Origin: an uncultured Verrucomicrobia subdivision 3 bacterium
GTDB lineage: Bacteria > Verrucomicrobiota > Verrucomicrobiia > Limisphaerales > UBA11358
Length of the DNA: 62,507 bases
Assembly (NCBI GenBank): GCA_903888765.1
Contig: CAISVF010000322.1
Coordinates: 1 to 62,507 of the forward strand
Direction of reading: 5' to 3'
Part shown: one piece after another, positions 1 through 62,507 of the stretch
Numbering within the stretch: position 1 is the first letter of the stretch
How the letters are laid out: each line of letters starts with the position of its first letter
Notes under the pieces: model-generated
What the model saw: only the letters and a program-made list of their open reading frames with translations
Databases searched by the model: none
Told to the model about the DNA's origin: nothing
Made by a program: the position numbers and the translations under genes

Positions 1-527
1 ATTTTGCTGAAGACGATTATTTATATCTGCCGGGCTCGCTAGAGCGTGGAGTTGCGTTTCTGCGGCGGCATGCGGAGGCGGATTTTCTGACGCTTTACGA
101 TCATTCAGATAACCACACAAAATTCATTCATCGAATTAAAGGTGCTGAATTTCAAGAAGATGGACATCGGTGGCATACCATCACCTCCACCTGCCTGACT
201 TTTCTAGCGCGTAAGAAATCTCTGGCTGAAACGGTTAATGTTTTTCAGACGTATGGACAGAAAAATTCAGACCTCGGCCTTTGGTTGGCGCTAACCAAAG
301 TTCGCGTCTTGAATCCATGGTCGTTTGTTCGCAGCTTGGGCGACGGAATGTTTTTTGCGGCCTCGCATGTTTTGGCCTGGCGACATGCGTGGCGACAATT
401 ACTATTTGGCAAACGGCGGACCCTCTGGGTCGCAACGCCATCGTTAGCAACACACATGGAAATTTCCGGTTTGGCACCAGGGGTGGACTGGGAAAAACTT
501 TTTAAGCCGACAGCAAAACCTGAATAA
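1..527 (+). CDS. Glycosyltransferase family 2-like protein, 5'-partial
   Basis: The frame is open from position 3 (FAEDDYLYLPG..., with an EDD DxD-like motif) and continuous with ORF 285..527. It sits among polysaccharide genes. Confidence 0.65.
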   Translation, partial: FAEDDYLYLPGSLERGVAFLRRHAEADFLTLYDHSDNHTKFIHRIKGAEFQEDGHRWHTITSTCLTFLARKKSLAETVNVFQTYGQKNSDLGLWLALTKVRVLNPWSFVRSLGDGMFFAASHVLAWRHAWRQLLFGKRRTLWVATPSLATHMEISGLAPGVDWEKLFKPTAKPE

Positions 528-545
528 TTCGATTTTTGAAGCTTC

Positions 546-1355
546 ATGAACCCGCCTAACCATAACGACTACGCCAGTTATCCCGAATCCTCCTTGCGTG
601 ACCGAATCAAGCTTGCCTACGATTGGATTCCTCCCGGCAGTATGAGGATTATGGATGGAGGCTGTGCCTTTGGCTATGGGACAAAGCATTTCCAGAAGGG
701 GAATGCCAAGGTGTGGGGCGTGGATCCGAATGCAGAATTTATCGCCATCGCGAGGAAGCGGTATCCGGGCCTCACCTTTGAAGTTTGCGGCGTTGAGCAA
801 ACCCTGTTCGCAGCGGAATATTTCGACGTGGTTATTCTCAACGATGTGCTGGAACATGTGATTGACGAGCGCAAGACCTTGAACGAGATGTTCCGCATCT
901 TAAGTCCGGGTGGCACATTCATCATCACCACGCCGCACCGGGGACTGTTTGCCTTCATGGATCCGGACAACTACACCTATCATTTGCGAACAAAAGCCCC
1001 CAGATTATACCGTTTTCTATTTCACGCCAAATATGGAAAACTGCCGCCCACGGATATTAAACCCGGCTATGATCAATTGCATCGGCACTATTCCTTAATT
1101 GATTTGAAACGGTTGCTGGAAGAATCAAATTTTAAGGGCAGATATGCCATGGAATCCGTTTTTCGCGGGGGGTTGTTCATGGGGGTGTTTGCCAGCAACT
1201 TTTTTGAACTGCTTTGCGTTCTTTTCAGTGTTAAAAGCGCAAGTCAATGGACCCGGTGGATGCAGTGGCTTGCTGATCGTGATTACTCTATTCCGTACGG
1301 TCCGCTGGCGTATAACATTGGAATACGCATTCGTAAGTTGCCATTGCCGAAGTAA
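546..1355 (+). CDS. Class I SAM-dependent methyltransferase
   Basis: Motif I MDGGCAFG, post-I GVD, FDVVILNDVLEH, and LSPGG. Confidence 0.85.
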   Translation: MNPPNHNDYASYPESSLRDRIKLAYDWIPPGSMRIMDGGCAFGYGTKHFQKGNAKVWGVDPNAEFIAIARKRYPGLTFEVCGVEQTLFAAEYFDVVILNDVLEHVIDERKTLNEMFRILSPGGTFIITTPHRGLFAFMDPDNYTYHLRTKAPRLYRFLFHAKYGKLPPTDIKPGYDQLHRHYSLIDLKRLLEESNFKGRYAMESVFRGGLFMGVFASNFFELLCVLFSVKSASQWTRWMQWLADRDYSIPYGPLAYNIGIRIRKLPLPK

Positions 1356-1418
1356 AGACCTTTAATCTTTAGCGTCGATTAAACGGCGGTGATTCCAGTC
1401 GGTAAAATGGTGCCGGGG

Positions 1419-2078
1419 TTAGCTGCCAATAGATTTTACGCATAGAATTGCCGCCGCATCTGCCGGATGGCGATTGCTCCATAGACACTGCCCCATCAGG
1501 GAAACAATTCCCCAAATAGCAGTGGGCCGGCGCTTTAGGGCATGATATTCACCGCGCAAACTTTTAGGTCCCAGCAGGCCCATGACGCGGTATCCCCGCT
1601 GTTCCATTTCTGAAGACTCCCAGCCGGAAAGATGTTCTTGCAAATCGTCATTGCTGGTATGGCGCTGCGGTAAAAAACCACTTGGAGTAAAAAAAACGAC
1701 CCTCTTTTTGGCGATTCGTTCCATGTCTGCTATCAGCTTTAGCCCATCCGGCTTCGTAAGATGTTCGATGACATCCAGCGCCACGCACGCATCAAATTGC
1801 TTTGGCTGAAATTGGCTGGAAAGGTCGCTCACATCACATTGAATCACCTGGTCATGAGTTTTTTGGCGCTTCGCCGCTTCCACTGAAGGAGCGTAACCGT
1901 CGGCTCCAACGGTGTGTGATATTCCCAACTGGCGCATGGTGTTCGACACCCCACAGCCTATGTCCAAAACATTTTCGCAATCCAGCAGGGCTTTGCGCAA
2001 AGCAAGTTTGACTAAAATACGGTTTGGATCATGCCCTTCCCGGATCAAGGCTGTCATTAGTTCAATTGGGCTTCTCAT
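1419..2078 (-). CDS. Class I SAM-dependent methyltransferase
   Basis: VLDIGCG and FDACVALDVIEHL motifs. Confidence 0.85.
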   Translation of the reverse strand: MRSPIELMTALIREGHDPNRILVKLALRKALLDCENVLDIGCGVSNTMRQLGISHTVGADGYAPSVEAAKRQKTHDQVIQCDVSDLSSQFQPKQFDACVALDVIEHLTKPDGLKLIADMERIAKKRVVFFTPSGFLPQRHTSNDDLQEHLSGWESSEMEQRGYRVMGLLGPKSLRGEYHALKRRPTAIWGIVSLMGQCLWSNRHPADAAAILCVKSIGS

Positions 2079-2109
2079 GGGTCGTAACTCAAATTACCGG
2101 ACGTGGCGG

Positions 2110-3126
2110 TCAGTTGGGTATTTCTAATTTGGCCCAGGACGCCGGCAGATTTTTTCTGACTTCAATTCCCTTGAACGCCTGCCCCTGCCGCGCACCCGTT
2201 TTTTTGGCCCAGACAGCCATTTGGTTTACCCCGGTCTCCAACGAAACATTTTTAATCAGGTCGCCGAAAACTTTATGGGCTTTTTCGTGGGCGGAGTAGG
2301 CGTGAACCACTTCATTACGGGCCTCCAGATGGTTGATCTGCGGCGGCACTCCCATCGCCTTCGCGACCACCTTGGCCAACTCGGCTACCGAATAGGGCTG
2401 GTCTGCCCCCACGTTGAATACCTGGTTGTAACTGGCTGGCCGTTCAATGCTGGCGGCGATGACTGGAGCCACATCGTCAATGTAACTAAAGGCCCGAGTT
2501 TGCGTGCCGTCGCCAAAAATCGTCATCGGCTGCCCCTGCATGATCTGGTTCATGAAAATCCCAATGACATTCCGGTAACGATCTCCCAGATTCTGGTTGG
2601 CGCCATAAACGTTATGCGGACGGAAAATGACATGATTTAGCCCGAATATCTCGTGGGCTTCTTTGAGATCAAGCTCTACGGCGTATTTGGCAATGCCGTA
2701 GGGGTCTTCGGGTTGCGGGACGGTGTCTTCGGTCATCGGAAGCTGATTGCGGCCATACACGGCAATCGACGAAGTGAAGACAAAGCATTTAACCGTGCCG
2801 GTATTGACAGCGGCGTTGATCAGGTTGACGCTGCCTAGGAGATTATTCGTGTAATTAAACCGTTTGATGAAATGGCTCAGGCCTTCCGCCGCATAGGCGG
2901 CCAGATGAAAAACATATTCAAAGCGGTGCTCGGCAAAAAGTCGATTGACCAGGTCAACATCGTTGATGGAACCCCGGACAAACTCTACGCCCGCCGGTAC
3001 ATGATCCTCAAAACCTCCGCTTAGATCATCCAAAGCGACAACCCGCATTCCTCGCTTCAACAAATGCGAGGCCACATGCGAGCCAATGAAACCCGCAGCA
3101 CCAGTTACCAAAACTCGTGAATTCAT
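2110..3126 (-). CDS. NAD-dependent epimerase/dehydratase (UDP-glucose 4-epimerase-like extended SDR)
   Basis: TGAAGFIG Rossmann motif, YGIAK (YxxxK), FTSS, NVYG and GDGTQTRAFSY. Confidence 0.9.
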   Translation of the reverse strand: MNSRVLVTGAAGFIGSHVASHLLKRGMRVVALDDLSGGFEDHVPAGVEFVRGSINDVDLVNRLFAEHRFEYVFHLAAYAAEGLSHFIKRFNYTNNLLGSVNLINAAVNTGTVKCFVFTSSIAVYGRNQLPMTEDTVPQPEDPYGIAKYAVELDLKEAHEIFGLNHVIFRPHNVYGANQNLGDRYRNVIGIFMNQIMQGQPMTIFGDGTQTRAFSYIDDVAPVIAASIERPASYNQVFNVGADQPYSVAELAKVVAKAMGVPPQINHLEARNEVVHAYSAHEKAHKVFGDLIKNVSLETGVNQMAVWAKKTGARQGQAFKGIEVRKNLPASWAKLEIPN

Positions 3127-3245
3127 AGAGCAATTCTAGCGGGGTTCGAGCCGCCATGTCGAGATTTGAAAAGATTCAGCAACGGTCTGCGTGCCCCTCT
3201 GGCTCAGGGTGCGCTGCCTGATAAAATATTCGTCTAAATGAAGCT

Positions 3246-3320
3246 TGGTAGCGCGCACGGGAATCGAACCCGTCTTTCAGCCTTGAGAGGGCCGTGTCCT
3301 AACCGATAGACGAGCACGCC
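3246..3320 (-). tRNA. tRNA-Glu(CTC)
   Basis: Minus strand reads GGCGUGCUCGUCUAUCGGUUAGGACACGGCC-CUCUCAA-GGCUGAAAGACGGGUUCGAUUCCCGUGCGCGCUACCA, a full cloverleaf with encoded CCA. Confidence 0.95.
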
Positions 3321-3419
3321 ACGAATGGAAATCCTATCTGGCGCAGCCACGATGTCAATGCGCAGGTGGTCAATGAGCAAACAAAATAATTTTTTATGAT
3401 CCTTTAGATTACTTGGTGA

Positions 3420-4445
3420 ACCTTGGTCTGTGAACTCCGGCCCACGTTCATACGCCACCGCATCTTCCTCGGGTTCGCCGTCGCCTTGGCAGCCACCTTC
3501 ACCCGCTGCGGTCTGCGCGTCGTCATCAGCCTCTTACGCACCTTGGGCTTGCGCCAGGCCAACTATGATCGGCTGCTGGACTTTTTCCACAGCTGGTCCT
3601 GAACCAAGCTGCGCACACACGGCTCTGGATCGCACTCATGTTTAAATCTCTGCTACCTTTCCTGCTGATTGTCAAAAGACATATCGCCCTATTGGCCGAT
3701 GGCATCAAAGCTGCCAAAACAGGAAAAGAGATGCTCGGCGTCAAAAAGCTGTATCGGGAGTCCCAGAACAACTCCAAGTCCGAATTCATCTTCGGCCATT
3801 CCGGTCAGGCTATCGCCGTCGTTGTCAAGGTGGCTGACGCCTATTTATTGTTGGCCGGATTTATTCTGCCTTTGCTCCAATCCGACCACCAGCTTGTCAC
3901 CTCTCCCAAATCCAACACCGTTGCCTATGCGGCCCCGGAAAAAACCAATGCCGACGCAGGAGCCGACCAAGGTGCTACGGTCCCAAAGTGAAGCTCAAAC
4001 ACTTGTTCGAGGATGAAAGTCGGTTTGTGTCCACCGCCAGCCCCATATATGGCGAGCGCAACGTCACGCTCCGCTACCAAGTGCGGGATCTTTTGCGGAA
4101 ATCGTTTGGCCTTCGGGTTCGATTCATCCTCGTCATCCATCCGCTGCGGGGCGTAAAATACTGCTTTGCACCGATCTGGCTTTCTCGGCGCTCCAGATTA
4201 TTTAACTCTACGGTGTGCGCTTCAAAATTGAAGTGGCCTTCAAGCAAGCCGTCCACACCATTGGAACCTATAGGTATCAACTCTGGATGCAAGCCGCGAA
4301 ACCACGGCCTTGCCGTTCCGGCGACCAGTATCTGCACAGGGAGTCCCACCTGTATCGGGATCAGCTCCGCCGCAAACTCGCCGCCTATCATTGTCACATG
4401 CAACTGGGCATCATCGCCCAAGGCCAGCTCCAGTGCCTGCCCAGC
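3420..4445 (+). pseudogene. Degraded IS701-like DDE transposase (fragments in several frames)
   Basis: Fragments DGIKAAKTGKEMLGVKKLYRESQNNSKSEFIFGHS, VADAY, RFILVIHP and RFKIEVAFKQAVHTIG...YQLWM resemble IS701/IS4-type transposases. They are broken by frameshifts and deletions. Boundaries are approximate. Confidence 0.65.
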
Positions 4446-4489
4446 CTTGACTTTAACCGACCAGTCAGCGCGCTCTGCCGAGCGCACAT

Positions 4490-4519
4490 AAAAAAACCCG
4501 CCGGCACTGGCCAGCGGGT
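4490..4519 (-). terminator. Rho-independent terminator of rplM-rpsI
   Basis: ACCCGCUGGC-CAGU-GCCGGCGGGU followed by a U-run, just downstream of the rpsI stop. Confidence 0.85.
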
Positions 4520-4538
4520 GGTAAAACTTGGGCGAGAA

Positions 4539-4940
4539 TCAACGCTTCGAGAACTGGAAGCGTTTTCGCGCGCCGGGTTGGCCGTACTTTTTCCGTTCGC
4601 GTTCGCGCGGGTCGCGGGTAAGAAAGCCTTCCGCTTTCAGCGCCGGACGCAGGGTGGCGTCAAACTTAAGCAACGCCCGGGCGATGCCATGGCGCGTGGC
4701 TCCGGCTTGACCCACCGGCCCGCCGCCGACCACATTGACTCGCACATCCAGCTTATCGGCCGTGCCGGTGAGGCTGAGCGGCTGGGATACGGTGGCGCGC
4801 TGGGTATCCAGCGGAAAATAAACTTCAAAGGCGCGGCCATTGACGGTGATCTTGCCACTGCCGGTTGCCAGCCGGACGCGGGCGATAGACGTCTTGCGAC
4901 GGCCAGTGCCAAGGAATTCGTTGGTGATTGTGGTAGCCAT
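4539..4940 (-). CDS. rpsI: 30S ribosomal protein S9
   Basis: [16 protein letters not shown] and [22 protein letters not shown] at 4940 is chosen as the start. Confidence 0.97.
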
Positions 4941-4948
4941 ACGATAAA

Positions 4949-5383
4949 TCAATTAGCGGCTTTGAGCACAGCCGGCGTCTGGGCCTGATGATCGTGCTTC
5001 GGGCCTTTGAATACTTTCAATTTGGTGAGCAAAACGCGCCCGAGCCGGTTTTTGGGAATCATGCCTTTTACGGCGCGTTCAATGATCAGTTCCGGGTGCT
5101 TGGCACGCAGATCCTGAACGGTGGCATATTTTTCGCCACCTTTCCAGCCGGAATAGGTCATATATTCCTTATCGGTCTCTTTTTTGCCGGTGACACGTAC
5201 TTTCTCCGCGTTGACAACGATGACAAAATCACCGGCGTCGAGGTGAGACGTATAGACAGGCTTGTTTTTCCCGCGCAAAATATCAGCCACCTGCACGGCC
5301 AACCGGCCAAGCACGGCGCCATCGGCATCAATGACATGCCACTTGCGCTGGTCCAAATTCACTTTCGGCAAATGCGTTTTCAT
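4949..5383 (-). CDS. rplM: 50S ribosomal protein L13
   Basis: [33 protein letters not shown] and VKGMIPKN. It lies upstream of rpsI. Confidence 0.97.
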
Positions 5384-5711
5384 CTAAATTCCAAACAAAG
5401 GGACGTGGAAACTATCAAATCAACTGGTGAAGTCAATACGAGATTTAATTTTATTTGACACTAATCGCGGCCGGTGTGTGCGGCTCCGGATTTACCCAAC
5501 CCATCCGGGTCGGCCAGCCGCCAGCCAACATCGTTTAGATTGATTCTACCGGTGTTTTTTTCGATTCAAGCATTTACGGGAGAAGCGGTTATGCTGTCGG
5601 TATGAGAAAAATGTTGCGGACGGGTGTGGTAATTATGGCTTGCCTTATCGCCGCCACGGATTTCCAATGGTTATACATAATAAAAGCCGCCCAATCTGAA
5701 AGGTAAACTTT

Positions 5712-8700
5712 ATGGAATTTCTATTTGGCATTTTGACGCTGGCCATCGCCTCCGTGGCTCTTATCCGCTCCCGCCGGGCCATCGAAGCCGGGGAAAAACT
5801 CGCCGAACGGCAGCGGGAATTGGAACTCGAAGTTTACGCCCTGCGAAAAAACCACCGCGAACCTTCAGCCAAAGACCACGTTTCGGAAGCAGATACTCAA
5901 CCTTTCAAACCCGCCATTCTGCCTCCCATAAAAGGTGAGGGTGAAGCCGGGACCATCCTGCCACCGCCGCCGGAAATCCCTCCGGAGCATCGCTGGACAG
6001 TGCCGGTTATCCAGCCGCCAACACCAGCAGAACCCATCGCCACACAGAGCGATCCGGATTTTTCCTTTGCTCCCCCGCCTGCCATTGCCCCCCCGCCGCT
6101 TCCCGCTTTTGCGGTGATCAGCGAAACGCCGGACGCCGCACCCGCAATCGAGGCGGCCGATAACCTGCCACCTATCACCGCCAGTGCAGGATACGAGCCA
6201 CTGCCGGAGGCGGATAAGGCCTCGTTCGAAATGCGCCTGGGAACTTTTTGGCTGGTGCGCATCGGCATCGTAATGCTGCTGACGGGATTGGTCTTCTTTG
6301 GAAATTTTGCCTACCACAACATCGTGGGCAAGCTGGGTCCCGGCGGAAAAATTTCCCTGCTTTACCTGGCCAGTGGACTGCTGCTGGGCGCTGGTGCCTG
6401 GTGGCAGCGGCGCACGGCCAAGGCATCATTAAAGAACTACGCGCAGGTGATTTTTGCCGGCGGGCTGGCGGCGGTTTATTTTACCACCTACGCCGCGTAC
6501 CACATACCGCCACTGCAAGTCATCCGCAGCGCGGTGATGGATGGCGTCCTGCTGCTTGCCTGGGCCGGGGTGATTGCCTGGCTGGCCGACCGCCGCAAAT
6601 CCGAGGTGATGGCCCTGTTTGCCGTGGGCCTCGCCTTTTACAGTTCCATAATGACGCGGGTTGGTGATTTTACGTTGTACTCCAATCTGGTGTTGACCAT
6701 CACCGCCGTGGTGTTCCTGCTCCGCAATCGTTGGGCCAGCTTATCGTTCGCCGGCCTGGTAACCAGCTACGCCGGCTATGCGTTCTGGCGATTCTTGCGG
6801 GAGGAGGGCTGGCGCTGGGCCGCTCCCGACGAACATCTCTATTTCGGCGCATCTTTCCTGGCCTGCTATTGGGCCATCTTTACCGTGGCAGCGTTTCTTT
6901 CCCGTTGTGAAAAACTGAGCGGGGCCAGCCGCGCGACTTTTTTAACCCTTAACAACGGCGCGTTCTTCTCGCTGTTTCTCCTGACCATGTTGCAGGTGCA
7001 TACCGGGGGGTTCTGGAAAGTCAGTCTGGGCTATGGCGTGCTTTTGCTCGCGCTCGCCGGCCTGGCCAAAAAGCAGCTCGCGGATGAACCCCTCGCCAAA
7101 AATGCCTATCTTACCCAGGGCTTGCTGCTGGTCACGCTGGGCTTTATCACCAAGTTCGCCGGGTTTCATCTGGCGCTGGTGCTGGGGGCGGAAAGCGTCG
7201 TGCTGTTTGTTTTGGGCACCCAACGGCAAAGCCTGGTGCTCAAGTTTTTTTCCTATGCCGCCGCCTTGCTTGCCACCGGTTGGTGTGTGATCAGTTTGCA
7301 TCCGCTTGATCCCTCTGGTGGCTGGGCCGGAGTGGGTCTGGGCGGATTGCTGGCCTTTAACGCCTTCTGGGGGTACCGGCAGGAAACCAAAACCGATCCC
7401 GCCAGCGGTCGTCTGGAAAGCTCCACCTTCACGCTGCTGGCCTTCGTCGTCTGGACGGTGGCCACGTGGTTCAACACCGCCGAGCCGCACCTGGCCGTGG
7501 CGCTGGTGCTTGGCGTGGAAAGCGTGGTTTTCTTCAATCTGGTGGCCGCGCGCCGGGTGCTTGCCCCCAAAATAGCGTCGTATGCCAGCGCTGCGTGCGC
7601 GGTGGTGTGGTGGGTCGCGAACCTGCATCCGTTTATAGCTAACGGGCTTTGGCCCGGCCTGGGTCTGGGAACCCTCCTGCTGGTTAACGCTTTTTATGCC
7701 CACCGCGAGCAGGTGGCTGATTCCGCCCCCATCCGGGTTGAACCGGGCGTGTTCACGGTGCTGGCGCTGGTGAGTTGGGCGGCGACCACGTGGTGCAACT
7801 GTACCGCCGAACATCTACCGCTGGTACTGGCCGCCGAGGCGGTCGCACTAACCTTTTCGATTTATCTGCTGCGCATCCGGGAGGTGGCTTTATTCGGACA
7901 ATTTTTTCTGATCGGGGCGCTCCTCACCTGGCTGTTTCATTACCTCAACACCACGCCGCCCTGGTGGAATCCCCTCCTGCTGATTGCGGTGGCCATAGGC
8001 TTGGGGCATTGGTGGCAAAAGCAAAAAACTCTGGTGGTGGAGGAAAACTTTAATCTCGGCTGCCAGGCCCTGTTTGCGCTGGCCGCCGTTGGCGTGATGT
8101 TCGTGTGGCTGCATCCGCTGTTTTCCCCACCTTCGTGGCTCGCCTTGACGAGCCTGCTGGCCGTGATCGCAGTAGGGTACGGTCTGGTCACCCGCGCGTG
8201 GCCGCTCGTGGTCGTCGGCCAGATTTTTCTGGCCGTCAGCGCCTGGGAATTTATCGTGCAGGTGTGGGGCCAGCGCCCGGTTTGGTTCTTTCCACTCGCG
8301 CCGATCCTGGTGCTGGCAATCTTTTCGCTAGCCACCGTTCGCTGGCTGGGCCGCCGGCCGGAGTCCTTGGATAAAGAGCGCGCCCCGCTATTACAGATTG
8401 CCCGGGCTTATCGTTGGGCCGCCTTGGCCATGTCGCTGTGCTGGCTCTGGCAATATATTCCCGAGCGACAGCATGTGGCGGGTTTCATGATTGTCGCAGC
8501 CGTTATGGCTGGCATCGCAGTCTGGCAACGCAACCGCGAAGCCCTGGCGGGCGCGGCGGTTTATGCCGGGATTTCCCTGCTCGCGCTTTGGGCGCGGGAA
8601 GATTTTATCATGGACGTCTATTGGCTCAATCTGGTGTCCGTGCTCCTGGTGTTGCTCACCCAACGGCTGCTGCGCCGCAGTATGGATCGGCTGCCGGTGG

Positions 8701-9041
8701 ATGAATCCGTGCATGGCGCTCTGGTGCTGGCCGGCGGGGTGAGTTTGTGGCGGTTAGCCTCCTGCTGGGCGGCAACGTTTACCGGAGGATTTTTCATCAC
8801 GATGATCTGGGCCGGTCTGGCCCTGCTGGTGTTTGCTGCCGGAATGCTGCTGCGGGAACGCTTTCACCGCTGGCTCGGCCTCGGCATTCTAGCGACGGCG
8901 ATCGGACGCGTGGTGCTCGTGGACGTATGGAAACAAGAGACGATCTGGCGGGTGCTTACCTTCATGGCCCTAGGCCTTGCGCTGCTCGTGATCGGCTTTG
9001 TCTATAACAAATACCAGGATACTATCCGCAAATGGCTTTAA
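5712..9041 (+). CDS. DUF2339-family large polytopic membrane protein
   Basis: N-terminal TM helix, a Pro-rich linker, FEMRLGTFWLVRIG, many TM helices and a C-terminal RVLTFMALGLALLVIGFVY typical of DUF2339. Confidence 0.8.
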   Translation: MEFLFGILTLAIASVALIRSRRAIEAGEKLAERQRELELEVYALRKNHREPSAKDHVSEADTQPFKPAILPPIKGEGEAGTILPPPPEIPPEHRWTVPVIQPPTPAEPIATQSDPDFSFAPPPAIAPPPLPAFAVISETPDAAPAIEAADNLPPITASAGYEPLPEADKASFEMRLGTFWLVRIGIVMLLTGLVFFGNFAYHNIVGKLGPGGKISLLYLASGLLLGAGAWWQRRTAKASLKNYAQVIFAGGLAAVYFTTYAAYHIPPLQVIRSAVMDGVLLLAWAGVIAWLADRRKSEVMALFAVGLAFYSSIMTRVGDFTLYSNLVLTITAVVFLLRNRWASLSFAGLVTSYAGYAFWRFLREEGWRWAAPDEHLYFGASFLACYWAIFTVAAFLSRCEKLSGASRATFLTLNNGAFFSLFLLTMLQVHTGGFWKVSLGYGVLLLALAGLAKKQLADEPLAKNAYLTQGLLLVTLGFITKFAGFHLALVLGAESVVLFVLGTQRQSLVLKFFSYAAALLATGWCVISLHPLDPSGGWAGVGLGGLLAFNAFWGYRQETKTDPASGRLESSTFTLLAFVVWTVATWFNTAEPHLAVALVLGVESVVFFNLVAARRVLAPKIASYASAACAVVWWVANLHPFIANGLWPGLGLGTLLLVNAFYAHREQVADSAPIRVEPGVFTVLALVSWAATTWCNCTAEHLPLVLAAEAVALTFSIYLLRIREVALFGQFFLIGALLTWLFHYLNTTPPWWNPLLLIAVAIGLGHWWQKQKTLVVEENFNLGCQALFALAAVGVMFVWLHPLFSPPSWLALTSLLAVIAVGYGLVTRAWPLVVVGQIFLAVSAWEFIVQVWGQRPVWFFPLAPILVLAIFSLATVRWLGRRPESLDKERAPLLQIARAYRWAALAMSLCWLWQYIPERQHVAGFMIVAAVMAGIAVWQRNREALAGAAVYAGISLLALWAREDFIMDVYWLNLVSVLLVLLTQRLLRRSMDRLPVDESVHGALVLAGGVSLWRLASCWAATFTGGFFITMIWAGLALLVFAAGMLLRERFHRWLGLGILATAIGRVVLVDVWKQETIWRVLTFMALGLALLVIGFVYNKYQDTIRKWL

Positions 9042-9262
9042 TAGCCGCCAACTGACCAACCGGCCGCACGACCTGCCAGCGAGCCGGTGGTAAAATTCTG
9101 ATAGGCACAAAAGACTGACTGGCAAGGCGCAGGTTTGAATGCCATGACTGCTATGCGCGCGCTGGCATGGGCAGATCAGGGCTCATCCCGACAGGAGTTG
9201 GCAAGTCAAACCGAGCTGAAATTAGGTGTGCCAAACAATGCTTGAAAACTGGTTGAATCACA

Positions 9263-9319
9263 TTAAAACCCCCTGAAATGCGCGGTTTTTGAGTGCGAAT
9301 CCCACCTCTTCCACCAATC
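9263..9319 (+). repeat. Imperfect direct repeat, copy 1 (tRNA-3'-end-like, att-like)
   Basis: ggtttttgagtgcgaatcccacctcttccaccaatc matches 16152-16187 at 32 of 36 positions. It ends like a tRNA T-arm plus acceptor-CCA. Confidence 0.7.
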
Positions 9320-9501
9320 GATTTCATTGGGAAGTCGAAAGCTTTTCGGGATAAAAAAGTCACAAACCAAGGTCGCCTGCCCATCCCCTCAAGCCCTCTC
9401 ATTTAATACCATCGACACGGGTGGGAGATAGTGGCGCGAGGGTAAAGGGTGGATAAGGCTTGGCGTGACATCATTTGCAGGCAATCCAACAATGGCGACT
9501 A

Positions 9502-11013
9502 TCACGCCGCCCCTTTCAAACTGTCGTCCGAATCCTTGATCACAAACCGGGCGCGCAGGCGCGCCACTTCGCTGGCCAGGCCGGCGAGCCGCACAGACTT
9601 CAACACTTCGTTGAAATCCTTGTAAGCCGCCGGCGCTTCATCCTTCGGATACGTGCGGCAGTTCGTCAAAATGTCGTGTACCACAAATTCATCGTCCACC
9701 GTCTTCTGATCCAAATCCCGAATCGCCGCCTTGCGCCCCTTCGCGCGGCCCGCACCATGGTTAACGCTGTAACAGCTTTTGTCCGCGCCCGGGTCAGCAA
9801 CCATCACGCAGGAACCCGCCGTCGGATTGCCGGGCAACAGAATCGGATGACCGGTCTCGTAAAACGGCGTGTTTTTGAGCGCGAAGTGATTCGCCGGGAA
9901 GGCACGGGTGGCACCCTTGCGATGCACCCAGGCTTCCTGATTGTTCACGATTTCGCGGCGGGCAATGTTGTGGCTGATGCAATACACGAGCTGGCCGCGC
10001 GTGCCGGGAATGATTTCCTGGAACGCTTCGAGCACGAGCTGGTTGATGAGCAGGTGGTTCACGGTCGCGAAGTTCGCGCCGAGCGACATGTCGTCAATAT
10101 AATCATCCGCCTCCTGCGTGCCGAGCGGCGCGTAAACCAACTCGCGGTCGTTGCCCGGCAACGGAATGTTCCAGGTCGCAAATTTGTTCTGCAACGCCTG
10201 GAACTGACCTTGGGCCAACGCGTAACCAAAGCCGCGCGAACCGCAGTGTGATAAAAATGCCACACACCCATCGCGCAAACCGAAGACCTCAGCCGCGCGC
10301 CGAGCGCGGTCGTTATCGGCAATCTGCACGGCTTCGCATTCACCAAAATGATTGCCACCGCCATAAGAACCAAGCTGGCGAATTTTGTCCTCAAACTTCG
10401 GGAATTTGCCGGTGCGGATGAGCAAGTCGAGCCGCGCGGCAAGATCGTCGCGCTGATTGCTGTGGCCGACGTGGAACGCGTCTTCGCAATGCGCCGCCCA
10501 CTCCGGCGGAATGCCAAGGTCTTGGCAGACGGCCACAGAGGCTCCTTCAATCGCCACACGGCGGCCGACCTCGCCATTCACGTTGCGACCTTTCTTTACA
10601 TTGCGCTGACCTTTGCCGGCTCCGGTCGGAGTACGTTCGACGATGGCGTTGATGAGTGCGCGGCGAACAGTTTTGTCCGCCACCGCGTCCGCCGGCACAT
10701 CAAGCTGGAGCAAGCTCATGGAGCATTTGATGTCCACGCCGACGGGGCCGGGATAAATGTGTGTCGGCGAAACGAGCACGCAGCCGACGGGTGCGCCGTA
10801 GCCGCAATGCGCGTCAGGATTGAGCACGAGGTCGGTAACGCCCGGCGCACCGCGCGAATTGAGGGCCTGCTCGATGCACTTCGCATCAAACGTCTCGCGG
10901 ATGGCGGCGGTGCCGATCACCGTGATCGGCTTGCCCTGATGGCCCGGCGCGGGAATGAAGCCGGTGGCTTCGCCCGTGGGCTGGATCACCGGCACTGCGG
11001 TTTCTGTGTTCAT
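9502..11013 (-). CDS. rtcB: RNA-splicing/repair ligase RtcB
   Basis: PDAH, GVDIKC, LGSYGGGNHF, HCGSRGFG, SHN, HRKGATRAF, HGAGR and DEAPAAYK. The start is ATG 11013 (MNTETAV), because the longer ORF overlaps an ncRNA. Confidence 0.95.
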   Translation of the reverse strand: MNTETAVPVIQPTGEATGFIPAPGHQGKPITVIGTAAIRETFDAKCIEQALNSRGAPGVTDLVLNPDAHCGYGAPVGCVLVSPTHIYPGPVGVDIKCSMSLLQLDVPADAVADKTVRRALINAIVERTPTGAGKGQRNVKKGRNVNGEVGRRVAIEGASVAVCQDLGIPPEWAAHCEDAFHVGHSNQRDDLAARLDLLIRTGKFPKFEDKIRQLGSYGGGNHFGECEAVQIADNDRARRAAEVFGLRDGCVAFLSHCGSRGFGYALAQGQFQALQNKFATWNIPLPGNDRELVYAPLGTQEADDYIDDMSLGANFATVNHLLINQLVLEAFQEIIPGTRGQLVYCISHNIARREIVNNQEAWVHRKGATRAFPANHFALKNTPFYETGHPILLPGNPTAGSCVMVADPGADKSCYSVNHGAGRAKGRKAAIRDLDQKTVDDEFVVHDILTNCRTYPKDEAPAAYKDFNEVLKSVRLAGLASEVARLRARFVIKDSDDSLKGAA

Positions 11014-11037
11014 AGTTTTATTCTTTTGTCCAAGTGA

Positions 11038-11152
11038 CGGCGCGACAAGTTTTTGCCGAAACAATCGCTCTACCACTGAGCTACGGCCCCGACTGATGGA
11101 GCCGGCGAGATTCGAACTCGCGACAGATGTAGTTCCAACGGCATTCGCACCG
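11038..11152 (-). ncRNA. Y RNA cassette Y6 (YrlA-like tRNA mimic)
   Basis: Terminal stem CGGUGCGA/UCGCGCCG, GCGAAUGCC and UUGUCG motifs. Cargo is T-arm GCGAG-UUCGAAU-CUCGC, closed acceptor CGGCUCC/GGGGCCG and D-arm GCUC-AGUGGUA-GAGC, in permuted order. Confidence 0.85.
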
Positions 11153-11183
11153 AAATCATTTAACTGCGTTAACCAACTAAATA

Positions 11184-11315
11184 CGCGACGACAAAAATTG
11201 GAGAAACATTTTCCGCTGCTCTACCAACTGAGCTACCCCAACCTTCTTGCGGTCGGAGGCTGGATTCGAACCAGCGACCATCGGCTTCATGTAGTTTGCT
11301 CCGGCATTCGTCGCG
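11184..11315 (-). ncRNA. Y RNA cassette Y5 (YrlA-like tRNA mimic)
   Basis: Terminal stem CGCGACGA/UCGUCGCG. Cargo is T-arm GCUGG-UUCGAAU-CCAGC, acceptor CUCCGACC/GGUUGGGG and D-arm GCUC-AGUUGGUA-GAGC. Confidence 0.85.
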
Positions 11316-11321
11316 AAAAAC

Positions 11322-11454
11322 TGTGACGACAAAATTTGATGAAACTGATAACGCGCTCTACCCCTGAGCTACGACCCCATGTGTTGGAGTCGGCAGGACT
11401 CGAACCCGCGACCTCGTCCTTATGAGGGATGTAGTTCCATCGGCATTCGTCACA
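11322..11454 (-). ncRNA. Y RNA cassette Y4 (permuted complete tRNA mimic with CAU anticodon loop)
   Basis: Terminal stem UGUGACGA/UCGUCACA. Cargo is UCC-CUCAUAA-GGACG-AGGUC, T-arm, acceptor CGACUCC/GGGGUCG, D-arm, then GCG. Confidence 0.85.
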
Positions 11455-11468
11455 AATTCTGACTGCAA

Positions 11469-11571
11469 TATGGCGACAAGGATTGATGAGAATTCTCAAC
11501 CGGCCTTGCAGCGGGTCGGGCGGAATTCGAATCCGCTGGTTGCCAATGTAATCTCCCCTGCATTCGCCATA
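11469..11571 (-). ncRNA. Y RNA cassette Y3 (T-arm plus hairpin only)
   Basis: Terminal stem UAUGGCGA/UCGCCAUA, GCGAAUGC..UUACAU, and GCGGA-UUCGAAU-UCCGC. No D-arm is present. Confidence 0.75.
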
Positions 11572-11583
11572 AAATTTCAAAGA

Positions 11584-11712
11584 AGCAGCGCGACAATCGG
11601 GTGCAAGACAGTATTGAGCTATTCCGCTTGCGCGGAACCGGGAAACGAACCCGGACGCTCTGGCGTTGGGCCAGTTGCTCTACCATGTAGTCCTGCGGGC
11701 ATTCCCGCCGCT
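11584..11712 (-). ncRNA. Y RNA cassette Y2 (tRNA mimic opened in the D-loop)
   Basis: Terminal stem AGCGGCG/CGCUGCU and inner stem GCAGGAC/GUCUUGC. Cargo is UGGUAGAGC, CUGG/CCAG arm, CCGGG-UUCGUUU-CCCGG, UUCCGC-GCAA-GCGGAA, then UAGCUCAA. Confidence 0.75.
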
Positions 11713-11745
11713 CCAAATTTCTGAAAAATCAATTCCGCTTTCAGA

Positions 11746-11811
11746 GCGGGCCGACAAGTTGTTGCCGAGACAGAACAGGTTAAATGTAGTCTCAAGCGGC
11801 ATTCGGCCCGC
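11746..11811 (-). ncRNA. Y RNA cassette Y1 (minimal 66-nt Ro-binding scaffold, no tRNA domain)
   Basis: GCGGGCCGAAUGCC...UUGAGAC-UACAU...GUCUCGG...UUGUCGGCCCGC carries the same motifs as the other five cassettes. Confidence 0.75.
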
Positions 11812-11831
11812 AAAAAATGGTTTCCACCCCG

Positions 11832-11863
11832 GCCCGGCCACGTCCGGATTGACGTGACCGGGC
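11832..11863 (-). other. 13-bp GC-rich stem-loop immediately after the rsr stop codon
   Basis: GCCCGGUCACGUC-AAUCCG-GACGUGGCCGGGC with no U-tail. It may be an mRNA-stabilising or processing hairpin. Confidence 0.6.
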
Positions 11864-11874
11864 TATTCCTTGGC

Positions 11875-13428
11875 TCACAATGCGAGCGACTCAATCGTTC
11901 CCACCCAGTGATCGGCACCCAACCGGCCTTCAGCGAAGGCGGCGATGACTTGAAACACCTGGTCGGAAAAACCGCCAATGTTCAAGATATCCTCGCGTTC
12001 CAACGCCTGCACCGTCGCGTAAGGCTGGATATCAATACACACCAACCGCGCCTGCGGATTGAACCGTTTAAACACCGACCATTGGCGCATCGTCTCAGTG
12101 CCGCGGCCACCCTTGGCATCCACCCACGACTGGTTGTCGGAGACGAACACCACCAAGTCGCCCTTGGCCTGCTTTTGGTTCAGCCACGCAAGCGGCGCAC
12201 TGCAGTTCGTGCCACCGCCGCCCACGGCGGCGAGCTTCTGGGCGTTGGTCATCACACTATCGCGGCTGTTCAACGACACGTTCACGACGTTATTCTCGAA
12301 GGGCACCACTTCGGCCTGCGGATTCTGGCGCAAGATGGACGCCGCCACCAAGGCCGCCACATCCACACATCGCACCGACGTGGTCGCGCCGGCTCGCTGG
12401 CCCGTCACGGCCGAACCCATCGAACCCGACACATCCGGGCAGACATACACCTTGCCCGCGATGCGCGGAATGTTCTCCGTCGCGACTTCCATCGCGTCCT
12501 GGAGCGCGTCCCGAATCAAGTTCGGCACATCGCCACCGGCCGCTTTGAACGCCATCAACAACTGATACGGAAACACGCGAGCGCGTTTCACCGCGTCGGC
12601 ACTCGCCAGGCGGTTGGCGATCAATTTCACCATGACCTCGTTGTCGAACACGCCGTGCCGAGCAAACGTGTTCAAGTTCATGCGCGTCATCTGCCACGGA
12701 GCTTTCTTCGCGATCGCCGTCCACTCGGCTTTGCCGAGATCCAAGGCGGTCAACATCTGGAAAGCCACGTCCGGCACTTCATCCCGCTGGCCGCCCTTGA
12801 AGGCTTCGAACTGCTTCACGATTCCGGGCAGCGCCGCGGCATTATGTTTCCGACCAAGCAAATAACCGTAGAACGCGTCCCGGGTCGCATTGCCGGGTTT
12901 CGGGTGAACCATCTTGACGAGGTCCGCCAAAGACGGAGCATTGCCCACCGACACTCGGAACAACTGTTCATCCGTGCGGGATTCGAGCCAGCGCTGGACC
13001 AATTTCTTTGGCACCGTGCCGAGTGATTTGCGGCCCACCACACCGGAACGCAACACCTGGACGAAATTGCGGAGCATCTTGCCGTCATCGATCACCCGGT
13101 CGAACACGGTGCGGAGCAATGGCGGATCTTTCACCGACAACGCCGCGCACAATAAGGCCGGCATATCCTTCATGAAACCCTTCTCACGGGCATACACGGC
13201 GGTCTTGGCGACGAACTGCGCGTCCACTTCCTTCGTCAAGGTGAGCACCTTTTGGAGCTGGTCCTCGGCGGAGGCATAATAGGTCGAGTTCAAACAGCCG
13301 GTCGCCGCGTATTGGGCGAGCGCCTGCTTCGGCGCGAGCGTGTAAGCCCGGCCACCCGCTTCGTTGATGGCATCGGTCTGCGGCAAGAGCGCCCCGCGCA
13401 AGGATTGGAATAATGATTGGTTAGCCAT
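11875..13428 (-). CDS. rsr: Ro60-related TROVE-domain RNA-binding protein
   Basis: NEAGGRAY start, TROVE helical region (GFMKDMPALL, RMNLNTF, VFPYQL) and a C-terminal vWA domain with MIDAS DVSGSM, GGGTNC and VSDNQSW. Confidence 0.93.
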   Translation of the reverse strand: MANQSLFQSLRGALLPQTDAINEAGGRAYTLAPKQALAQYAATGCLNSTYYASAEDQLQKVLTLTKEVDAQFVAKTAVYAREKGFMKDMPALLCAALSVKDPPLLRTVFDRVIDDGKMLRNFVQVLRSGVVGRKSLGTVPKKLVQRWLESRTDEQLFRVSVGNAPSLADLVKMVHPKPGNATRDAFYGYLLGRKHNAAALPGIVKQFEAFKGGQRDEVPDVAFQMLTALDLGKAEWTAIAKKAPWQMTRMNLNTFARHGVFDNEVMVKLIANRLASADAVKRARVFPYQLLMAFKAAGGDVPNLIRDALQDAMEVATENIPRIAGKVYVCPDVSGSMGSAVTGQRAGATTSVRCVDVAALVAASILRQNPQAEVVPFENNVVNVSLNSRDSVMTNAQKLAAVGGGGTNCSAPLAWLNQKQAKGDLVVFVSDNQSWVDAKGGRGTETMRQWSVFKRFNPQARLVCIDIQPYATVQALEREDILNIGGFSDQVFQVIAAFAEGRLGADHWVGTIESLAL

Positions 13429-13463
13429 AGATTTTCTTTCGTTTAGTTTCTGCCAATTCTTAA

Positions 13464-13480
13464 AGCAGCCACCGTGCCAA
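13464..13480 (-). promoter_or_regulatory. Sigma54 (-24/-12) promoter of the rsr-Y RNA-rtcB operon
   Basis: Minus strand TTGGCACGGTGGCTGCT has GG-N10-GC spacing, ~35 nt upstream of the rsr ATG and next to a divergent enhancer-binding protein. Confidence 0.85.
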
Positions 13481-13612
13481 CTATAAAAAACGTGGCAATC
13501 CCCACATAAACCTCAATAAATACAGGCAAAAATAATAGTTCAGCTGTGTCAGGCGATTTGGTTTGCCGGATAACCGTACTAGCGGATATGCTAAATAGCA
13601 GGAATTTTAGCT

Positions 13613-15220
13613 ATGACAGCCAGGAAACAGGTGGTGATCGGTCTGCTCGGCAGTGTGCTGGATTACGGCTTTCACCAGGAACGCTGGCATAAGTGGCGCC
13701 CGAGCGTTTCTTTGTGCAAACACGCGGACCTGCCGATTGACCGGTTTGAACTCATTTACGATCCCAAGTTCAAAGACATGGCCAACGTGGTCATGGCGGA
13801 TATTTCCACCGTCTCGCCGGGAACCGAAGTCCGCGGCACCACCCAACCATTGCGTGATCCTTGGGATTTCGAGGAAGTGTATGCCGCGCTGCATGACTTT
13901 GTGCGTGGCTACGAATTCAAGCCGGACACAGAAGATTACCTCGTCCACATCACCACTGGTTCGCATGTGCAGCAGATTTGCCTATTCCTGCTGACCGAGT
14001 CGCGTCATTTTCCGGCGCGCCTGTTGCAAAGCTCGCCGGCGGATGCCAAACGGCGCGGACCTGAAGGGAAGTTCGCCATCATCGATCTCGACCTCTCCAA
14101 ATATGACCGGCTGGCCTCACGATTCGGCAAGGAGCTAAAGGAGGCGCGGACGTTCCTCAAGTCGGGCATTGCCACGCGTAACGAACATTTCAATCAGCTT
14201 ATCGAGCAGATTGAGCATGTCTCAATCAATGCGAAAGATCCTGTCTTGCTGACCGGACCTACGGGCGCGGGAAAGTCGCAGCTCGCCCGGCGCATCTACG
14301 AACTGAAAAAATCACGGCACCAGATCGCGGGAGCATTTGTGGAGGTGAACTGCGCCACGCTGCGCGGCGACTCGGCCATGTCGGCACTCTTCGGCCACGT
14401 CAAAGGGGCGTTCACTGGGGCGGTAAAAGATCGGCCCGGCCTGTTGCGTGCCGCTGACGGGGGCTTGCTTTTCCTGGACGAAATCGGCGAGCTGGGACTG
14501 GACGAACAGGCGATGCTTCTCCGGGCGCTGGAAGAAAAACGCTTTTTGCCTTTCGGTGGCGACTGCGAGGTCACCAGCAATTTTCAATTGATTGCCGGCA
14601 CGAATCGCGATCTGCAACGCGCCGTCCAGGAAGGCCGCTTTCGCGAAGACCTGCTGGCCCGGACCAACCTCTGGACATTTCATCTGCCGGGCTTGCGCCA
14701 ACGTCCGGAGGACATCGAACCCAATCTGGATTACGAGCTGGAACAATTCGCGCGCAAGAGCAGCCAGCGCGTCACCATGAGCAAGGAGGTGCGCGAAGCT
14801 TTTTTGAAATTTGCCCGATCACCGGCGGCAAAATGGACCGCGAATTTTCGTGACTTGAACGCGTGTATTACCCGCATGGCCACGCTGGCACCCGGCGGTC
14901 GCATTACCGCACCCGTCTTGGATGGTGAAATGCAACGCTTGAAGACCGCCTGGACCACGCCGATGGCAAACGATGACCACGGCACCGTGCTTTCTGAAGT
15001 TCTCAGTGACGCAGCGAAAGATCAACTCGACCTATTCGATCAGGCGCAACTGGCTTTCGTCATTCGCGTGTGCCACGAATCCACGACTCTTTCCGACGCC
15101 GGTCGCAAACTCTTCGCCGCCACCCGGGAAAATCGAAAAACCGCCAACGATGCCGATAGGCTTCGCAAATACCTCGCCCGTTTTGACCTCGGTTGGCAGG
15201 ATATAAAATTAAAAAACTAG
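13613..15220 (+). CDS. rtcR: Sigma54-dependent RNA-repair transcriptional activator RtcR
   Basis: N-terminal RtcR/CARF domain (WRPSVSLC, DPWDFEEVY, HITTGSHVQQIC), Walker A GPTGAGKS, GAFTGA, LFLDEIGE and C-terminal NDADRLRKYLARF. Confidence 0.95.
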   Translation: MTARKQVVIGLLGSVLDYGFHQERWHKWRPSVSLCKHADLPIDRFELIYDPKFKDMANVVMADISTVSPGTEVRGTTQPLRDPWDFEEVYAALHDFVRGYEFKPDTEDYLVHITTGSHVQQICLFLLTESRHFPARLLQSSPADAKRRGPEGKFAIIDLDLSKYDRLASRFGKELKEARTFLKSGIATRNEHFNQLIEQIEHVSINAKDPVLLTGPTGAGKSQLARRIYELKKSRHQIAGAFVEVNCATLRGDSAMSALFGHVKGAFTGAVKDRPGLLRAADGGLLFLDEIGELGLDEQAMLLRALEEKRFLPFGGDCEVTSNFQLIAGTNRDLQRAVQEGRFREDLLARTNLWTFHLPGLRQRPEDIEPNLDYELEQFARKSSQRVTMSKEVREAFLKFARSPAAKWTANFRDLNACITRMATLAPGGRITAPVLDGEMQRLKTAWTTPMANDDHGTVLSEVLSDAAKDQLDLFDQAQLAFVIRVCHESTTLSDAGRKLFAATRENRKTANDADRLRKYLARFDLGWQDIKLKN

Positions 15221-15229
15221 TAAATCGCT

Positions 15230-15928
15230 TTACACCTCAAACACGAACAGCTTGGGATCCAAACGCAGACGTGTTCCGTAGATTCCCGCAGCATCCTCGC
15301 GGCCCACAGAAATGACCATGACAACGTTCGCAGCACCGCCCAGACCCAGGATTTTTTTGACCCGCGATTCGTCAAATCCCTCCATCGGACAGGTGGAGTA
15401 ACCCTGCGCCGTGATGGCCAACATAAAATTCTCGCAGGCCAACGCGACGGTTTTGCTCAACGTAGCCCTTAACCCTGATTTGGAAAAAGGCCCGCGCGGC
15501 ACAGGGCGAAACAGACCGACCACAGCAAACACGGCGGATTTTAACAACCCAAGCGAACTGAACCAACCGGGCGTGTAAAACAGCGGCACAATTTTCAGGT
15601 AATAATCCCGCTGTTGCTTGGGAACCGTGCCGCGCTGACCAAGGGTTTCAAGAATGCGTTGTCGGTTACGACGCCAGGTATCTGTTCTGGCCACAAACAC
15701 AACGAGCTCCGCAGCTGTCGCAGCGGTTGCCTGATCGAGGCAGGCCGCAACCAATTGCTTCTTCTTTTCGGGATGAGTCACCCAATAAAATTCCCATGGC
15801 TGCAAGTTGGAGGAGTTGGGTGCGAGCAGGGCCGCTTCAATGGCTTTATCAATCACTGCACGAGCCACTGGTTCATTCAAATATTTGCGGACCGAACGAC
15901 GTTTTTCAATGGCATCAAACAAATTCAT
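15230..15928 (-). CDS. Nitroreductase family protein
   Basis: RRSVRKY, LAPNSSNLQPWEF and GYSTCPMEGFD. The start is placed at MNLFDAIEKRRS. Confidence 0.9.
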   Translation of the reverse strand: MNLFDAIEKRRSVRKYLNEPVARAVIDKAIEAALLAPNSSNLQPWEFYWVTHPEKKKQLVAACLDQATAATAAELVVFVARTDTWRRNRQRILETLGQRGTVPKQQRDYYLKIVPLFYTPGWFSSLGLLKSAVFAVVGLFRPVPRGPFSKSGLRATLSKTVALACENFMLAITAQGYSTCPMEGFDESRVKKILGLGGAANVVMVISVGREDAAGIYGTRLRLDPKLFVFEV

Positions 15929-16129
15929 ATTTGGTAGTATGAAAGAACCGTCGCGTGTTTCCCATTTGATTATGGCCGATTTCTCCGCGTCGCTGGTGAG
16001 TCGAAACGCGCGGCATCCAAATACCCACCAAGGAAGATTTGGAGTAGGGGGACCGAAAATCTGAGACAAATGGCAGGTCTGTTTCAAAGTTTGACTTGCG
16101 TTGCGAGATTGGGTGGACAGAAAAATGCG

Positions 16130-16187
16130 TTAATATCCCCATGAAATACTTGGTTTTTGAGTCCGGATCCCGCCTCTTCCGCCAATC
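16130..16187 (+). repeat. Imperfect direct repeat, copy 2 (tRNA-3'-end-like, att-like)
   Basis: ttaatatccccatgaaatacttggtttttgagtccggatcccgcctcttccgccaatc aligns with 9263-9319. Confidence 0.7.
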
Positions 16188-16214
16188 ATTGTCCAGCCCT
16201 TGACAAGTTGATCG

Positions 16215-18080
16215 TCAAGGATGATCAGCAGTTTCAATGTGGAGGAGATACCACGTTTGCGCTCCGGCGGAGACGAGTTCGACAATCGGCACCTTAAGCA
16301 CGATTTGAGCACGGTGTTCGGCTGCCCATTTTTGGATGGAATCAGAACTTATTTCCGACCAGGCATCCTGTTTAATCACCACCCACCCGGGTTGAGGATG
16401 TTCCACAAATTTTTGTCCTTCCGGGCGTAAATCGTAAACGCGGCGATCACCAAACGGACGCCACAGCGAGTAGCTGGTGTCATTCGATCCGGCAACAAAA
16501 CCGATTTCCCGGACATCGGCGGGCAAGGCGGAACGGATGGGCGCCAAAATATCATTCCGATGGGCATACGCGGTATATGTGGTCGCCAAGCGTTTCAGAG
16601 TATTGTTCTCAGGATGATGACTGGCCAGCCAGACGGACACGGTTTGCGCCGGCCACAGGGGGCGTGCAATTGAGACGAGCAGGACCGGCAAGGTGCCCAA
16701 GGCCATCAGAGCCATAAAAACCATCCAAGTCCGGTGGCGCAAAAGTATGCTTTGGGCGGGCAGCAGCAGCAAGGGAATCAAAGCCAGCGGGTAATAGGGC
16801 AGAAGCAACCTGGGGCCGGCTTCCGAGCCCAATTTGGCCATAAAAACCAACCCAGCCACCCAGGTAGCCAGAGCCACAGGAGGACACAGGGAACCTACAT
16901 TTTTCAGGGAAAACCAGCTTCGAAAATGGCCAGCCGAGACAATAAGCACCACAAGCAGCGGCAGGGTAATGGTCAAATTGAGTCCAGCCCCCTCCTCGCC
17001 CGGTATTTCATTCATTTTGGCCATAAACAGCCGGGGAAACTGTTGGTGCAAAAAATCCGGCAGCGTATCAGTCAAGCGTTGGTGAATCTTATTCGAAACC
17101 GGCAGCACCGGAGGAAACAATGACATTTCCGCCACTAAAAAACCATTGCCCAGCAGACCGGCGACCGGATGGTGAAGCTGCATTTCATATTTATTGTGCG
17201 GGTCCCCATTCCAACTACCGGTGTGTGACTGATTAAAAGCCATGATCGGCAGGGCGGAAACGACCACAGCAGCGAACATCACCACAAGACTGCCGATCCG
17301 GTTTTGCCACAGTACTCGCAGCGCCGGCCAAGCCGCCACCACGCAGGGGAAAGCCAGTGGCAGATTGGACAGCTTCACGCCGGTCATCAGCGCGGCAGCC
17401 AGCAAGGCCAGCCAGAGGTCGGAGCTTTTTCCCGAGTGCCTCGCGCGGAATCCAAAATAAACCGACAACAGGCAAAACAAGGTGCCGACCAAATCATTAC
17501 CGATCCCGCCCGCCTGAGTGGCATACCCATAAGCCAGCGGCAAAAGCCACATCCAGGTCCACGCCACCTTACGCGCCACTCCCAGTTGCCGGAAGATGGA
17601 AAAAAGCAAGCCGGGCAGCAAAAGAAAACCCAGCGCATTAATTAAGAACAGCCACCGGTCCGAACGGGTCAATGTCAGAATCGGCATAGCGATCCACTCC
17701 CAAGCCACGCCGGAATAGTTCATTCGCTCATTAATGGTAGAAATCCAAAAACATTGGCCCGACAGGAGCCAATTGAGCATGCGCGGCAGCCGGTAGGTTA
17801 AAGCATCAAAATTGTTGGGGGCATAGAGCATGCCACCGAGGAAAATCAGGGCGGTGAGCAGGAGATAAATTGCGGGCAGCGGCTGGATAAAACGTCGGGC
17901 CAAGCGGGACCGGCAGAAAACCGGTGGATTTTTTTTGAGCCAAGCCAGCCAGCCCAGCGCGGCTGGCATCAAAGCCAGAACATAGCCCACCGGGTTGAGT
18001 TGGTGCAATAATGCCAATAACCACCCGATGCAATTGAGATACACGCAACTGCAAATCCAGATGGCAAACAAGGTCGGCAT
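16215..18080 (-). CDS. Polytopic membrane protein, probable GT-C/ArnT-like glycosyltransferase
   Basis: Many TM helices, a PNNFDALTYRLPR loop, and GNDL and GVK motifs. It lies directly downstream of a DPM1-like GT2. Confidence 0.6.
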   Translation of the reverse strand: MPTLFAIWICSCVYLNCIGWLLALLHQLNPVGYVLALMPAALGWLAWLKKNPPVFCRSRLARRFIQPLPAIYLLLTALIFLGGMLYAPNNFDALTYRLPRMLNWLLSGQCFWISTINERMNYSGVAWEWIAMPILTLTRSDRWLFLINALGFLLLPGLLFSIFRQLGVARKVAWTWMWLLPLAYGYATQAGGIGNDLVGTLFCLLSVYFGFRARHSGKSSDLWLALLAAALMTGVKLSNLPLAFPCVVAAWPALRVLWQNRIGSLVVMFAAVVVSALPIMAFNQSHTGSWNGDPHNKYEMQLHHPVAGLLGNGFLVAEMSLFPPVLPVSNKIHQRLTDTLPDFLHQQFPRLFMAKMNEIPGEEGAGLNLTITLPLLVVLIVSAGHFRSWFSLKNVGSLCPPVALATWVAGLVFMAKLGSEAGPRLLLPYYPLALIPLLLLPAQSILLRHRTWMVFMALMALGTLPVLLVSIARPLWPAQTVSVWLASHHPENNTLKRLATTYTAYAHRNDILAPIRSALPADVREIGFVAGSNDTSYSLWRPFGDRRVYDLRPEGQKFVEHPQPGWVVIKQDAWSEISSDSIQKWAAEHRAQIVLKVPIVELVSAGAQTWYLLHIETADHP

Positions 18081-18086
18081 GTCCCG

Positions 18087-18818
18087 TCAGGCGCGGCGCA
18101 GGCAATTGTACTTGAAAATGCACCAGAGCGCCCGGAAGCCATCACGCCAGCCAATTTTTTTGCCTTCCGCGTAGGTACGACCAGAGTAGGATATGGCCAC
18201 CTCGTAAATCCGAACCTTCAGCTTTGCCACTTTAGCCGTGATTTCGGGTTCGAAGCCAAAACGATTTTCCTCGAGTTTGATTTTTTGAATCACCTCTCGC
18301 CGGAACGTTTTGTAACAGGTCTCCATGTCCGTTAAATTCAAGTCGGTGGCCATATTGGAAAGGGTGGTGAGCACCTGATTCCCGACCGAGTGCCAGTAAT
18401 ACAAAACCCGGTGTGCGCCGCTGCCGCCAAAAAAGCGCGAACCAAACACGACATCCGCTTTGCCTGCCAGAATCGGCGTCAGCAACCGGTAGTATTCCCC
18501 GGGGTCGTATTCCAGATCCGCGTCCTGAATAATAACGATGGACGCTGTGGCATGGGAAATTCCAGTGCGCAAGGCCGCGCCTTTGCCCTGATTGACATCA
18601 TGCCGAACCAGCTTGATCCGGGGCTCGTTTAATGCAAGCGGCTGAAGCAAAGCCCACGTACCATCGGTGGAACAATCATCCACGATCACGAGCTGCTCTA
18701 CGGGACGCTGCGCCAGCACGACACGGACGACTTCGGCAAGCGTGGCCGCCTCATTGAAAACCGGCATGACTGCCGTCAGGCAGGGAGCTATATCGGCGTT
18801 GGATCTGGCTTCGGTCAT
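18087..18818 (-). CDS. GT2 polyprenol-phosphate glycosyltransferase (DPM1-like)
   Basis: [30 protein letters not shown] and DMETCYK. Confidence 0.9.
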
Positions 18819-18921
18819 GTGCGCAAAAAAGTCGCGCCAAGCTGGCAAAAACCTGCGGCCAATTCAACCTTAATCCATAGTCAAAGGTGACAAACGGCTC
18901 ACATTTTGCCAAAATTCGGCC

Positions 18922-19407
18922 ATGCCATCTTTTGATATTGTCTCGCAAGTAAACTCAATGGAAATTGAGAATGCTGTTAATCAGGCCAAAAAAGAGCTCG
19001 CCAACCGCTTTGATTTCAAGGGCAGCAAGGCGGAAATTGTCCTGGAAAAAACCGAAATCAAGCTCTCCGCCGAGGACGATTACAAGGTCCGAACGCTCAA
19101 CGAAATGGTCATTGGCAAGCTCGCCAAGCGCGGCATCAGCCTGAAAAGCGTCGAACAATGCGATCCTGAAATCTCCCCGCTCGGCCACACCCGGCAATCC
19201 ATCAAGCTTAAGAATGGAATCGAGAGCACGGTGGCCAAGCAGATCACCTCTTTCATTCGCGACGGCAAATTCAAGGTAACCACCCAGATTCAAGGCGACG
19301 AGGTGCGGGTGAACAGCAAAAGCCGCGACGAACTCCAAACCGTCATTGCCGCCGTGAGCACACATGATTTTCCCGTGGCAGTGCAATTCGTAAATTTCCG
19401 CGATTAA
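18922..19407 (+). CDS. yajQ: YajQ family nucleotide/c-di-GMP-binding protein
   Basis: MPSFDIVS, RFDFKGS, IQGDEVRV and QFVNFRD. Confidence 0.95.
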   Translation: MPSFDIVSQVNSMEIENAVNQAKKELANRFDFKGSKAEIVLEKTEIKLSAEDDYKVRTLNEMVIGKLAKRGISLKSVEQCDPEISPLGHTRQSIKLKNGIESTVAKQITSFIRDGKFKVTTQIQGDEVRVNSKSRDELQTVIAAVSTHDFPVAVQFVNFRD

Positions 19408-19524
19408 AAATCGCCCAAGGTAAGCCCGAGAAACTCTGGACTGCAAATCTGCTTGGCGGATTTGGCGGGCAGAGATAGGGAGAGTTTGGAATAATGTGGT
19501 CCTTATCCGCAGAAGGCAGTTTGC

Positions 19525-20817
19525 TTAGCTCATTGCCTTTGCCGCAATGTCACGGCGAAAATGTGCGCCCTCAAAATAGATCTTATCCACAGCGGCATAG
19601 GCAGCGGCTTGGGCGGCGCGCAAATCCTGACCCAGCGCGGTAACGCCAAGCACGCGTCCGCCACTGGTCACAATGTCGTCCCCGGCCCGAGTCGTGCCGG
19701 CATGGAATACCTTGGTGTAAGGCTGAGCGTTGGCCGCGTCAAGACCGCTGATAAGCTTGCCCTTGGCATAATTGCCGGGATAGCCGCCGCTGGCCATGAC
19801 CACGCAAACGCTGGCGAGCGGACTCCATTTCAATTCATGCTGTGACAGGGTGCCGCTGGCGCTGGCGGCCAGGAGTTCCAAGAGATCGCTTTCCAAGCGG
19901 GTGAGATACACCTGCGTTTCAGGATCACCAAAGCGGGCGTTGAACTCGAGAATCTTGGGGCCGTTCTTGGTAAGCATTACGCCGGGATAGAGCAAGCCGC
20001 GATAATCAATGCCCTCGGCCACGCATCCACGCATGAAAGGCTCCAACACCAGGCGCGCGGTCGCGGCAAGTTGAGCGCCATCCAAAAATGGCGTCGGCGA
20101 ATAGGTGCCCATACCGCCTGTATTCAAGCCCTGGTCAGCGTCAAGCGCACGTTTATGATCCTGAGAAGTGGGAAAAATCCGAGCCGTAACGCCGTCGCAA
20201 AGCGCATGCAGGGAAATCTCAATCCCATCGAGAAATTCCTGAATAACCACGTTTGCTCCCGCTACGCCAAACGCTTTGCCAACCATAATTTCGTCCACCG
20301 CCCGCTCCGCCTCAGCCTGATTCGCACAGATGAGAACGCCTTTACCCAGCGCGAGACCGTTGGCCTTCACCACGCATTTGCCATCAAGGGTGGCTGCGAA
20401 GCGCTTGGCGGCGGCAACGTCAGCGAACGTGCCGGCAGCCGCCGTGGGGATGCCGTATTTCTCCATGAATTTCTGGGAGAAAACCTTGGATGACTCAAAT
20501 TGCGCAGCCTTACGGTTCACCCCCCAGATTTTCAAGCCGTGTTGCTGAAATAAATCAACGATGCCCAGCGCCAGCGGATTATCAGGACCAACGATGGTGA
20601 AATCCACTTTTTGTGTTTGCGCGAAAGCGAGCACTTTCGGCAAATCTTCCGCACCGATCTGGACGCATTCGACCGGGGCACCATTTTGGGCGAGCCGTTC
20701 CTGAGCAATCCCCGCGTTGCCTGGCGCACACCACATCTGCGTGACATGTGGCGATTGCGCTAGTTTCCAGACGAGCGCGTGTTCGCGGCCGCCCGAACCA
20801 ATGACTAAAATTTTCAT
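19525..20817 (-). CDS. purD: Phosphoribosylamine-glycine ligase
   Basis: GSGGREHAL, APGNAG, QDHKR, NTGGMG, EFNARFGDPE and GGRVL. Confidence 0.97.
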   Translation of the reverse strand: MKILVIGSGGREHALVWKLAQSPHVTQMWCAPGNAGIAQERLAQNGAPVECVQIGAEDLPKVLAFAQTQKVDFTIVGPDNPLALGIVDLFQQHGLKIWGVNRKAAQFESSKVFSQKFMEKYGIPTAAAGTFADVAAAKRFAATLDGKCVVKANGLALGKGVLICANQAEAERAVDEIMVGKAFGVAGANVVIQEFLDGIEISLHALCDGVTARIFPTSQDHKRALDADQGLNTGGMGTYSPTPFLDGAQLAATARLVLEPFMRGCVAEGIDYRGLLYPGVMLTKNGPKILEFNARFGDPETQVYLTRLESDLLELLAASASGTLSQHELKWSPLASVCVVMASGGYPGNYAKGKLISGLDAANAQPYTKVFHAGTTRAGDDIVTSGGRVLGVTALGQDLRAAQAAAYAAVDKIYFEGAHFRRDIAAKAMS

Positions 20818-20853
20818 GCCTAATTGAAGCAGGAAGCCAGCAGGGAATCAATT

Positions 20854-22692
20854 TTACTGTCCAGCACCGGTTGTCGCCGGCAGCAATTCAATTTCCATGG
20901 TTAGCTTGCCAGACGCCGGCACAACGGTCTTCAGGGTAAGAATGCGAGCCCCGGGATTCGGCTGGTTTACCCCATCCTCCGGCGGTTGGGCGCTGGTGAT
21001 TTCAAAATGTGCGCCAGCAGGTGAAATGATTCTGGCAGCCAATGTCTTGCCTTGCTGGTGGATTAAAGCCCCGGTGTCCTGCAAACTGATTTTGGCATGG
21101 GTGACCATTTGCCAGTTCACCGTAAGACCGGGTTTAGCGGTCGAAATCTCATCCTGAATGCGCACGGCACGGTTATCGCCGAGTCGGAAGTGGCGCAGCA
21201 CGCTGCCCGCCTGTCCGGCATAGAGGGATGATAAATCCACCGTGGCCATTGCAGGCGTGAAGGCGGTAATACGCGCATCGCCAGCGACTCGTTGCAACTG
21301 GCCACCAAGTGTCAGGGTATTGTGGCTAAAGTTATTCAGCCGATAAACGCGCCAGCGGTCGCCTCCCTGGGAGCCATCCCATAATCCCCAACCTTTGGAT
21401 TCGACGGAAAGATATTCCTGCGAACCGAGATCGCACGCCCAACGAACGCCATCGGCATCCAGCACGAAAGAACCAGCATCCATATGCGCGTGGTTGACAC
21501 CCGGCGAACCACCTTTGAAGGCAAGGAACAGGGCATTGCTATCCGTCCACGAACTGCGAAATACACCGACCGGATTGGGTCCATTGCCATGCCACGCCAA
21601 CGGCAATGCGGGCGGTGGAATGTCCTTGGGAAGTCCGGTGGCCCAGAGAGCGAGCAAGGGGGCAAAGCGGTCCGTTTCTGGATTCCTTCGCCGAACCGCC
21701 AGTTTTCGCTGCAACAATTGGTTCTGGAAGCACACCAGAGACGGCTGCTGCAATTTTTTTGCAAACCAGAACAAGGCCGGGTCGAAAGCCAGGCCTTCAC
21801 CGCAATCGGAATAATTAAAGGTCCGGCCCGCTGGACTGGTTTGTTCCACCAAGGCCGAGGCGCTGGCGAGAAAGCCGGGACTGGCTGACAAGTTCCAATC
21901 GGTGCCCAAGGCGGTTTCCAACGCAGAAAGCAAAAGCACCTGATAGGTCGTCCCGTAATTCCAATAGCCGGGTCCCTCAGGATAAATGCCATCGGGGGCA
22001 TAGGGTTTCAAACCGTTTGGATTATTCTTGCGGGCGCGGATTAATAATTCTCGGGCCAGGTCGGGATAATCTTCCGCAACAGCCAGCGCGCCAAGCGAGA
22101 GCCCGCCAAAACAAACCTGATTCCAATTGTTATGTCCTGTCTGCCATCCATTATGTACCGCCAGTCCCGGCTGAATGCCCTTCTCCACCATAGCCTGCCG
22201 GATGACGGCGCGTGTGCTGCCGGACAATGCGTCAAACAACCAGTCATAGCCGAGGGCCATACCGGCGGTCATTTCTGCAGTATCCAGAAAGTGGGGCGGA
22301 TTCCAGTCGGCAAACGCCGCCACGGTGAGCATTTCTGTTTTCGCACGCTCGAGAAAAACACTTTCGCCAGTCACCCGGTACGAAAAACTTAAAATCTCAA
22401 TCCGGCGCATCGCCTCGCGAGAAACTGCCAGTAATCGTTTGCCGTCCTTTTTATAAACCACCGGTGGGACGGCCAAGAGGGATCGGGCATCCGCCACCGA
22501 CCTTGTCAAAATCGCCTCCAGTTCAGGATCGTGCGACCGGTGAAGCTTTAACTGATTCCATGCTCCATTCGTAATGATGAGCCGCGGATGTTCCGGTCTT
22601 AAACCTATTAGAATATCGGAGTTGTCGGTTGCAGCAGCCCATGCGGAACCGCTCGCGATAAAGCCGATTACCAGAAGGAGGGAAAATTTCAT
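20854..22692 (-). CDS. Heparinase II/III-like polysaccharide lyase family protein
   Basis: Signal peptide, HPRL, NNWNQVC, YPEGPGYW, HAHMDAGSF and SHNTL. Confidence 0.8.
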   Translation of the reverse strand: MKFSLLLVIGFIASGSAWAAATDNSDILIGLRPEHPRLIITNGAWNQLKLHRSHDPELEAILTRSVADARSLLAVPPVVYKKDGKRLLAVSREAMRRIEILSFSYRVTGESVFLERAKTEMLTVAAFADWNPPHFLDTAEMTAGMALGYDWLFDALSGSTRAVIRQAMVEKGIQPGLAVHNGWQTGHNNWNQVCFGGLSLGALAVAEDYPDLARELLIRARKNNPNGLKPYAPDGIYPEGPGYWNYGTTYQVLLLSALETALGTDWNLSASPGFLASASALVEQTSPAGRTFNYSDCGEGLAFDPALFWFAKKLQQPSLVCFQNQLLQRKLAVRRRNPETDRFAPLLALWATGLPKDIPPPALPLAWHGNGPNPVGVFRSSWTDSNALFLAFKGGSPGVNHAHMDAGSFVLDADGVRWACDLGSQEYLSVESKGWGLWDGSQGGDRWRVYRLNNFSHNTLTLGGQLQRVAGDARITAFTPAMATVDLSSLYAGQAGSVLRHFRLGDNRAVRIQDEISTAKPGLTVNWQMVTHAKISLQDTGALIHQQGKTLAARIISPAGAHFEITSAQPPEDGVNQPNPGARILTLKTVVPASGKLTMEIELLPATTGAGQ

Positions 22693-22697
22693 GCTGA

Positions 22698-25007
22698 TTA
22701 TTCCAAGTTGGTTCCCAGGATTTTTTCCATGCCACGGGCCACAGAAACTGCCTTTGTCTGATTCCCGTACCGCACGGTTATCCGCCCATCGCCGCTGACA
22801 TTTTTCAGGCTGCCGGAAACCAGTTTGCCCTGCTTCCATATAATGCCGACCTCATAGCCGCCCCGCGCCCGCAAGCCGACAATGCTGCCATTTGGCCAGG
22901 CGGATGGCAGGGCGGGGAGCAATTCAATTTCCCCCGCCTGAGACTGCACGAGCATCTCAGCAATTCCGGCGGTGATACCAAAATTGCCGTCAATCTGCAT
23001 CGGCGGATGCAGCCCAAACAGATTCGGACAGGTATTGCGTGCGGAAAAAAGCTGCTGCAACATTTCATGCGCGTGCTCGGCATCGCGCAAGCGCGCGTAA
23101 AGCGAAGTGCGCCAGGCAAATGACCATTCACGCACGTCACTGCCCGCGTCAATGCCCCGCGCATCCAGCGAAACTTTGGCCGCTTTTGCCAGATCGGGAG
23201 TCTGACTCGCGCTGATCTGGGTTCCCGGATACACCGCGAACAGATGCGACGTGTGGCGGTGATGATCATTGGGATCATCCCGGTCGGTCATCCATTCCTG
23301 AAGTTGCCCCCACTTTCCAATTTGAGGCGTTACCAATCGGTCGCGCAAAGCTGCGATCGTGTCGCGATAATTCGTATCCACCCCGAGCGCATCCGCAGCC
23401 TGGACAAAATGATTGAATAAATCCCAGACTATTTCCTGACTATAGCTGACCCCATCTTCATCCGGGCCGTGCTCCGGCGACCACGCATTGGGCACCACGA
23501 GTTTTCCATTGGGCAAGGTTTTTAAGTGGTCCTGCCAAAAACCGGTGGTTTCCTTGAGAATGGGATACGCAACGGAGCGCAGATACTTAAGATCACGTCC
23601 GAAGGCGTAGTGCTCCCACAAATGCTGACAATACCAGGCATTTGCCGTCTTGTCCCACTTCCATCCCAAGCCGCCGGTGATGTTGTGCGAGGTGCGGATC
23701 GCAAAGCCGCGCCGGGTGAGGTTTCCATCTGCGGTTTTAAAATCTTTGGCTACCGCGGTAGCGGCACGCCAAGCCGGTAATTGGCTGGCCAGCAAATCAA
23801 ACAGCGGAAGGTGGCACTCACCCAGATTCGCCACCTCCGCAGGCCAGTAATTCATCTGGATATTGATGTTGGCATGATAATCTGAATGCCACGGCGGGCT
23901 GTTGTTGTCGTTCCACAAACCCTGTAAATTCGCCGGCAATCCCCCCGGACGCGAACAGGAGATCAGCAAATAGCGTCCGTATTGAAACAACAACGCTTCG
24001 AGTCCCGGGTCCACGGCTTTAAACGCTTGCAGTTTGCGCTGGTCGGTGGGTAAAGCCGTTTGCGCCTCAGAGGACCGGCCGAAGTCTGCGCTAACCCGGT
24101 GAAAAAACTGCTGATAATCCTGAAGGTGTTCGGCTTTCAGGCTAGCGAAGGTTTTTCCCGCCGCCTTATCCAATTGGGCGGTTACCCGGGCATGCGGATC
24201 TTCCCCGTGATAATGTTTGCCGTAATCAAATACATAGTCGGTGCCCGCTGCGACCAGCAGCGTTAGGCTATCGCAGTCTTTGAATTCAATTTGCGCACCG
24301 CTGATTTGACCGGCAATTCCCGGAATTAAATTCACCGCACCGCCTTTATTTATAACGCACAACTGCCACTCGTACTTCATGCCATTGTCCAAAGTGCCGG
24401 TAGCGGTGAGGCGGTTGCCGGCGGTGGAGATTTTTGCCCCGTGCGCATCCGCCAGTTCAATTTTGCCAGAGTAAGCGGATTTTTTATCCGCAGTAAATTG
24501 CGCGGCCAGAATTTCGGCCGGATGGCTGCAAAAAAATTCGCGCTCGAAGTGCACGCCATTCCTTTTGTAGCTGACATGAGAAAGGGCGTTGTCTAATTCC
24601 AAGTCCCTCCGGTAATCCGTTACCTCGCCTGCGCCAACCAAATCCACCATGACATTGCCCATCACTTGATAAGCTCCCATGGTATCGTAATTGCCCGAGG
24701 GATTTTCCCCGCCCGTCCACAAACTGCTTTCATTGACACTGATGCGTTCGCGAGTTGGAGACCCGAAAAGCAGCGCCCCCATCCGTCCGTTACCGATAGG
24801 CAAAGCCTCGTTCATGGCGTGCGACCCCTTGCCGCCACCCATGCCAACCGGAGGCTGACCGGGACTGCTGGTCAGCGGCTCATTTACCAGGCCGCCGACC
24901 GGCTGCTGATACCACATCACTAAATCTGCAGCGGACGCTCTGGCCAGGCAGGTCAAGGTCACCAAAGCAAAAACAGCCACCTTGAGGCGGGAATAAATGT
25001 AATTCAT
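22698..25007 (-). CDS. GH95 alpha-L-fucosidase
   Basis: ALPIGNGRMGA, FQYGRYLLISCSR, NLQGLW, YHANINIQMNYW, HRHTSHL and QIDGNFG. Confidence 0.92.
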   Translation of the reverse strand: MNYIYSRLKVAVFALVTLTCLARASAADLVMWYQQPVGGLVNEPLTSSPGQPPVGMGGGKGSHAMNEALPIGNGRMGALLFGSPTRERISVNESSLWTGGENPSGNYDTMGAYQVMGNVMVDLVGAGEVTDYRRDLELDNALSHVSYKRNGVHFEREFFCSHPAEILAAQFTADKKSAYSGKIELADAHGAKISTAGNRLTATGTLDNGMKYEWQLCVINKGGAVNLIPGIAGQISGAQIEFKDCDSLTLLVAAGTDYVFDYGKHYHGEDPHARVTAQLDKAAGKTFASLKAEHLQDYQQFFHRVSADFGRSSEAQTALPTDQRKLQAFKAVDPGLEALLFQYGRYLLISCSRPGGLPANLQGLWNDNNSPPWHSDYHANINIQMNYWPAEVANLGECHLPLFDLLASQLPAWRAATAVAKDFKTADGNLTRRGFAIRTSHNITGGLGWKWDKTANAWYCQHLWEHYAFGRDLKYLRSVAYPILKETTGFWQDHLKTLPNGKLVVPNAWSPEHGPDEDGVSYSQEIVWDLFNHFVQAADALGVDTNYRDTIAALRDRLVTPQIGKWGQLQEWMTDRDDPNDHHRHTSHLFAVYPGTQISASQTPDLAKAAKVSLDARGIDAGSDVREWSFAWRTSLYARLRDAEHAHEMLQQLFSARNTCPNLFGLHPPMQIDGNFGITAGIAEMLVQSQAGEIELLPALPSAWPNGSIVGLRARGGYEVGIIWKQGKLVSGSLKNVSGDGRITVRYGNQTKAVSVARGMEKILGTNLE

Positions 25008-25021
25008 GCAAAACGTCTTTT

Positions 25022-27274
25022 TTAATCGGCTTGGACTGTACAACCATTGACGATTTCAACGGTCTGAAGTTTCAACAAACTATCGCGCCCGGCAAAATCC
25101 GGTCGCGCCTTCGGCTCCAGGAAAATCGGCGCGTCCTGCCGCAACGGCAGTATTTCCAGCCGGAGGTCACCGGAACCGACTTCCGTGGCATAGCGATTTA
25201 AGCCCAGGTCAAATTCTCTCCCGGCGTAAAAATTATCTGCAATCAACCGGCCATTCAGCGTTAATCGCGCTACGTCGCCGACATAATGAATGCGCAGCAG
25301 CGGATGCAAATTGAAATCCAGTCCCGCTGGCAGTTTGATTTTCCAGATGGCGGCATTGGTAAAATCAGCGTCATTGGGGGCGAGAGCGAGATGGGATTTC
25401 ATGTGCAATGGAATTTCCCGAACCGGACCAGCGGTTTGAAGTAATTCCGCCGCCACCGGGAGAGTAGAAGTTTTTTGCGGCAGTTCAAAAGCCGCCTGGC
25501 CAGCAGCGCTTATTTGCAATTCCAGGGAATCGGCCTCGCTCAATAGTACGATGCGGATTGGGCGGCCGGATCGAGGGTTAAGTGTGATTGCCGCATCCCG
25601 GCTGGTTTTTACTTGGTCAAAACTGGTACTTAGCCCAATACCATCAATCAAGGTGTGCGAATCAAAATCAAACTGAGCGTCCACGCCGGGTGTTTTGGCA
25701 AAGTAAAAGGTGTTACCTGCCCGGCCCACCGGCTGCGCCGTTGCGTAATTTAATATTGCGCCATTGAGGTCGAGATGGAACGGCCAGAAGAAAAATGCGT
25801 CCGCCGGAATCGTTACCGGTTTGGCGGGAAAAACCACTTCGCCACCGGGTAGCTTTAGTTTGAACTGCGCGTTGATCTTCTCAGGCAGCGGTTGGAGGCG
25901 TTGATAATTATTTATAAATACATATCCGCTTTTCCCATCCGAACGCACCGCCCAGCGCAGGGTGTTAAAATCGGTTTTGTCCTTCGGTCGCAAATCGGGC
26001 AGCGTTACAGGCATCTGCGCTAGCACTGCACCGAAACTATGCAGGAATAAATGCAGCCGGCGCAGCCAGTAGTATTGCGGATTGAACTGTCCGAATTCAC
26101 CCAAGGGCGCGTTGAAATCATAGGATTTCACCGGCAAATCGTTGGGGTAGCCGGTCGCCATGGATTCCTGCAAGGTGGAGAGTTTGCCATCGGGATTCTG
26201 TCCGCCATGATACATATAATAGCCAAGCAGACTGCTGCCGCCGCCCAGTTGAGTCAGCACGTTCGCCTCAACATCGCGCGGGTCATAATTCATGCGTCGG
26301 TGATAGGATGCGGGCATGCCGCCGCCGACTTCGCAGGTGAGGTGGGGATATTTTTCCGTCCCGCTAGTGTCGCCGTTCTGGCTCATTGTCAATGTGTCGT
26401 TGCCGATGCCGGTGTCGGTGCGGGTGATGCGGAAGGTGAAATTTTCCCAGGTGGCCCCGTCCATCGCCTGCAGGCTACGGCTCCAAAACCCATCCGGATA
26501 CGCGCCAAAGAGCGGCAATAATTCGCCGAGCGGCACGGGGGTTTTCATCGGCGGCCATCCGGTCTTGATGTAAAGCGGCACGTCAATGCCTGCCTCAATG
26601 GCCATCCTTTTCAGCGCCATCAGATAATTCGGCGAGCCGCCAAATTCGTTATCCACCTGGATGCCGATGACCGGCCCGCCCTCTTTCCAGGTCTCACCCT
26701 GCAGTTGTTTGGAAATTTCACCGTACAGGATTTTGGTGGCGGCGAGAAAATTTGTATCCGCCGAGCGGAGCTTCCAATTTTTGTGCGCCACCACCCAGTC
26801 GGGGAAACCACCATTTCGAACCTCACCGTGGCACCATGGACCGCAGCGCACGACGACTTTCAAACCTAATTCACCACAGGTCTGCACAAACCGTTTCAAA
26901 TCACGCTGGCCGGTCCAATCCCACTGCCCCTCAACCTCCTCGTGGTGAATCCAAAAGACATAAGTGGCCACGATGTCCACGCCGCCCGCTTGCAGCTTGA
27001 GCAGTTCCTCGCGCCACTCGCCGGCCGGCGTGCGGGAGTAATGAAATTCCCCCATTACCGGAAACACCGGCTGACCGTCGAACAGCAGACTGCGGCTGTT
27101 CACTCCGATCTCATGGCCGGCGGGATTTCTGGTCGTGCCGAGTTTGAAATAGCCGATCCCGGCCGGCGGTGGTGTTTGCATGGTAGCGGTGAGAAGTTCC
27201 GCGCGGAGGCTAAGTGAAAAAGTCTGGCTGGCAACCGCCATTGCCAGCAGCAGCATCGAAAAACGAGATTCCAT
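25022..27274 (-). CDS. GH35 beta-galactosidase
   Basis: GEFHYSR, YVFWIHHE, RCGPWCHGE, QVDNEF, YYMYHGG and SYDFNAPLGEFG. Confidence 0.9.
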   Translation of the reverse strand: MESRFSMLLLAMAVASQTFSLSLRAELLTATMQTPPPAGIGYFKLGTTRNPAGHEIGVNSRSLLFDGQPVFPVMGEFHYSRTPAGEWREELLKLQAGGVDIVATYVFWIHHEEVEGQWDWTGQRDLKRFVQTCGELGLKVVVRCGPWCHGEVRNGGFPDWVVAHKNWKLRSADTNFLAATKILYGEISKQLQGETWKEGGPVIGIQVDNEFGGSPNYLMALKRMAIEAGIDVPLYIKTGWPPMKTPVPLGELLPLFGAYPDGFWSRSLQAMDGATWENFTFRITRTDTGIGNDTLTMSQNGDTSGTEKYPHLTCEVGGGMPASYHRRMNYDPRDVEANVLTQLGGGSSLLGYYMYHGGQNPDGKLSTLQESMATGYPNDLPVKSYDFNAPLGEFGQFNPQYYWLRRLHLFLHSFGAVLAQMPVTLPDLRPKDKTDFNTLRWAVRSDGKSGYVFINNYQRLQPLPEKINAQFKLKLPGGEVVFPAKPVTIPADAFFFWPFHLDLNGAILNYATAQPVGRAGNTFYFAKTPGVDAQFDFDSHTLIDGIGLSTSFDQVKTSRDAAITLNPRSGRPIRIVLLSEADSLELQISAAGQAAFELPQKTSTLPVAAELLQTAGPVREIPLHMKSHLALAPNDADFTNAAIWKIKLPAGLDFNLHPLLRIHYVGDVARLTLNGRLIADNFYAGREFDLGLNRYATEVGSGDLRLEILPLRQDAPIFLEPKARPDFAGRDSLLKLQTVEIVNGCTVQAD

Positions 27275-27437
27275 TGGCTGCAGATTACGCGGACGTCACT
27301 GATTTGAAATGAAAAATCTGTCGCCTGCTTGCAGAGGCGTGCCACCTTGGTGGATGCAAAATCTCAATCCAAACCAAGCCCTGTCAATAGCGGCATAGGC
27401 TGATGACTCTCTTGATGAGGCGGAATCCCAACTTGCG

Positions 27438-27471
27438 AAAAGCGGCGTAGCGCTACCGCTCTGCCACCCCA
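27438..27471. repeat. Short palindromic REP-like element
   Basis: aaagcggcgtagcgctaccgctctgccacccc is an intergenic hairpin resembling REP-type repeats. It is single-copy in this window. Confidence 0.35.
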
Positions 27472-27639
27472 AATCAAACCACTCGCGCATCGCCCTTCCT
27501 CGTCATGACTTCACCGAAGATCCAGCCTTCATGCCGCTGTGAGTTGATTTAAAATCGCGCACGGACAAAACCTTCCTTGATTTGCCGGGATAGGAGATTA
27601 ACACTGCCCGGCAAAGCAAAGCATTATCCAATCACCACC

Positions 27640-29145
27640 ATGAATCGCCGCCAATTTCTCAAAGCGACTGCCGCTACCACAGTCGTCGCTGCATTGGCAA
27701 AACGCAGCTATTGTGATACCGCCCGCCCGCTCCCTGCTGCGACACCGCAGAAACTCCCCCGCTGGCGAGGGTTTAATCTGCTGGAAAAATTTCAGAGCGC
27801 CAACAACAAGGCATTTGTCGAAGCGGATTTCGCGTTCATTGCCAATTGGGGGTTTAACTTTGTCCGCCTGCCCATGGACTTCCGATGCTGGGCGAAAACG
27901 CCGGAAGCGGAATTTAACGAGCAGACCATGCAGGAGATTGATCAGGCGCTTGCGTGGGGTGAAAAGTACAAGATTCACGTCTGTATGAATTTTCACCGTG
28001 GCCCCGGCTACTGCGTCAACAGGCGTAAGGGCGAACAGCCGACGCTATGGACCGATGCGTCTGCACAGGAACAATTTGCCCGGCACTGGAATGTGTTTGC
28101 AGCGCGGTATAAAGGGGTGCCAAGCGGTCAACTTAGTTTCAACCTCATCAATGAACCCGGCGACATTGCCGGCGCCGTCTATGCGGCGGCGATCAAGCCA
28201 GCGATCGAGGCCATCCGCGCCGCCGACCCGCACCGGCTGATCATCGCTGACGGCGTTCGCTGGGGCACGAAGCCGGTGCCGGCATTGGTGCCGTTCGGCA
28301 TCGCGCAGAGCACCCGCGGTTACGAGCCGATGCTGGTCAGCCATTACGAAGCGAGCTGGATTTCTCACCAAGGACCGTGGCCCACGCCGGTCTGGCCAGT
28401 ACCCGTCGGCATCAACAACCATCTCTACGGTGACAGCAAACCGGAATTCAAGAGCGCGCTCGTGTTGCAGGTTGAGTGTCCGCAAGCCACGCCGTTCAGC
28501 ATCCGCGTTGGTCATGTTTCAGCGCAAGCCGAACTGGCTGTAAAAGCGGATGGCGCGGCCGTCTTGCAGAAACAATTTCAGCCTGGCCCCGGCGCGGGTG
28601 AATGGAAAAAGTCTGAACCGTCAAGCTGGGGTGGCTACACTGCCGACTACGACCGCGAGTATGCCACAACACTTCCCGCCGGGACGCGAGAGGTGCAGAT
28701 CGCCGTCGGCAAGGGTGACTGGCTGACATTTGCGGAATTACGTTTCGGCGATTCCACCATTGTGCCGGGCAACAGCGACTGGGGGGTGAAACAGGAAATG
28801 TTTATCGTGGACGCTCACGGTGCTCGTCCGGCCAACCCACGGTATTTGCACAGCAAAGAAACGCTTCAGAAAAAAAGGATCGAACCGTGGCAGGCGCTGG
28901 CCGCACAGGGCGTTGGCGTTGTGGTCGGCGAATGGGGTGCCTTCAATCACACGCCGCACGCGGTGGTCCTGGCATGGATGCGCGACTGTCTCGATAACTG
29001 GCGGCCGGCCGGATTCGGCTGGGCGTTGTGGAATTTCCGCGGGCCTTTTGGCGTCCTTGACAGCGAACGTAAAGATGTCGCCTACGAATCTTTTAAAGGG
29101 CACAGACTTGACCGCAAAATGCTGGAACTCCTCCAGCAATATTAG
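27640..29145 (+). CDS. GH5 glycoside hydrolase with Tat signal
   Basis: MNRRQFLK Tat motif, WRGFNL, GFNFVRLP, NEP acid/base, GEWG nucleophile and GWALWN. Confidence 0.9.
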   Translation: MNRRQFLKATAATTVVAALAKRSYCDTARPLPAATPQKLPRWRGFNLLEKFQSANNKAFVEADFAFIANWGFNFVRLPMDFRCWAKTPEAEFNEQTMQEIDQALAWGEKYKIHVCMNFHRGPGYCVNRRKGEQPTLWTDASAQEQFARHWNVFAARYKGVPSGQLSFNLINEPGDIAGAVYAAAIKPAIEAIRAADPHRLIIADGVRWGTKPVPALVPFGIAQSTRGYEPMLVSHYEASWISHQGPWPTPVWPVPVGINNHLYGDSKPEFKSALVLQVECPQATPFSIRVGHVSAQAELAVKADGAAVLQKQFQPGPGAGEWKKSEPSSWGGYTADYDREYATTLPAGTREVQIAVGKGDWLTFAELRFGDSTIVPGNSDWGVKQEMFIVDAHGARPANPRYLHSKETLQKKRIEPWQALAAQGVGVVVGEWGAFNHTPHAVVLAWMRDCLDNWRPAGFGWALWNFRGPFGVLDSERKDVAYESFKGHRLDRKMLELLQQY

Positions 29146-29164
29146 GCAAAAGCAGAGCGTCCGA

Positions 29165-30223
29165 TCAGATTACCCGCGCTTCGCCCTTGCCTTTGACGAC
29201 TTCGCCGATGATCCACGCTTTGTGCTGCTGCGCCTTGATGAATTTCAGCACGGCGTCCGCTTTGTCTGCCGTGACGATGCTCACTATACCGATGCCCATG
29301 TTGAAGACCTGATAAAGTTCGTCGTCCGGCACACCGCTCTTCTGTTCGATGATCTGGAAGACGGGCAGCATGTCCCACGAACCTTTCTTGATGACCACGT
29401 CGAGCGACTGCGGCAACACGCGCGGGATGTTGTCCACAAAACCGCCGCCGGTGATATGCGCGAACGCCCGCACCTGGTCCGGCTGGCCGACAAGATTAAA
29501 CTTCTTCAACAACTTCTGCACCAATGGCCCGTAGCTGAGGTGCTCCTTTAATAATTCCTGACCAATAGTATCCTTGAGACCGGGCACGCGGCTGGAGGGT
29601 TTCAACTTGAGCTGCTCGAAGAAAATCTTACGTCCCAGCGAATAGCCGTTCGTGTGCAAGCCGCTCGATTCGATGCCGATGACCACGTCGCCGCGCTTCA
29701 CGGTTTTCTGGCCGTTGAGCATCCGGGATTTTTCCACGACACCCACGATGGTGCCGCTCACGTCGTATTCGCCCGGCTGATAAAAGCCCGGCATCTGCGC
29801 CGTCTCGCCGCCGATCAGCGCGCAGTTGTTTTCCGCACAAGCGCGAGCGAAGCCCTTGATGATGTCGGTGAACACATGCGGCTCCAGTTTGCCGGTGCCA
29901 AGGTAATCGAGGAAAAAAAGCGGTTCTGCGCCGAGGACGGCGATGTCATTCACGCAATGATTCACCAGATCTGCACCGATGGTATCGTGCTTGTCCTGCT
30001 GAAAGGCGATCTTGAGTTTGGTGCCGACGCCGTCCACGGAGGAGACGAGTATGGGCTCGCGATATTTTTTCACGTCCAGCGCGAACAAGCCCCCAAAGCC
30101 GCCCACCTTGCCAAGCACCTCGCGGCGATGCGTGGAGGCGAGCAATTGCGGGAGCGTGGCTTTGACTTTGTTGCCCAGATCAATATCCACACCGGCGGCA
30201 GCGTAAGCTTTTTGCTTCTTCAT
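29165..30223 (-). CDS. purM: Phosphoribosylformylglycinamidine cyclo-ligase
   Basis: GGFGGLF, DGVGTK, GGETAQMPG, SSGLHTNGYS, HITGGG and FNMGIG. Confidence 0.97.
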   Translation of the reverse strand: MKKQKAYAAAGVDIDLGNKVKATLPQLLASTHRREVLGKVGGFGGLFALDVKKYREPILVSSVDGVGTKLKIAFQQDKHDTIGADLVNHCVNDIAVLGAEPLFFLDYLGTGKLEPHVFTDIIKGFARACAENNCALIGGETAQMPGFYQPGEYDVSGTIVGVVEKSRMLNGQKTVKRGDVVIGIESSGLHTNGYSLGRKIFFEQLKLKPSSRVPGLKDTIGQELLKEHLSYGPLVQKLLKKFNLVGQPDQVRAFAHITGGGFVDNIPRVLPQSLDVVIKKGSWDMLPVFQIIEQKSGVPDDELYQVFNMGIGIVSIVTADKADAVLKFIKAQQHKAWIIGEVVKGKGEARVI

Positions 30224-30359
30224 GTGGCAGGGATTAAATCGAGAAATGCCCTGCCGGGCGAGAAAATTTCAGAAGGATTTATCTCGAGATGGATTGGCAA
30301 ATAGAATTTAAAAATGGTTTTGTATTCCATTTGCTGGGTTAGTAACGTGCCAATCAATT

Positions 30360-31637
30360 ATGAATAAAAGCTTGGTGCAAGAACTCGTTTCCAAATTTGT
30401 CCAAAGTTACGATTCGGCCGCCAAAGATAAGATTTGGCAAAAGCAAAGTGCTGATTTTAGAGAGTTCTGGTCGGGACGAGTGCTTGCTCAGGGAAATGAA
30501 ACGATCTCCGACAATGATTGCGACGAAGTCATTCGAATTCTCGACTTTAATGGAAAGGGCAAACCAAAGGGCAGTGAGGTTGTCGCCAAAGTGATGGTTT
30601 CGCAAAATGTCTGGCGGAAGCTTTTTAACATTCTTCACTCTGATAAAAACCTCACAAGTTTGGTCGATTCGATTTTCAAGGAGGTCAACATTGACCATAA
30701 GGCTCAATTAATTGATAAACTTTATGCCGAAAACGCAACTGGAAAAAATTGGCTCACTGGTGAGAGTGGCAATGTTCTGAACGCGCTGCTTGCAGCGTAT
30801 GACCCAGTTAAGAATTTGTCGGCAGTATCAATAAAGCACCGAAAAGCTCTCGTGGACTTTTTGGAGATAAAGTCGCCTTTTGATTGGGCTTCTGCTTCGA
30901 TTGGAAAACGGATTTCACATAGTAATGAATCCATTCAGGAGGCCACTCGTGCTCTTGGTTTGACCGGTTCTGCGCGGACACTTTACCGTTTTTTGTATTC
31001 GGAACCGGTCGCGAATCTCTGGCAAGATACGATCAAGCGAGAAGGCAAACAACTGATTGTCACCGTTCCGCAAAATGCCGAGGCTGAAAAGAACGAGCCG
31101 GCTAACGAAGGCGAGATGCGAGAATCTCTGCAAATCCAAGCCGCTCTTGCGGAAATTGGAACGAGGATGGGATTTCAAATTTGGCTGCCCCGCGCCGACC
31201 GTGGCAGAGTGCTGTCAAAATGGAAACCTGATTTGGACGTCTTGCTTGAGGAACTCCCAGTCGGATTCGACCAAACGACGATGAAAACGATCGAGCAAAT
31301 TGATGTGCTTTGGCTCAAGAAGCGGACGATAGTCAGGGCTTTTGAAGTTGAACACACCACATCGATTTATTCTGGAATTCTTCGCATGGCGGACATGCTG
31401 GCAATGCAGCCAAACCTCAAAATTAAACTGCACATCGTTGCACCTGCTTCAAGACGCGAAAAAGTTTTTCAGGAAATCAGGCGGCCTGTCTTTGCGTTGC
31501 TTGAAGGTGGCGCATTGTCGGACATCTGCACCTACCTTTCCTACGACACTGTTACGGATTTGCGCAACCAGAAGCATCTCGAACATTTGTCGGATAAAGT
31601 TATTGAGGATTACGAAGACAAGCCACAGGAAGCATAG
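30360..31637 (+). CDS. Hypothetical protein with C-terminal PD-(D/E)xK-like nuclease domain
   Basis: AT-richer ORF whose C-terminal IDVLW...AFEVEHTTSIYSGILR resembles restriction-endonuclease-like domains. Confidence 0.55.
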   Translation: MNKSLVQELVSKFVQSYDSAAKDKIWQKQSADFREFWSGRVLAQGNETISDNDCDEVIRILDFNGKGKPKGSEVVAKVMVSQNVWRKLFNILHSDKNLTSLVDSIFKEVNIDHKAQLIDKLYAENATGKNWLTGESGNVLNALLAAYDPVKNLSAVSIKHRKALVDFLEIKSPFDWASASIGKRISHSNESIQEATRALGLTGSARTLYRFLYSEPVANLWQDTIKREGKQLIVTVPQNAEAEKNEPANEGEMRESLQIQAALAEIGTRMGFQIWLPRADRGRVLSKWKPDLDVLLEELPVGFDQTTMKTIEQIDVLWLKKRTIVRAFEVEHTTSIYSGILRMADMLAMQPNLKIKLHIVAPASRREKVFQEIRRPVFALLEGGALSDICTYLSYDTVTDLRNQKHLEHLSDKVIEDYEDKPQEA

Positions 31638-31930
31638 CACCGCAGGTGCGGTATCTTTGTGGTTTGCCTTCCAACCCAATCTAATGCTCCGTCAGCGGCA
31701 TATTCCACACGATTTTTTAACCGTGCCGCTGACGAAGCTTGCTTCATTATTATTTTGCCGGTTGCTGCAAAGATTCCAGCCCTGAAGGGCTTTTGATTTG
31801 AAAATCCAACGGGCGTCCGGCGCAGCTCCGCTGGTGTTCCATTTGGCCGAAATCGTCTTCATAGCTGGGGTCACTGCGCCTCCGCCAGCTAGGGCATCAA
31901 GTCCGTTTTGCCAACACCGTCATGGCAACT

Positions 31931-32250
31931 TCAGCCTTTCGCCAAATTGATTTGTTGAACCGGCAGGGAATCGAAGTGCGGGTCTTTGTGGATCAAAGCC
32001 AGCTCGTGAGCTTGCGCGGTTGCGGCGATCAGCGTGTCGGCAAAGGGAAAAGAGCCTGCGGTCTTGATTCGCAGCGTGACTTGAAGTATCCGTTCATCGG
32101 GCCACAAAGTTACGATGGGCAGCCGTCGGGCGTCGGCCATCTGCAATTCGACTTGCTCCGCGCCCAAGCCGAGCGCCTTGAGCCGGCCCTGAATTTCCAC
32201 CCACGAGGCAATGCTGACGGCAGCTTCGCCGGGCGGGTCGAAAATGAGGG
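31931..32250 (-). pseudogene. N-truncated PIN-domain (VapC-like) toxin
   Basis: SWVEI...FADTLIAATAQAHELALIHKDPHF is present. The N-terminal LDT motif is missing and replaced by a transposase fragment. Confidence 0.65.
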
Positions 32251-32470
32251 ATAAATACCGCTCGTCGTATTCGATGCGGTGGTTATTCAGCAGAGCCAAA
32301 AAATCCTCTGGAAACGTCACTTGTGGTGGTGGACTTCCTGTCCCCGAATGTATTCGATGGTTTTGTCCAATAGGGAAGTGCTCACGTTAAAAGCGCGTAT
32401 TCCTCCTGCCAGGCAAACGCGCTTTGGACGGGAAAAGTTCTGTGAATCCATTTGGACGAGCCACCCTTGA
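32251..32470 (-). pseudogene. IS200/IS605 TnpA (Y1) transposase C-terminal remnant
   Basis: AFNVSTSLLDKTIEYIRGQEVHHHK followed, after a frameshift, by TFPEDFLALLNNHRIEYDERYL. Confidence 0.7.
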
Positions 32471-32824
32471 CGAGTTGCAGCGCCTTGGCAACCGCCATCG
32501 TGGATGGCAGGGAAGGTCGATGACTTTATAGCCACGGCCCCGGAAATCCCCAATTGACCACCCAGATGTTCCCCAGTAACTCATTGCGAGACGGGCTGGA
32601 ATGATTGCAAAACCCGGCACTTGAAACCGCGAAAGACAAGAAATACGAAGTAGGAAAGGTCCTGAAAAAGGGTTCCCTGTAGCCACAGGGCAAGTTGCAT
32701 TTGGGTGCCTTCTTTTCCCGTGGTTCGCGGATCCTCCCAACTCCGGTTTTCAGGTAAAATAACGCGCCTTATTTGAGCATGCAGGACATGCCGACTGATG
32801 GTGGTTTGCTCGATTGTCACAGAC

Positions 32825-33020
32825 TGCCAGCGCACTTCCAAATGGCTTTTCAACTGGTAGAAGGCTTCCTCTACCGCCAACACGCCCTGGTAATGCCCCC
32901 AACCTCCTCCTTGGAGCAACGCTCCGCCGGGCGGTTGGTGTGGAACAAATACCAGCCGTCCCGCTGCGTTTCCTGCTGGATAATTTCCGCCTTTTCGGCC
33001 AGTTGCTCTAACTCATAAAC
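32825..33020 (-). pseudogene. IS1634-like DDE transposase remnant
   Basis: RDGWYLFHTN...CSKEEV and, in another frame, HYQGVLAVEEAFYQLKSHLEVR. Confidence 0.6.
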
Positions 33021-33132
33021 TTTTGGAAACGACCGACGTAAAATCATGGCGAGGCATAAAATGTTAATGGGTAATGCCGAGCAGGATAAATGAAAACCCC
33101 ATAATTCCTTAAGGAAATCAAGGGGGGTTAAA

Positions 33133-33207
33133 TGGAGCCAGTTGTCGGGCTTGAACCGACGACCTGCTGATTACAAATCAGCTGCTCTACCACTGAGCTA
33201 AACTGGC
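33133..33207 (-). tRNA. tRNA-Thr(TGT)
   Basis: GCCAGUUUAGCUCAGUGGUAGAGCAGCUGA-UUUGUAA-UCAGCAGGUCGUCGGUUCAAGCCCGACAACUGGCUCCA. Confidence 0.95.
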
Positions 33208-33637
33208 GATCACAATGTTGTTGCTGTGCGGTGACCAAACGCAGCCAACGTTAGCCTCGTGGCAAATTGCGGCGAGGGGCCAGGACGTTAAATGGGTTAC
33301 TCTAGAAAAGGTCACCCAATATTCACAAGGGTTTTGTCACAGGCGAGCGCAACGTATCAGAAAGTTTACTTGGACCGCAAGCGGAGATTATTTTGTCAAA
33401 AAATCCACTTTGCTGGTTGACCGAGACATGCGAGCGGACTGGCTGCGTGTTCATGGATGGAGTGTATCGACAAGAAAAGCCAAAGTTGTTTGCCAGAAAT
33501 CAGGCTAATCCACGAACAGCTTGAAGCCAAAGCCCGCTATTGCCGGCACAATTCCGTGGTGATGATTGCTCGCTTCCCTTTTGTCGCCATCGCCAGCCTG
33601 ACTTCGCCAAAAATCGAGGTGCGCCCACAAGCTATTC

Positions 33638-33667
33638 CTGGGTGCATCGGCACTGGGTGCATCGGCA
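33638..33667 (+). repeat. Exact 15-bp tandem duplication upstream of recA
   Basis: ctgggtgcatcggca occurs twice in tandem. Confidence 0.8.
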
Positions 33668-33732
33668 TTTGACTAATTATGAGCGATTGCCTACTGTGTG
33701 ATTTCGTAAAACCAACGGAAAAATTATATTTT

Positions 33733-34803
33733 ATGCCGCCCAAAGCAGTTGAAAAAGTTGCCACCACCGCCATTGAAACCAAGGCTTCCGCAACGCGCGA
33801 TCGCGATCTTGATGCCGCTATTTCCTCCATCACCAAAGCTTACGGCGACGGGGCCATCATGCGTCTGGGCGATGCCCGGGCGCAGGTGAAAATCGAAGTC
33901 ATCCCCACCGGCGGGCTGGCGATTGATCTGGCGCTAGGCGTGGGCGGTATTCCACGCGGTCGGGTGGTAGAGATTTACGGGCCGGAATCCTCCGGCAAAA
34001 CCACGCTGATGCTGCACATCATCGCCAATGCGCAAAAAGCCGGCGGGCTGGCGGCCTTCATTGACGCGGAGCATGCGCTGGACCCGGGCTATGCAAAAAA
34101 ACTGGGGGTGAATCTGGATGACCTGCTGGTTTCGCAGCCTGACAGCGGCGAGGAGGCGCTGACCATTTGTGAAACACTAGCGCGTTCGAATGCGCTTGAT
34201 GTCATCGTGATTGACTCCGTGGCCGCCCTGGTACCGAAGGCGGAACTGGACGGGGAAATGGGCATGGCGACGATGGGCATGCAGGCGCGCTTGATGAGTC
34301 AGGCGCTACGCAAACTCACCGCGATTTTAAACAAGTCCAAGACCACGTGTATTTTTACCAACCAGCTCCGCGAAAAAGTGGGCGTCATGTTCGGCAGCCC
34401 GGAAACCACCCCGGGAGGCAAGGCGTTAAAATTTTATGCCAGCGTGCGCATGGATATCCGCCGCAAAGACCAGCTCAAAGATGCCGCCGGCAACGTGTAT
34501 GGAAACCACACGCGTGTCAAAATCGTTAAGAACAAAGTCGCGCCGCCCTTTGCTGAAGCTGAATTTGACATCATTTACAACCACGGCATTGACAAAGAAG
34601 GCAGCATTCTAGATGTGGGCATTGAGCACGGAGTCGTCGATAAAAAAGGCGCCTGGCTCCAATTTGAGGGCGCGCTCATTGGCCAAGGCAAAGATGCCGC
34701 CAAAAAGGCGCTGCTAGAGAAGCCCGAACTGGCAAAGAAAATCGTGGAGGCTATCCTAGTGAAAAGGGCGACTCCGACGGTCACCCCGCCCACGGCGAAA
34801 TAG
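33733..34803 (+). CDS. recA: Recombinase RecA
   Basis: [29 protein letters not shown] and [14 protein letters not shown]. Confidence 0.98.
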
Positions 34804-35033
34804 CAATACCACCCACGAAAAGCGGGTACTGCTCAATCTGGCAACCCGTCAGTTTTTGTTTTTGTATTGCTGGTAGCCGACCAGCACCTGCCGGGGGCAA
34901 CCGATCTCACCAACTCCTCCTCACGGGTTGGCATCCCAGCGTGATCGTTGGGATGGCAAATCATCCCTTCCTCCCACAAAGCGTTTTTTGATTTCGCCCA
35001 GAGGATGCCACCTGGTCAATAACCCATGGGCGC

Positions 35034-36791
35034 TCAAGGCTGAAGAGACGATAATTTGATCTCGTGCCGGCGCTGCGCATCGTCGCGCACAAAAATTGCG
35101 CCGACTTCCACGCGGATGTTTTCACCATCGGCCTTGATCCAGCAACAATCCGGCGCGGCGGGTTCACTACTCTTGTGGGGATAGTAGGCGGAGATTTTCT
35201 TGAGTGGAACTTTTTCGCCATTCAAGCGCGGGCAGCCGAAGGTCACATTCACCTTGGGAATCGGAGCGTGGGGGATTTTCGCGGTGCTGTAAACTTCGAC
35301 GAAAGCGGAGTGCCGAGGCCAGAAAGTAAAATCTTCGCCCTCGAACCGGAGGCTGCCCACTTCGCAAACGGAGCCATCAGTGGATTTCACGCGACAGGTA
35401 AACCAGGTATTGGTTTTGCCGCCACTGATATCGGTGGCCCCTTTTTCAATGCAATAGGTGTAGGTGCCCTTCGTCCAAGCGAACGGACGGCGCACACTGG
35501 CAAATTCACCCTCGTAACCAGCACTCTCGATAAGACAATCGTCGCCGGCTACGCGGACATTTTCCAGGCCGACAGGCGTTTTCTTATCCGCCGACCAGCG
35601 GGAGAAAATCACACCGTGACCCGGAAAAATCCGGTCGTGGTTGGTCGCGTTTTGCCAGCCGTTGATGTTGGATTGCAGGCCGCCGTAAAAGGTCTTGCCA
35701 TTGATATCCGCAATACCACAAGGGGATACGTAGAGGTTGTAATTGGCCGGAATCTCGCGATCGATGGTTACATCAATCTCTAGCTTTTGAAAATGCCGGA
35801 CGGCCTGCCGGAAATCCCACCAGATGTTGGCCACATGCCATGGCTGATGCGGCAGCGTGACTCCCGCAGCCTCCGCCAACTCTTCCGGTGCCGGCTGGAC
35901 GCAGGAGGCTTCAGTCGAAGCCTGCCCGGTGCCGGCAGCGCGAGGCAAATGCTTGAGTTGAGCCACTAAATCGGCCGGCAAGGGCCGATCTGTGAGCGGG
36001 TCCAAAGCTATTTCCAAGCCGGCAAAAACGGGTTTGCCGTATTGCGCCTCCAAATTAGCAAATACAGAACCGAGTTCGTTGCTGCCGCCAGAGGCGAGAA
36101 AATAAGCATCCTGCATTTTCCCCCAGGTGCCGTCGCCGACCGCCCGGGTCAAACAGTGCAAATGATCCACATCTGGACCAAGCCAAAGGCGATATAAAGC
36201 AAGCCGGGCGGCTGACCGATTTTCGCCGGAAAAATTTTCAAGAAAAGAATTCACGCCACCGCCAAGCGTAGCAACGCTAGGCTGACCGCCGTTCGGACTA
36301 TTGATCGTCGCCAGGTGATGCCATGATTTAGTGGCGGGATCGAAAATATAATAACGCGCGTCAGTGGTGTTGGTCAGGGCACCCGGCTGCTTGTGGACAA
36401 AAAATTGAAAGGTTTCATTAGTCTTCCAATTCCAAAGCATATGGGTATGACCGCCTTCGCCTTCGCCACCAAACCGGCCAAAAATAGTGTCCGGCCAGGC
36501 TTCGGTGACCAGGGGATGCAATTGAGGGGAGGTATCCCAGATGGAAAAGATGGTGCGCCGCTCCTGCGGGTCATTGTGCTGAATGCCGCAATAACCGCCG
36601 GCTGGTTCGCCCGGATGCCAATTGGCGCCGCAATAATAGGTCGTGGGTTGGGTGGCCAACACCGTGATCTCACCATAAAGACAGGTGCCCTGTTGCTGGC
36701 CTTCGAGGTTCCACCAGAGGTGTTGCGCGCTGGCATTTATAACGCAAGCTCCGGCAATCGAGAGGGATAGCAGATACAGTTTTGAATTCAT
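35034..36791 (-). CDS. Secreted protein with two DUF3472-like domains
   Basis: Signal peptide, GGYCGIQ...IFSIWD...FGGEGEG, and a second related YGGLQ...IFSRW...GYEG module. Confidence 0.6.
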   Translation of the reverse strand: MNSKLYLLSLSIAGACVINASAQHLWWNLEGQQQGTCLYGEITVLATQPTTYYCGANWHPGEPAGGYCGIQHNDPQERRTIFSIWDTSPQLHPLVTEAWPDTIFGRFGGEGEGGHTHMLWNWKTNETFQFFVHKQPGALTNTTDARYYIFDPATKSWHHLATINSPNGGQPSVATLGGGVNSFLENFSGENRSAARLALYRLWLGPDVDHLHCLTRAVGDGTWGKMQDAYFLASGGSNELGSVFANLEAQYGKPVFAGLEIALDPLTDRPLPADLVAQLKHLPRAAGTGQASTEASCVQPAPEELAEAAGVTLPHQPWHVANIWWDFRQAVRHFQKLEIDVTIDREIPANYNLYVSPCGIADINGKTFYGGLQSNINGWQNATNHDRIFPGHGVIFSRWSADKKTPVGLENVRVAGDDCLIESAGYEGEFASVRRPFAWTKGTYTYCIEKGATDISGGKTNTWFTCRVKSTDGSVCEVGSLRFEGEDFTFWPRHSAFVEVYSTAKIPHAPIPKVNVTFGCPRLNGEKVPLKKISAYYPHKSSEPAAPDCCWIKADGENIRVEVGAIFVRDDAQRRHEIKLSSLQP

Positions 36792-36858
36792 TTTAATTTA
36801 TGCTTGATACGAGTATTTCATTGGTCAAGCCAGAGCTTGGCGATCGCAAGCGGAGGCA

Positions 36859-38292
36859 TCAAAATTTCAGGGGGATCGAGGATTTGGCGGGATCCACAGC
36901 AAAACCACATTCCCGGAACCAGGGAAATAGGTTTTGTTTTAGCGCGATACTGAGCACGGCAACCGTTGCATGAAGATCATACTTTTTAATCCGGTCAGGT
37001 TTCGCCCATTGCCGTTTGGCCTGAAAATAGTGGGCCATGATGTCGGGATCTTGCGCCCGCAACTGCTCGAAAACCCAGAAGGTCTTGCCCCAGTGCATGG
37101 CGTTGGCAGCGGCACCCTCGAGTTGAGGGGCTCCGGCAAGACTTTTGCCCTCAATGTCATAGCGTTTCATCGTCTCATCAATGCGCGAGGCCCGCTCAAT
37201 GGTGTGGTGGATGCGTCGCAAACCTTCCTCTGGATAACCCATGTCCATCATGACTAAATCACCGACATAGGTAGCGATTGGCTCATTCCAGATTTCCGGA
37301 AATGGCAGTACCCAGGAATGAGTGGATTCGTGCGTGATAAATTCGATCATGCTGTCCTCGCGCGCCGGGAAATCGCCCCAAAACACCGCCAGACCAATCA
37401 TCTGTCCGGCGGAAAAACCGCCGCCACCAGTCGCCAGCAGACCGATTTCCGAAGCCATGCCTTCCGACAGCGGCACGCCCATGCGCTTTTCCATGACGGG
37501 CACACTGCGCTGGTAAATCGCCATCATATCTTTGGCATAGGGTTTCAAATAATCGCTGTAACGCAAAGTGAGCCGACCGAGTTTTTCGGTGTAATCCAAC
37601 TGTCCCAAACCGCGGCTTGGGCATGACTTTAGAGGATTAATCAATTTTCCGGCAGCGGTCCTGACCAGCAACGGCCGCCACCAAGCAGCATTAAGGTTAT
37701 CCTTGGCATCCGGGCGATTGCCGGCAAGACCACGCGCTCCGACCAGCAGCGTGCCTTTGCCCACGGTTTTACGCACCAACACGGGATTCCCCAAAGCGTC
37801 GGCAATTAGCGCGTCCCATTGGGCCGGAACTGCCAATTTCAACGTGTCGCCACCACCCGCAATTTCACCGGCGATTGATTGGTTTATCGTTTTAAGCGGC
37901 TTCTGCGCAGGAGCGGCAAATTCACACCCAAAAGTCTGTGCCAGAGCGTTTTGTGGTTTGTCTCCGGCAGCGCCCAGCAGCAACACTCCACCGCCACCGT
38001 CCAGAAAATCGGCGATGGCCTTAATATCTTTTGGAACATAGCTCAAGTGTGGATCGCAGCCGAGCAGCACCAAAAGATTGGCATTGGATAAATCAAAATT
38101 GAATAGCGAGCCCCAACTGGTCGCACCGGTCTGGTCAGGCAGGTATTGGGAGTGAAAACGCCCATCCCCATAAAACGTAAATTGATGCCCCAGATCCACC
38201 ACTGCGTGGACCACGGGTTCAGCCCGGACCACGACACGGCTGCAAAAAAGCGCAATGGCTGACAGAAACGAAAGTAGAATCGGGGAGTTCAC
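36859..38292 (-). CDS. Secreted hypothetical protein with a gluzincin-like HExxH motif
   Basis: Signal peptide, ITHESTHSW followed by WNEPIA, and an N-terminal glutamine-amidotransferase-like fold. Confidence 0.55.
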   Translation of the reverse strand: MNSPILLSFLSAIALFCSRVVVRAEPVVHAVVDLGHQFTFYGDGRFHSQYLPDQTGATSWGSLFNFDLSNANLLVLLGCDPHLSYVPKDIKAIADFLDGGGGVLLLGAAGDKPQNALAQTFGCEFAAPAQKPLKTINQSIAGEIAGGGDTLKLAVPAQWDALIADALGNPVLVRKTVGKGTLLVGARGLAGNRPDAKDNLNAAWWRPLLVRTAAGKLINPLKSCPSRGLGQLDYTEKLGRLTLRYSDYLKPYAKDMMAIYQRSVPVMEKRMGVPLSEGMASEIGLLATGGGGFSAGQMIGLAVFWGDFPAREDSMIEFITHESTHSWVLPFPEIWNEPIATYVGDLVMMDMGYPEEGLRRIHHTIERASRIDETMKRYDIEGKSLAGAPQLEGAAANAMHWGKTFWVFEQLRAQDPDIMAHYFQAKRQWAKPDRIKKYDLHATVAVLSIALKQNLFPWFRECGFAVDPAKSSIPLKF

Positions 38293-38295
38293 GTT

Positions 38296-39843
38296 TTATG
38301 GCATCGGCGCGCTTTTTTGCGCGGCCGGTTTGGCATCCGCCGCACGACCAGCGCGCTGCGCTTCCAAAAGGCCCGCAGCCATGCTCGCGGTTTTCGCTGG
38401 CTGCGCCTCACGAAGATTCATGGTTTCGCCCAGATCGTTGCTGAGATTATACAATTCGCCCTGAGGCGAATATCCGGACCGGACGCGGGCACGTCGTTCC
38501 GGTTCAATCCACTTCCACGAGTCGGCGCGAAAACCCAGCACGCGTGCGCCATCGTGCTCCACCAGTTTTTCGCGGCCAACTGGCGAGTCACCGAGCAGGG
38601 CCGGCAACACATTGAGGCTATCGAGCGCATCGCCGGCGGGAATTTTCTGGCCCGTGAAGGCAGCAAATGACGCCGGAAAATCCAGCAAACAAACCAAAGC
38701 CGCCGAGACACCGACCGGCACACGCCCCGGCCACCGGACAATGAAAGGCACGCGTGTGCCCGCTTCGTAAACGGAATATTTACCACCGCGCAAAGGACCA
38801 GCCGGCGTGTGGCCATGCAGGTTTTGCACCGCACCATCGGCGTAGCCATCGTCCAGCACCGGACCGTTGTCGCTGGACAAAATCACCAGCGTATTCGATG
38901 CAAGATTCATTTTATCGAGCGTGGCGAGGATTTCGCCGACACACCAGTCAAACTCCACAATCACGTCGCCACGAACACCGCAGCCGCTCTTGCCGACAAA
39001 ACGGGGATGCGGCACACGCGGCACATGCGGATCGTGCGTAGCAAAATAGAGGAAGAACGGCTGATGCGAATTTTGCCGGATGAAATCAACCGCTTTACCG
39101 GTGAGCAGGTCCGCCTTGTCCTCGTCTTTCCAGCGCGCTGCATGGCCACCAGACATGAAGCCGATACGGCTAATGCCGTCAATAATGGTACCGTCGTGGC
39201 CAAGCGATAATCCCATTTTCAAAAGTTCCGGATGCTGACGTCCCGTGGGCTCATCGCCCACCATGGCACCATAGCCAACCTGAATGGGGTCCTTCGGGTC
39301 CAACCCGACAACGTGATGATTTTCAATATAGACGCAAGGCACGCGATCGCCGGTGGCGGCCATGATAAAACTGTAGCCAAAACCCAACTCGTTCGGACCG
39401 GGGGCAACGTCACCATTCCAATCCGCACCATTCGTTCCCCCCAACCCAAGATGCCATTTGCCGACGACGCCCGTGCGATAGCCCGCCCGCTGAAAAACCG
39501 TTGCCAGCGTGGTCCGCTTGGGATCAATAATCAGCGGCGCATTGCCGGGAAGCACCCCCGTGCCTGATTTGCGCCAGGGGTATTCGCCCGTGAGCAGGGA
39601 ATAACGAGAGGGGGTGCATGTCGCGGAAGTCGTATGCGCGTCGGTGAACCTCAAACCCTGACGGCCAAGCCGATCCACATTGGGGGTCGGAATTTTGGTG
39701 GCGCCATATACCCCGGTATCGCCGAAGCCAAGGTCATCGGCGAGAATAAGAACAACATTTGCCGGTGGCGGGCTGGCAGCGGGAAAGGTAGTTACTCCAA
39801 TGCCCGATAGCAAAGCACAAATAATTAAGGTGACTCTTTTCAT
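38296..39843 (-). CDS. Arylsulfatase (S1 family)
   Basis: ADDLG, CTPSR, GKWHLG and SDNG. Confidence 0.93.
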   Translation of the reverse strand: MKRVTLIICALLSGIGVTTFPAASPPPANVVLILADDLGFGDTGVYGATKIPTPNVDRLGRQGLRFTDAHTTSATCTPSRYSLLTGEYPWRKSGTGVLPGNAPLIIDPKRTTLATVFQRAGYRTGVVGKWHLGLGGTNGADWNGDVAPGPNELGFGYSFIMAATGDRVPCVYIENHHVVGLDPKDPIQVGYGAMVGDEPTGRQHPELLKMGLSLGHDGTIIDGISRIGFMSGGHAARWKDEDKADLLTGKAVDFIRQNSHQPFFLYFATHDPHVPRVPHPRFVGKSGCGVRGDVIVEFDWCVGEILATLDKMNLASNTLVILSSDNGPVLDDGYADGAVQNLHGHTPAGPLRGGKYSVYEAGTRVPFIVRWPGRVPVGVSAALVCLLDFPASFAAFTGQKIPAGDALDSLNVLPALLGDSPVGREKLVEHDGARVLGFRADSWKWIEPERRARVRSGYSPQGELYNLSNDLGETMNLREAQPAKTASMAAGLLEAQRAGRAADAKPAAQKSAPMP

Positions 39844-39852
39844 GGTGATCCT

Positions 39853-41424
39853 TTACGGTTTCGCGGTATTGTCTGCGCCCGTTTTCAACGGGGTGGGGCT
39901 TTGGCGGTTACCACCAAACGCTCGGGGATCATCCTGAGCCGGCTCTTTTAATTCCATGCGCTGACGGAAAACCTCCTGCACCAAGTTGGTTTGTATCCGG
40001 GCATAAGCGGGGTCGCCGTAGATATTACGCATTTCACCGGGGTCTTTTTCGCGATCGAAAAGCTCCCAGTAATCCACGTCAGGGGCATAGAAATGCGCCA
40101 GCGTGTAATGGTCGGTAATAATACCGTAGTGCGGACGGACATGGTGGTCAGCAGGATATTCGTAATAATGATAATAAAAGGCATTGCGCCAGTCGGCGGG
40201 AGTCGTCCCCTGCAATAACGGAACGAGACTGTGCCCCTGCATCCGGTCGGGCACGGGCACCCCGGTCAGATCCAGAAAAGTTTCCGCAAAATCCAGATTG
40301 GAAACCAACGCCTTATTAACACTTCCGGCCCTGATCTGCCCCGGCCAGCGGATCAGCAAAGGGGTGCGGGCAGATTCCTGAAAAATCCACCGCTTGTCGA
40401 ACCAGCCGTGTTCGCCCAGGAAAAACCCCTGGTCAGAGGAATAGATGACCATGGTATTGGTGGCGAGGCCGGTATCATCGAGATACTTCAGGAGGCGCCC
40501 AACGTTATCATCCACACCTTTGATGCACCCCAGGTAATCGTGCATAAAGCGGTTGTACTTCCATTCGGTCAGCGCCCGGCCGGTGAGATTTTTTTTCAGG
40601 AAGGCTGCATTACGGGGAGTGTAATATGCCTCCCACACTCGCTGCTGTTCCGGCGTCAGGTCGCGCGGAACCGTGAGTTTGCAATCCTCATTTAGGCGCA
40701 TCGTTTCGGCAATGGTCATGTTCTGATCATGTTCGGCCAGGCCACGACCTGAGTAATCGTCGAACAAACTTTCCGGCAAAGCATAGGTCCGGTCGTGGTC
40801 AAAATCCAGATCCCGCAGGGCTGGCTCCCAACTGCGGTGGGGCGCCTTTTGCCAGCAGAGCAACATGAACGGTTTGGCCGGATCCCGCTGCTTCATCCAG
40901 TCCAGGGAAAGGTCCGTGATAATATCGGTCACATAACCGGGATGTTTAATCCGCTGACCATTCCGGATCAGGGTGGGGTTGTAATAAATGCCCTGGCCGG
41001 GAAGAATTTCCCAATGATCGAAGCCGGTTGGATCCGATTCCAGATGCCATTTGCCTATCACCGCGGTCTGATATCCGGCCTGCTGAAGCAGCTTTGGAAG
41101 AGTGATTTGCGAGGCGTCGAAGCGGCAATTGGAGTTGTTATAAAAGCCATTGATGTGGCTATAGGTCCCAGTGATGATCGAGGCCCGGCTCGGACCACAC
41201 AAGGCATTGTTAACCAGGCAACGGTCAAATCGCATACCCTCGCGCGCGAGGCGATCCAGATTTGGCGTCTGGATCAAATGTCGCGATTCCCCGTAGGCGC
41301 TGACTGCCTGCCAGGCGTGATCGTCGGACATAATAAATAAAATATTAGGCCGCAGAGGTGCCGCGAGCAGGGCTTCAGCCAAAAAAGCAGCCGTGGCAAT
41401 AATAACCAGGATAGGCAGTTTCAT
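39853..41424 (-). CDS. Sulfatase (S1; N-acetylglucosamine-6-sulfatase-like)
   Basis: SDDH, CGPSR, GKWHL and SDQGFFLGEHGWFDKR. Confidence 0.93.
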   Translation of the reverse strand: MKLPILVIIATAAFLAEALLAAPLRPNILFIMSDDHAWQAVSAYGESRHLIQTPNLDRLAREGMRFDRCLVNNALCGPSRASIITGTYSHINGFYNNSNCRFDASQITLPKLLQQAGYQTAVIGKWHLESDPTGFDHWEILPGQGIYYNPTLIRNGQRIKHPGYVTDIITDLSLDWMKQRDPAKPFMLLCWQKAPHRSWEPALRDLDFDHDRTYALPESLFDDYSGRGLAEHDQNMTIAETMRLNEDCKLTVPRDLTPEQQRVWEAYYTPRNAAFLKKNLTGRALTEWKYNRFMHDYLGCIKGVDDNVGRLLKYLDDTGLATNTMVIYSSDQGFFLGEHGWFDKRWIFQESARTPLLIRWPGQIRAGSVNKALVSNLDFAETFLDLTGVPVPDRMQGHSLVPLLQGTTPADWRNAFYYHYYEYPADHHVRPHYGIITDHYTLAHFYAPDVDYWELFDREKDPGEMRNIYGDPAYARIQTNLVQEVFRQRMELKEPAQDDPRAFGGNRQSPTPLKTGADNTAKP

Positions 41425-42911
41425 TTTATATTCAGGGAAGGAGAACTTGACAGGCGTCCCGGCTCTCGCCGACCGGCCCCGGGACGTTTAGTTAATCCGT
41501 CACCCAACTCCTGGCGGGCCTTTTCCGCTTCGGCAGCCAGTTGGGTTACCATAGCCGGATATCGGGCGGAAACGTCGGTGGTTTCGCCCAAGTCGTGAAC
41601 CAGATCATACAACTCGGCGGTTGCCAACTGGCGATGGGCGTAAGGAGCCGGCACCCCGTCCCGGCCTCCGGGTTTGCCACCGAGGGTTTGATAGCTATGC
41701 GGCAACTGGAGTTTCCAGCGGCCGTCACCGCTGGTGACGGCCTGCAACTGGTTGACCTCATAATAAAACCAATAGGACGAATGCGGATTTTGGGCGCCGG
41801 TCTGGCGGGCAATAATGGGCCAGACATCAAGACCATCGATTTTGTTGGGAGGCAATTCAGCCCCAACCAACCTGGCGATGGTCGGCAATAAATCAATGGT
41901 CATCAGCATATCCCAGGTATCCGCGCCGGCGGGAATTTTTCCGGGCCAGCGCATGATGCAGGGCTCGCGCGTGCCCCCCTCCCAATTCGTGCCCTTGCCC
42001 TCGCGCAAAGGTTTCGCCGAACCACCGTGGTTGCCATAGCTCAGCCACGGCCCATTGTCCGAGGTGAAAATGACCCAGGTATTCCGGTCGATACCGTTGC
42101 GCTTGAGCGCCTCTAGAATCTGCCCAACCGACCAGTCAATTTCCTCAATCACATCGCCATAGAGACCGCGCGCGCTCCGGCCCCGGAATTTTTCGCTTAC
42201 CCCGAGAGGCACATGGGGCATGCTGTGGGCGACGTAAAGAAAAAACGGATGAGCTTTGTTTTTTTCGATAAAGGCCACCGCGCGCTCCGCATACCAGGTC
42301 GTCAGCTGATTCAGGTCAGCAATGGACATTTCTTCGCGGAATTGGTTGGTCCCATCGTAAATCGGCAGATGCGGATATTCGCGTTTCATGGCCGCCATAG
42401 CGGCCGGCAGGTTAGTAATTAAATCCGGATGCCCGGGCCAATAGTCGCAGGACAACGGCAGGCCGAAATACTCATCAAACCCATGGCGCAGCGGCATGAA
42501 TTGGGGTGAATCTCCCAGGTGCCATTTACCAAATATGGCGGTGGCGTAGCCGCAGGACTTCAGCAGCTGGGCCAGCGTCACCTCATGATCGCTGATGCCA
42601 ACTTTTGTCCCGGGACCGAGAGCGCCATGAATGCCCAGCCGATTGGGGTAACAGCCGGTCAGCAAGGCACAGCGGGAAGCAGAACAGACCGGTTGGGCGA
42701 CATGAAAATTTCGAAAAACCGCACCTTCATCCGCCATCCGGTCAAGGTTTGGGGTTACAAATCCTTCGGCACCGAAGCGGCCGACATCGGCATAGCCCTG
42801 ATCATCGGTGAAAATAATGACAATGTTGGGTCTGGCATCATCCAACGGAGCAGCCATGGCCGCACTAAGCAGCCCCAGCGCCGAAAATAAAAGAGCAACC
42901 GGTTTAATCAT
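41421..42911 (-). CDS. Arylsulfatase A-like (S1)
   Basis: TDDQG, CSASR variant motif, GKWHLG and SDNGP. Confidence 0.93.
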   Translation of the reverse strand: MIKPVALLFSALGLLSAAMAAPLDDARPNIVIIFTDDQGYADVGRFGAEGFVTPNLDRMADEGAVFRNFHVAQPVCSASRCALLTGCYPNRLGIHGALGPGTKVGISDHEVTLAQLLKSCGYATAIFGKWHLGDSPQFMPLRHGFDEYFGLPLSCDYWPGHPDLITNLPAAMAAMKREYPHLPIYDGTNQFREEMSIADLNQLTTWYAERAVAFIEKNKAHPFFLYVAHSMPHVPLGVSEKFRGRSARGLYGDVIEEIDWSVGQILEALKRNGIDRNTWVIFTSDNGPWLSYGNHGGSAKPLREGKGTNWEGGTREPCIMRWPGKIPAGADTWDMLMTIDLLPTIARLVGAELPPNKIDGLDVWPIIARQTGAQNPHSSYWFYYEVNQLQAVTSGDGRWKLQLPHSYQTLGGKPGGRDGVPAPYAHRQLATAELYDLVHDLGETTDVSARYPAMVTQLAAEAEKARQELGDGLTKRPGAGRREPGRLSSSPSLNIK

Positions 42912-44430
42912 GGGTCACGGGTTTTCCATTACTGTCACGGGACAGCGGTTTTACTTTTCGCAGTTTCACCGGCACATCATTGACGGTTGATGGTCCGGCG
43001 GTGCTACGGCCATCCGCAACATATTTCTCAAGCAACCTGGTCAACTGCGCGACAATTTCGGGATGTAATTGCCATACGTTGGTCCGTTCGCCGACGTCCG
43101 GCAACAGGTCGTAGAGCTGGACCGGCGGCAATGTTTGAGCCGCCTTACTGCCTGGCTTGGGGTCACTCCAGCCACCGGAGTCGGGACACAATTCCAGCTT
43201 CCAACGCCCCTGCCGAATGGCGAAGGACCCGTTGATGGAATGAGACACGACGGCCTCATGCAGCGGTGCCGCTGCCGTGCCGAAGAAGGCCGGCAGCAAA
43301 CTGACGCTATCCTCCCCGGCATTAGCGGGCAGCTTTACCTCCAATAGATCCGCACAGGTGGCCAGCAAATCCACCAGGCACACCAGCTGGTCACTGCGGG
43401 ATCCCGCTTTGACCCGATCCGGCCAGCGCACCAGAAAAGGGATGCGATGTCCGCCATCCCAAATATCCGCTTTATAGCCACGCCGCTCCGCACTGGGAAA
43501 ATGACCCTGCTGTTCCAAATCAGCAACCCCAATATAAGGAGCACACCCGTTGTCGCTGGCCAGCATCACGAGCGTGTTCCCGGCTACCCCATGACTTTCC
43601 AACGCGGTTAAAACTTCACCGACAGCCCAGTCGGTTTCCATGACAAAATCGCCGTAGTCACCGAGTCCGCTCCGGCCTTGCCATTCCTTGGTAGGCACCA
43701 GCGGTGTATGCGGTGCCGTGAGGGGCAGATATAGAAAAAAAGGCTGTTTCGCTATCGCGCTGGCCCCAATAAAAAGACCAGCCTTGCGCACCAGTTCCGG
43801 CAGCACGTCCACCGCCTCAAAGTCCGGGGCGGCAATCCCGGATCGAACCCACTTTTTAGTGACGCCGGGGAATTGGGTAAAATGATTGTTTTCCACATAA
43901 GCAAACGGCGGCATATCGGCCGAGGCCGCAATTCCAAAAAAATAATCAAACCCGTGCGTGGTGGGGCCGTCGGCAATTAGCCCGGCATAGTCGGGCTTGC
44001 CGTCCTTTTTGGCATACGTCAAGCCAAGGTGCCATTTACCAATGCAAGCGGTGTGATATCCGTGTCGGCTGAGCAATTCAGGAACCGTGAGGCGCCCCGG
44101 TGCGATCAGCGGCGGACTGAATCCTTCCAGCACACCGGATTGCAGACGCGAGCGCCAATTGTAACGACCAGTTAGAATGCTATAACGGCTGGGAGTGCAA
44201 ACGGCCGAACTGGAATGCGCTTCACTGAAGATCATGCCCTGGCTCGCCAGCCGGTCCAGACATGGCGTAGCAATTTTACCACGGGAGGGATTCAAACAAT
44301 GTATGTCCCCGTAGCCCAGGTCGTCTGCTAGAATAAACACGAGATTGGGCCGCTTCACGGCTTCTGCGATCGCCGGCAAACAGCCGGCCAGGAACAGCAG
44401 TAAAATAATATTCCGGAGGAGACCTTTCAT
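42904..44430 (-). CDS. Arylsulfatase (S1)
   Basis: ADDLG, CTPSR, GKWHLG and SDNG. Confidence 0.93.
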   Translation of the reverse strand: MKGLLRNIILLLFLAGCLPAIAEAVKRPNLVFILADDLGYGDIHCLNPSRGKIATPCLDRLASQGMIFSEAHSSSAVCTPSRYSILTGRYNWRSRLQSGVLEGFSPPLIAPGRLTVPELLSRHGYHTACIGKWHLGLTYAKKDGKPDYAGLIADGPTTHGFDYFFGIAASADMPPFAYVENNHFTQFPGVTKKWVRSGIAAPDFEAVDVLPELVRKAGLFIGASAIAKQPFFLYLPLTAPHTPLVPTKEWQGRSGLGDYGDFVMETDWAVGEVLTALESHGVAGNTLVMLASDNGCAPYIGVADLEQQGHFPSAERRGYKADIWDGGHRIPFLVRWPDRVKAGSRSDQLVCLVDLLATCADLLEVKLPANAGEDSVSLLPAFFGTAAAPLHEAVVSHSINGSFAIRQGRWKLELCPDSGGWSDPKPGSKAAQTLPPVQLYDLLPDVGERTNVWQLHPEIVAQLTRLLEKYVADGRSTAGPSTVNDVPVKLRKVKPLSRDSNGKPVTHD

Positions 44431-45769
44431 GGTTTCACGGCCGGTTTTGCTTTAAGCTGGCGAGGCGAATCCGGCCAGAGTGGATTGGGCACATGCTCGC
44501 GCTGCAGAATATTATCGAGCCGCCGGACCACCTCCGGATTTTTGGTGGCAACGTCGTGCGCTTCCGCAGCATCCTTGGCCAGGTCATAAAGTTCCAGTGG
44601 TTCTCCGAGCCCGTTGCGCACGCCCTTCCAATCGCCCATCCGGACGGCTTGGATGAATGGCCCCTCATGCAATTCCCAATAAAAAATTCGCGTGCCAGCG
44701 TATCGCCTTTGAGCAATGCCGGAATAATGGAGAGGCCATCGGTTTTCACCTTAGCCGGCAGCGGCTGATGGATCAGCTCAGACACGGTCGGCAGAAAATC
44801 ATAAAATGCCCACGGCGTGGAATTCACGACGCCAGCGGGGATCTGATGTGGCCAGCGCGCCACCATGGGCACCCGCAATCCGCCTTCATACATCGTGCGC
44901 TTGATGCCGCGAAAGGGACCGTTACTATGGAAGGTTTTGAGCACGCCAGGATTATCAGCCCCCTGATCACTGCTGAAAAACACCAGCGTCTGGTCATCGA
45001 TTTTCAATTCCTGAAGCAGGGCCATAATCTGTCCGATGCTCGCGTCCATACGAGTGAGCATCGCGGCATATTTTTTCTGCGCGTCAGGCCACGGTGCGTT
45101 CGTATAGGGGCCCAAGTCCGGCACTTCAAAAAGCGGATGGGGAATGGTGAAAGGCACATAGAGAAAGAAGCGTTCCTTGGCGTGGGCTCGCAACCACGCT
45201 AGCGCTTCGCCGGCGATGAAATCATGCGCATACGTTTTCCCATCAAGCGGAATCCGTTCGTGATTGCGCCAGAGGTGGTTGGGATAATAGTGATGAGCTT
45301 CTCGCTGGCAGTTGTAACCGAAGAAGGTATCAAAACCCATCCGGTCTGGTGCGCCGGAGGAATCAACAAAACCCAGTCCCCACTTGCCGAACGCCGCCGT
45401 GGCATAGCCGGCATTTTTGCACAGTTGAGCGACCGTGAAGGTTCCTGCCGGCAGCGGCTCCTGGCCTTCCGGCGCCAGTTCACGATTCGCGCGAATGGCC
45501 GCATGACCAATGTGCCGACCGGTCATCAGCGCGCAGCGCGAGGGAGCACATACGGTCGTGCCCGCATAAGCCTGGGTGAACCGTATGCCTTCGGCAGCCA
45601 GGCGGTCTAGATTGGGCGTCTGGATCCATTTCTGGCCATAGCAACCGGCGTCGCCAATGCCCATGTCATCAGCGAGAATAAAAATAATGTTCGGCTTGGG
45701 AGTCCCTCCAGCCAAACCGTTAAGCGAGGCAAGGCACAGGACAGCCCAAAGCTGGAAGGTCTTTCGCAT
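44427..45769 (-). pseudogene. Arylsulfatase with a 1-nt frameshift near the C-terminus
   Basis: CAPSR and GKWGLG are present. REFF|YWELHEG...VRMGDWKG...ELYDL continues in a different frame at the A6 run 44681-44686. Confidence 0.8.
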
Positions 45770-45918
45770 AGTGTTCTAGTTCATGGTTCAATCTTTGCGT
45801 TGCTTAACCCAACCTGAGGCACAATCAATTTTGCAGACCGGCTGGGACGGGGTGGCTAATTTAGCCAACCGAACACGCCGGACACGCCCCCATTTTTAAT
45901 AACCCAATAATGTCCTTT

Positions 45919-47184
45919 TCATGGGTAACTGCTGCTGGTTGCATTAGTGCCAAGGCGAGTTTGGTACCGCTCCAGATCCCGGCGCAATTCATTTTTTTTG
46001 GCACTTTCAGTCGTCAAAACAACGGCCTGCTCCAGATACTTCAAGCCTTCATCCATCCGGCCAGTTACAAACAACGCGCGAGCGTAGGTCTCCAGCACAT
46101 CCGGATTCTTCCCGCCAGAAGCAGCAAACGCGGCTTGGGCAAATTTAAGCGCCAGCTTCGCGTTGCGCGTTTTGATATTCTCATCGGTGAGCAATGTCCA
46201 TGCGATTTCGTTCTGCGCATCCACATCAGCAGATTCAACCAATTCCAGCCGGCGCGCCAACTCCTCCACGCGCGCTGCGGGATCACGGCCAGTCACGGCC
46301 CGATAATACGCTTGAAAGGTCCGCTGCAATCCCAAGTGGTCACGATAATCTCCAAACTTAAAACCCGCCGGTGCCAGCGGCGCCGCTTCCAGCTCCAATC
46401 CGGCCAACTCAGCGGCAGATTTCCCCATGGCGGCCGCGCGCTGGTAAGCACGCATTAAACTTTGAAAACGCACACTGCGACGCAGCTCGGCAAGATCAAG
46501 CTTGCGTCCGGGCTCGATGCCATCCAGTTGCTGGTCAAGGGCACGAAGTTTTTCCGCCATGGCGTCGAGTAGCGCCGCATCCGCACCACTGGCGGCAGCT
46601 TCCGTAAAATCCCGCAACAGCTTGCCGGCTTCCGCGCGTTTACTGTCAGCCGGATTATCAACGCCGTATGCGGACGCCAATTTTTCCAATTCCTTCTCCA
46701 AGTCACCCTGCGGATGCCCAACCCACGCCACGCGGCCTGCACGGTCCACAATAAACGCACAGGGAATACCATTCTGCCCGTAGGCTTTCATGTAGCCGTC
46801 CGAAGTCTGACGGTTATTATCCACAGCCACGGCATAATCCATTTTCGCGCCCATTTGATCAACAAACGGCCGCACTTTTGCGCTGTCCTCGTCACTCACG
46901 CCAACGAAAACCACCCCCCGCCCGGCAAATTTTTTTGCCAGCCCAGTCAGGTGTGGAATGCTATCTTTGCAGGGGCCGCACCAGGTCGCCCAAAATTCCA
47001 CCACCACAATTTTCTTTCCTTTCACCGCCTCAAGGCTGACCGCTTCCCCTTTGATCCACTCGGCAATCTGCAACGGGGCGGCAGGATCGCCAATTTGCGC
47101 AGCCGACGATCGATGGGAAGCAGCCAACAATAAAGCAAGGGCCACCAGCAGTGGGAAAAAATCTATCTTCATAAAATCAATCAT
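45919..47184 (-). CDS. TlpA-family thioredoxin/disulfide reductase with C-terminal TPR-like repeats
   Basis: Signal peptide, VEFWATWCGPC, GIPCAFIVD and NEIAW...LETYARALF. Confidence 0.85.
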   Translation of the reverse strand: MIDFMKIDFFPLLVALALLLAASHRSSAAQIGDPAAPLQIAEWIKGEAVSLEAVKGKKIVVVEFWATWCGPCKDSIPHLTGLAKKFAGRGVVFVGVSDEDSAKVRPFVDQMGAKMDYAVAVDNNRQTSDGYMKAYGQNGIPCAFIVDRAGRVAWVGHPQGDLEKELEKLASAYGVDNPADSKRAEAGKLLRDFTEAAASGADAALLDAMAEKLRALDQQLDGIEPGRKLDLAELRRSVRFQSLMRAYQRAAAMGKSAAELAGLELEAAPLAPAGFKFGDYRDHLGLQRTFQAYYRAVTGRDPAARVEELARRLELVESADVDAQNEIAWTLLTDENIKTRNAKLALKFAQAAFAASGGKNPDVLETYARALFVTGRMDEGLKYLEQAVVLTTESAKKNELRRDLERYQTRLGTNATSSSYP

Positions 47185-47191
47185 CCCACAT

Positions 47192-50100
47192 TTATCGGAC
47201 CAGCTGCCACCATTTCTGCGCCACAGCGGCCAAATCCGGAGGATTGGAGGGCGCCTGTCCCCCCCGGAAAAAGGCCAATTCGAGCTCTTCAATTTGGCCT
47301 TTCAATGCCTGCTTCGCCGGCTCGTCCAACCGGCCGGAAGCCTCGCGCTGGAGCCGACGCAGAAACGCAACGACGGAGAACGGCGTGATTTGCGCCGGCA
47401 TCTCCAAGGCGTTCGCGGAGGCTTGCGTTAAACCCGATCGAGCCCGCAACCGTAACCAGGCACCCAGAGTGATGCCCCCCAGCACGAACACAATGAAGGC
47501 ATTTCGCAGCCCCCGGTTTACCGTACTCTTCAACACCACGCCGGCCACCGCCTGGTTCGCATCCAATTTGATCAGGTCCGCATCCTGATAGTGCTGATAC
47601 TCCACGCTCGCGGCAAAGATGCCCGATTTCAGGACCGGAAATTTCAGCACGGCGTCACCGCGCAAATCCTTTCTGCGCTGGTAGGTAAACTGCCAGTTGC
47701 GGTCCGCCTGCGCCTGCGCGACTTTCCCATCGGCAGAAAATTCCGCCACCGAAACTCCATTGTCAGTCACTTCACAATCAAAGCCGGCCTGCGCAAAATC
47801 AAACAGCTGCCCGTGCGCCGGAATGACGCCACGCCCCTTGGCCGAAACCTCCACCACCACGCGGCCATCCCGCACCCATTCACGCTCGTCCATCGTCAAC
47901 GTCAGGGCCAGGCCAGGACACGGACGGGGCGCCGAGTCCGCCTCCCGGGCATCAATGGATTCCAGCTGTGAGCGCACCGGCAGGACCACCTGGCCGGAAG
48001 TGTCACTGAAATCCATATCCAACTGGACCGACGGGATGCGATCCACGGCAGCCTCCTTGGCGCGCAACATGAGATAAGCCAGCGGAGTTGCCTGCCAGCC
48101 TTCGCGAGGCAGATCCAGGGCATGCACTTCGGGGCTGGCAAACGTAATGGAAATGATTTCAAAAGTCTCATCCAGGGCGCCGTGGATATTCCGGGCAAAA
48201 TTGTCACGATAATTTGCAGCCGGATTGCCCGCCGCCTGAAGCCCCACCTGCCGCTGAACCGGGGCGTTCTGCAAATACTTGGCGAAACCGCCGCCTTCGC
48301 GCGCAATCTGGCGCGTGTGCTCAAGGGTCAAGGCGAGGCCAAACGGCTGGGCATGCCCCACGCGCGCCGGACCGTCCACGGTCGCCCGCAACAGCACCTC
48401 GTCAAGCAGCTCCTGATAATTTTTCAGCGATGCCTGGGCCACCTTTGCACTGGGGTGATTGGCGCCGACCACCTGCAATCCGGCGCTTAAAAAGTTCTGC
48501 CGCAAGTTGCCTGGAACCTGGGACAGCAAGCTGCCCAACATTTCGCCGAATTTCTGCAGATGCCCCGCCGCCGCCGCCCCGGGCAAAGCGCGCATCGCAT
48601 CGCCAATTTGCGAGAGGCCGGGGTCGGAACGCGCCGCAGAACGAGTCAGCTGCGATAAATCACTGGCTCCCAGCATCACGATAAACCACATCTGATAGGG
48701 CTCCAAAGTCCACTGGCCGCGCGCCAGGTACGGCACCTTGGCCGCATATATCTGAGCCGCCTGACGATAGCTAGCAAAAGCCTCGTCACGCAGGCTGACG
48801 TATTCCGTGAGCTTCACCTGCCGGGCAAACTCAAATTCTGACGCATCAAAAAACAACTGGCCGCGAACGAGGTATTGCTGCCACTCAGCGTCCTTTTCCG
48901 TAAGACCTTTTTTAACCAACGCAATTGCGGTACGGTAACCGCGTGAAACCTCGTCTTTAGCCTCCTGCTCGGTGCGGTTAGCCCCGGCATCCTGCTGCAC
49001 CTTCGGATCCTGCCACTGCTCATGCAGCTTCGTTCTCATTCCAGTGACAAGCTGCATCAACTCGGCGCGGCTCATTTTTTCTGCCGGCCCGAAAATCGCC
49101 GCGATATCCTCAGCGCGATATACCTCGGCACCGCTGTGGATAGCCATGAAACCCTGGACCACCGAGGCTGGCGCGAGCGGTTCCGGCGACAAGGGGCGCA
49201 GCGCCGTAAGCAAATTTTTGTAGTCAGCGACGTTTTTATTCTGGCGCAGACGCGTCAGTGGGATGCCACCGCCCGCCGGCTGCTGACGCGAAATCTGGTA
49301 GCCGAGATTTCGCATGCGGATGATGTTCGGGTCTTCCGGCGGCACGCTGCGCTTCTTGACCCAAGCGCCCAGGTAATCCTGACACAATTCCTTTTCCTGG
49401 CCGGGATGATCCTTTAAATACGCGGCGAGCGTAGCCAGCGTTTCCGGCTCCTTGGGATCCAGCAAGTTCGCCTTGAGCAAGGTCAGATTCACGCGCTGCG
49501 ACAATCCTTCGTTTAAGCGGCGGATAAGGGCCGGCGTTGGCGCATTGGCAAGAATAACCTCGGCCTTGAGCACCTTGGCCTGATTCCGCTGGCGGTTGTA
49601 ATAATAGCTTGAGGAGCGGAAAACAAACGGGTTATCCAACGCATCCTCCTGATCGGCAGCGTCCGGCTTACCCGAGCGATAAGTTGTCTCAGCCTCATTC
49701 AGCCAGTTCATCACCAGAACATTGGCTGATGCCGGCAGCGCGCTTTTGCGCCCGGCAAGAACCCGCATGAGAATGCTCTGGGTAGCCAGGCTTTGTCCGC
49801 GCAGGTTGAGATCGGTGCCCCGCAGCGCCTGCTGGCCGGATTCACCCAGCACCAGAATGAGGTCATTGAGAATCAGCGGCTGCGTGAGAAAGTTCTCGCG
49901 AATGAGCTGCTCTGCCTCGGCAGCTTCCAAAGCCGGCAGCAGCTTCACAAACCGGTCGGTGGCCTGCCGGAAAAGCCCTTTATCATCCGCCCCGAAACGG
50001 CTGGTCTGCATCATAAACGCACATAATTCCGCCGCCCCCTTGAGCTGGCGCTCGTCCCGCTGCTGAATACCCGTCTGCGTGAAATACTCCATCGCCAGGA

Positions 50101-50992
50101 CCAGCGAAAGCGTATCCGCCTGTTCCCACTCCTCGCGCTTGAGCGGCAAATAAGGACCGGCATCGGCAATCCAATCCAGCGACGACAACAGCTGAGCCGC
50201 CAACTGACGGCCTGACGACGCAGAGCCGCCAAACCCTTTTAAGCCATGACTCAGCCGCGAGAGGAATTCATTTTTGCCCGCGCTACCCACGGCAATTTTT
50301 ACCAGAGCAGAAAGCTGCGGTAAATTTGCCGGGTCCAGATTACCCGGAGCCGCCGCCACCAAAGCGTAAAAATCCTGCTCCAGCAATAAACTAGCCGATT
50401 TTCTAGCCGACCGGTTCGCGGGCGTCTGCGGGTCGCCACCATCGCCCACATCCATCGCCATGGACGACGAAGGCGCGGCGGCCGACTGTTGATAAAATTG
50501 AGCTGCCGATTGCGAATTGCCGGCAAGGGCGGCAAGCAACCGAGCATACGCTTCCTTAGCCTCACCGGGCGGCAGGATTTGCAGGGCATTACTGACCGAA
50601 ACCCAGTCACCCAGCAATACGGCGAAGCGAAAACGCTCCGCCTCGGTTGGCGGGGCACCCGACTGCTGTGATTTCACGACCTCCAGCAAAGCCTCCGGAG
50701 TACGGTCAAATTTCATCCGGCTTACGGCCTCAGCAAAGGTCTTCGGCGGGGCGGCTGATTCCTCGCCGGCGGGGTTATTAGTGGCGCGGGCAGCCCGGCG
50801 CTGCTCGACCAACGCCCGGATTTCCTCCGGCGACAGCGAGCGGCGAGGGCTGGCTCCGACCATCGGCATCGCAGTCATCGCCGGAACTGCGACTGGCACC
50901 GGCGGGCTGGTCTGCGCCCGGGCGCCCGGAATGACGAACCAGGCCAAGGCTAACCCGAGGCACTGAGGCCGCAAATAAAATGGCGTCTTCAT
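47192..50992 (-). CDS. Large exported hypothetical protein with a C-terminal TM helix (BatD-like position)
   Basis: Long ORF with signal peptide, a helical body and a C-terminal TM segment, within the MoxR/vWA operon. Confidence 0.7.
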   Translation of the reverse strand: MKTPFYLRPQCLGLALAWFVIPGARAQTSPPVPVAVPAMTAMPMVGASPRRSLSPEEIRALVEQRRAARATNNPAGEESAAPPKTFAEAVSRMKFDRTPEALLEVVKSQQSGAPPTEAERFRFAVLLGDWVSVSNALQILPPGEAKEAYARLLAALAGNSQSAAQFYQQSAAAPSSSMAMDVGDGGDPQTPANRSARKSASLLLEQDFYALVAAAPGNLDPANLPQLSALVKIAVGSAGKNEFLSRLSHGLKGFGGSASSGRQLAAQLLSSLDWIADAGPYLPLKREEWEQADTLSLVLAMEYFTQTGIQQRDERQLKGAAELCAFMMQTSRFGADDKGLFRQATDRFVKLLPALEAAEAEQLIRENFLTQPLILNDLILVLGESGQQALRGTDLNLRGQSLATQSILMRVLAGRKSALPASANVLVMNWLNEAETTYRSGKPDAADQEDALDNPFVFRSSSYYYNRQRNQAKVLKAEVILANAPTPALIRRLNEGLSQRVNLTLLKANLLDPKEPETLATLAAYLKDHPGQEKELCQDYLGAWVKKRSVPPEDPNIIRMRNLGYQISRQQPAGGGIPLTRLRQNKNVADYKNLLTALRPLSPEPLAPASVVQGFMAIHSGAEVYRAEDIAAIFGPAEKMSRAELMQLVTGMRTKLHEQWQDPKVQQDAGANRTEQEAKDEVSRGYRTAIALVKKGLTEKDAEWQQYLVRGQLFFDASEFEFARQVKLTEYVSLRDEAFASYRQAAQIYAAKVPYLARGQWTLEPYQMWFIVMLGASDLSQLTRSAARSDPGLSQIGDAMRALPGAAAAGHLQKFGEMLGSLLSQVPGNLRQNFLSAGLQVVGANHPSAKVAQASLKNYQELLDEVLLRATVDGPARVGHAQPFGLALTLEHTRQIAREGGGFAKYLQNAPVQRQVGLQAAGNPAANYRDNFARNIHGALDETFEIISITFASPEVHALDLPREGWQATPLAYLMLRAKEAAVDRIPSVQLDMDFSDTSGQVVLPVRSQLESIDAREADSAPRPCPGLALTLTMDEREWVRDGRVVVEVSAKGRGVIPAHGQLFDFAQAGFDCEVTDNGVSVAEFSADGKVAQAQADRNWQFTYQRRKDLRGDAVLKFPVLKSGIFAASVEYQHYQDADLIKLDANQAVAGVVLKSTVNRGLRNAFIVFVLGGITLGAWLRLRARSGLTQASANALEMPAQITPFSVVAFLRRLQREASGRLDEPAKQALKGQIEELELAFFRGGQAPSNPPDLAAVAQKWWQLVR

Positions 50993-51029
50993 AAAATATT
51001 TTCTCAAAGTTTGGCTGCAAATTAACAAA

Positions 51030-51767
51030 TCAGGAGCCCGGCCCACCCGGGAAGCGCGTGGTGCCAGCGCCTGAAGCGGGCGGACCTTCGTCATTCTGAC
51101 CAACCCCCGGCTGGTCGCCGCGCTGCCCGCGCCGCTTCGCCATCTGTTCACTCAAACCCTGGCCCGACAGACCCTGCCCTTCCTCGGGCAAACGCCGGGC
51201 CAGCAATTCGCTCATGCTCATCCGTTCCAAGCGGACGGATAATTCAAGATTGGTCTGCTGGGTTTGCGCAAACGGACTATTCCCTGCCGCAAAACCGGCT
51301 TCCGTTAATAACCGGTAATTTTGCCGTGCCAGCTCAGCCTCCTCCATCCACAAGTCGCGCCGGGCTCCCTCCAGACGCATCACCCAGGCGGCGTAGTAAT
51401 GAATCCGGCCGGCCAATTCGCGAGCCTCGCGCTGGAAATCCGGCGGCTGCTCCACAAATTGCCGGTCGGAAAGAATGCGATCCGCGCCATCAACCGCTTC
51501 CACGGCGCTGCCTTGCCGATAGCGGTTGCGAACCAACGCCAAATCCAGCCGCATCCGCGCAGCCGGGTCACTGTTGCCAATGGCGGCGGCAGCTTCATGG
51601 TAAAGGTTTTCCGCATCCGCCCAGTTTTGCTGAACCTCCGCCTGCCGGGCCTGACGGATGAGCACCCAGGTGCGATCACGCGCCAGCCACTTTTGCCCGG
51701 GACCAAAATGCCAGACAATCACCGGCAATGGCACCAACAACCAGAGCAGCAGGAGCCAGCGTTTCAT
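51030..51767 (-). CDS. Membrane-anchored TPR-like protein (BatC-like position)
   Basis: N-terminal TM helix, helical repeats and a G/Q-rich tail. It overlaps the upstream vWA gene by 4 nt. Confidence 0.65.
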   Translation of the reverse strand: MKRWLLLLWLLVPLPVIVWHFGPGQKWLARDRTWVLIRQARQAEVQQNWADAENLYHEAAAAIGNSDPAARMRLDLALVRNRYRQGSAVEAVDGADRILSDRQFVEQPPDFQREARELAGRIHYYAAWVMRLEGARRDLWMEEAELARQNYRLLTEAGFAAGNSPFAQTQQTNLELSVRLERMSMSELLARRLPEEGQGLSGQGLSEQMAKRRGQRGDQPGVGQNDEGPPASGAGTTRFPGGPGS

Positions 51768-52762
51768 TGATTTGCCTCCGGCTTTGAATTTGAGGCCACC
51801 GGTTTCCAGCCGCTACCAAACCATTCCAGCAACAGCGGCAACAAACACAGAATGGCGGTGCAAACAGCCAGCAGACCGCAGGCGAAGGTGCGAAGATTGA
51901 CTTGAAATGTATCGGCGCGAGTATCCGGCGCAATCAACTGACGCAACAATCCACTCGGGATTTGCTTGCTGTTGCCATCAAAATAATTCCCGCCCAGCCG
52001 CCGGGCCAGTTGCGTAAGTCCGGCCCCATCCTGCCGCGACTGATGGCTGTCAAGAAAGGTGCCGCGACTCGAGCTGCCAACGCCAACAATCAGGAAATCG
52101 GCAACGGCTGAAGGCAGCAAATTCAATCCGCTGGCGGCAACGGAATCGCCATCCGTCAGCACGAGGAAGGTCACGGATTTGCGGGGAAAATCTTTCACGA
52201 AGCCGCCCGCTGTATTCAGCGACTTTAGCAACGAAGTTTTGCCCGGTTTGAAGGCGATATGCAGCGGCAGGTTGTCGGCAAAATTCCAGATGAGCTCACG
52301 ATCCGAGCATTCCTTGCAAAGCAGCATCGCATCGGAGTAAAAGCAGGCCATCGAGATTTTAGTCTGGTCGCTATTGGCCCGCTCCATGACCGACTTGAGC
52401 AATACGGCGGCCCGGTTGCGACGGGATTGGGTGCCGCCAGCGCCGGCGTCCTTGATTTCCATGCTGGGGGAAACATCCAGCATCACCATCAGTTGCCGGG
52501 TGGCGGCGGCGGAGCGATCATGCATCCGGCTCGCGCCTTCAAAAGCCAGCAATATTACCAGGGACCACACCGCGCCACCGAACGCCGCCACGGATAGCGG
52601 CGGAGCGAGCACAGTCCAAAAGCGGGCTTTTGCGTCCGGCCCGAATGCCAGCCGGCCAAGCCGCGCCACGCGCCGCGCATGGAGCCACTCGGCAAGCACT
52701 CCCAGCGCCACCGCACCACATGCAGCCCATAGGGCCAGCTGGATGATTTGCTCTTTTACCAT
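51764..52762 (-). CDS. vWA domain protein (BatB-like)
   Basis: Two TM helices, MIDAS DVSPSM, LTDGD and a C-terminal TM helix. Confidence 0.85.
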   Translation of the reverse strand: MVKEQIIQLALWAACGAVALGVLAEWLHARRVARLGRLAFGPDAKARFWTVLAPPLSVAAFGGAVWSLVILLAFEGASRMHDRSAAATRQLMVMLDVSPSMEIKDAGAGGTQSRRNRAAVLLKSVMERANSDQTKISMACFYSDAMLLCKECSDRELIWNFADNLPLHIAFKPGKTSLLKSLNTAGGFVKDFPRKSVTFLVLTDGDSVAASGLNLLPSAVADFLIVGVGSSSRGTFLDSHQSRQDGAGLTQLARRLGGNYFDGNSKQIPSGLLRQLIAPDTRADTFQVNLRTFACGLLAVCTAILCLLPLLLEWFGSGWKPVASNSKPEANQ

Positions 52763-53679
52763 GGCGTGTAACGCAGCCCCAGCAAGCTAAGCCCCCAGAC
52801 AGCCGCGATCAATAATCCGGCCAGGGCCAGAGGACGATAGTAATCAACCCAATCCGAGGTCACTTGTTTGAACTTGGCTTTCTGCATGCCGTCAATTTCA
52901 TGAAACACCATCGATAACGCGCCTTGATCAGCCGCTTGAAAAACCTTTCCTGCGGTGAGCGCCGCAATCGTATAAATGCCATCCGCACCAAATCCGCCAG
53001 CGTCATTCCCAATCAGGATAGTAAACACCCGGATCCTGGCCGCAGCGAGCTGCTGGCCAATTTGCCGATCACGTCCGCCGCTAAAATCGCCGCTGCCGCC
53101 ATCGGTGATGAGGATCACCGCGCGATCCCCTTCCTTCGTGCGCACGAGGCGCTCCCGGCAACCTTCCAGCGCGCGGGCAATCAGGGTGCCGCCAAACCAG
53201 GGCAACTGGCGGGCCGACTGCACAAACGGCAAGACGTTGCGGATGGCGGAAAGCTCCTTCGTTGGCGGGAGCCAATGCAAGTATTCCGAGCCAAAAACCG
53301 TCAGGCCAAAGGCGTCGCCCTTACGATATTCACAAAATTGACGGGCGGAAGTCATGGCGGAATCAAAGCGCGTTGAACGACCGAACGGCATGGACATCGA
53401 TCCCGACATATCAAGGCAGATGATGATGTTATTCAAAATGCGCTCATCCTCCGGCGGCGCAGACCGGCGCGGACCGGCCAGCATCAGCACCGCCACCGCA
53501 AGCAGCAAGGCGGGCAGCATTTGCGCGAGATTTACCAGCGCACGCAGCTGCCGGCCTTCGCGCTGCCGGCCATAATCAAAAGGCAGGATCACGGGATGTC
53601 CGCGCCGGGTCCATTGCCAGAAAGCCCAGACCACCGGCAGCCCGAGCAACCAGAGCACCCATGGATGATGAAAACTCAA
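52756..53679 (-). CDS. vWA domain protein (BatA-like)
   Basis: A TTG start overlaps the upstream stop. SFHHPWVLWLL is a BatA-type N-terminus, with DMSGSM, GGT and ITDG. Confidence 0.85.
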   Translation of the reverse strand: MSFHHPWVLWLLGLPVVWAFWQWTRRGHPVILPFDYGRQREGRQLRALVNLAQMLPALLLAVAVLMLAGPRRSAPPEDERILNNIIICLDMSGSMSMPFGRSTRFDSAMTSARQFCEYRKGDAFGLTVFGSEYLHWLPPTKELSAIRNVLPFVQSARQLPWFGGTLIARALEGCRERLVRTKEGDRAVILITDGGSGDFSGGRDRQIGQQLAAARIRVFTILIGNDAGGFGADGIYTIAALTAGKVFQAADQGALSMVFHEIDGMQKAKFKQVTSDWVDYYRPLALAGLLIAAVWGLSLLGLRYTPW

Positions 53680-54512
53680 GTCGCACCCCCCGTCAGGGCC
53701 GCCGGTGCCGGCAAATGCCGATACGGTTCCAACAGCGCACTCACCTCTGCTGCTGAAGCACCGGCTCGCTGGTGCAACCAGTGTTCCAGCGCGCGTAAAA
53801 ATTCGCCAGCCTGCGCATGGCCCCTCAGATAGACGAGCGCATCCGCCATGCGCTGATCGGGCAGATTTAATTTCTCCCGCCAGAAACCGATAAATAAGCG
53901 CTCGAGCTGCGCCTGGCCGTCCAGCGACAGTTTGCCCGCGGCAGCGGCTTCCACCAGCGGACCCATGCGCTGGGCAAAGGATGACTCGGGCAATCTCGTT
54001 ACTGGTACCACCACGAGGCGTTTTTTCCGATACGACCAGATGAAAATCCCGATCCCACCCACCCATGCCGCCCCCAGCGAACCCAGAAAGACCCGATAGC
54101 CGCCAAGGAATGGAAATTGCCCGGGCGTGAACGACGTGAGTTGACCACTGTGGCTTTCGGGCAACACGGCCGCCACGCGAATCCGGAACGTGCCGAGCTC
54201 CCCGGGGCGGCTACCATCGGGATAGACCAGATAATCGGACAGCTGATAATCGCCCGGCTCCATGCCAATATAAGAAAAATTGTAACGCTGTCGGTGGTCA
54301 GCGGTCGCACTGACAGATTCAATGCGCAAAATCAATTCCGTGCGGTCATCCAGCGGCAACAAACGATAGTCAGGCCGGGGTAAATCCAGCATGATGCGCC
54401 CTTCAATCCCGATGGCATGCCCGGCTCCGGCTCCATTGGTCGCCTGGGAAAATCCAGAATTAGCGGCCAGAAACAGTAACGCAGGCAACCATAGATAGCA
54501 CCGACAGGTCAT
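53676..54512 (-). CDS. Hypothetical membrane protein of the MoxR/Bat operon
   Basis: Signal peptide, beta-rich domain and central TM helix. It is translationally coupled on both sides. Confidence 0.7.
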   Translation of the reverse strand: MTCRCYLWLPALLFLAANSGFSQATNGAGAGHAIGIEGRIMLDLPRPDYRLLPLDDRTELILRIESVSATADHRQRYNFSYIGMEPGDYQLSDYLVYPDGSRPGELGTFRIRVAAVLPESHSGQLTSFTPGQFPFLGGYRVFLGSLGAAWVGGIGIFIWSYRKKRLVVVPVTRLPESSFAQRMGPLVEAAAAGKLSLDGQAQLERLFIGFWREKLNLPDQRMADALVYLRGHAQAGEFLRALEHWLHQRAGASAAEVSALLEPYRHLPAPAALTGGAT

Positions 54513-55378
54513 CCCATCCTCCTGGTTCCACCCCGCGATTTCATGAAATGACGCAGGCGCGGCAATACCGGCTGGTCGGTGCGCAGGTGCAAATAATCCA
54601 CGCCGGCGCGAGGCAACGCGTGGGCTTCAGCGTCGCCAAACCAGCGACTTTTTCCATGGGCAACAAAAGCCCGCCCGGTTTCCGCCTCGACCGCGCGATA
54701 AATTCCGCCACCGGTCTGGCCACGCTCCGCCGGGTCTTCGAAGTGCAGGATCATGCAGTCATGCTCGTGGGCCATGAGCTTAATGGCGGGGATGGCATCG
54801 AGATCATGCAAGTCGCTCAACACAATAAACAGGCAGCGCTGTTCGACACGCGGAATCAGCTCACGGATGCGGCGACCCAGGGTCGTCCCTTCAACCAAGT
54901 GATAGCGCCGGAGCTGATGCATCCATTGCATAACCGAATTGCGCGCCAGCGTCGGCGGATGGTGCAGGCTGCGTTCCCCCACGGTCATCAAACCAACAGG
55001 ATTCATGTGATCGACAGCGGCCAGGGCAAGGCCGCCGGCTATCTGCACCGCCCAGGCGTATTTGCTCAGGCGCTGCGAGGAAACACACATGGAGGCCGAG
55101 GTATCCAGCAGCAAATAAACCGGCATCTGGCGGGGCGCCTCGTATTCCTTGACGTGAAATTTCCCCGTCCGCCCCGTCATCCGCCAATCAATGAACTTCA
55201 CCGGGTCGCCCGGCTGATAAAGCCGCGATTGGACATACTCAATGCCCGCACCGAGAAACGGCGAGCTTTCCTGACCATAGCTCAGCGCATTGGCCAGCCG
55301 ACGCACCGCCAGCTCGAACTGGCGGGCGTCGAGCGGGTCATGCGGGGGTTGGGCGGCCGGGTTCATGGGGATCACCAC
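54509..55378 (-). CDS. DUF58 domain protein
   Basis: GAGIEY..SRLYQPGDPVKFIDWRMT, LLDTSASM and LSDL. Confidence 0.9.
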   Translation of the reverse strand: MVIPMNPAAQPPHDPLDARQFELAVRRLANALSYGQESSPFLGAGIEYVQSRLYQPGDPVKFIDWRMTGRTGKFHVKEYEAPRQMPVYLLLDTSASMCVSSQRLSKYAWAVQIAGGLALAAVDHMNPVGLMTVGERSLHHPPTLARNSVMQWMHQLRRYHLVEGTTLGRRIRELIPRVEQRCLFIVLSDLHDLDAIPAIKLMAHEHDCMILHFEDPAERGQTGGGIYRAVEAETGRAFVAHGKSRWFGDAEAHALPRAGVDYLHLRTDQPVLPRLRHFMKSRGGTRRMG

Positions 55379-55444
55379 GCGGGGTCTTTAAACCATGCGG
55401 ACAGAAATAAATACGAATGAGGCAGCTGCATTCGCGGGTGGGGT

Positions 55445-56416
55445 TCAACCAAGTTTCTGCAGGATTTCTTCCAGCACCTGCGCCGGTTTACGGCCTTCGG
55501 CCAAGGCTTCGTAGCTCAAGCGGATACGGTGCAGCACCACATCTTCGGCCAGCTGAAACAAATCCTCCGGCACCACATAATCGCGCCCAAAGACATATGC
55601 GCGCGCGCGCGCCGCCTGAACAACGGACAAACCGGCGCGCGGCGAACAGCCCAGCTCGATATTCGGATGCGTGCGCGTAAGCCGGACAAATTCCACACAA
55701 TGTTTCATGAACACGTCGCTGACATGCACCTGCTGGACCGTTTCCATGGCCTTCGTTAAATCTTCCAGATGACAGACCGGTTCACCCGCAATCATGTCAA
55801 ACGCGGTCTTGGGCATGGCGCCGGCTTCTGTGCGCTTCAGTCCCATGTTGACCTGCCGGCGCAAGACTTCCTCCTCCTGAACCGCCGTCGGGTAAGTCAG
55901 CCGGTGGCACAACATGAAACGGTCCAGTTGCGCTTCGGGCAATTCAAACGTGCCGGCCTGTTCAATCGGATTCTGCGTGGCAATCACAAGAAACGGCACG
56001 GGCAGCGGGTAACTCGCATTACCGATGGTGACCTTGCGTTCCTGCATGGCTTCGAGCAAAGCGCTTTGCACCTTGGGCGCAGCGCGGTTGATTTCATCGG
56101 CCAGCAGCAGGTTGGTGAACACGGGGCCCTGATGCGTGCGGAATTTACCCGTGGCCTGATCCAGCAATTCCGAGCCCAGGATATCTGAGGGCAGCATATC
56201 GATAGTGAACTGCACGCGGCTGAATTTGAGATCCACCGCCCGCGCCAGCGCATTTACCAGCAAGGTTTTGGCGATGCCCGGGACGCCCAGCAATAGCAAA
56301 TGGCCACCGGTCAGCAGAGCAATCATCATGCGCTCCACCACGGTATCCTGGCCGACAACGACTTCCGCAACCCGCTCACGCACGGCCGGAACAAAATGAC
56401 GATGGTTATGCTTCAT
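55445..56416 (-). CDS. moxR: MoxR-family AAA+ ATPase
   Basis: GVPGIAKT, LADEINRAAPKVQSALLEAMQE, ATQNPIE and LPEAQLDRF. Confidence 0.93.
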   Translation of the reverse strand: MKHNHRHFVPAVRERVAEVVVGQDTVVERMMIALLTGGHLLLLGVPGIAKTLLVNALARAVDLKFSRVQFTIDMLPSDILGSELLDQATGKFRTHQGPVFTNLLLADEINRAAPKVQSALLEAMQERKVTIGNASYPLPVPFLVIATQNPIEQAGTFELPEAQLDRFMLCHRLTYPTAVQEEEVLRRQVNMGLKRTEAGAMPKTAFDMIAGEPVCHLEDLTKAMETVQQVHVSDVFMKHCVEFVRLTRTHPNIELGCSPRAGLSVVQAARARAYVFGRDYVVPEDLFQLAEDVVLHRIRLSYEALAEGRKPAQVLEEILQKLG

Positions 56417-56558
56417 AAAATCAATAAGAGGACAAAATCATTGAGACAATCTTCCACCAGCTGCGCAAATGATAATGACCATTCTACCCTGGCCTGGCAA
56501 TGCCGGTTTTAATCCAGGTCCCGGGCCGGCGGGCAAGCATGGCGGCACCGGCCAAAGG

Positions 56559-57980
56559 CTATGGGCTAGCGGCGCCGGCAGTCCGGCTCGGGCGGGGCAC
56601 CGGCATTTGGGCCCCGACCTCCTTGAGCCACGCATCCAGCCGGGCACTTAATTCCAGCCGTTGGCCGGGCTGGGCTGCCGCCAGGTCGTTTTTTTCTGAC
56701 AGGTCGGAGGCCAGATCGTAAAGCTCCTCGCGGCCCGTTTCGTAAAAGCGGATCAGCTTCCAATCGCCGACACAGGCGACGCTGTAGGGTGAAATTTTTC
56801 CACCATTCCAATAGTGCGGATAATGCCAGAACAATTCCCGGTGCGGCGGCAGCCGGTCTCCGCGCAGCAACGGCACCAAGCTCACGCCATCCAACGCGGT
56901 CCGGCTGGCAAATTTTTCAGCGCCAACCAGTTCGAGCAGCGTGGGGAAAAAATCCATCGTGATGACCGGGAGCTCGCAAACGGTTCCGGCGCGCGTCACG
57001 CCCGGCAGATTGACGAGCAGCGGCACGCGCAACCCGCCTTCGTAGGCCGAGCCTTTGCCATTGCGCAGCGGATAATTGGAAGTGGCCGCCGGCTGGCCAA
57101 AATGGACGGCTCCGCCATTGTCGGAAGTGAAAATCACGAGGGTGTTTTCCGTCAAATGCAATTCCGCCAGCTTTTTGACAATGCGCCCGACACTATCATC
57201 CACACTTTTCAGCATGGCGGCATAAACCACATTGCTTTGACCGTCGGCGCCGGGCCGGTCGGCGACGGCATCTATCAATTCCGGTTTGCCCATGAGGGGT
57301 GCATGAACGGCATAATGGCAGAAGTTGAGGTAAAATGGTTTGTCCTGATTCGCCTCAATAAATTGCAGCGCCTCGTCCGTCAGCTGGTCAGTTAAATAAT
57401 CACCCGCGTGCCCACCGCGCGCCGCCAGACCGGGAACGCGATTAGGTTGATTCGTCCCGCCATACGGCCAGAAATAGGATGCGGGATGGCCGGTTTCGCC
57501 ACCGGCAATATTGGTGTCAAAACCCTGATGCTGCGGCAGATAGTCACCGCCCCCGAGATGCCATTTGCCCAGATGCGCTGTGGCGTAGCCGCGGTTTTTG
57601 AGCGCGGTCGCCAGCGTGGTTTCTGCCAGCGGCAACTGTTGCTGCCAGTCGGGAATTTTAAAACGGCTGTTCTTGGGCGCGCCTTCGCCGGCAATCCAAT
57701 CCGTGAGGTGGAGCCGCGCGGGATATTTTCCGGTCATCAAAGCCGCCCGCGTTGGCGAGCACACGGCGCAGGCCGCATAGGCCCGGGTAAACCGCATGCC
57801 GCTGGCGGCCAGTGCATCAATGTGAGGAGTCTGATAAAAGCGACTGCCAAAACAACCGCCGTCGGCCCACCCCATGTCATCAATCAGGAGGAAGACGATG
57901 TTCGGCATTTTGGCCAACACATCAGCCTGCTGGCTGGCGATCAGCCATCCCAAGGCCAGCCATCGAATTGTTCGTTTCAT
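56559..57980 (-). CDS. Sulfatase (S1; arylsulfatase/GALNS-like)
   Basis: DDMGW, CSPTR, GKWHLG, SDNGG and WHYPHY. Confidence 0.93.
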   Translation of the reverse strand: MKRTIRWLALGWLIASQQADVLAKMPNIVFLLIDDMGWADGGCFGSRFYQTPHIDALAASGMRFTRAYAACAVCSPTRAALMTGKYPARLHLTDWIAGEGAPKNSRFKIPDWQQQLPLAETTLATALKNRGYATAHLGKWHLGGGDYLPQHQGFDTNIAGGETGHPASYFWPYGGTNQPNRVPGLAARGGHAGDYLTDQLTDEALQFIEANQDKPFYLNFCHYAVHAPLMGKPELIDAVADRPGADGQSNVVYAAMLKSVDDSVGRIVKKLAELHLTENTLVIFTSDNGGAVHFGQPAATSNYPLRNGKGSAYEGGLRVPLLVNLPGVTRAGTVCELPVITMDFFPTLLELVGAEKFASRTALDGVSLVPLLRGDRLPPHRELFWHYPHYWNGGKISPYSVACVGDWKLIRFYETGREELYDLASDLSEKNDLAAAQPGQRLELSARLDAWLKEVGAQMPVPRPSRTAGAASP

Positions 57981-58380
57981 ATTATACGTGAGGTGAACTG
58001 GTTAAGTATCGGCTGCTCAAGGCGGGTTCGTCCACTCCCAATTGAACCCCGGTCCTTTAAAAGGCTCCTGATGCCGAGGAGGGCCGGCGTGATTTCTAGC
58101 TGATACGGTTGCTCCGCAGTGCAGGCGGCCCCGCTTGCCGGGGAACATCCGAACGAATTAAGATAATAATTTATTATAATTAATATTGTTTATAATCACG
58201 CGGATTTGGCGATCGATTATCCGGGGCGATTCCGGTTTTCCCGGGCAGTCATAGGCTACCGCTACCGGGTCGGAAAAGTTTCAGTCCCTGTTTTCTAACC
58301 GCTTTTCCCGGGTTTTGCCTCTCCGGAGTGGAGTAAATATGACGATGCTTTTTTTATGGGTATTTTTAAGCTCGATAAAT

Positions 58381-58420
58381 GGCGGGTTTTGGCGGGTTTT
58401 GGCGCATTATGGCGGGTTTT
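58381..58420 (+). repeat. 10-bp tandem repeat (ggcgggtttt x4, one copy degenerate)
   Basis: ggcgggtttt ggcgggtttt ggcgcattat ggcgggtttt. Confidence 0.8.
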
Positions 58421-58560
58421 TGCGCGTCGTTTTTTTGCGCGCCAGGTTAAAAATACCTTTTTCCTATATTTCTGCTCAACAGCCATAAACTGCCGCTACC
58501 AGGGTTGCAGAACGGCAAAACTTTATTTTCACCCAAGTCTTTTGGGATTTGGCCCTCTGG

Positions 58561-58600
58561 AGATGACCAGAGATGACTAAAGATGACCAAACGTGACCGA
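58561..58600 (+). repeat. 10-bp tandem repeat (agatgaccaa-like x4)
   Basis: agatgaccag agatgactaa agatgaccaa acgtgaccga. Confidence 0.8.
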
Positions 58601-59011
58601 AAATTAAATTTTCCGGTTTTTGGTCGGCTCCAGCACCCCGAAAAGGCACTAAAGGTGAATCCGCTTTGGCGAGGCGTCAATTATCAAGCGAGGATGGCAG
58701 GACGGCAGGACGGAAAATTCCGTTCCTGTGTTCCAGCACAGAAAGGCCATGCGAAAAGTTCGGAAACCCGGAACCGCCCAAGGTGGTTCCGGTTGTCAAA
58801 GATCGAGTTTGAGCCTTAATCGAAAAGTCCGGATGCCTTCAAAAATTCCAACTGTAAAAGGCGGTTCGGACACATCGAACAGAATCCAATAATGACGACA
58901 CGAAGATACCACAAAGCCAATCCGCAGGCCAATTTTTTTGAAATCGTTTTGGGCGAAGGATCCGGGGTGATTTGCTGCGAGTGGAGATTCCTGATAGGTT
59001 TAAACCATTGC

Positions 59012-59467
59012 ATGATTTTCATTTCCCGCATCTACATAATGGTTTGGTGCGCCGGGTTGATCGCCTGGTGCTCCGCATGTTCCACGATGCATCCGGAGTT
59101 CAAGGCCAATTCCAATGCCGATGTCATCCAAGGCACTGGCGGGGAGATGCATCCGGCAGGTAATGGCATTGAAGTTTACACCGTGGGATCGCCCGCCCGA
59201 AAATACCGGGTGGTTGGCACGGTCGAGATGGCGCGGTCCAAGCAGCAGCATCCCGGATTTTTAAGGGATTTGACCGCAGGCAGCCTGAAAAGCGATCCGG
59301 ACATGGAAGATGCCCTGGTGGAACAGGCTAAAAAGCAGGGTGGCGATGCGGTGATCCTGGCACCGCCGGAACGGGTGGCAGGGGCCGCAAATCCGGATGC
59401 CGGTTTTGCTGCCCCGGAGATCCAGTGGCGTCACACCAAAGCCTACGTACTGCAATTTGTAAATTAA
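59012..59467 (+). CDS. Putative lipoprotein (YbjQ-like C-terminal motif)
   Basis: Hydrophobic N-terminus with CSAC and QAKKQGGDAVI. The start codon is uncertain. Confidence 0.6.
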   Translation: MIFISRIYIMVWCAGLIAWCSACSTMHPEFKANSNADVIQGTGGEMHPAGNGIEVYTVGSPARKYRVVGTVEMARSKQQHPGFLRDLTAGSLKSDPDMEDALVEQAKKQGGDAVILAPPERVAGAANPDAGFAAPEIQWRHTKAYVLQFVN

Positions 59468-59607
59468 TGGCCAAAGTGGCACAAGGTGCCGGCAAAGTTC
59501 CGGCCCGCCTTCATTTTGGAGGCTGAAGCGGCGTGAACGCCGCGACCCGCTTGCGCCCCCGTTTTCCCCTGGCGTCTCCGGGTTGAAATATTGCATTCCG
59601 TCACATT

Positions 59608-60450
59608 TCAGAAAAACCCGGTGCCATTATGGTGGCGGTCCGGTTCTCCGGGCGGTCCGTCCCCTGAGCGGATTTCGCGATGCCCCGCGCCGCCCGCGCT
59701 CCAGTTGCTTTCCCGGGCAGCCAATTCAGCGAGCAAGGCAGCCTGGCTGGCATAGCGGGTAAAACCAGCGGGCATTTGAAACCATTCCTCCGGCAGGGGT
59801 TGCGCCCGGGCTCCCGCCAACAGCAAACGGCAACCCGAGGTTCCATCCAAGGAAACGACTTGCGATGGCAAATACGGGGGCGTTTTTGAGGTGGACGCTT
59901 GAACCGTTTGCTTCTCACCCGCAGCATTGGCCGCAACGACTTCCACCAGCCCGGCACCGGGACGTTCGCCGGAAGTTTTAGCGAGGATATTGGTGAACCG
60001 TCCTGAGCCATCCAAGGCGGCGCAGCCTTGCAAAGCCTCGCAAAAAAACCAACCGCTGCAGGTTTGGGCATCCCAAATGACCCCGAACTGGTTGGCCGAG
60101 TCCGCCTTGGATTTTCCCAAAGTCATTTCCAAACGAAGGCACTGCTCCCGCACCAACAGCCGGGCGTGCCAGGGTTCGGTTGCCTGGCCGGTGGCGTTCC
60201 AGGCAACGGTGGCCTCGGCGGTATAACTGCGGCTGTTCGTTAAACAAATCCCCGCCGGCCCGGTGAGCACTCCGGTCAGTTGCGGCAATACCAGGCCCAT
60301 ATCCGATTCTATTTGCACGATGGCGGAGGGATGGTGCGCACACCCGGAGCTCAAAGACATTATTAACGCCAGCCCCGGAACGATCAGGCCGAGGCTTCGC
60401 CAGCGGCGCAACGTGCCAAAAGCCAAGGGGCGAAGATTTATCCACATCAC
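59608..60450 (-). CDS. Hypothetical lipoprotein
   Basis: SSGC lipobox-like motif after a hydrophobic stretch, and a C-terminal FQMPAGF. Confidence 0.55.
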   Translation of the reverse strand: MMWINLRPLAFGTLRRWRSLGLIVPGLALIMSLSSGCAHHPSAIVQIESDMGLVLPQLTGVLTGPAGICLTNSRSYTAEATVAWNATGQATEPWHARLLVREQCLRLEMTLGKSKADSANQFGVIWDAQTCSGWFFCEALQGCAALDGSGRFTNILAKTSGERPGAGLVEVVAANAAGEKQTVQASTSKTPPYLPSQVVSLDGTSGCRLLLAGARAQPLPEEWFQMPAGFTRYASQAALLAELAARESNWSAGGAGHREIRSGDGPPGEPDRHHNGTGFF

Positions 60451-60644
60451 TTTCTAATACCACGTCCATAGGACCAGATGCAAGCGGCCCTAACTTAACT
60501 TTTGCTATAGGGAACCAGTGATTTAACCACGGATGGACACGGATAAAAGCAGGGGAGAAAGTCCGTCGCACTCCGGAAGATTGATGGTGGGCGGAGAGGT
60601 GTGACTTGATGGGGAGGAGGACCTCCTGACCAGCCCGCGTTGTG

Positions 60645-60685
60645 CCAAAGCGCCAGGGGGCTGACGCAGTCCAAGTCGCGGCGCG
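60645..60685. repeat. REP-like short palindrome
   Basis: ccaaagcgccagggggctgacgcagtccaagtcgcggcgcg is an intergenic hairpin. Confidence 0.35.
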
Positions 60686-60842
60686 AGGCGCGCAAGCGAA
60701 TAAGGTGGCTAGAAACCGCAAGCAAGCTGTTGGAATACAAATACCGTAATAAAGGTGTTTATTTTGTTTGTGGATGGCGACGTTTTCCCAGTATGGTTAT
60801 AAATATTTTTAATTCATCCAGCCAATCATGTGCAAACATCCT

Positions 60843-61511
60843 ATGTCAAATAATCCCGTTAAAATCGTCATCGTTGATGACCATGAGGTGCTCATGGAGT
60901 CGCTCGCCACCTGGCTGGACAGCCAGCCGGAATTTAAGGTGCTGGGTCGCGCCCAGGACGGTGCATCCGGATTGAAACTTTGTTTGGAGACGCACCCGGA
61001 TCTGGTCCTGGTGGATGTCGCCCTGCCCGGTGGGGACGGAATCGAATTGGTGGAAAGGCTGCAGCAAGAATTGCCGGCGCTCCGCGCGCTGGTCATGTCC
61101 GGACATCAGGATCACCATACGATCTGGCGGATTTCGCGCAGCGGCGCCCAGGGCTACCTGGAAAAGAACGCTCCGCTCAAATTGCTGAAGCAAGCCATCA
61201 AACTGGTGGCGGCCGGCGGCTGTTTTTTCAGCCGGGAATTTCAGAAAATTTCCCAGGAATGCCAGAGCGATCCGGAGGCCTTTCCCAATTTGGTATCCAA
61301 GCGGGAACAGGAAGTTTTAAAATACGTGGCGCAAGGCTGGACGGATGAACGCATTGCCGAGGCGATGAAAATCAGCGCGGGAACCATCATGGTCCATCGG
61401 AAAAATATCCGGCAGAAACTGCGCATTCATAATGACCGGGATATGATGGCTTATGCGCGGAAATGGGGCTTGGGGGTGGATCTGGCCAGCGCTTCACTGG
61501 CGGCTGCGTGA
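60843..61511 (+). CDS. NarL/LuxR-family response regulator
   Basis: IVDDH, phospho-acceptor LVDVALPG, GYLEK and a LuxR HTH SKREQEVL...HRKNIRQKL. Confidence 0.92.
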   Translation: MSNNPVKIVIVDDHEVLMESLATWLDSQPEFKVLGRAQDGASGLKLCLETHPDLVLVDVALPGGDGIELVERLQQELPALRALVMSGHQDHHTIWRISRSGAQGYLEKNAPLKLLKQAIKLVAAGGCFFSREFQKISQECQSDPEAFPNLVSKREQEVLKYVAQGWTDERIAEAMKISAGTIMVHRKNIRQKLRIHNDRDMMAYARKWGLGVDLASASLAAA

Positions 61512-62362
61512 CCGTTAATAATCTCCCAGTGCTTGGTTTTGCCGGAGCGCCAGGATAAATATTCCAGCGCTGAGGTTTCGGGTCTGCATCCCGGTGGGCC
61601 CCGTTAATGCCGGTCGAATCACCCACCCGCCATATAAGAGGTCGTCTGAAAAGTCAAAATGGTTCAATGTTCATACCATGACAATAGTATGGCAAACCGT
61701 GCCGGCCCCGGAGTTCAGCCCACTGGATAACCGGATTGTGTGCGCCCTATCCAGGGCACCCGACTTGCGCAAATGAGACGAAGGAAAAAACCACCCCGCA
61801 ACGCATGCGCCGCCGGGCAGCAATCGAGGCGGCGCTGTGGAAAAGTCATCGGCGAGCCGATTTGAGCCACATAACCACAGAAAGCCAAACGGGCCTGGTA
61901 CTGGAGGGTTCGCAGCCGGAGCGAACCATGATCAGGGTCAGTTGAGGTAGTATGGTCTGCCCCTGATGCTGGAGCATAAACCCGCCTGCCAACAAACCCT
62001 GGCTGACGAGCCGGGTACTTTGCTCCTATAGCGGTGCCAGGGCGGCGGCCGTGGCCCGATGGATGCCTGCCAGGCGCGTGGCGATTTGAATGACGGGCCA
62101 TGGCGCCGCCGGCAAGGTAAGCGATAGCCCGGCGGCTATCAGACCGGCGGTTAAACCCAAGCCCCAGCCAACAATACTTGCGCTCCAAATCATTCACCGG
62201 ACATTTTAAACGAAGAGTGGTTGTCCAAGCCAAAGTCATATTCACGTTACTTCGGGCGTCTGTTTCCAGATACTTACTCCAACCCAGGCCTGGTTAGGTG
62301 ATACTTTTGGCCCGGCGCATACGCAGGTCATAGCCATACCGGCGGCAGACAGGAGCGACTAA

Positions 62363-62507
62363 GAGTTTGTTTTAAAAATCAACATGGTTAAAGGATCAGG
62401 CCAATCGGCGGAGTTGAATACGGATCATCGCGACATAGATCCAAGCTTCGGCGCTGGAGATGGTGCGTTCGTAATCGCGCACCAAGCGACGGTGGTACAT
62501 CAACCAA
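62363..62507 (-). mobile_element. IS5-family element end (partial; transposase C-terminus)
   Basis: WLMYHRRLVRDYERTISSAEAWIYVAMIRIQLRRLA with its stop at 62396-62398. A TIR-like gagtttgttttaaaa lies next to a TAA target. Confidence 0.8.

Follow-up and report, generated by a model that had tools for sequence, protein, structure and literature searches.

The spacer between rsr and rtcB in this stretch of DNA (62,507 nt in all, hereafter the window) holds six tandem units on the minus strand (11038-11811), at the positions given in an earlier note made from the sequence. These units are probably six separate Y RNA genes internal to the operon, co-transcribed and then excised, in which one Ro handle is combined with a variable effector middle. 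The arrangement is real and fairly usual for the operon, and within this known system the locus stands at the upper end of the range. Most novel is the second unit, Y2, whose tRNA body is opened within the D loop, a design so far undescribed in the literature that we found.

The locus is laid out as a divergent rtcR gene, a predicted sigma-54-type promoter, rsr, the six units, and rtcB. The rtcR gene (13613-15220, plus strand) encodes an RtcR (CARF-type) domain (PF06956, E 2.1e-80) and a sigma-54 interaction AAA+ domain (PF00158, E 5.3e-49). A pattern search placed the predicted promoter, TGGCAC-N5-CTGC (13465-13479, minus strand), 36 nt ahead of the start codon of rsr. Of the 25 loose matches to the pattern across the window, no other starts with TGGCAC, and rpoN was found in the source genome. 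RtcR domains beside the operon together with a -24/-12 promoter-like site are what the sequence of an RtcR/sigma-54 operon should present. The product of rsr (11875-13428, minus strand; 517 aa) is a Ro60 ortholog by its Pfam matches (vWA_Ro60, E 1.1e-20; TROVE, E 2.4e-08) and is 63-93% identical to proteins annotated 60 kDa SS-A/Ro. The RNA ligase gene rtcB (9502-11013, minus strand; PF01139, E 1.5e-97) likely starts at the ATG at 11013, 24 nt after Y6, judging from the sequence context, which is kept in relative G001. The mechanical start of its open reading frame at 11076 would overlap Y6. These matches and the candidate sigma-54 site bear out the earlier placement of a Y RNA array within an RtcR-controlled rsr-rtcB operon. 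No match for the RtcA cyclase (PF01137) was found in the source genome (92.9% complete), and the Salmonella regulatory loop may therefore not transfer fully.

The spacer contains exactly six copies each of GAATGC, TACAT, and TTGTCG, always in this order, and the composite GAATGC..TACAT..TTGTCG has six matches there on the minus strand and none elsewhere on either strand of the 62.5-kb window. The units Y1 to Y6 measure 66, 132, 104, 133, 133, and 114 nt and are separated by five linkers of 6-31 nt with an A+T content of 62-83%. Each is encoded on the rsr strand, at a distance of 63-840 nt downstream, inside the range used to recognize YrlA RNAs (within 4 kb of a Ro60 ortholog, same strand). 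What they share is a handle composed of a 7-10 bp terminal stem with 5' CGAAUGC and 3' UUGUCG, followed by an inner stem and UACAU. The terminal stems vary in sequence between copies and keep their pairing, just as the earlier note had described, with alignment columns 2-6 changed on both sides among paralogs and orthologs. The published Ro-binding motif of YrlA, GNCGAAN0-1G, is present in its strict form in four of the six units (Y1, Y3, Y4, and Y5). It is replaced by GCGGGAAUG in Y2 and by UGCGAAUG in Y6, whereas GAAUGC is found in all six. A loose stem-plus-motif scanner of our own proved too permissive, giving 13-19 matches per strand across the window, and covariance models were used instead. 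In the source genome, all five model matches at E ≤0.01 fall in the rsr-rtcB spacer.

The handle is constant and the cargo is not, as folds and ortholog alignments confirm. The first unit, Y1 (11746-11811; this and all other units on the minus strand), is a scaffold-only Y RNA of YrlB-like design by its fold and by its score with covariance model R1 (34.4 bits). In Y2 (11583-11714; alifold on nine orthologs), the scaffold carries a D-loop-opened tRNA body consisting of GGUAGAGC, an anticodon-arm-like hairpin, a variable loop, a T arm, a capped acceptor hairpin, and UAGCUCA, so that the 3' half of the D arm comes first, followed by the hairpin, the T arm, the acceptor, and finally the 5' half of the D arm. 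The cargo of Y3 (11468-11571; R1, 94.3 bits) comprises a mini-hairpin, a T arm, and one more hairpin. Y4 (11322-11454) is of the YrlA type, with a T arm, a capped 8-bp acceptor, and a D arm, and has an additional short hairpin 5' of the variable loop AGGUC. Y5 (11183-11315), also of the YrlA type, has a 13-nt variable region and an 8-bp acceptor hairpin, and Y6 (11038-11151) is a canonical YrlA. The YrlA arrangement, in which a T arm is followed by a loop-capped acceptor-like stem and then by a D arm, is found in Y4, Y5, and Y6, while Y1 has no such domain, Y3 lacks a D arm, and Y2 is ordered differently.

These cargo assignments agree with the original descriptions of Y1, Y2, Y3, Y5, and Y6. 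Y4 had been taken for a complete tRNA with an anticodon, and here the description fails: no tRNA finder accepts Y4, its hairpin loop is not conserved, and the supposed anticodon loop CUCAUAA (CAU) is found in only one of eight orthologs, on which ground Y4 was also rejected as a mimic of tRNA-Met. As far as its sequence and fold tell, Y4 is a YrlA-type T-acceptor-D module with a short extra hairpin. The Rfam YrlA model (RF02553) matches four units at E values of 8e-19 to 1.1e-06. Scores are 80.5 bits for Y6, 68.8 for Y4, 67.1 for Y5, 38.5 for Y3 (with the D arm deleted), and 17.5 for a partial alignment of Y2. Only Y6 exceeds the curated cut-off of 69 bits, which Y4 and Y5 narrowly miss. Y1 gave no YrlA match and only a weak YrlB match (RF02565; 17 bits, E 3.2, versus a cut-off of 97 bits).

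Comparison with related loci revealed how closely each design is maintained. Orthologs of every unit share 77-92% identity and are more alike than are paralogs within one array. Y1 has fifteen orthologs or analogs in several phyla, each the first unit after rsr, and compensatory changes occur in 10 of its 16 pairs, a number matched by none of 500 shuffles. For Y2, 12 of 39 pairs are compensatory (alifold, nine orthologs; again 0 of 500 shuffles). The corresponding numbers are 5 of 26 for Y3 (nine orthologs), 6 of 39 for Y4 (eight), 6 of 35 for Y5 (ten), and 7 of 35 for Y6 (nine), so that compensatory changes are present in every unit. Over all measures, none of 500 shuffles reached the observed value for five of five on Y1 and four of five on Y2. 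Such compensatory changes in cargo helices point to selection on each structure. The Y2-type architecture recurs in Heliomicrobium and in Acidobacteriota MAGs. A Levitt-type 15:48 pair, defined as G:C or A:U and read by eye from the folds in Y4-Y6, covaries in Y2: all nine sequences (Y2 and its orthologs) have G15:C48 (seven) or A15:U48 (two). Among six Y2-type copies from other phyla with a D stem, five fit this definition and one (L094) has G:U.

The diversified array had been put forward as a novelty, and this was overstated. We examined 80 loci out of at least 582 confirmed rsr loci, and all 356 covariance-model matches in them lie on the rsr strand. The 71 loci with enough flank carry from one to seven units downstream of rsr, with three units in 30 loci, four in 19, six in 4, and seven in 1. 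Arrays of two to seven units, present in 68 of the 71, are the usual state for this type of rsr. A regular expression tuned to the window motifs overlooks the arrays of G012 and G024, whose scaffold differs. The counts leave out R1 matches upstream of rsr in Acidobacteriota loci. These 105 matches, mostly to model positions 36-95, were rejected as tandem tRNA-gene junctions rather than Y RNAs, an artifact against which Chen et al. also caution in the portion of their paper at hand (Chen et al. 2014, PMC4201824). Real tRNA arrays do stand beside rsr in some relatives. We found no literature linking tRNA arrays to Ro60 or Rsr, and the tRNA-array papers retrieved contain no mention of Ro60, TROVE, or Rsr.

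Close relatives lose single cassettes: Y3 is missing from L023, Y2 and Y3 from L025, Y3 and Y4 from L076, and Y4 from G001. Individual units are thus dispensable. Both these losses of one or two cassettes and the spread of unit number from one to seven would suit a matter of dosage, in which the paralogs serve chiefly to keep Rsr sufficiently supplied with Y RNA and the cargo differences are tolerated drift. We find this rather unlikely. Drift does not readily account for compensatory changes in the cargo helices or for orthologs that resemble each other more than the paralogs of one array do, and the short Y1-type and D-loop-opened Y2-type units have been kept across phyla. Functional specialization of the cassettes is possible, because distinct cassette types are conserved over these distances.

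The earlier note favored one form of specialization, namely that the six cargoes are decoys or adaptors, each for a different tRNA-cleaving toxin or tRNA-binding enzyme. In its favor, orthologs retain the distinct cassette architectures, which also turn up in other phyla, and close relatives differ in their cassette sets, as a repertoire driven by conflict should. Anticodon nucleases mostly read the anticodon loop, which counts against this reading: an anticodon-arm equivalent is wholly absent from four of the six units, the CAU loop of Y4 is confined to one ortholog, and the hairpin loop of Y2 varies in length and sequence among orthologs and copies from other phyla. Moreover, when Y2-Y6 were compared by blastn with the 36 tRNAs that ARAGORN finds in the source genome (Y1, which has no tRNA-like part, was left out), only generic D-arm and T-arm matches were obtained, and none for Y3. 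Such matches are common to the Lys, Gly, Thr, Ala, and Val tRNAs, so that no unit resembles one particular tRNA and no module fits a single isoacceptor across its arms. We consider a repertoire of this kind unlikely. The underlying idea is already in print for YrlA, whose tRNA-like domain escapes cleavage by the anticodon nuclease and could competitively inhibit that enzyme, as Hughes et al. suggest (2020, PMC7790460).

A structured spacer between two open reading frames of one operon might also act mainly in cis, affecting processing and stability so as to uncouple the expression of rsr from that of rtcB, rather than yield stable RNAs. Strong hairpins do follow the rsr stop codon (11814-11863, minus strand; RNAfold of the 63-nt spacer, -31 kcal/mol). 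A 13-bp hairpin comes first, followed by a weak G-U-rich one ending in UUUUUU, and neither was flagged in a terminator scan. A mainly cis-acting role is nonetheless very improbable. In 63 of the 80 loci tblastn found no rtcB in the rsr flank, and arrays still follow rsr in many such loci. Furthermore, the parts of Chen et al. (2014, PMC4201824) that concern Salmonella and Mycobacterium smegmatis describe homologous units as stable Rsr-bound RNAs. Decay of a tRNA gene cluster, or pseudo-tRNAs, would explain the T arms, D arms, and acceptor-like stems, and real tRNA arrays adjoin rsr elsewhere, but this explanation is effectively refuted by the absence of any ARAGORN tRNA gene of standard cloverleaf order in the spacer (the tRNA-finder check suggested for the units came back empty), by folds with permuted arms and loop-closed acceptor ends, and by a Ro-binding scaffold on every unit whose stems are preserved by compensatory change.

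The closest known counterpart is the rsr-yrlBA-rtcBA operon of Salmonella Typhimurium, which, as described in the sections available, has the same order of RtcR regulator, rsr, Y RNAs, and rtcB, with the RNAs on the same strand (PMC7790460; PMC4201824). There too, the leading Y RNA is short and has no tRNA domain, and the tRNA-like YrlA comes last, the position held here by the one unit that passes the YrlA cut-off. Salmonella has two units rather than six, it lacks the three further cargo designs of Y2, Y3, and Y4, and its operon includes rtcA. The YrlB section of Chen et al. reports orthologs only in S. enterica serovars (PMC4201824), and Y1 falls far below the cut-off; hence, we regard Y1 as YrlB-like in its working and outside the YrlB model.

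Other systems share parts of the arrangement, again as far as the published descriptions at hand extend. M. smegmatis yields more than one Y RNA from a single precursor, and its YrlB has only a possible T arm, as in Y3, but its Y RNA genes lie upstream of rsr (PMC4201824). Several small RNAs, including Yrn1 and Yrn2, likewise adjoin rsr on its upstream side in Deinococcus radiodurans (PMC4201824). The drawing of Yrn1 shows a T arm and, between the D and T elements, a stem-loop resembling an anticodon arm, which recalls the 5' side of Y2. In contrast, a full D arm is missing from Yrn1 as described, and the source sets its anticodon-arm position against the acceptor-stem position of YrlA (PMC4201824). 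Its published description sets it apart from Y2, in which the D stem is closed, the acceptor hairpin is capped, and the handle is of the YrlA type. Thermus phage phiLo encodes adjacent Yrl1 and Yrl2 RNAs with a CGAA motif beside its Ro60 gene, and these were shown to bind Ro60. Unlike the units described here, they belong to a phage and are located upstream of Ro60, and the account of them makes no mention of a tRNA-like domain in the text available (PMC12135203).

On the reading that we prefer, six Y RNA genes with a common Ro handle, the anatomy, gene context, conservation, and covariation observed in the sequence lead us to infer transcription, processing, Rsr binding, and partner proteins as follows. 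The array would most likely share its transcript with rsr and rtcB, starting at a single RtcR-dependent sigma-54 promoter, consistent with the control of rsr-yrlBA-rtcBA by RtcR as given in the Salmonella report (PMC7790460). Inside the array no sigma-70-like promoter was seen, and a single weak terminator-like hairpin was picked out, where shuffled sequences gave more. The units would be cut from the precursor at the A/U-rich linkers; in M. smegmatis, a common precursor gives rise to both YrlA and YrlB (PMC4201824). Contigs with 90-97% similarity to the window, from four RNA libraries in as many studies, span neighboring units and the ends of rsr and rtcB, and weakly hint at expression of the array, although they may stem from DNA carry-over. 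None of the sequencing runs contained half of the query words (best share, 0.10). Because all are contigs, RNA ends, strand, and levels cannot be read from them, and parts left uncovered are uninformative.

With the same Ro-binding handle, each RNA should load one Rsr ring, and the variable middle would serve as an effector module: none in Y1, a D-loop-opened tRNA body in Y2, a T arm plus hairpin in Y3, and a T-acceptor-D module in Y4-Y6. In our view, the cassette types are more than redundant copies and would probably give Rsr several RNP forms in the tRNA-damage response, among them a plain gate form and forms that show a stable anticodon-less tRNA shape to tRNA-binding proteins. Tentatively, and with considerable doubt, we suggest that Rsr operons hold their Y RNAs as ordered modules, with no fewer than three distinct means of grafting a tRNA shape onto the Ro handle, the D-loop-opened design of Y2 being one, and that the non-redundant cassettes each recruit or block a different tRNA-handling protein during tRNA damage. 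If so, cassette gain and loss would tune that response. The retention of Y2-type units with a covarying tertiary 15:48 pair in Verrucomicrobiota, Heliomicrobium, and Acidobacteriota MAGs bears on this suggestion.

Bacterial Y RNAs have so far been studied as one or two per species. At this locus and its relatives, an rsr gene is commonly accompanied by three to seven different Y RNAs, and public models see only part of them, with one of six units here reaching the Rfam cut-off. Y2-type RNAs represent a second circular permutation of the tRNA fold and help in asking which face of the tRNA matters. Should partners differ from one cassette type to the next, the array would offer an entry point to the role of Rsr and Y RNAs in the RtcB RNA-repair response. 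A four-unit array is carried by a cultured bacterium, Brevifollis gellanilyticus NBRC 108608 (L093), which makes the question of cassette partners testable.

The six units designated Y1 to Y6 follow one another on the minus strand at 11038-11811, within the spacer between the Ro60 ortholog gene rsr and the RNA ligase gene rtcB. From Y1, nearest rsr, to Y6, nearest rtcB, they measure 66, 132, 104, 133, 133 and 114 nt, and the five linkers between them span 6-31 nt with an A+T content of 62-83%. The spacer has six copies each of GAATGC, TACAT and TTGTCG, in constant order. A composite of the three gives six matches, all of them in the spacer; the rest of the window has none on either strand. Single-sequence folds close the terminal stem of every unit, and an alignment of four paralogs and three orthologs reveals changes on both sides of all five outer pairs of this stem. 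Motif counts, composite pattern, folds, unit lengths and linkers bear out the coordinates and anatomy proposed in the earlier note. At Rfam curated thresholds the sole call is Y6, as YrlA (80.5 bits; cut-off 69). Under E-value reporting, Y4, Y5 and Y3 match the full YrlA model (68.8, 67.1 and 38.5 bits), Y2 matches it partially (17.5 bits), and the YrlB match of Y1 is at chance level (17 bits, E 3.2). ARAGORN found no tRNA in the spacer.

The units share a scaffold and differ in cargo. Y1 is scaffold without cargo, and Y3 carries a mini-hairpin, a T arm and one more hairpin, with the D arm absent. Y4, Y5 and Y6 follow the order published for YrlA: T arm, capped acceptor, D arm. Y4 has in addition a short hairpin immediately before AGGUC and the T stem, which had been taken for an anticodon arm. 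Its loop is CUCAUAA in the window and UUAAAGA (five), UUAAACA (one) or UUGAAAU (one) in seven orthologs; because of these differences the CAU "anticodon", absent from all seven, is not conserved. Chen et al. name the stem-loop at this position "V" (PMC4201824). Y2 reads UACAU, GGUAGAGC and a 6-bp hairpin, then a short variable stretch and a T arm, and finally a 6-bp acceptor-like hairpin with a GCAA cap before UAGCUCA. In the predicted fold GAGC-GCUC pairing closes a three-way junction, which makes Y2 a tRNA body with its chain opened within the D loop.

The terminal stem of Y2 (window 11583-11714, minus strand) has a peculiarity of its own: the C of the CGAA motif is replaced by G, opposite a purine in the 3' strand. 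Among nine Y2 orthologs the apposition is G.G in seven, G.A in the congeneric genome G001 and G-C in locus L076, so that a purine-purine mismatch is kept in 8/9 copies. The Y2 of locus L024 is the one copy with the canonical C, which is paired to G.

Compensatory changes affect 10 of 16 predicted pairs in Y1 (15 sequences), 12 of 39 in Y2 (9 sequences), 5 of 26 in Y3 (9), 6 of 39 in Y4 (8), 6 of 35 in Y5 (10) and 7 of 35 in Y6 (9). To judge from these alignments, structure is under selection in all six units. The Y1-type alignment comprises 15 short first units from records labeled Verrucomicrobiota, Thermodesulfobacteriota, Polyangiaceae and Myxococcaceae. Its 10 compensatory pairs are equaled by none of 500 shuffles, and slid controls stay well below them. 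In the Y2 alignment pairing holds in 98.9% of cells, versus 35.6-47.4% with slid partners; none of 500 shuffles equals four of the five measures and one equals the fifth. Because the aligned sequences are related, shuffle counts are not probabilities, and the slid controls together with the numerous double changes within the acceptor-like hairpins make the stronger argument.

Rsr is a protein of a well conserved type, with 63-93% identity to proteins and loci labeled Verrucomicrobiota (including Pedosphaera), Pyrinomonadaceae and Blastocatellia, Myxococcales, Heliomicrobium and others. Within the genus its gene is sporadic, occurring in 5 of 101 genomes sampled, the window's own included. A covariance model, R1, was trained on Y3-Y6 and three orthologs from G001 and searched against 80 loci fetched with an Rsr alignment. 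All 356 matches lie on the rsr strand, and in the window's own genome all five matches at E <=0.01 fall within the rsr-rtcB spacer. Four loci (L019-L022) have all six units in the same order, each of Y1-Y6 having an ortholog there at 81-92% identity. Single cassettes are missing elsewhere: L023 is without Y3, L025 without Y2 and Y3, and L076 without Y3 and Y4. In the genus, G041 has six units, G107 and G090 five each, and G001 has Y1, Y2, Y3, Y5 and Y6 on two contigs. The G001 assembly breaks inside the array, Y2 being divided between the end of contig C58 and the start of C272 (L015, L105), so fragmented MAGs likely undercount such arrays.

Units were counted within 1.6 kb downstream of rsr at the 71 loci whose downstream sequence reaches 1300 nt or more. 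The nine loci omitted had too small a downstream flank; among them are the only three of the 80 without a match, their flank being cut or short. One unit was found at 3 loci, two at 13, three at 30, four at 19, five at 1, six at 4 and seven at 1; these are lower bounds, since R1 was trained on the window's lineage. All four loci with six units are closely related to the window, and the one with seven (L063) is a Blastocatellia MAG. The first unit is at most 85 nt long in 36 of the 71. By these counts, an array is the normal state for this rsr type, and six units lie in the upper range. The system itself, rsr-yrlBA-rtcBA, is already known. Chen et al. list 355 putative YrlAs, from 254 bacteria and 22 phages, and report every copy within 4 kb (PMC4201824). 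Three features go beyond the published descriptions found: the size and ordered diversity of the array, gain or loss of single cassettes in close relatives, and the D-loop-opened Y2 type.

The Y2 type extends to other phyla. A second covariance model, R2, built from nine Y2 orthologs, scores these at 135-158 bits and one unit in each of nine more loci at 45-59 bits. By their record labels, three of these loci are Heliomicrobium (L049, L077, L085), three Acidobacteriota including Blastocatellales (L078, L094, L098), two Myxococcales (L026, L027) and one Prosthecobacter (L060). Seven of the nine self-fold in the order UACAU-GGUAGAGC-hairpin-AGGUC-T arm-capped acceptor-UAGCUCA. The myxobacterial copies are without the acceptor hairpin, and the Prosthecobacter copy is truncated by the contig end before its closing strand. 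A cross-phylum alignment of 11 sequences has compensatory change in 22 of 34 pairs, and covariation also links the nucleotides that correspond to positions 15 and 48 of a tRNA. In Verrucomicrobiota this pair is A:U in the window and L023 and G:C in the other seven copies; among the six copies from other phyla that keep the D stem, it is G:C in four, A:U in L098 and G:U in L094. The same G15:C48/A15:U48 alternation is described for YrlA by Chen et al. (PMC4201824). The papers examined contain two published designs: YrlA, with T, acceptor and D, and Deinococcus Yrn1, whose T/D elements are oppositely oriented and separated by an anticodon-arm-like stem-loop, a full D arm being absent. Unlike Yrn1 as presented there, Y2 has a closed D stem, together with an anticodon-arm-like hairpin, T arm and capped acceptor. 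No description of this design was found in the papers examined.

The flanking ORFs encode the Ro60 ortholog (TROVE and Ro60 vWA domains), RtcB and a divergent RtcR with a sigma-54 AAA+ domain, and the genome contains rpoN. No rtcA was found in the assembly, which is 92.9% complete. A candidate sigma-54-type promoter, TGGCAC-N5-CTGC, lies 36 nt before the rsr start. With 25 occurrences in the window against 19.7 expected, the loose pattern is no rarer than chance would give, and the argument therefore rests on position and the TGGCAC core. Scans of the array found no sigma-70-like promoter and one weak terminator-like hairpin, the scanned region having fewer such sites than its shuffles. A single rsr-Y1..Y6-rtcB transcript would be the simplest reading of these scans. 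Between the rsr stop codon and Y1 (11814-11863, minus strand), a 13-bp hairpin is followed by a weak G-U-rich hairpin ending in UUUUUU, together -31 kcal/mol; the pair might serve as a partial terminator, or as an element of processing or stability, setting the ratio of rsr mRNA to Y RNA. At the other end, the mechanical rtcB ORF (9502-11076, minus strand) has a GTG start inside Y6. The start is likely the ATG at 11013, conserved in G001. Because the Pfam match to RtcB does not start until residue 70 of the long ORF, the protein would have an N-terminal extension of about 50 residues.

No sequencing run contained more than one-tenth of the sampled words. Metatranscriptome contigs were placed on the window at 88% likeness, and those covering the array, from four libraries of four studies, are 90-97% like it. 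They span Y6-Y5 (266 nt, 12 differences), Y5-Y4, Y4-Y3-Y2, Y2-Y1 to the rsr end, and rtcB into Y6. Being without strand or ends, and with DNA carry-over possible, these contigs fit co-transcription in relatives as a weak hint.

Anatomy, context and conservation are observed, and from them we infer the biochemistry. RtcR and sigma-54 would drive transcription of rsr-Y1..Y6-rtcB, the A/U-rich linkers would be cut and the products trimmed to the terminal stems, the common handle of each unit would bind Rsr, and the cargo would set the activity of the RNP. We think it quite probable that six Rsr-binding Y RNAs are produced from the operon transcript, and rather doubtful that the cassette types are truly specialized in function.

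A bearing on function comes from comparing Y2-Y6 with the 36 ARAGORN tRNAs of the genome, Y1 being omitted as it has no tRNA-like part. The top matches cover 17-22 nt of the D arm (Lys, Gly, Thr, Ala and Val tRNAs) or 12-18 nt of the T arm; Y3 has no match among the 36, and none of Y2-Y6 matches one of them across arms. The anticodon-arm position is empty in 4/6 units. These results are compatible with generic competition for tRNA-binding proteins, a possibility raised by Hughes et al. for YrlA and the anticodon nuclease (PMC7790460). For the repertoire of adaptors or decoys envisaged in the earlier note, the comparison lends no support to six separate targets.

Some loci join Ro60 to tRNA genes. 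Nine (L031, L035, L039, L044, L057, L066, L095, L097 and L088) have a dense same-strand tRNA array directly before rsr, at about 1-3430 of each, with 14-28 tRNA genes per 3.5-kb flank and a near-full anticodon set. L088 aside, these are MAGs of Pyrinomonadaceae and other Acidobacteriota, and in all eight of them rsr is followed by 3-4 Y RNA units; in L088 the downstream flank is nearly absent. Long tRNA arrays have been linked to rtcB in a paper whose text has no occurrence of Ro60, TROVE or Rsr (PMC8421152). A different, longer Ro60 of 575-577 aa with a strong TROVE match is encoded within tRNA gene arrays in two congeneric genomes, at 3700-6708 of L016 (G012:C284, with 19 tRNAs in 8.5 kb) and 2138-6506 of L017 (G024:C219). 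On its upstream side lie several Y-like units built on another scaffold (GGGCCGAAG..GGUUAUC..UUGUCC), together with a small ORF that has a CPCGSG motif. The G024 locus includes an RtcB gene and that of G012 an HTH_17 ORF, and the longer-Ro60 locus of these two genomes may be a mobile island.

Follow-up and report, generated by a model that had tools for sequence, protein, structure and literature searches.

The window, by which we mean the whole 62,507-nucleotide stretch analyzed here (contig CAISVF010000322.1 of an uncultured Verrucomicrobia subdivision 3 bacterium), contains an rtcR gene divergent from an rsr-(six Y RNAs)-rtcB operon that lies on the minus strand. The locus is composed as follows.

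13613..15220, plus strand: rtcR, sigma-54 enhancer-binding activator divergent from the operon (Pfam RtcR 268.9 bits, Sigma54_activat 166.6 bits)
13465..13479, minus strand: sigma-54-like -24/-12 element TGGCAC-N5-CTGC, 37 nt upstream of the rsr start
11875..13428, minus strand: rsr, Ro60 ortholog of 517 aa (Pfam vWA_Ro60 74.6 bits, TROVE 34 bits)
11746..11811, minus strand: Y1, short Y-RNA-like stem-loop with a GAAUGC motif and without a tRNA-like module
11585..11714, minus strand: Y2, tRNA-like module broken in the D loop, with a GAAUGC motif
11467..11570, minus strand: Y3, YrlA-like, without a D arm (Rfam YrlA 38.5 bits; 36.6 bits with R1, the Y4-derived model described below)
11320..11453, minus strand: Y4, YrlA-type Y RNA with a complete tRNA mimic (Rfam YrlA 68.8 bits)
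11182..11314, minus strand: Y5, YrlA-like, with an 8-nt insertion (Rfam YrlA 67.1 bits)
11036..11151, minus strand: Y6, canonical YrlA (Rfam YrlA 80.5 bits, above the cut-off of 69)
9502..11013, minus strand: rtcB, RNA 3'-phosphate/5'-OH ligase (Pfam RtcB 328.1 bits)

We read TGGCAC-N5-CTGC as a putative sigma-54 -24/-12 element with one mismatch to the consensus, and it may serve as a sigma-54 site upstream of rsr; its position is what speaks for it, since sigma-54-like matches across the window are not commoner than chance (86 found compared with 97 expected from shuffles). The other scanned neighbors encode a DUF2339 protein, a nitroreductase, and a 621-aa protein without a Pfam family, and no nuclease gene beside the locus was identified among them by Pfam. 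Relatives of rsr were found in genome contigs (n = 378). The whole genome holds four YrlA matches, all inside the Y RNA array, and Y4 begins on the same strand, 422 nt past the rsr stop codon, within the 4 kb of a Ro60 ortholog that Chen 2014 uses as a Y RNA criterion.

Y1 is weakly assigned (Rfam YrlB 17 bits, E 3.3; its equivalent in L006, the locus of a close relative, scores 24 bits with R1). Y2 replaces the anticodon arm by a contiguous 5-bp stem with a 5-nt loop and has its acceptor closed by GCAA; its minimum free energy fold in RNAfold is cloverleaf-like, its match to Rfam YrlA is partial (17.5 bits), and 13 more cassettes of this kind are found in other loci. The 8-nt insertion in Y5 extends the anticodon-stem equivalent and adds no loop.

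Y4 aligns end to end with the Rfam YrlA model (RF02553, model positions 1-114) and misses the gathering cut-off of 69 bits by 0.2 bits because of a 14-nt insertion. Relative to the YrlA consensus, this insertion corresponds to a 3-bp hairpin with the loop CUCAUAA, predicted to stack on 2 bp contributed from the D-arm side. The published YrlA, by comparison, "lacks the anticodon loop"; there, the equivalent of the anticodon stem continues directly into the Ro-binding stem. The elements of Y4 are the following.

11444..11451, minus strand: Ro-binding-module motif GACGAAUG, which fits GNCGAAN0-1G (Chen 2014, Fig. 3 legend) and forms the 5' strand of the basal stem
11417..11429, minus strand: anticodon-arm hairpin UCC/CUCAUAA/GGA, with loop 11426-11420 and triplet CAU at 11424-11422
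11415..11416, minus strand: CG (tRNA positions 42-43), which pairs with CG 11353-11352 (27-28) and completes the 5-bp anticodon stem
11393..11409, minus strand: T arm, 5 bp, loop UUCGAGU; the variable loop AGGUC (11414-11410) lies just before it
11372..11392, minus strand: acceptor stem, 7 bp, 11392-11386 with 11378-11372
11355..11369, minus strand: D arm, 4 bp, loop AGGGGUA with G18 and G19

The basal stem pairs 11453-11447 with 11329-11323 (helix 1) and a second stem pairs 11441-11434 with 11345-11338 (helix 2), and both covary. The T arm, loop-closed acceptor, and D arm by which the YrlA tRNA-like module is recognized are all present in Y4, and the corresponding helices 5-7 covary as well. 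The acceptor is closed by the 7-nt loop AACACAU (11385-11379) and carries no CCA. The tRNA chain is broken between positions 28 and 29, where both strands enter the Ro-binding stem. When we rejoined the halves by script (11378..11352, the 5' half from G1 to G28, followed by 11429..11385, the 3' half from U29 to A73), ARAGORN reported a 72-nt tRNA-Met(cat) cloverleaf with a 7-bp acceptor stem (one G-U), 4-bp D stem, 5-bp anticodon stem, 7-nt loop, 5-nt variable loop, and 5-bp T stem. An earlier sequence-only reading had described a complete circularly permuted tRNA-like cloverleaf near an RNA ligase gene, and the rejoined fold together with the flanking Ro and RtcB genes agrees with that description in its details: the CAU at 11422-11424 is ATG on the plus strand and becomes CAU in the minus-strand Y4 RNA, in the 5-bp stem and CUCAUAA loop that had been noted; the break near 28/29 does open into the Ro scaffold; and the short linker closing the acceptor is AACACAU. 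Single-sequence folding with RNAfold prefers a rod-like fold (-50.4 kcal/mol compared with -38.8 for the cloverleaf structure).

The tRNA call itself does not test the anticodon arm, since ARAGORN also returns tRNAs for 171 of 238 arbitrary junction choices and for 937 of 1000 sequences with the 13-nt hairpin shuffled. On the unpermuted window, ARAGORN does not see Y4 and reports two tRNAs elsewhere. A 3-bp stem with a 7-nt loop carrying Y32, U33, and R37 is more telling of the arm; when the 13 nt were shuffled 5000 times, it arose only 5 times.

Other origins of Y4 were considered and rejected. It is not a recent copy of a host tRNA: the best of 36 tRNAs in the genome (an incomplete assembly) shares 56 of 72 positions with the rejoined sequence, and the only tRNA(CAU) found there shares 54 of 72. 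Nor is Y4 a two-piece (permuted) tmRNA, as RF04321 scores 23.5 bits against a cut-off of 47; hits to the Rfam models tmRNA_permuted and tmRNA all stay under the 47-bit cut-off (12-27 bits) and stem from the T arm and acceptor only. In a phage collection, eight records match Y4, none of them covering 80% of it, and the annotated features under the match are tRNA genes.

For comparison with relatives, we used a covariance model, R1, built from Y4 alone with its own structure; a MAFFT alignment of Y4, Y5, and Y6 was misaligned around the insertion and was left unused. R1 scores Y4 itself at 174.5 bits and orthologs at 84-149 bits. Its 290 matches come from 81 sources, and we aligned the best 150 of the 290. 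Among these best 150, 45 cassettes have a composite 5-bp stem and 7-nt loop directly after CUACA(U); besides the window itself, 43 of 80 Ro loci contain such cassettes. The break point is at 28/29 in 31 of the 45 and at 29/30 in the remaining 14, and the stem always totals 5 bp. With the class defined by insert length alone, 45 of 62 cassettes are a strict fit, eight are near misses with a D arm, and nine are other cassette types; near-miss orthologs have 6-nt loops or 4-bp stems. After rejoining, ARAGORN, which is lenient here, reports the same cloverleaf for 44 of the 45 class members.

The loop consensus among the 45 is Y32 (43/45), U33 (42/45), R37 (42/45), and A38 (40/45). RNAalifold predicts the hairpin from an independent MAFFT alignment (n = 44), with both sides changed in 21 and 7 sequences at two pairs. 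In helix 4 (27-28:42-43), one pair is CG in 27 and GC in 14 cassettes, the other is GC in 27 and CG in 15, and 96.6% of cells are paired. The full structure is paired in 97.7% of cells, compared with 85.1% after shuffling (0 of 500 shuffles reach the observed value) and 36-50% with the partner slid; this percentage is partly a matter of construction, since the 45 cassettes were chosen by a pairing rule, and the length-defined count and the covariation are fairer measures. The Y4-type anticodon arm is thus neither chance nor relic. Its fold is kept with compensatory changes and its loop keeps Y32-U33-NNN-R37-A38, with the triplet free to vary. The sequence-only reading had allowed for a neutral relic that orthologous cassettes would lose; the arm is retained in these cassettes, and by that criterion it is not one.

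Arm-bearing loci carry titles of Verrucomicrobiota and Acidobacteriota and are joined by proteobacterial plasmids; taxonomy here means record titles, and some titles of metagenome-assembled genomes (Bifidobacteriaceae, Baltobacteraceae, Heliomicrobium) look like binning errors. The same rtcR-Ro-RNA-RtcB locus is present on plasmids of cultured Methylosinus trichosporium OB3b (pOB3b1), Xanthomonas sacchari, Shinella, and Rhizobium, where the hairpins were read by eye. Two relatives from the same order have the loops CUCAAGA (L085, which scores 72.6 bits with Rfam YrlA) and UUACAGA (L087). A second Ro-linked scaffold (L088-L095, eight genomes) bears the same kind of arm and lacks GAAUGC; it adjoins a strongly TROVE-like Ro, in loci that match RF01053 weakly as well. 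In L006 (Ro 94% identical), the nearest relative for which flanking sequence is available, the Y4 cassette is absent and an unrelated hairpin element takes its place. R1 finds no match in a same-genus genome that is 97% complete, and 12 of 121 genomes sampled from the same order have one.

Long arrays of real tRNA genes adjoin Ro in the Ro/RtcB loci of relatives. R1 matches upstream of acidobacterial Ro that cover model positions 25-102 were considered as permuted tRNAs lacking a Y stem and rejected, being neighboring genes in such arrays, a type of false positive of which Chen 2014 had warned.

Among the 45 arm-bearing cassettes there are 21 different triplets. CAU is found in 3 of the 45; it recurs in L016 and L083, and in four of the eight members of the second scaffold. 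Verrucomicrobial relatives with an 84-89% identical Ro have the loop UUAAAGA and hence the triplet AAA. A is found at position 34 in 12 of the 45, and one triplet is UUA.

These counts bear on a decoy or sensor specific for CAU, in which Y4 would mimic tRNA-Met or tRNA-Ile2 and each lineage's triplet would track its nuclease. The CUCAUAA loop matches, letter for letter, the anticodon loop of the tRNA(CAU) encoded in this genome, Y4 has A73, CAU recurs in the loci just named, and triplets that differ by lineage between fixed flanking positions are what an arms race might yield. Against it stand the rarity of CAU in the class, the AAA of eight close relatives and the AAG of one, both unusual as bacterial anticodons, and the scanned neighbors, among which no nuclease gene was identified. 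We consider this reading unlikely. The sequence-only reading had put forward a decoy or sensor for Met/Ile-CAU-cutting nucleases; a decoy or sensor for anticodon nucleases in general stays a candidate, and the tie to Met/Ile-CAU is not supported.

The sequence-only reading had also suggested a precursor circularized by RtcB that would give a back-up tRNA. On this route the Ro-binding stem would be cut out, G28 would be sealed to U29 by RtcB, and opening of the acceptor loop would free a functional tRNA(CAU). The flawless rejoined cloverleaf, the adjacent RtcB, and the real tRNA arrays of related Ro/RtcB loci are in keeping with such a pathway, and there are precedents: permuted tRNA genes in red and green algae and one archaeon mature via circles (Soma et al. 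2007, as cited in Wang 2018), and the likeness of YrlA to a permuted tRNA, with possible processing, was raised in the preprint by Wang et al. 2018. The triplet, on the other hand, is not conserved, A34 is frequent, and one cassette has UUA; near-miss orthologs have 6-nt loops or 4-bp stems; Y4 has no CCA; and L006 lacks the cassette. The stems and the CUACA motif are kept as in Ro-binding Y RNAs, unlike an intron. A search for the splicing endonuclease PF01974 gave 0 matches in this genome, which is 92.9% complete, and four archaeal control genomes were positive. We regard a working back-up tRNA as very improbable. By the evidence of the sequences, neither a CAU-specific role nor a back-up tRNA is supported, because the triplet varies and L006 is without the cassette.

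Public sequencing runs are neutral as to processing. Part of the stretch is present in 20 of 21 listed runs, and the six RNA runs among these contain 0.06-0.09 of its words. In four RNA runs searched at 90% likeness, the matching contigs are mostly 20-35-nt tRNA pieces of other organisms, and apparent joints are ordinary tRNAs that bridge D-arm-like and T-arm-like parts of different cassettes. A few longer RNA contigs from relatives map to the array, one of which (X18 record 20) spans 11288-11417; being assembled contigs, these data show no transcription start, end, junction, or circle.

The hairpin could instead be a structural cap only, steadying the junction between tRNA module and Ro stem, with an anticodon likeness inherited from a tRNA ancestor and of no present use. 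The freely varying triplet and the absence of the cassette from L006 would fit, and in Y2-type neighbors this stem ends in a tetraloop or other short loop. Drift to such tetraloops, as in Y2, is what one would expect of a plain cap; yet 40-43 of 45 cassettes, whose loci bear titles of different phyla, keep the 7-nt loop, Y32, U33, R37, and A38, and the stem total is fixed at 5 bp although the break point moves. We give a mere cap only a slim chance.

A further possibility concerns the acceptor end. RNase P cleaves the YrlA of Mycobacterium smegmatis, and the 7-bp acceptor stem has been named as the reason (Chen 2014). If RNase P cut the Y4 acceptor loop 5' of G1 and the 3' tail were trimmed, the product would be a two-piece, CCA-ended "split tRNA," possibly aminoacylated. 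Its acceptor stem and Ro-binding stems would keep the two pieces joined, and its 3' tail would end in or receive CCA. Y4 has the 7-bp acceptor stem in question, and an RNase P RNA of type A (224.5 bits) is present in the genome. The acceptor loop of 44 arm-class cassettes starts with N73-CCA in 6, N73-N-CCA in 9, and N73-(A/G/U)CA in 11, and that of the second scaffold is N73-CCA-GAU/C in most of its eight members, as read by eye. Y4 itself, however, has ACA rather than CCA after A73, and pairing of A73 with U-1 is possible, which would extend the closed stem to 8 bp. Of 61 cassettes without the arm, some have CCA-like starts as well (N73-CCA in 5, N73-DCA in 14), and position 74 varies among close relatives. 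We consider a split tRNA possible, albeit not probable; it is compatible with the explanation that we prefer.

In that explanation, to which we assign a probability of roughly 60%, Y4 is a Y RNA of the YrlA kind that acts as a Ro-tethered mimic of a whole tRNA and presents the shape of an anticodon loop to an anticodon-reading factor, being non-decoding and not specific for Met or Ile. Its anticodon arm is built as a three-way junction. Two bp (3 bp in some lineages) form between the strand that follows the D arm and the strand that precedes the variable loop, and next to them, with no linker on the 3' strand, comes a hairpin of 3 bp (or 2 bp) that carries the 7-nt loop. The absence of a linker on the 3' strand makes it possible that both helices stack into one 5-bp anticodon stem, from which the Ro-binding stem would exit sideways at 28/29 (or 29/30). 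Ro would bind this RNA and Y4 would display the anticodon-loop-shaped surface; we infer both the coaxial stacking and the existence of a partner protein. That the full anticodon arm and the tRNA loop consensus are kept across loci points to a partner that reads the anticodon arm and not the elbow alone. The likeliest readers would be an anticodon nuclease, for which Y4 may be a decoy or sponge, the RtcB/RtcR repair-sensing machinery of the same operon, or both, and Y4 probably presents its anticodon-loop shape to one of these. For YrlA, competitive inhibition of the anticodon nuclease has been proposed (Hughes 2020), and the RtcR ligand is a nicked tRNA that ends in a 2',3'-cyclic phosphate (Hughes et al. 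2023, PMC10159003).

Besides the rod-like single-sequence fold and the Rfam score just under the cut-off, two observations count against our preferred explanation. Free variation of the triplet is equally expected of a purely structural cap, and the cassette is dispensable, as seen in L006, in the same-genus genome, and in the low number of matches within the order.

A more elaborate and rather unlikely version of the Ro-tethered mimic would make Y4 a sentinel tRNA. RNase P would open the acceptor loop to leave a CCA-like end, and an anticodon nuclease would then cut the anticodon loop, whose triplet might drift or diversify with the tRNA-cutting toxins of each lineage. The cut mimic would be a nicked tRNA with a 2',3'-cyclic phosphate, that is, the ligand that activates RtcR, and RtcB would finally reseal it and reset the sensor. 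If true, one operon would hold its own bait, alarm, and repair enzyme.

Chen 2014 states that the interactors of the Y RNA tRNA-like domain are not known to its authors, and the Y4 class, apparently an undescribed subclass of YrlA, bears on what this domain is for. The arm-bearing RNA in cultured strains such as Methylosinus trichosporium OB3b or Rhizobium offers an experimental handle. Cassettes like Y4 are narrowly missed by the Rfam YrlA cut-off, and tRNA finders are blind to them unless the sequence is permuted. We found no description of a YrlA with an anticodon loop in the literature searched; the supplement of Chen 2014 (Fig. S1 and Table S1, 355 YrlAs) may show some.

Among known systems close to Y4 is YrlA (RF02553) of Salmonella Typhimurium and M. 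smegmatis (Chen 2014, Wang 2018). It is likewise rsr-adjacent and has the GNCGAAN0-1G stem and the conserved CUAC. T arm, closed acceptor, and D arm are also shared, and the Y4 locus has rtcB and rtcR in addition. Y4 and its orthologs differ from the published YrlA by the added hairpin, which completes a 5-bp stem and carries a 7-nt anticodon-like loop. Deinococcus radiodurans Yrn1 (RF01053) is Ro-bound, too, and has been modeled with an "anticodon arm" containing a 5-bp stem (Chen 2014), but its modeled loop has 6 nt and it has neither a full D arm nor a variable arm, whereas Y4 has all arms and a 7-nt loop.

The permuted tRNA genes of red and green algae and one archaeon resemble Y4 in placing the 3' half before the 5' half and in having the acceptor first as a closed loop. 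They contain a bulge-helix-bulge that is cut by the splicing endonuclease, and they yield working tRNAs with conserved anticodons. In Y4, by contrast, the triplet varies, the "intervening" part is a conserved Ro-binding module, and no PF01974 was found in the genome. The engineered permuted nicked tRNA of Hughes 2023 (PMC10159003) shares with Y4 the loop-closed acceptor, a break in the anticodon arm, and the RtcR/RtcB system; this artificial ligand has both of its ends within the anticodon loop and requires a terminal 2',3'-cyclic phosphate, whereas Y4 is broken in the stem and its loop is intact. Long tRNA arrays (Santamaria-Gomez 2021, PMC8421152), finally, also supply extra tRNA shapes linked to rtcB, and they are stress-induced, co-regulated with rtcB, and proposed to be sponges for toxin RNases. 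They consist of ordinary tRNA genes, and Ro and Y RNA are not mentioned in that paper, whereas Y4 is a mimic built on a Ro scaffold.

Three protein genes of the window locus were assigned with Pfam:
13613-15220, plus strand, rtcR
11875-13428, minus strand, the Ro60 ortholog (rsr)
9502-11013, minus strand, the RtcB gene (rtcB)
Six small RNA cassettes (Y1-Y6, numbered from Ro) sit between Ro and RtcB, each opened by a GAAUGC-containing stem; Y4 (11320-11453) lies on the minus strand. Y6 is the sole YrlA call at the Rfam curated cut-off (80.5 bits; cut-off 69), and in E-value mode Y4, Y5 and Y3 reach 68.8, 67.1 and 38.5 bits, the four YrlA matches of the 5.4-Mb genome all lying within the array. 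The Rfam alignment of Y4 spans the entire YrlA model, with 14 additional nucleotides inserted after the conserved CUAC and before the variable loop. Y4 shares its genomic position, basal-stem motif and tRNA-like arms with the YrlA family and is, judged by sequence, a YrlA-type Y RNA. A putative sigma-54-like element, assigned from position only, is found 37 nt upstream of rsr.

Cassette Y2 (11585-11714, minus strand) is a tRNA mimic that is permuted differently, with the break in the D loop (CUACAU followed by GGUAGAGC); in place of an anticodon stem, 5 bp and a 5-nt loop form one uninterrupted hairpin, and GCAA closes its acceptor. Thirteen Y2-like cassettes in other loci cap that stem with GAAA, UUCG or comparably short loops. 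Within the array, Y1 is immediately followed by a hairpin that resembles a terminator and has a U-rich tail (11735-11749, minus strand); it might dampen read-through to Y2-Y6 and rtcB, but sites of this sort are not commoner than chance (4 found versus 6.5 expected from shuffles). The ORF list holds no rtcA-sized reading frame 3' of rtcB (9151-9500, minus strand), in contrast to the Salmonella and Xanthomonas sacchari loci, which have rtcA.

The extra nucleotides of Y4 fold as a UCC/CUCAUAA/GGA hairpin, and the CG after this hairpin pairs with the CG 3' of the D arm. The two halves (11378..11352 and 11429..11385) were rejoined by script in that order, and ARAGORN rendered the resulting 72 nt as tRNA-Met(cat) with all stems paired, a 5-nt variable loop, G18 and G19, and the T loop UUCGAGU. 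The triplet CAU is located at 11424-11422 (minus strand), and the loop closing the acceptor reads AACACAU, without CCA. Since the fully paired cloverleaf, the triplet and the closed acceptor are all found, the sequence-only reading described Y4 correctly as a complete circularly permuted tRNA(CAU). The ARAGORN call alone is little proof; the program also called tRNAs at 171 of 238 arbitrary junctions and in 937 of 1000 sequences whose 13-nt hairpin had been shuffled. By contrast, a 3-bp stem and a 7-nt loop with Y32, U33 and R37 arose in only 5 of 5000 shuffles of the hairpin. Recent copying from a host tRNA was considered and rejected, the best of the 36 tRNAs found matching Y4 at 56 of 72 positions. 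Given the single sequence, RNAfold favors a rod-like fold at -50.4 kcal/mol and puts the cloverleaf at -38.8 kcal/mol, and the case for the cloverleaf thus rests on comparison with relatives.

We located 378 Ro relatives in one-genome-per-species contigs and fetched the best 80 loci. The nearest of these are titled Verrucomicrobiota (Pedosphaera- or Limisphaerales-like), the remaining ones mostly Acidobacteriota (Pyrinomonadaceae; Ro 64-70% identical). A covariance model made from Y4 only, with a structure drawn by us, returned 290 matches across 81 sources, and an alignment was made of the best 150 matches. Forty-five of these 150 (43 loci and the window, one locus having two) carry the anticodon arm, defined as CUACA(U) directly followed by a hairpin with a 7-nt loop, in which hairpin and D-side pairs total exactly five. 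The pairs are split 2+3, as in Y4, in 31 cassettes and 3+2 in 14, so that the break point shifts by one position while the 5-bp total is kept. With an insert length of 22-25 nt as sole criterion, 45 of 62 cassettes fit the strict rule; of the remainder, 8 have a D arm and narrowly miss it, with 6-nt loops or 4 bp, and 9 belong to other cassette types. ARAGORN, which is lenient here, called 44 of the 45 rejoined members as tRNAs with the expected triplet. One member (L058, 3690-3914) contains an insertion of ∼90 nt, itself an inverted repeat, in the acceptor loop and was omitted from the MAFFT alignment of the other 44.

On this alignment RNAalifold, blind to our structure, predicted the anticodon-arm hairpin, with one hairpin pair being C-G in 21 and G-C in 21 sequences and another showing four pair types. 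The D-side pairs closing the stem vary likewise (first, C-G in 27 and G-C in 14; second, G-C in 27 and C-G in 15), and both-side changes are seen at 19 pairs of the full structure. That structure pairs 97.7% of cells versus 85.1% in column shuffles (0 of 500 reach the observed value) and 36-50% when the partner is slid along; since pairing was a criterion for picking the sequences, part of this percentage follows from the selection, whereas the variety of pair types does not.

Loop positions 32, 33, 37 and 38 match the tRNA anticodon-loop consensus, with a pyrimidine at 32 in 43 of the 45 cassettes, U33 in 42, a purine at 37 in 42 and A38 in 40. A hairpin serving as a mere structural cap does not explain this conservation: it leaves the retention of the 7-nt loop and of U33/R37 unaccounted for, and neighboring Y2-type cassettes make do with short loops or tetraloops. 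The middle three positions are unconserved (21 triplets among 45). UUAAAGA loops occur in eight verrucomicrobial loci (Ro 84-89% identical) and UUAAGGA in one, CUCAAGA and UUACAGA are the loops of two more genomes from the order, A34 is present in 12 of the 45, and the UUA triplet in one. CAU is found in three (the window, L016 and L083), and a CAU-specific decoy or sensor for anticodon nucleases, as the sequence-only reading had proposed, finds no support in conservation, although lineage-specific targets are possible.

Cassette content varies among close relatives. In L006, the closest relative with enough flank (Ro 94% identical), Y1-Y3, Y5 and Y6 are present and an unrelated inverted-repeat element stands where Y4 would be. 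This long inverted repeat and one between Y1 and Y2 (6067-6168 and 5690-5800) look like inserted hairpin elements. At E ≤ 1e-15 the model matched 12 of 121 sampled genomes of the order and gave no match in the one same-genus genome (97% complete). A precursor that RtcB would circularize into a working back-up tRNA, also suggested earlier, is unlikely on four grounds: triplets that vary and in many cases could not be used, no match to the splicing endonuclease family PF01974 in the genome (92.9% complete), the missing CCA of Y4, and the dispensability of the cassette.

Eight genomes of the order (L088-L095) contain a second basal scaffold without GAAUGC:
L088, 1501-1633
L089, 1119-1251
L090, 1501-1634
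L091-L095, from 1501
Its neighbors are RtcB, several real tRNA genes and a strongly TROVE-like Ro, and a weak Deinococcus_Y_RNA match is nearby (47-53 bits; cut-off 80). As in Y4, these cassettes hold a complete permuted tRNA with its anticodon arm; visual reading of the alignment gives CAU as the triplet in four, and GUU, GAU, CCU and GAA in the others. The acceptor loop starts with N73-CCA in most, usually N73-CCA-GAU. Opening of the acceptor loop by RNase P is plausible and compatible with a tRNA mimic, having been shown for M. smegmatis YrlA (Chen et al. 2014 and the Wang et al. 2018 preprint); Y4 has a 7-bp stem and the genome an RNase P RNA. On the other side, ACA stands in Y4 in place of CCA, and loop starts resembling CCA also occur outside the anticodon-arm class.

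A BLAST search of plasmids gave full-length Y4 matches in 6 of 9 records, among loci again ordered rtcR, Ro, RNAs and RtcB:
L098, large plasmid pRlX2 of Rhizobium johnstonii
L099, large plasmid pOB3b1 of Methylosinus trichosporium OB3b
L100, large plasmid pShin-02 of Shinella sp. HZN7
L101, large plasmid of Xanthomonas sacchari R1
By eye, the hairpins are AGG/CCU with CUGUUAA (Shinella), AGC/GCU with CUCUUAA and with CUCCGAA (two Xanthomonas cassettes), UCG/CGA with CUUAUGA (Methylosinus) and a less canonical AGA/UCU with UCGUUAA (Rhizobium). These hosts are cultured Proteobacteria, and hypotheses on the Y4 class can be tested in cultured strains carrying the locus. RNA genes are not part of the PLSDB gene table, which has no feature in the RNA region and annotates Ro only as an RNA-binding, hypothetical or VWA protein; rtcA in the Xanthomonas locus and a second RtcB-family gene in the Shinella locus are extra.

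Six acidobacterial loci (Pyrinomonadaceae-titled) contain 22-30 packed tRNA genes covering most amino acids, which reach the Ro gene start on the same strand, the Y RNA cassettes coming after Ro:
L076, 25-3931
L038, 5-3862
L065, 5-3928
L036, 30-3931
L028, 509-3847
L034, 802-3838
Long tRNA arrays near rtcB have been described in cyanobacteria, in a paper that mentions neither Ro nor Y RNA (Santamaria-Gomez et al. 2021, PMC8421152). Public RNA-run contigs matching the array are mostly real tRNAs of other organisms.

By comparison across relatives, selection maintains the stem length and the shape-defining loop positions, not the triplet, and we thus read Y4 as a putative Ro-tethered whole-tRNA mimic that would present the shape of an anticodon arm to a protein. 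On the 3' strand no linker separates the Y4 hairpin from the upper two pairs, which makes coaxial stacking into one anticodon stem the natural geometry; we infer such a stack, with the Ro-binding stem exiting at the nick. One candidate partner is an anticodon nuclease, for which Y4 may act as decoy or sponge, a role proposed for YrlA (Hughes et al. 2020) and for operonic tRNAs (Santamaria-Gomez et al. 2021, PMC8421152). RtcB or RtcR of the same operon are other candidates, since the RtcR ligand is a nicked tRNA with a cyclic phosphate end (Hughes et al. 2023, PMC10159003). The Y4 class narrows down what may be the partner of the tRNA-like domain.

In a full-text literature search, no paper was found to describe an anticodon loop in a YrlA, and the supplements of Chen et al. 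2014 (355 YrlAs) may contain such cassettes. The likeness of YrlA to permuted tRNAs and its possible processing are already covered in the Wang et al. 2018 preprint, in which YrlA is without an anticodon loop and its anticodon-stem equivalent runs on into the Ro-binding stem; the complete anticodon arm is what sets Y4 apart. The nearest precedent is D. radiodurans Yrn1, modeled in Chen et al. 2014 with a 5-bp 'anticodon' stem and a 6-nt loop, and with no full D arm.
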